The notes: generated by a model not told the origin, from the letters alone. A stretch of 64,000 nucleotides of DNA from a bacterium (GCA_965213685.1 CBDBZY010000064.1:608001-672000); one strand, 5' to 3'; counted from the first letter of the stretch, positions 1-64,000 are shown. Made by a program: numbers and translations.

Positions 1-661
1 GTACATGTACACTGTACAGTGTACATGACCATACTACATCCACAGCACTGCATAAATAGTGTGCATGTACCTGTATTCATGGAGACCACACCACTCACGC
101 AGTTGGAGAGCCATATCGCCAGCTACAAGTGTTTGCATATTATATACATACATGCACACAGGATAATAGTGATTGTGGTTCCTCGAATGTTCACCCATAG
201 GCCCAGTCACATGTAAGTGTGTGTAGTGGTACAGGTGTAGGTATGGGCTTTCAGTGCTGAGGTACCACCTCCCCCGCCCCTGACATCGATTTCATTAGTG
301 TGTGCAGTACACAAGGTGTGTCCATGGTCAGCTGCAGTCTCTTCTCTGGGACATCTGTGCTGTGTAAACTGTGCAGTTGATAGTGTCTGTGAATCTTTAT
401 ATCTGGTGTGTGTGATTGGAATGCTTGAACCTGGAACACCAGACACATGCCTACAATATCTTCACAATCTCATCCCCTTCCCTCGTCTCTCACACCTTCT
501 TCATTCTGGTACCTCTTATCCTTTCACCTCCCGGGGCCTCCTCTCTCCCCTTCCCTCCCCACCTCTTTCCTCCCCTCCCCTCGTCTCCTTTCCCCTCCCC
601 TCTCCCCTCCCCTCCCCTCCCCTCCCCTCCCCTCCCCTCCCCTATCCTTCCCTTCTCACAG

Positions 662-9792
<9,131 letters not shown>

Positions 9793-10296
9793 GGAGACCA
9801 TTGTTTGGTGAGTCAATGTATGTATATAGATGAAGCCAAAAGAAAGAGACTTGCTATGTTATGTAGATCATATATGGGTGTCTGAGTAGTGTACATTTAT
9901 ATTGGGAACACTGGACTCAATCACTCCTTATCCGCTTTCCAGCTATGTGATGGAACTTACGAGTTTGTACATGTATATTAGGAGCTGAATAATCCATAGG
10001 CTCATTACATATGTCTACTTCCCCCCCCCCCCCCCCCCACACACACACACAAATACAGGCACCAACCAACCACAGCTACTAATTTCAGAGTGATTGTGTG
10101 TTCCTTCATCTTCTCAGTTCTTCCATGTTCCACTTGTACAGCCACTGAATATTCGCAGTGTTATATCATACCTTCGTTCTGGGAGGGCCTATTTATTATT
10201 CTCATCACACCTCCTACCTAAGACACTTCAATATCATTTCAGCTACATGTACATGTATGTATGTGTGATTTTGTGTGTATGATATATCACTCTTCA

Positions 10297-10347
<51 letters not shown>

Positions 10348-10623
10348 CAATTGATCCAAGTTTAGGGGTCTGCGTGTACAGCATCTGTACTTATTCTAAT
10401 TATGCGTGAGTAACAGTTCAACTTTTTTGTAACTATTGTGCTGAACTTCAACATAAGCTGGTACATATTATGTATTCTAGTGACACTTTTTAAAACAATC
10501 ATAATGTACATGGTGGACAATGCATTTTTCTTTACACTGCTGTACATAAATTACAGTTCAACTATTCCCTCTGTACGTGGCTAATGAAATGTTGGAGTGA
10601 TTCAAAAGAGAAATAAAATTCAA

Positions 10624-11455
10624 TGATGAGTTGTCAAAAATGTAGTGAGAAAAGAAGGAAAACTTCATCTTCTGCGCTCAATGTACTGCACCACGTCTTT
10701 TCCCACGCCAGATTGTCTCTGCTCCTTGAGATGTTCTTCTCATGACTTGCTCTAATGTAGTCTGCAGGGCAGAGTACCTCCACCACTGTACACACATGTA
10801 GAATTATGCTCTATAACCTTCTGTGGATGCCTGATGAAATCCTCACTGTGGATATATCAATATCGTATGTGCAAACTCTAGACACTTTCACCACTGTTTT
10901 AGCATACCAGATTGATACAATAATTATTGATACTTCAATTCCACAAACATTCATTCCACTGTGCACTCTGTCTGACGGCCTTCATGTCATCTTCATGGGC
11001 AAACCGAGAGCACTAGTTGCTCTCACGTATATGCAACATAAAACAATTGGCACTTCAACAAACTGCTTTGGACCTGCTGAAATGTGATGTACTAAAATTA
11101 ATGCTGCAGAGAGATATTCTCTACTCTTGTCACTGATGACATTCAGCTGACGGAATGCTCCCTGCCAAGCTGTTGAGGTGTGAACTTACCTTTGTCTTCC
11201 TCACTCCTCCACCCACTCATCTGGATGGCATTGTTGTAGCTATTACTGTAGACCTTGCTGAAGAGCACACTTCTGTCCTGCAGTGAGCTGGGTCTGTCCA
11301 GCAGAGTGCACTCCTCCAGAATCCTGTACTTGTGGTTACAGGGTTTGGGTGTGCACATCCATCATGCTGCCAATGTTAATGATGCTGTGACCACTTTCGG
11401 GGTAGCCAATGAAAAGGATTAACTTTTCTATGCTATCCACTTCAGATTTCTGGGA
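10624..11455 (-). pseudogene. Sulfotransferase pseudogene, paralog of 51975-52940
   Basis: Colinear with the intact gene (e.g. YRILEECTLLDRPSSLQDRSVLFSKVYSNSYNNAIQMSGWRSE) but with indels/frameshifts and internal deletions; the membrane-anchor 5' end is not recognisable. Confidence 0.85.
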
Positions 11456-13655
11456 GATCTTGAAGTCGAAGGAGAACTCTAACTGTGACAAACCAAGCCT
11501 TTACAATCACAACTAGATTTCACTCAGGCAAGCAGAAGAAGAGAGTTGGATCGTGCTCTGCCAAGATATTTGTAAAATTCCATAGCACAATGTTTCTGCC
11601 CACGGCCTTCCTCAGGTGTACAATGGACAGACTGAGACTACTTAGCAATTTGTACAACAGTTCATACCAACAAAAGTGCACAGCAGGTACATGTATGTAG
11701 ATGATGCGCATGGTGACAAAGCTTATCAGTGAATGAATGGGTATATATGATCATCTATAAGGATTCCATGCTTAGGTTCATTCCCTTTTGTGTCCAGGGT
11801 GGAGACCCATCTGCTCTCCCTGATCTTTTGCATAATTCCTTGGAGGACGTTCCTGACATCTGTTCAGTGCCAGCTGCTGTGATCAAACATGTAACTGCAT
11901 ATTTGTGGGTTAAAATGACCATGGACTTCTTGCAGTTTGATTGACATGTAAAGAAGTATAGACACATGAGTTTAGGAGTGTGGCCTGCGGGCACACGATT
12001 GGAAATGAATCACATGCCCGTATACCCTCCGCGGACTAGTCACGTGCGTGAGTGTTGGAAAAAGGAGAAATCAAAATTGAGGTCGGAAGAAGTAGTGACA
12101 TCCAAATCCTTACACTGGTCATTGACTACAATTTTAAATTCGTTCAGATGATTATTGTAAAGAAAAGGAGCTTCGCGAAGATAATAATGAACAACTGAAC
12201 ATTTGTGGTAATTCAGTAAGATCGCTTTGGAATAGGGAACAGTCTTCCATAGAAGAGATATCTTTGGAGCACTTCACATCATCTGCAAAAAGAAATAGTG
12301 TGCTGAACTTGGAGAAAGCTGGAATATCATTGATAAAGATCAGAAATAATAAAGGGCCCAAAATGCTGCCCTGGGGCACACCCGACACGACAGGAAGAAA
12401 GTCAGATACTGTACCATTAACTGAAACACACTGTACCCGTTTGGTTAGGTATGCACGAAGCCACTCCCACAGGTTATCTGTAATTCCGAAGCTCCACAAT
12501 TTGTGCAGTAATATATTATGGACAATGGAGTCAAAGGCCTTCTTGAAGTCCAAATATATTACATCACCTTGACAAGCATAACACAGTTTCTCAAAAAGAC
12601 ACTCGAAGAAAAATATAAGTTGCTGTAATTTGGAACGATTTGGCAAGAACCCAAATTGACAGGGCGACACATAAGTGTCCACAAATTCAATAACGTTCTG
12701 GTGAACAAACTTTTCAAGGACCTTTGAGATGGAACTTAGCAGTGAAGTTGGTCTGTAGTTTTCGATTGATGCTATATCAGATTTATGGATGGGGTTTATT
12801 ATGTGCACCCGCCAGTCTTGAGGGAGATAATGCTGAGACAAACTCAGATGATGCAGTGAGACTGACAGGGGACAGTTGTGTTAAACATGGAGTGGAAATA
12901 TTGCTGGTAGGTTATAACTACCTGTGATACTCCAAACATATTTGTACACAACTGAGGAATTACCAGAGTGTAGTGATTTGATTAGGTTGGTCTCAAAAAG
13001 AGATTTGGCATTTAACATCTTAAGTTCCAGTAAAAGTTCAGAATTAATCCTGGATCTGAGGTTACTTGAAGGGTGATATAAAGACACAAAGACACTTTAA
13101 ATGATGCCGAATGTCAGAATCAAACCACTTTGGGCTATTATGCATGTTTACACGAACTTTAGGAACAAACATTGATATAGCACTGATTTGATGAAAAACC
13201 AGACAAACTCAATATCATTACAAGAAAAACAAGAACTGAAGTCAACATCCATCAGGTAATAACAAATGCTACCATAATCTGTTTTGGAGTAATCCAAGAC
13301 ATAGGAAGGCCCAAACTTAGTATAGTGTTTCAATACATTGAAGGAGAAAAACTGATAACACAGTGATCTGATAAAAGAGTGACAGATGCTGAAGATAAAA
13401 CTAGATCAAGGATATTTCCTTTAACATGAGTAGGCAGTGACACATGTTGGGTAAGATTACAATCATATATGAAATCACAAAACTTATTAGATAATTCAGA
13501 GGAGGCAAAAAGGGATGACCGATGATATCAGGAAAGTTGAAATCTTCTACAATGATACAGTGAACTGAGGATGATTGTAAATCAGTGAGATAATCAATGA
13601 GTAAACCAACATATATATGAATGACTAGCTGAGGGTGGAACATAGACACAGCATA

Positions 13656-14302
13656 TCAGAGAGTCGGTAGACTCTCTATGTAAGGATGGCGCCGATACTC
13701 CCATAGTGCGCGTACATTGGAAAGCCTTCTTAACTCGCGAATACTCGCGTTTTAAGCCTTTCTCGGCACGCGAATGGCCTATTCAACCGCTTCTCTACCC
13801 AATGATACCCCACAAGTAGCTAGAATGCATTCCTTGACTTACTGCCAGATAATGGACGAAAGGTGATTTTGTTTTTCTTTCTTATTCTTCTTCTTCTTCT
13901 TCTTCTTACGAGATTTCTTTCAAACGACTTTACTCGAAACTGGCTGAAGTAATCACCATAGTTCTTTCACAGATCCACTGTAATCACTACGAAGTATGAT
14001 CTGTGCTAACAAAATGTTAGTATCTTCTCTACTATGGACAGAATCTAGAACCCCAGACAACTTTACCATATTTGGAAGCCATTTTCTAATAATTATTGTC
14101 GCGTGGCGCAAATTGTAAGCACGTGAGGGCGGGCCTCGCGAAGCCACGCCTATTAATTTCTTGATGGCCAAGGCTACTCGTCTTTTGTCACTGAAAAGAG
14201 CGCGTTCTTACTTCGCCGTACAATTGTACAACGAACATTAATGTAACTGGTATGAGTTAGCTAGTCAGATACACTGGGGCTCAGCCAGGCTCCCAACTTC
14301 GT
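13656..14302. mobile_element. Non-coding insertion in the LINE with terminal hairpin and (TTC)n tract, possibly Helentron-associated (copy at ~41372-42015)
   Basis: Interrupts the LINE endonuclease frame; hairpin agagagtc-ggta-gactctct at the left end; internal (TTC)n. Family assignment is tentative. Confidence 0.4.
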
Positions 14303-14447
14303 AAGTGACAGATCACGAGGTTTACCCACTCGTATCTCCGCCGCTGACTAGTAGCAACGGCTGCTCTGATCACTGACATGTTTGTTGGATTTTGAATGAA
14401 ACTTGCAAGAACATTTTGTGTACTATTGTACAAGAAAAAGTACACAA

Positions 14448-14815
14448 ACAAGTATGAAAAATATTTTCCAAAAATGTAGAGGGATGTAGGGATGGCAGTG
14501 CCAAAAACCACAGAAACTAAGTGTAGAGATGGCAGTGTACAGGCAAGACAGGTTATAAAAAGACTACACAAGTAACCCCATCCCTACATCTTTCTTTTTT
14601 CTCACCACATGGCATTGATGTTCCCAGAATTCTCATTGCTAAATTCACAGAACAATTTCAAGTAAAAAGAAAGATGTAGGGATGGGGTTGCTTGTGTAGT
14701 CTTTTTATAACCTGTCTTGCCTGTACACTGCCATCTCTACACCTAGTTTCTGTGGTTTTTGGCACTGCCATCCCTACATCCCTCTACATTTTTGGAAAAT
14801 GTTTTTCATACTTGT
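14448..14815. repeat. Foldback inverted repeat, ~150 bp arms with ~65 bp spacer (copy at ~42161-42527)
   Basis: 14448-14599 is the near-perfect reverse complement of 14664-14815. Confidence 0.9.
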
Positions 14816-15457
14816 AACAAACTTGTGATGAAGACCTAACTTAACTGTTACAACCTCAAGATCAGGAGGTGAAGGCAAAGTGACAGAATGATATGAGCTT
14901 ACAAAAGACAACACCACCACGAGAAGGTCTATCTTTACGATATAAATTATCTCATGGTCATGAATATTATCAGACAACCAGGTCTCACAAACACAAAATA
15001 TTTCAAAATCATGGGAGTACACAAATAAAGACATTATATTAACAAGGCTACACACATTACAAAGACAAACAGTGACAGTCATAATACTATCGACCGGGTT
15101 ATGTGGAATAGGAAGAGAAGGACCAGGAAGAGATGAAGGAGAGTCAGAAGGTGCAGAGAGAGGTTGTGAAGGAACAGAAGCAGAAGAGGAAGAGTTAGAT
15201 GGAGCTCACTGGTGATGGAGAGGATGTAGGAGTTGTGGAGCTGGCAGTCATGTTCATGACTTTATCAGACGACTTGGAAGTCACAAGGGCTTGTAATCTT
15301 GAATGGAACTCGTTTGTGGCTGATTTGTAGATGTTGTAATGGCAACATTCCCAGAGCTTGTGAGGTCATCCATGGAAGAAAGTGCAGATTGTTGAGGCTG
15401 TTCAGAAACAAAGGTTCTGTCAATGACACGACCATACAGCTTTTTGTGCACATAGAG

Positions 15458-15702
15458 CACTGCAAAAATAGAATTGCTGTTTTAACAAAGACCTTTGTCA
15501 TGTGCGTTGCACATCTGTATCCCTCTCCATACTTCCCTCCCACTTACTACACAATCACAACCTTTCCTTATCATGTGGCCACAGCACACCCCAAAACAGC
15601 TGTCATGATAAAAATTTGTAGTATATAGGAGTAGAATTTACATGGCCCTACAACTTATGTGACAAAGGTCTTTGTTAAAACAACAATGTCATTTTTGCTG
15701 TG
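15458..15702. mobile_element. Non-autonomous CACTA/EnSpm-type MITE
   Basis: Termini CACTGCAAAAAT...ATTTTTGCTGTG, ~45 bp imperfect TIRs, 2 bp TSD (AG); absent at the paralogous site near 43178. Confidence 0.75.
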
Positions 15703-16139
15703 AGGTAATCACCTCTGATCGCGATGAATTTGCGGTCAACGCCATTTTGAATCAATTTTCATCTCTGTTTCAACAACGGGGAATTCTGAACACGTTGAAA
15801 TGGAAGGTCAGGTTTGAGTGAGAAGGGATGGGAAGGGTTAGATCTTTTGGTGAGGATTCTGTTGGCATCAGCAACCCTGAAGAATCTGATGAGAATTGGC
15901 CTTGGACGAGATGACTGTGAAAATTTCCCTAATCTGAAGCAGTCACTTATGGAAAGTGACTGAAAGGTGGGATCAATGGATGAAAGAGCTGACACTACGC
16001 TGGAGGTCAGAGTCCTGCCGAGCAGATCTAGACATGCCTGAAGGGCATTCCTGCACATCGTAGAGTACAACATTGAGTTTCTTTGCATGGTTAGCTTCAC
16101 GGGATGAGGAGAGGTCAGATGAGGCAGCAGGCAAGGTAG

Positions 16140-16670
16140 GTGATGTAGCTGGCTTCAGCATTTGCTGAACATGCATGGAAGTCTGACCACCAAATCGACT
16201 GGGAGAGAGCACGTGTCCTGGACTCCTGCAGGTATTTGTATGCCAGGTGCATGCTGGAATCATGGCACATCAACCAACTTGCTGACCCATTGAACAGAGA
16301 GCGAGGCCCCCTGCCGAATATATATTGTTCACTTTTGTCTTCATAACTTGTCCTTCTTTGTCTTCGTACTTACATGTGTTCGTAACTTGTCTTCCTTTTG
16401 TCCCTTGTCATTGTCACTTATCACTGTCATCATTGTCACTTATCACTGTCATTATGGTTGCTGTGGTTTGTGTAATGACTAGACTAAGTGTGAATGACCA
16501 TTGTTTGCATAATTGTTTATCCGTTGTTTTTCATTTTTGCTGTCTTACACTTGCGTCTATTTATACCACCTGCCTTCACCCTTCTCCATTCCCTGATGAT
16601 GATACTGGTATGAGTGTTGAAACGTCGGATATAAGTCAATCCTGGCTAGAGTTACCTAAGATAATTATAT
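16140..16670 (+). mobile_element. 5'-truncated Penelope-like element: GIY-YIG endonuclease C-terminus, 3' UTR and hammerhead motif
   Basis: 16152-16346 reads ASAFAEHAWKSDHQIDWERARVLDSCRYLYARCMLESWHINQLADPLNRERGPLPNIYCSLLSS*, typical of PLE endonuclease ends, followed by a hammerhead core. Confidence 0.85.
16588..16632 (+). ncRNA. Minimal type I hammerhead ribozyme motif (PLE type); copy at 44065-44109
   Basis: CTGATGA-t-GATACT-loop-AGTGTT-GAAAC-GTC; short stem I (tcc/gga). Confidence 0.6.
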
Positions 16671-17150
16671 TAGCTATGTTGAGTCTTGCTCTTGGGCGGC
16701 ATTAGGAGGACGCGCGTCTGCGCCTCACGTGAAAAGCGCATGTGCGCGTGCGTATGTGATGTCACCCGAAGTTGCCCAAATACGTAAGACCGGTGAGACT
16801 ACTAAGCCTAGTTTTTATTTTCCTGCGAGTTCAGTAGTCTCATATTGCTTTTCTGCAACTAGCACAGCCGTACATGCATGTTTTCGTAGGCTCGTGTACA
16901 GGTTGGAGTTAGGTATAGGTGCAGACAATATATAAGGCCGCAGTATCAGAGGCAGAGGCAGCTCACGTGATAGCCAATTCAGAGGGTGGAGACTGCAAAT
17001 TAGCCAATAATGAACCGGTGCGCGGGTGGTTTTAGCGGCGACGAGAAACTGACAATCTAGTTTGTGTGGCCTAGGAGAGTGAAAATAGCCATACATTAAC
17101 AGTTACACTGTATCGTTGGCATTTAATCAAGTCGGTAAATAAGGACGAAT

Positions 17151-18686
17151 ATGTGTACCCACTATAGAACGTCTCCCAACAAGAAGAAGGTTCTCATTGG
17201 CTATACAGTCTGCCTGACGCTTGTTGTGCTCACTTTGTTGAGCGTAAAGCAAGAAATCCAGTCTCCTATCGCCAACAACAGTGTCACGGCTGTGTACACC
17301 GGGGAGAGGACAAGCTCGCTAAGTCAGGCTAACTCAACACTAACGGCGAAGGAAAGAAATGGACACCACGCGGGGAGAGAGAGGGTCAAAGTCCCACAAA
17401 CAGCGGAACAGCGTGGCTACTTGGTGGTTTTGAATTTTCCAGAACAGTTAACTGCAGCCACAGACGACCTAATCCAGTTGTACACGTTTAATCAAAAGCA
17501 CTTGAAGTTGAGAATGATAGAGCCCTATGTACTAGGATCTCATCTGAAAACTGTACCTCCAGTATCTGAAGATTTCAGGTCTCTTCCACTGATTAGTACC
17601 TTCTTGAATAGGACTGCCATGCTTACTATTCTGAAGAGGTGTTTTCATTCAGACCACGTGGACTGGCATCCTTTCCCTGATTTCCTGATCAACGCTGCCC
17701 GACAGTTCGTTGTTGTGACATTTGTTACAGCAAAAGCAACAATGTTAAATGGGAATATTTCTACCTGTAGTTCCAATATGGAACATATTGAATATGTTTT
17801 CAATTATCACTTGAAGAAGGTGAGCAATAGAGCACTTTCCAAGCATGGAGTGAACTACACTTTCAGAGGTGTACATTCACTGTGTGTGAAAGCAATACCT
17901 GGGGAACCTTTCTCCATGAAAGATGTGGTACAGTTCATTAGAACATGGATGACCAACACTTCCCATGGAACTAAAGAACCTTTCTCTCCCCAATTTTCTG
18001 TTGTCATTCCAGAGTGGAGAGCTGTAAAGAACACAGAGGATCCCTTCTACTACTACGATCCTAGTTACACAGGCAGGAATATGACAGGTTCGTGTCAATC
18101 ACGGTCTCTAGCACACACCTCATATGTTACTGAAGCTGCCAAAAGTATGTTCCAACATCTGTCACTCTCTCGACCATTCATTGCTGTACATGTACGTTCT
18201 GAAAGAATCTCAGAACAAGAACTGAAGCGGCACAGAACAGATTTTATCAATAGCTGTATCAGTAATTTTTCAAAGATTCTTCAGGTTGTAATGAAAGTCC
18301 ACAATATATCGCTGGAAAATGTTGTATTTGTTCATGATGGGAGTCAGTATGGTAGTGATTCAATGGGAAGTCAAAAAAGTCAAAAAAGGAGTGCATCCAA
18401 TTACATTATATCAAGAATAAAGGCAATTGGGATTAAAAATGTACAATACAAATCACAAAATAGCCCTATTAACGTCAATTCAAGTGCTACAGAATCTGCA
18501 CTTGTTCAGTTTGTTGAGAAGGAGTTTCTAGTGTCAGCTGATGTTCTTATTGCACTGGGCTATGGTGGGTTCCAGGGCAGTCTCATCAGAAGGTTCAAGG
18601 CAAAGAGCAGTGGTGGAAACAATTGGTACAAACTCTGCTCTGATTTTACAAAAAATGATCGTCTTCCAGTAAACATTTCTTTCTAA
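17151..18686 (+). CDS. Type II membrane O-fucosyltransferase-like glycosyltransferase (GT-B), intronless, 511 aa, copy 1
   Basis: N-terminal TM VLIGYTVCLTLVVLTLLSV; EQLTAA N-terminal motif; RPFIAVHVRSE and VEKEFLVSADVLIALGYGGF, resembling GDP-fucose-binding motifs of the O-FucT family. Confidence 0.75.
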   Translation: MCTHYRTSPNKKKVLIGYTVCLTLVVLTLLSVKQEIQSPIANNSVTAVYTGERTSSLSQANSTLTAKERNGHHAGRERVKVPQTAEQRGYLVVLNFPEQLTAATDDLIQLYTFNQKHLKLRMIEPYVLGSHLKTVPPVSEDFRSLPLISTFLNRTAMLTILKRCFHSDHVDWHPFPDFLINAARQFVVVTFVTAKATMLNGNISTCSSNMEHIEYVFNYHLKKVSNRALSKHGVNYTFRGVHSLCVKAIPGEPFSMKDVVQFIRTWMTNTSHGTKEPFSPQFSVVIPEWRAVKNTEDPFYYYDPSYTGRNMTGSCQSRSLAHTSYVTEAAKSMFQHLSLSRPFIAVHVRSERISEQELKRHRTDFINSCISNFSKILQVVMKVHNISLENVVFVHDGSQYGSDSMGSQKSQKRSASNYIISRIKAIGIKNVQYKSQNSPINVNSSATESALVQFVEKEFLVSADVLIALGYGGFQGSLIRRFKAKSSGGNNWYKLCSDFTKNDRLPVNISF

Positions 18687-19635
18687 ATAAATGCTGAACT
18701 TCAATGAGTGTAGCTATATAATAATGTAATATGGCACTGCAAAATTTCAGTACAAGAGTGACGAGAATACTTATAGCTCAACATAATGCTACCTTTTTCT
18801 CTGTGATGACTTCCATGGGCATCTTTCTCATCTGCTATACAGATAGTGACAAAGACGTTCTTAATGCTGTGAAAGTTCTGGTGGCACTTTACTTAGCTAA
18901 GGCCGAAAAAAACTTGAGGACACTTTGATCCATCTATAATTATGAGGATTATGAGGTATAGGATAAAAATATGGTCTTTCGTCTAAACCAAGAAATTTTT
19001 TTTACAGATGTTGACTACAATGGAAGAGGCAGCAACAAAGGAGCCAAAGTGAACCTCTCCCTGTATTGCAGCCTTCAATAGGGACAATGCCAAGCAGTAT
19101 TTCCCCTTCATCGAGGAAGATGTCTTCTGTGAGGCACCTAACCTCTCAGCAGCACTTTTTTTGTGGTTTATAATTATAGTTTGGTATTTTTTGTTGTACG
19201 TGCTGATAACCTGTTACCACAGTTTTTGAAACATAATATTATGGTGATCTAATCTGTGCTTGGGTTAGAATAACCTATGGTGACGTTGTATGTATCACAA
19301 CCACTGAAGTTATGTTAATAACATCAAAGATTAAAGAAAGCCTGCAGCAAAGTTAAAACAACCACAATAGATAGCATGGTTACACTAGTGTTTACTATAA
19401 CTCTGCTTTACAGTAAATGTCACTTTGTATTTATAGTTCAATCTTTTGAGCCATAATGAACTACAATGAAGTTAAGTATTAACCACAAAAGATTCAGCTA
19501 AAGTAACTGTGCAGGTGGGTTGCCCCAGTTGCATGCACTTTCACCCAAAATATTGTATGAAAATTTTGCAGTGTACCCATCCCCTGTCAAATTCCTGTCA
19601 TAGCACACATGTAATTACTTTACAATGCCCAACTA

Positions 19636-20810
19636 CTTTTTTTTTTCTATACAAGTGAGATAAGAAGTACAGTACAAAGATATGGGAGGCAACATGTAAA
19701 TAGCTGTAAGCTAATACAAGACATGAGCCCAGTGCAGTAAGTTATGCTTAAAAACAGAAAGAGATGATGATGATCTTATGTCTACTGGTAAAGTATTCCA
19801 AACAGTAATAACGCTAGGTACATATGAAAAATAGAAGTAGTTGGTGCGAGAATGGAGTCTGTGAAATACAGATGAATTGTTTCTCTGTGACAAATGCTGG
19901 TGTAGATTGAAGATACCTGCTGGAAAAACTATGTTTCCACTAACAATGTTGAACATAGTGATGAGCTTAAGATGTTGGCGCCTGACACGAAGAAGAGGTA
20001 AATCAAGACAGTGCAGCATGTTATCATAGTCCATGTCCCAGCATTTCAAGCACACTTTACATGCAAACTTTTGCACTGACTCTAACATTTGAATGTCTCT
20101 CTTGACATGCGGGTCCCACAGCTGAGCAGCATACTCCAAGTGAGGGCGAATACATGTTATGTGTATGGATCGAAGAACAGATGTGTTTGCCCAGAAGTAG
20201 AATTGCCTGTACATCATTCCAATTAGCTTTCTTGCCTTTGAGCACACTTGCTGTATGTGCTCAGACCAAGTAAGAGTTTCAGTGACAAGTATGCCCAGGT
20301 ACCGATAACTCCTAACATGTTCCAGAGCTTCACCATTCAGATGTAGCCCTGAAGATGGTAGTGTAGGCTGTCTCTTTCGTGATGCAATGATGTACTTACA
20401 TTTAGAAGAGTTCAGTGACAGATATAAGCTTTTAATACAGTTGGAAATGCTATTAATATCTGTCTGTAGGTAGACATAATCATTGGAGCACTTGATGGGC
20501 TTCCACAAAAGTATGTCATCAGCATACATCAAGATCAATGCTCCATCAGAGAAGCCAAGATCAGCTACACAATTTATGTATGTCAGAAAGAGCAAGGGGC
20601 CCAGGACAGATCCCTGCGGGACCCCAGATGGAACAGAAGTAGTGCTGGATGATGCTCCTTCAACAACAACATACTGTTTTCTACAACACAGATATGAGGA
20701 GATCCATTGGAGGATGTGTGAGTTAAGCCCAATATCCTTTAGATGCTGAAGTAGAGGAGCATGTGGCACACTGTCAAATGCTTTACGCAAGTCAAAGAAT
20801 ATTAGACATA
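19636..20810 (-). mobile_element. 5'-truncated LINE (RT C-terminal half, open 359-codon frame 19711-20790)
   Basis: KAFDSVPH, SGVPQGSVLGPLLF, YADD, YLGI, IRPHLEYA motifs; A-rich tail (T run at ~19637-19646 on +). Not seen in the paralogous block. Confidence 0.9.
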
Positions 20811-21360
20811 TATTGGAGACACCCTACACATTGCCCACATGCCTTCAGTCTTAAGAGTATAGAAGAAATAAGAACTCAGTGTGGGAGCGCCATGATGTCA
20901 TTCAGCTGCAACTGAGATAACCTTAATTAGCAAGGTTAAAATAACCATCTCTTTTTTTGCAGTGAAATAGGTCCATTTCAACTGGGCTTTGTTATCACCA
21001 TACCATTTGTACATGTGGATATAAAATTGGCCAAGCACAGCATGAATACTCAGTAGCTGTACTCTACCACCAGCTCCTCAACTGGTTTGTTCCAGAGCGC
21101 AAAGACAAACACCTTGATAAGGCACACACATGCTGGACTATTGTGCTTTCAATCTTTAAACTGAAACAATACACTTCCACTGTTTTCATAACTATAGAAA
21201 AGTACAGTTTCCATAGAGTATGTGTATGCAAGTCATTCTGAAGCACAACACAGCAATGTTTTGACAATCATTCTCAAGGGGCATATAAAGATGCATGAGC
21301 AATTCCTCTCAGAGCTCCATCCAGCATCACTTTCTTCTCACCAGCCAATTACAGTAAACC

Positions 21361-22315
21361 ATGAAAGGAATCTTGAGCCTTGCCATGGTGCTCCTGGCTA
21401 CAGGACTGCCGTTTGCCCCTACTTCCTGTGTGCCAATTCGTGCTCCACGGGTGGGCCCAGGTACCATCCCATCACTCCAGAGCACTAATGGACAACCCCA
21501 AGCAAGCCGCACTTGGAACATGCCACAGGCTCAGGAAGCATCTCCCAATGAACAAGTGGCAGAGAAGGAACAGCTAAGATCATTGATTCGGGGAGCTTGG
21601 AATATTTATAGGAACAGGCACACCCCCAGTGACGCATCAAACATGCAGACCGACCGGAGTGACTTTGCCACGAGTGGGAAAATCAACCTGGGTGCTCCTA
21701 CTGACCAACTGAATGCTCTTACTCTCCAGCTGTTGAATAGTCAGCCCTCTGCACCTACCCCAACTGAGCCAGTGGCGGAGGCTCAGCGCAAGAGGTACTG
21801 GCCAATCGTTAGGAATTTCCTGGACAACATTCTCTCTCCAACAGACGCGCCAAGTGAGCAGCCTGACACAAATGCACTTGCTGAGAGTCTGGAGAATACC
21901 TTGAATAGGCAAATTCTCGTAGGAGCAGGCCGTCAGCCAGTAGCTTAGTCTAGCACGCTAGACCCTCTCCTTCCGCTATGCGCGCGGCGAAGCCGCGGCG
22001 CAGAAGGAGAGGGTCTAGCGTGATAGACTACCAGTAGCTAGGACTCAGGTCTGGTCATCTATGCGCAAGTTTGTGGGAGACCTCTTCGGTAAGTCGAGCG
22101 GAACCGTGCTTGAGGATTGCACGTGTTCAGATGCGTACAAGTAGGTAAACTTATAATGCGACAGATTTGTAGACGTGCGTACATATAGCAGGTTATGCAC
22201 TACAGCCATGTTGTATATGATTGTAAGAACTACCACGAATATGCGTGTACGTGCATTTTTTTCCTCCGCAATGAGCTCTCCCACTCCTTCCCTCCTGCAG
22301 CCCCAAAATGCAGCG
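21361..22315 (+). pseudogene. Secreted peptide-precursor/PLAT gene copy A, disrupted
   Basis: Near-identical to 49376-50624; hairpin MITE at 21946-22030 creates a stop, and exon 2 is broken after ~15 nt at 22315. Confidence 0.85.
21946..22030. mobile_element. 85 bp hairpin MITE, AcademH-type termini
   Basis: TIR TAGTCTAGCACGCTAGACCCTCTCCTTC / GAAGGAGAGGGTCTAGCGTGATAGACTA; 9 bp TSD CCAGTAGCT; empty site in copies B and C. Confidence 0.85.
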
Positions 22316-49375: not shown

Positions 49376-50624
49376 ATGGAAGGAATCTTGGGCCTTGCCA
49401 TGGTGCTCTTGGCTACGGGACTGCTGTTTGCCCCTACTTCCTGTATGCCAATTTATGCTCCACGGGTGGGCCCAAGTTCCATCCCATCACTCCAGAGCAC
49501 TAATGGACAACCCCAAGCAAGCCGCACTTGGAACATACCACAGGCTCAGGAAGCATCTCCCAATGAACAAGTGGCAGAGAAGGAACAGCTAGGATCATTG
49601 ATTCGGGGAGCTTGGAATATCTATAGGAACAGACACACCCCCAGTGATGCATCAAACATGCAGACCAACCGGAATGACTTTGCCATGAGTGGGAAAATCA
49701 ACCTGGGTGCTCTTACTGACCAACTGAATGCTCTTACTCTCCAGCTGTTGAATAGTCAGCCCTCTGCACATACCCCAACTGAGCCAGTGGCGGAGGCTCA
49801 GCGCAAGAGGTACTGGCCAATCGTTAGGAATTTCCTGGACAACATTCTCTCTCCAACAGACGCACCAAGTGAGCAGCCTGACACAAATACACTTGCTGAG
49901 AGTCTGGAGAATACCTTGAATAGGCAGATTCTCGTAGGAGCAGGCCCTCAGCCAGTAGCTAGGACTCAGGTCTGGTCATCTATACGCAAGTTTGTGGGAG
50001 ACCTCTTCGGTAAGTCGTGCTTGATAGATTGCACGTGTTCAGATGCGTACAAGTAGGTAAATCTTACTATAATGCGACAGATTTGTATACGTGCGTACAT
50101 ATAGCAGGTTACGCACTAGCCACGTTGTATATGACTGTAAGAACTACCACGAATGTGCGTGTACATGCATTTTTTCCTCCGCAATGAGAACATTTCCTCT
50201 CCCACTCCTTCCCTCCTGTATAGCCCCAAAATGCAGCGATGCACTATACATCATGGTCTACACCGGCAGAACCAGGAATGCATCCACCGCGGACACGCCC
50301 GACGTGGAGCTGCAGGTGGGTGAGGAAACCGAATTGGTTTCTCTGCCCCAGCTCCCGGGAGAGGAATTCGTCGCAAACAAGGGAGACCTGTGGAGGATCA
50401 ACCTCTCGGACTTCGGCTTCACAGATACCTGCATCACTAAGGGAGATGTGCAGAGGATCACTCTGGTTGAGGAAGGGAACGATGGATGGCTGATAGACTC
50501 CGTCGTGACGTTCCTGAGGACCGAGGACTCCTTCACTCTGCTGTCCAGCGATATCGACGTAAGCCGCTGGATCGATGGAAATGGAGGGTCGGAGTTGGAG
50601 CGCTTCAGCCTGAGCATCGCCTAA
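49376..50624 (+). CDS. Secreted protein: signal peptide, pro-region with repeated amphipathic peptides, C-terminal PLAT/LH2 domain; exons 49376-50009 and 50224-50624; 344 aa; copy C (intact)
   Basis: Hydrophobic N-terminus MEGILGLAMVLLATGLLFAPTSC; GTAAGT...TAG intron splices in frame (DLFA-PKC); exon 2 YIMVYTG...ASTAD...F...DGWLIDSVV...RWID fits the PLAT consensus. Confidence 0.8.
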
Positions 50625-51974
50625 GTACACATGTCAAACAGAGAGTGCGATTAATGTAATAATGTGAAAAAAAACACTCATCTAGAGGATTCTTTAGCCG
50701 TAGGAAGTGTGTTCCCTTCACATAATTTGTGTTGAAATAATCAAAAATACTGAAACAACCTTAGAGATGACAACGCAATGAAATATCAAAAGAAGGTACG
50801 TTTCCAAATGTGTCTGAGTTGCCATAAAGCCTCCTGTAGTACAAGTACAGCCTTAGCTGTCAAACAATGATAAAATAATACTTTTGTTCACAAACGTCCT
50901 GAACAAAACAATATAGCTACCTATTAGTACAAAAATTCCGGAACACAAGTACTTTTTCGTAGCATACACAATCTACTTCTGACTCCCTTTTTCTCAATGA
51001 CCATGTGTTGCTGATTTAATTGACAGCAAAATTATAGTAATGGTTGTCAGCTACACAGCCTTAGATGCAACAGAAGACTGTGCCCAGCTAGAACACTGCG
51101 CAGAAATGAATGCTTTGTGGCTCACAATGGCAGGTGGATTGTCACACTCTCTTCAGTATGCAGTGCACTTACATGTATGTGTAGGTTAGGAACCCAACGC
51201 GAGACAAATCGAAATTCTCGAATCCCCGGGCCCAGGGTGTAGCTACCTCGAGGGCGAAGCCCGCACGTGGGATTCTAGAACCGAGGATTTAGAAAATGGC
51301 TCGAGGTATTGTTGGCGGCCGGAGCGAAAAAGTCATTATCACCTCGGCACTTTATAGATGCCATTTTCTTATTTTAAGGAAAGAATATTAACCTGAGAAG
51401 CGGGCAACCTTCGTAGAGCCATAGATAACTAATGTCCGCATCCATCATCTATGGTACATGTATAGAACGGATAATCTACCGTGTTGGTACTTGCTACAGA
51501 TACACAAGATTGGTACTCTGCATTGGAGGATGACAAGGAAGTCTGTGCTATGGTCTTTGACTGTCAAAAACCATCTTACACTGAACCCATCAACCAGTGA
51601 TTGAAAAATCTCTTTCAGTCCATGCATATTAGGTAATTATCTCATGACTTAACTCGTCAACTATGGCGGTGAGTGGACAATCATTAGGAACACGGCTGAT
51701 TATTGACTTACACCAAGATAATAAGTTCTATCTTAAGGTGACAATTTTTTGCGGGTACTAAATAAATGTTTGAAATATTCGCGGACTGGCACAAAAACAC
51801 AAAATTTTGTACACGTAAACAAACGTTTTACTAGCTTGTAGCCTTCTCAACATTACCACATTTCTATTGAAGACTATACATGTTCACTGCCATCATTCCT
51901 TATGTACATGGTTGAAGAAATGTTACAGTGTTTCAAAACAAAGTAAGTGATTTCTGTTTGGATAGGATATTAGA

Positions 51975-52940
51975 TCATGAGTTATCAAAACTGTACTGAG
52001 AAAAGAAAGGAAATCTCTTCATCCTCCACTCAACGTACTGCACCACATCTCTCTCCCACACCACATTGTCTCTGCTCCTGGAGATGTTCCTAAAGACCTT
52101 CTCGTGGCATGCCGTAACATAGTCTGCAGGACAGGGTACCTCCAGCACTGTACAGATATGCTTTATGACCTCCTGTGGATGTCTGATGAAATCTTCACTG
52201 TGGATATCAATCACATGTGCAAACTCAGACACTTTTAGCACTGTTTCAGCAAACCAGAATATCATTTTGATGTAGTATCTCAACTTCTGAAGTTCCAAAA
52301 GTACTTGATTTCCACTCTGTCGCATGGCCCTCATGTCATCTTCATGGGCAAACCGATGCAAAGCACCGGTTGCTATCATGTCAAATGGATTTCTCACCAC
52401 ATGAAACATAACAATTGGCACTCCAACAACATCTCTTAGCATCTCAAAACAAGCCTTTGACTCATTAAAACGTCTACTAAATGTTGCAGAGAGATATCCT
52501 CCACTCTTGTCACCGATGATTTTCAGCTGACGGAATGTTCCCTGCCAAGATGTTGGGATACGTAGATTATAGCCCTTACCAATGTCCCTCTCACTCCTCC
52601 ACCCACTCATCTGGATGGCATTATTGTAGCTATTATTGTAGAGCTTGCTGAAGAGCACGCCCTTGTCCTGCAGTAGACTGGGCCTGTTCAGTAGAGCACA
52701 TTCTTCCAGTATCCTGTACTCGTGTGCTATTACAATGTTTGGGTGTGCATCCATCATGCTGCCAATGATACTGTGACCACTTCTGGGGTAGCCAATGAAG
52801 AGGACTAACTTTTCCACACCATCCACTTCAGATTGGGACAGTGAGACATTGACACCAGTTGTCTTGTCTTTGTACAGCACAGAGCACATATATAATAGCA
52901 CTAAGAATACCAGCACCACGACAACAGTACTCCTCTTCAT
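51975..52940 (-). CDS. Type II membrane sulfotransferase (TPST-like/Sulfotransfer_3), intronless coding region, ~321 aa
   Basis: Likely start MKRSTVVVVLVFLVLLYMCSVL (TM anchor); 5'-PSB loop FIGYPRSGHSIIGSMMDAHP; GDKSG; 3'-PB motif HVVRNPFDMIAT; IHSEDFIRHP. Confidence 0.85.
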   Translation of the reverse strand: MKRSTVVVVLVFLVLLYMCSVLYKDKTTGVNVSLSQSEVDGVEKLVLFIGYPRSGHSIIGSMMDAHPNIVIAHEYRILEECALLNRPSLLQDKGVLFSKLYNNSYNNAIQMSGWRSERDIGKGYNLRIPTSWQGTFRQLKIIGDKSGGYLSATFSRRFNESKACFEMLRDVVGVPIVMFHVVRNPFDMIATGALHRFAHEDDMRAMRQSGNQVLLELQKLRYYIKMIFWFAETVLKVSEFAHVIDIHSEDFIRHPQEVIKHICTVLEVPCPADYVTACHEKVFRNISRSRDNVVWERDVVQYVEWRMKRFPFFSQYSFDNS

Positions 52941-53235
52941 CCTACACTTCCCTCTGTAACTCATGTAAGTAGCTAGGTGTACATATAGCTCTAGCTCTGG
53001 CATGCTCTGCACAACTACATGTGGAAACACAGCAAACGTTCTTCTGCTAGTATCTATGGGAGGACTTGCAGGCTCCATGCCATGTGTACATAGGGATATG
53101 ATGCATTGGAGGGAATGCATGAAACCCCTGGCTGGCATGCATTCCACTGCAGCTAGGTGCTTCATACCAGTAACAAATATGCAAGCTGGAATTTGCCAGT
53201 AATCAATAATAATTACATCAATTGATCTTTGTTAC

Positions 53236-53310
53236 ATTGGTAAGGTCGAACAGGTTGAAAGTGAATTCCTTGGCTTCTTCATCTGTCATGACCTGGATGT
53301 GAAGTGTCCA
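53236..53310 (-). pseudogene. CAT: Isolated catalase exon fragment
   Basis: WTLHIQVMTDEEAKEFTFNLFDLTN followed by a GT donor resembles heme catalase WTFYIQVMT...FPFNPFDLTK; no other catalase exons recognised. Confidence 0.7.
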
Positions 53311-53413
53311 GTAGACAAAGTGCATGTGCCAGTTCATATATACGTGTAACACTATATCATAGCCACATATGTATACATACATACATACATACATACATAC
53401 ATACATACATACA

Positions 53414-53444
<31 letters not shown>

Positions 53445-53763
53445 GGGTGACAAGAAATCATAAAAACATTACAACCCCCAAACACATTATGTCATTGAAT
53501 CTCCTGTACATAATACAATTAATGTTATGCAAGAGGTACGCACTGTGTGTATGCCGTACATACATATAGTTCCCTTGGCCAATAGCCTTATAAAGGTCTC
53601 TGAAGGCATATTATGGATTAGTGCCTACAACAATGTCACCTGTTCATGGAACATATACTTGATGCCCTGATTGGTTGGTGCACTGACAAGATAAGGGAGG
53701 AAGGAGGGAAGGAAAGGGAGGAGGAGAAAACAGACAAGAAGAGGAAGTATGCAAGTGAGAGAA

Positions 53764-53798
<35 letters not shown>

Positions 53799-54045
53799 GA
53801 GACAGACAGACAGATAGACAGACAGAAAGACAGACAGACAGACAGATAGACAGACAGATGGATAGACAGGCAGACAGACAAACAGATGGATAGACAGACA
53901 GACAGACGGACAGACAAACAGAGAGACACACAGACACACAGACAGACATGGCTTGTAACAACTGTGGTGGGCTCACAACAACAACAGCTGGCACTTAGCA
54001 GTCACATTCAGATATATACCAGTTGTGGCCAACAACTAACTGTTC

Positions 54046-54252
54046 TAATGGACTGAACTGCAGAAAGCTTAGGCAGGAATACATAATACACAACGTTTCA
54101 GCTATGATGCCTTCTTCAGGTGTGACTATACACCTGAAGAAGGCATCATAGCTGAAACACTGTGAATTATTTACACCTGAAGAAGGCATCATAGCCGAAA
54201 CATTGTGAATTATGTATTCCAGCCTAAGCATTATCTGCACTTCAGTCCATTA
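54046..54252. ncRNA. Palindromic Penelope-like terminal remnant with three minimal hammerhead motifs (54088-54123 minus; 54130-54165 and 54173-54207 plus)
   Basis: Minus copy reads ACAC-CTGAAGA-AGGC-ATCATA-GCT-GAAA-CGTT-GTGT; the whole segment is an imperfect inverted repeat. Confidence 0.75.
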
Positions 54253-54264
54253 AATTTGATTTAC

Positions 54265-54295
<31 letters not shown>

Positions 54296-54987
54296 GGGAG
54301 AAAAAACATTTGCCCTATAGCTCTCACCTCCTATGTAGGTAACATTTTCACGTAACTGATAAGATTACATTCTCGTATGACCACATTGGCTATGTTAACA
54401 AAATAATTCAAAGAGCAAGGATGCTGGTCTGTTCAATGAGTCTCTCCTCAAATCCAGCAAGAGTGACATCATCGTGGTGGTCTTCCTCATCTTCCCCACG
54501 GGGACCAACAGCTTCAACGTGGAGAGTCTGAAGGGGCAACTACAGCGAGGAACAGCTGCAGTGAGGAGCTTGCATGTGTGTCTTAAATATATTTACTCTA
54601 TGCTAATCAGTACACATAATAGTTATACCGCGAGTCCAAGAATTATTCTACGTGGAGCTAATGGCGTCACAGGGATGCTCAAGACACTCTGTCCATAGAT
54701 TTGATGGTTAACACTCTATGCTATGTCGTAGCCATGACCCTCCCCGCGCGCGGTGCTCGGTGTGAAATAGCGCGTAGAGTCGAAACTGTAACAGGGCTAA
54801 GTCGGGAGGGGGGGGGAATGACGTAATCGCAAAGGGTCTATATATTGGCTAGGCTGCTCGCGCATACCACAATCAAGAGACTCTCCCTCTCCGCTCGGAT
54901 ATGCCTGCCCATTAAGCGAAGACTACGCTGCTACACGCGCCCGTCATGTCCTTGGAGCTAGAACCGACAGTTTAATACCCTGCGCTC

Positions 54988-61413
<6,426 letters not shown>

Positions 61414-61499
61414 TACTCCTGCTCCTCACTGATGATGTATAGATATTGCTTCATGTTGGTATTCCTAATCTCTACACTGTCCATGAAATACTAAGTTAC

Positions 61500-62080
61500 T
61501 CAACTTACATACATGTCAATGTAAAAAGTACTGTAAGGCAAGTTGAAGGTGGTGCACTGGAGAGCGTTGGCCTGTAAGCATGTGTATGGACAAAGGGATG
61601 TGGTTTAACTATATAACCTGAAACATTTCTAGCAGTCACTATTTTACTGCATCAGGTGTTATGCCTTTGCCTAGTATTGGAGTTGTACTGGTCTGGTCAG
61701 TCTCCATTGGGCCACCTTACCTCAAATGCATGAAGCATGGAAGAGTACAGATTTGACAATAGCTGTAGGGGATGTGGTCAAGATCCAACTGACCCTTCAC
61801 ATTTCTTGTGCTACTGCACCACCTAGGGAAGTCTTGTTACAAGGTAAAGTTTCATCAGTATGCAGATATTGACTGTACTGTATGCCATTAGTATTTACTG
61901 CACTCCACACGTGCCATCAATCATCCACACACTCACACTCACTGGATGTAGAGCAGGAAACTGGGGGATGCTGCTTTGCATGGTGATGTAGCAACAGATG
62001 CTATGCTACTTGATGAAGGAGCTGATACTAACACCACAAGTGGATACGTGAATGAGAGACAGCGTACACTCTCCAAGTAG
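61500..62080 (+). pseudogene. Decayed ankyrin-repeat coding remnant
   Basis: DAALHGDVATDAMLLDEGADTNTTSG at 61967-62044 and FTALH near 61895; multiple stops and frameshifts. Confidence 0.5.
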
Positions 62081-63405
62081 ATAGTACTTTACTCTGTCTC
62101 ATGTCTATGGCTCAATGAGCTAATTTTATGAGCTAATTTTATATTTCCTCTTTCACATGAAAGATTATGATGATTAGACTCCACTAGTCTTCCTCAGGTC
62201 ACTACTATATACAGCCACTGAAAAGACAGTTACATTGCAGTTGTAGTAGACACTCCACACATACCATCATGCACGTAACAATGTATAACAATGGCAATGG
62301 CACAATAGAAAAGGAAGTAGAAAGAAAGATGACTAGACCAAAATAGAGTAAATGAAGTATGAAAGAGAAGGAAGATAAAAATAAAATCTAAAAAGGAACC
62401 ATCAATACAAACAGTTACAAATATGTCACATGAGTGTTCCAAATAGGGCTAACAGCCAAACCCTGGACATATATAGTGTACAAGGTTGACAGACTTCACA
62501 TGGTTGACAGAGTTTACAAGGTTGAAAGGGTTAATAGGGTTTGCAGTTGACATGGTTGAAAGGATTGACAGTTAACATGGTTGACAGCTTTGACACTATG
62601 GGAAGTTAGGACAAGGCTACTATTATACCATGTGGCCTAGTTGAAAACAATGGCTCAGTGTCACCCACTCTGCAAAAATATGTGAAGTGTCACTCATGGT
62701 TCAGTAAAACAATGTTCTTAACATGTCTGCTTTGGATACTACATGTATGTGCAAGTGTAACAGAGTAATGTACTTTGTGCAATAGGTTTTAAAGAAACTT
62801 TGAGAATAATCTGAAACATGTAAAGAATAATAGATGAAGTATTGGGAATAATCTGAAGATTTGAAAGAATAATTCTGGGAATAAAGGAATAGAATAATAG
62901 GGAGACTTTGGGGAATAATGGCCTATGTTAGTCTAGTAACCAATCAGAGATTTGTGGCACATGTTGTGATGGAGGAACAAACATACTGCACTCTGTCATT
63001 GTCAAAGTTCAATACAATTTGGATGTCTGAAATCAGAATTAGCCGTTTTAATGCAGCATATTGAAGGCATTAATTACAATGTTCAGTAATATTGGACTTG
63101 AATTGGACCAAATATTCACACACTGATTATCACCTGTATCTTCTTGTCTTTTGTTTGGTATTGTTTGTGTGTGACTAGTGTTGCTATGGTTATTCCACAC
63201 CAGATGCACAGTTAGGAGTATATTGTGATGTGAGCTACATGTATGACTGTAATGCTCTGAGCTGTTGTGCATAAAATAAGTAAACACACACTTGAAGAAG
63301 CTAAAGCAACACTCAGTACACTCTAGAATATACAAAATCACTAATGATAAGCACTCTATACAGCAATATCAGTTGCTATTAAGTAACAATAATTTGTGTT
63401 TGGGT

Positions 63406-64000
63406 TCAAGCATGTGTAGAAGGCATTAATCGGTCTCTCTCAGTTGGATGTCTCTCATTCGGGTCACGAAGAGAAGGAAGATCATCATCATTGTCGCCTG
63501 CAGAAACCCTCTCCAGCCTCCACTTCTTGTACCTTGTTATCAACTTCTCTGTTGCAAGAACAATAACACACATGAGTGGTAGAAAAATCAGTACAGTTTG
63601 AATTGTCGATGTAATAATGACAGTCTTCTTCATAAATCGCTGCTCTCCTTTTCCATACACTGCTTCTGAGAAGTTGTACAGTGTAATACTATTGATGACA
63701 GTGAGGTTAGTGAGGAGCAAGGAATCAATTATGTTGTGTTTTCTTTCCTTGTAGGGTTGAAAAATTGCATGCAAAGCCAGGATTAGGATCAGCTGCAGTT
63801 CTACAACTGTATAAAACTGCAGCAGAGTTCGACAGTATGCGTAGGCAGCCAACGCAATTGCACGATAAAGAAAATATAAACCTGCAAAGAAGCGCAGGTT
63901 GTCTTTGAAAGAACTTTGAAAGGAATCCAGGAGTTGAATAGGCATTACTCTCCACAGCACAGTGGCAATCTTAGACTCGCTCAGTTTGCAAATGCCTAGT
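63406..64000 (-). CDS. C-terminal part of a multipass membrane protein (open to the window edge)
   Basis: Several TM helices with LLDSFQSSFKD..RFFAGLYFLYR and QPYK...NIIDSLLL motifs, as in TRP-C-like multipass families expanded in basal animals. Confidence 0.75.
   Translation of the reverse strand, partial: LGICKLSESKIATVLWRVMPIQLLDSFQSSFKDNLRFFAGLYFLYRAIALAAYAYCRTLLQFYTVVELQLILILALHAIFQPYKERKHNIIDSLLLTNLTVINSITLYNFSEAVYGKGEQRFMKKTVIITSTIQTVLIFLPLMCVIVLATEKLITRYKKWRLERVSAGDNDDDLPSLRDPNERHPTERDRLMPSTHA

Follow-up and report, generated by a model that had tools for sequence, protein, structure and literature searches.

What does a two-exon gene encode when it places a leader and three short segments, each introduced by a VAxx(x)Q motif, ahead of a folded domain of the PLAT type, and to what kind of genome does such a gene belong? 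The question arises at a locus deposited as bacterial DNA, referred to here as gene B. The first-pass annotation of the locus had proposed a secreted precursor, from which cationic amphipathic peptides and a helix-PLAT module would be released by processing at the VAxx(x)Q motifs. Here, the gene model, the N-terminal repeats, the C-terminal domain and its relatives are described, and the function of the product is discussed in the light of these and of known systems.

Origin of the contig

The window, by which we mean the whole stretch of 64,000 nucleotides that was analysed (C64:608001-672000), is taken from the 1.64-Mb contig C64 of a genome of 71 contigs (G000). Most of these contigs show 61-69% G+C with a long-ORF cover of 0.84-1.0, whereas a second class of 21 contigs, amounting to about 4.9 of 7.97 Mb, shows 42-54% G+C with an ORF cover of only 0.10-0.64, and C64 belongs to this low-G+C class. 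Only 29 ORFs of at least 150 aa per 64 kb are found in the window, in which reverse-transcriptase fragments and a (CA)n microsatellite of 750 bp are also present. C64 further encodes a rhodopsin-type GPCR (7tm_1, 108 bits), from a family that was matched in none of 14 control bacteria. Judged by its sequence, C64 is animal DNA that was binned with a bacterium, and G000 is a mixture; it is taken as such because of the 7tm_1 GPCR, the low ORF density, the (CA)n tract and the reverse-transcriptase fragments. A "bacterial" genome of the reference set would accordingly hold about 4.9 Mb of animal DNA, with animal exons called there as bacterial genes.

Structure of gene B and its paralogues

The features of the locus are collected in Table 1. 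The start codon at 49376, within AGCCATGG, is the earliest ATG of its frame, and joining the two exons by their coordinates gives 1035 nt, corresponding to 344 codons and a stop. The two-exon model of 344 aa in the first-pass annotation is thus confirmed in its coordinates, its splice consensus and its joined reading frame.

Table 1. Features of gene B and its paralogues in the window, with positions counted from the first nucleotide of the window.
Feature	Position	Strand	Description
TATA-like box	49299..49306	+	TATAAAAA; read from sequence; ~70 nt 5' of the start codon
Exon 1	49376..50009	+	211 codons and the first base of codon 212; ends in G, followed by GTAAGT
Predicted signal peptide	49376..49444	+	Residues 1-23; putative cleavage after ..PTSC
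Module 1	49571..49633	+	VAEKEQ followed by amphipathic LGSLIRGAWNIYRNR; residues 66-86
Module 2	49787..49852	+	VAEAQ followed by RKR and YWPIVRNFLDNILS; residues 138-159
Candidate convertase site R143-K-R145	49802..49810	+	[RK][RK] before YWP in 10/10 homologues
Module 3	49955..50008	+	VARTQ followed by VWSSIRKFVGDLF; residues 194-211; adjoins the domain
Intron	50010..50223	+	214 nt, phase 1; GTAAGT ... pyrimidine tract ... TATAG
Exon 2	50224..50624	+	PLAT/LH2-like beta-sandwich, residues 213-344 (50226-50621), and stop
Paralogue A	38168..39416	+	Same two-exon layout; codon 74 (38387-38389) changed from TCA to a TGA stop
Paralogue C	21361..22315	+	Exon 1 disrupted near its 3' end; homology stops 15 nt into exon 2

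The splice consensus together with comparison shows the structure of gene B. Ten ORFs homologous to exon 1 were found at 53-94% identity, all of them free of stops, although, with paralogues from a few contigs among them, they do not count as independent. Those that reach the end of the exon all read ..LF/LL-G-K/Q.., as given by reading through a GTAAG donor, and the ORFs homologous to exon 2 diverge to unrelated sequence one to three residues ahead of a conserved cysteine, where the acceptor lies in gene B. One contig of 1.94 Mb from a related organism carries four ORFs of the exon-1 type and two of the exon-2 type, and the open frames of both exons are conserved down to about 53-55% identity. 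Among the close relatives of exon 2, none longer than 231 aa, as would be possible for spliced full-length forms, was found, an absence that carries little weight, and profile searches of the genome contigs returned no related locus with an exon-1 alignment or a close exon-2 alignment. One metagenome-contig match (L003) is a bacterial ORF that shares only the stretch ..IRNFLNNILS.. and was judged to be due to chance. Gene B is probably a real and functional animal gene; its splicing and secretion are predicted from consensus signals and from comparison.

Three copies of the unit lie in the window, and only gene B is intact, both A and C being broken. In exon 1, 18 of 633 nt separate paralogue A from gene B, with two further differences in the intron and five in the 396 nt of exon 2, so that the two are about 97-99% identical over the exons and the intron, and 95.6% identical over the whole aligned unit including its flanks. 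The TATA-like box of gene B, for which a promoter role may be supposed, is retained in A with one change. The exon-1 differences between A and B comprise 13 non-synonymous and four synonymous changes, giving a dN/dS of about 1; with so few changes at this ratio, local constraint is therefore not demonstrable, and a dead copy A would be expected to give such a value.

Leader and N-terminal repeats

The leader reaches a Kyte-Doolittle maximum of 2.5 over 12 residues, has small residues at positions -3/-1 and is kept in the homologues, the signal peptide being predicted from hydrophobicity only. Downstream of it, the three VAxx(x)Q-led segments of the first-pass annotation and the linkers TPSDAS, TPTEP and TDAPSEQPDT were all found, and the pattern W-x-x-[VI]-R-x-F-[LV]-x-x-[IL] is common to segments 2 and 3, as had been noted there. 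The expression VA.{2,3}Q, a motif chosen post hoc, occurs three times in exon 1, a number reached in two of 20,000 shuffles. When profiles of the modules were aligned with hhalign, module 2 (128-165) matched module 3 (186-211) with a probability of 92.8 and an E value of 3.9e-7, and this alignment shows modules 2 and 3 to be homologous internal repeats at the sequence level. The match of module 1 to module 2 is in register but weaker (E 1.8e-3, probability 15), and the two helices in the proposed spacers align weakly with each other (E 0.017). From these alignments of modules and spacer helices, the region therefore appears to hold about 2.5 copies of one unit. According to the model, this unit would consist of a Pro-capped amphipathic helix that starts from VAxxQ, a linker rich in Pro, Ser, Thr and acidic residues, and a Leu-rich helix of neutral or acidic character. 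The N-terminal region as a whole is about 190 residues long, lineage-specific and poorly ordered, and is made up of about 2.5 such tandem repeats.

The amphipathic character that had been ascribed to the segments stands at the local level, the eight highest 11-residue windows of hydrophobic moment in the whole protein all lying inside the three segments; over full segments, however, the moment is modest, the fraction of shuffles that reach the observed value being 0.22, 0.19, 0.047 (segment 2 without RKR) and 0.044. A Pfam search with both exons returned no family at E<=1, and the best score of exon 1 in the ESM Atlas was 0.77, which provides no lead. In the AlphaFold model, the N-terminal region has a pLDDT of 36 and contains five helices (62-84, 110-126, 136-158, 170-186 and 194-210), those over the three segments beginning at or before VAxxQ; the helix boundaries are soft because of this low pLDDT.

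Conservation was expressed as identity to the residues of gene B across the ten exon-1 homologues. In this alignment, VAEAQ and VARTQ are the best-conserved stretches of exon 1, with 49 of 50 and 43 of 45 cells identical, respectively, so that the expectation of a conserved AxxQ motif was borne out. Identity is 0.84 (98/117 cells) for segment 3, 0.79 for segment 2 and 0.78 for spacer 2, and falls to 0.59 for segment 1 and 0.58 for spacer 1. The description of the acidic stretches as mere spacers does not agree with these values, spacer 2 being comparable to segments 2 and 3 and also helix-prone. The spacers contain leucines and acidic residues that are invariant and periodically spaced, the invariant positions including L110, L113, D115, L125, A174, E175, L177, E178, L181, N182, Q184 and L186 among others. 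Inside segments 2 and 3, the polar positions N156, S159, P160, S201 and S202 are likewise invariant, a finding that points to some specific interaction and away from generic lysis. Module 1 is the most variable module, in which the hydrophobic pattern is nevertheless kept across the homologues.

The number of modules also differs among the homologues, with an extra module in P0176 and P0182 and expansions within module 1 in P0177 and P0180; the extra module of P0182 has a net charge of +8 and a hydrophobic moment of 0.65. The segments of gene B carry net charges of 0 to +3 and those of its homologues -1 to +8, and a uniformly cationic nature of the segments, as proposed in the first-pass annotation, is not upheld. 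Dibasic pairs are found in the protein at R143-K-R145, after the second Gln, and at R204-K205, inside segment 3. At the first of these the final residue is K in four of the ten homologues, and dibasic sites that end in Lys are poor for furin-type enzymes. The R-N-R that follows segment 1 is not kept by the homologues.

C-terminal PLAT-like domain

The domain comprises about 130 residues with a net charge of -14 and a pI of 4.1, in contrast to the N-terminal part, which is near neutral. It contains just two cysteines, C215 and C281; both occupy positions that are conserved in the family, and for this reason a disulfide between them is likely. The AlphaFold2 model of the domain, built with a 65-sequence alignment, has a pLDDT of 97.2 and eight main strands. 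In a VIA-align comparison, 114 of 132 residues were superimposed onto residues 252-370 of clostridial alpha-toxin with an rmsd of 1.6 Å (Z 16.5), followed by lipoxygenase PLAT domains with Z 12-13.5 and by those of lipase, lipoprotein lipase and Rab6IP1 with Z 8-9, in all 73 chains at Z>=8. Foldseek gave 50 matches at E<=1e-3, with lipoxygenase at E about 1e-6, and the matches listed (alpha-toxin, lipoxygenase, a lipase-related protein and Rab6IP1) all carry PLAT.

In sequence comparisons the relationship is more remote. A phmmer search of the PDB with exon 2 alone found no match, whereas a profile of the 65 sequences reached five clostridial alpha-toxin sequences with E values from 1.6e-4 to 0.012 and, apart from these, a single unrelated entry at E 0.12. 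The domain of gene B falls below the gathering threshold of Pfam PF01477, with no family at E<=1; the Pfam PLAT model is reached by 12 of the 65 relatives at E<=0.1 (best 4e-5), and two relatives score 17.4 and 17.5 bits, short of the cut-off at 23. The gene B protein does not match ATS3 (PF06232) at its threshold, and five of the 65 relatives reach that model at E<=0.1; the six-domain relative P0003 attains 35 bits summed over its length against a cut-off of 27, without any single stretch passing. In the ESM Atlas, exon 2 retrieves unnamed clusters first and then PLAT/ATS3 clusters at 0.86-0.92, which is considered to be a lead only. The assignment of exon 2 to PLAT in the first-pass annotation therefore agrees with fold and remote profile homology, although the Pfam model does not detect it, and is right at the superfamily level: judging from the predicted fold and the profiles, the domain belongs to a divergent branch of the PLAT/LH2 superfamily (PF01477, CATH 2.60.60.20).

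The profile alignment places the family consensus motifs 'nAgsdd' and 'lpgddy' over the loops DAGTDN and NPGNDF of alpha-toxin, which we take to be its Ca2+/membrane-binding loops. The equivalents in gene B are NASTAD and LPGEEF, and therefore the ligand residues are kept only in part.

Relatives of the domain and their layout

An exhaustive phmmer search yielded 286 cluster representatives when the threshold was set at E<=1e-3, and 165 remained at E<=1e-10. Among 189 proteins examined with an HMM, the domain was recognized in 178, occurring once in 163, twice in 13, three times in one and five times in one; one relative has two SRCR domains ahead of the PLAT-like domain. None of the ten relatives that were looked up bears an informative name. 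In this set, 33 relatives that start with Met have an N-terminal extension of at least 40 aa, and a clearly hydrophobic leader is present in 17 of these. Between leader and domain, a dibasic pair is found in 12 of the 17, a count that includes several near-duplicates and one protein (P0083) with the pair inside its SRCR part; the pair typically ends an acidic stretch and lies 5-35 residues before the first Cys. Because dibasic pairs recur in this position in leader-bearing relatives, the usual layout of the family is presumed to be a leader, a short acidic pro-piece, KR or RR, the Cys and the domain. Such a succession of leader, pro-piece and dibasic site is commonplace among secreted proteins that are processed by convertases. 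The searches expose a large unnamed branch of PLAT proteins that is missed by Pfam, with members that appear to be secreted, often with a pro-piece, and to contain single or tandem domains.

Comparison with known systems

The best structural match, and the only solved family that was reached by profile, is clostridial alpha-toxin/phospholipase C (PDB entries 2wxt, 1ca1 and 1olp), the C-terminal domain of which binds membranes. Gene B shares 16-18% identity with it and differs in lacking the phospholipase domain, in being eukaryotic and predicted to be secreted, and in its Cys pair. The PLAT/LH2 domains of animal lipoxygenases (8R-LOX, 2fnq/3fg1; 15-LOX-2, 4nre; 5-LOX, 3o8y) form the same eight-stranded sandwich, whereas gene B lacks the catalytic domain and its product is predicted to be extracellular, the lipoxygenases being cytosolic. 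Short proteins with a leader and one PLAT-type domain, of essentially unknown function, are described from plants (PLAT1, ATS3) and from tetranychid mites (PMC6288829, PMC4232524), and according to the 2018 paper (PMC6288829) these two groups were the only known sources of such proteins. Gene B resembles these proteins in its predicted leader, in its single PLAT-type domain and in its arrangement in a tandem gene cluster, and differs from them in the repeat-built amphipathic N-terminal region, which is absent from the descriptions of them that were consulted.

With multi-copy peptide precursors and linear helical antimicrobial-peptide precursors as a general class, gene B has in common the predicted leader, the tandem modules led by a motif, the Pro/acidic linkers and the variable module number. 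It departs from them in the absence of flanking basic or amidation sites, in its inconsistent charge, in its conserved spacers and in the fused folded domain. In actinoporins, a beta-sandwich that binds membranes is directly preceded by an amphipathic helix. The concept is shared with gene B by analogy only, the sandwich of gene B being PLAT-type; the protein has no match to the actinoporin family (PF06369) in Pfam at E<=1, and the lists of fold matches are filled by PLAT domains, although a related family may be missing from such lists. In open-access papers and preprints, neither a combination of PLAT with a peptide-precursor architecture nor a secreted PLAT protein of marine animals was found, and repeated amphipathic modules before PLAT were found neither in the sequence searches nor in open-access literature and preprints. 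The repeat-built amphipathic head appears to be an addition of this lineage, and gene B is a candidate for a membrane binder in two parts or for a precursor of peptides.

Function of the gene B product

In a reading that follows the first-pass annotation, gene B encodes a polyprotein precursor, in which cuts at or beside the Gln of VAxxQ would release short amphipathic peptides, two or three in number and active on membranes, together with a cytolytic or lipid-binding helix-PLAT module; a cut before the Gln might give the peptides an N-terminal pyroglutamate. Repeated modules, each with an invariant short motif just before an amphipathic stretch, are what such a precursor would be expected to show, as are the Pro/acidic linker after each segment, the location in the segments of the protein's strongest hydrophobic moments, the drift of the sequence of module 1 with retention of its hydrophobic pattern, and the varying module number, including the strongly charged extra module of P0182. 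However, AxxQ has no recognized role as a secretory cleavage signal; to our knowledge no secretory protease cuts there, and we know of no secreted precursor for which it is an established processing motif. In the low-confidence model, the helices have VAxxQ within their opening turns, which fits a helix N-terminus better than an exposed cut site, and the segments are not closed by basic, dibasic or Gly-basic sites, the only basic group being the RKR after the second Gln. The segments are moreover just 13-17 residues long, their charge is small and changes sign among homologues, the linkers and spacer helices match segments 2 and 3 in conservation, and invariant polar positions are found within segments 2 and 3. 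We therefore regard release of peptides from a precursor as unlikely. A bolder form of the proposal, in which the locus would found a class of its own among animal precursors for host defence or toxins, with cuts at a novel VAxxQ-type signal, several membrane-active peptides and a membrane-perturbing helix-PLAT module, appears decidedly improbable. Were it to hold, the PLAT sandwich would be employed as in clostridial alpha-toxin, and the number of modules would be evolving by tandem duplication.

The N-terminal region might instead be a disposable pro-piece that serves sorting, folding or inactivity and is trimmed off to leave essentially the PLAT-like domain alone. Most leader-bearing relatives do have a short acidic pro-piece with a dibasic site 5-35 residues from the first Cys, and the N-terminal region of gene B has no confident fold; yet residues 146-211, which lie beyond the dibasic site, are the best-conserved part of exon 1, and between R143-K-R145 and the domain the only further dibasic pair is R204-K205, inside segment 3, so that a role as pro-piece only is clearly unlikely. 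That the gene does not work at all, being a decaying member of a recent duplicate cluster or two unrelated ORFs in a row, would accord with the two broken copies among the three in the window and with the dN/dS of about 1 between copies, a ratio that derives from very few changes. Against this, gene B is open across 344 codons with a perfect splice consensus, both exons are kept open down to about 53-55% identity in homologues, relatives of exon 1 and of exon 2 occur together on another contig of 1.94 Mb, and the intron position ahead of the conserved Cys recurs in homologues; a non-working gene is accordingly very improbable.

With moderate confidence, we favour a reading in which gene B encodes a secreted PLAT-like binder of lipids or membranes, whose amphipathic extension, built from repeats, acts in concert with the domain and is possibly trimmed at the dibasic site. 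It is preferred to the release of peptides because of the position of AxxQ at the helix start, the absence of closing sites, the conserved spacers, the invariant polar residues and the inconsistent charge. The leader would be removed and the domain would form one disulfide, C215-C281; the PLAT loops would attach to lipids or to the surface of membranes, with Ca2+ perhaps taking part, and the amphipathic helices would fold on contact, adding avidity or insertion. A convertase may cut the conserved dibasic site and remove residues 24-145, in which case the mature form would consist of three helices and the PLAT domain. The position of R143-K-R145 matches the boundary of the family pro-piece, and residues 146-211 would stay with the domain on such a cut. 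Secretion, cleavage and lipid binding of the product are to be taken as predictions. PLAT domains bind lipid, membranes or a protein partner, often in dependence on Ca2+; in gene B, the net charge of -14 and the acidic loop motifs that align with the loops of the toxin are indirect signs of such binding. A complex prediction for the domain with residues 136-211 gave an uninformative score of 0.02. Cationic and acidic helices alternate along the N-terminal region, and the last cationic helix lies beside the domain of net charge -14, an arrangement that suggests that these elements may pair by charge.

PLAT-like domain in other architectures

The PLAT-like domain of gene B is also found in three to six tandem copies, as well as following two SRCR domains, among its relatives (P0003, P0008 and P0083). 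The family thus also supplies modules from which larger extracellular proteins are assembled.

Composition of the assembly

The rhodopsin-family GPCR locus L004 was among the evidence used to regard the contig carrying gene B as animal. The assembly (G000, in which the window is C64:608001–672000) is a mixture of organisms: according to its contig table, about 4.9 of the 7.97 Mb of this 'prokaryotic' genome (21 of 71 contigs) have a G+C content of 42–54% and sparse ORFs, and this portion looks animal. The 2.5 kb contig C37, with 32.7% G+C and dense ORFs, differs both from the bacterium, with 65% G+C, and from the animal contigs, and possibly represents a third organism. Exons of gene B have entries among the database proteins, where they appear as ORFs of bacterial style (P0153).

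Features surrounding the gene copies

Features in the window and, for L004, elsewhere on the contig
Feature	Position	Strand	Remarks
511-aa ORF	17151–18686	+	few kb upstream of a gene copy
511-aa ORF	45892–47427	+	few kb upstream of a gene copy
396-aa ORF, single exon	51975–53165	-	just downstream of gene B; weak sulfotransferase matches
Copy of 396-aa ORF	10623–11448		76.5% identity
RVT_1 (reverse-transcriptase) fragment	12152–12841	-	
RVT_1 fragment	19711–20790	-	
(CA)n microsatellite	58717–59470		~379 units
L004, rhodopsin-family GPCR	G000:C64:1123098–1126898		7tm_1 match, 108 bits; 430-aa open frame

The two 511-aa ORFs share 98% DNA identity and may form part of the duplicated unit or a mobile element; neither gave a match in a Pfam search, and the copy at 45892–47427 gave none in a search of PDB sequences. 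The weak sulfotransferase similarity of the 396-aa ORF is to Sulfotransfer_3 (E = 1.1e-6). The two RVT_1 fragments are probably decayed retroelements, and the strong G/C skew and the pile of overlapping ORFs at 58.5–59.6 kb are caused by the (CA)n microsatellite.
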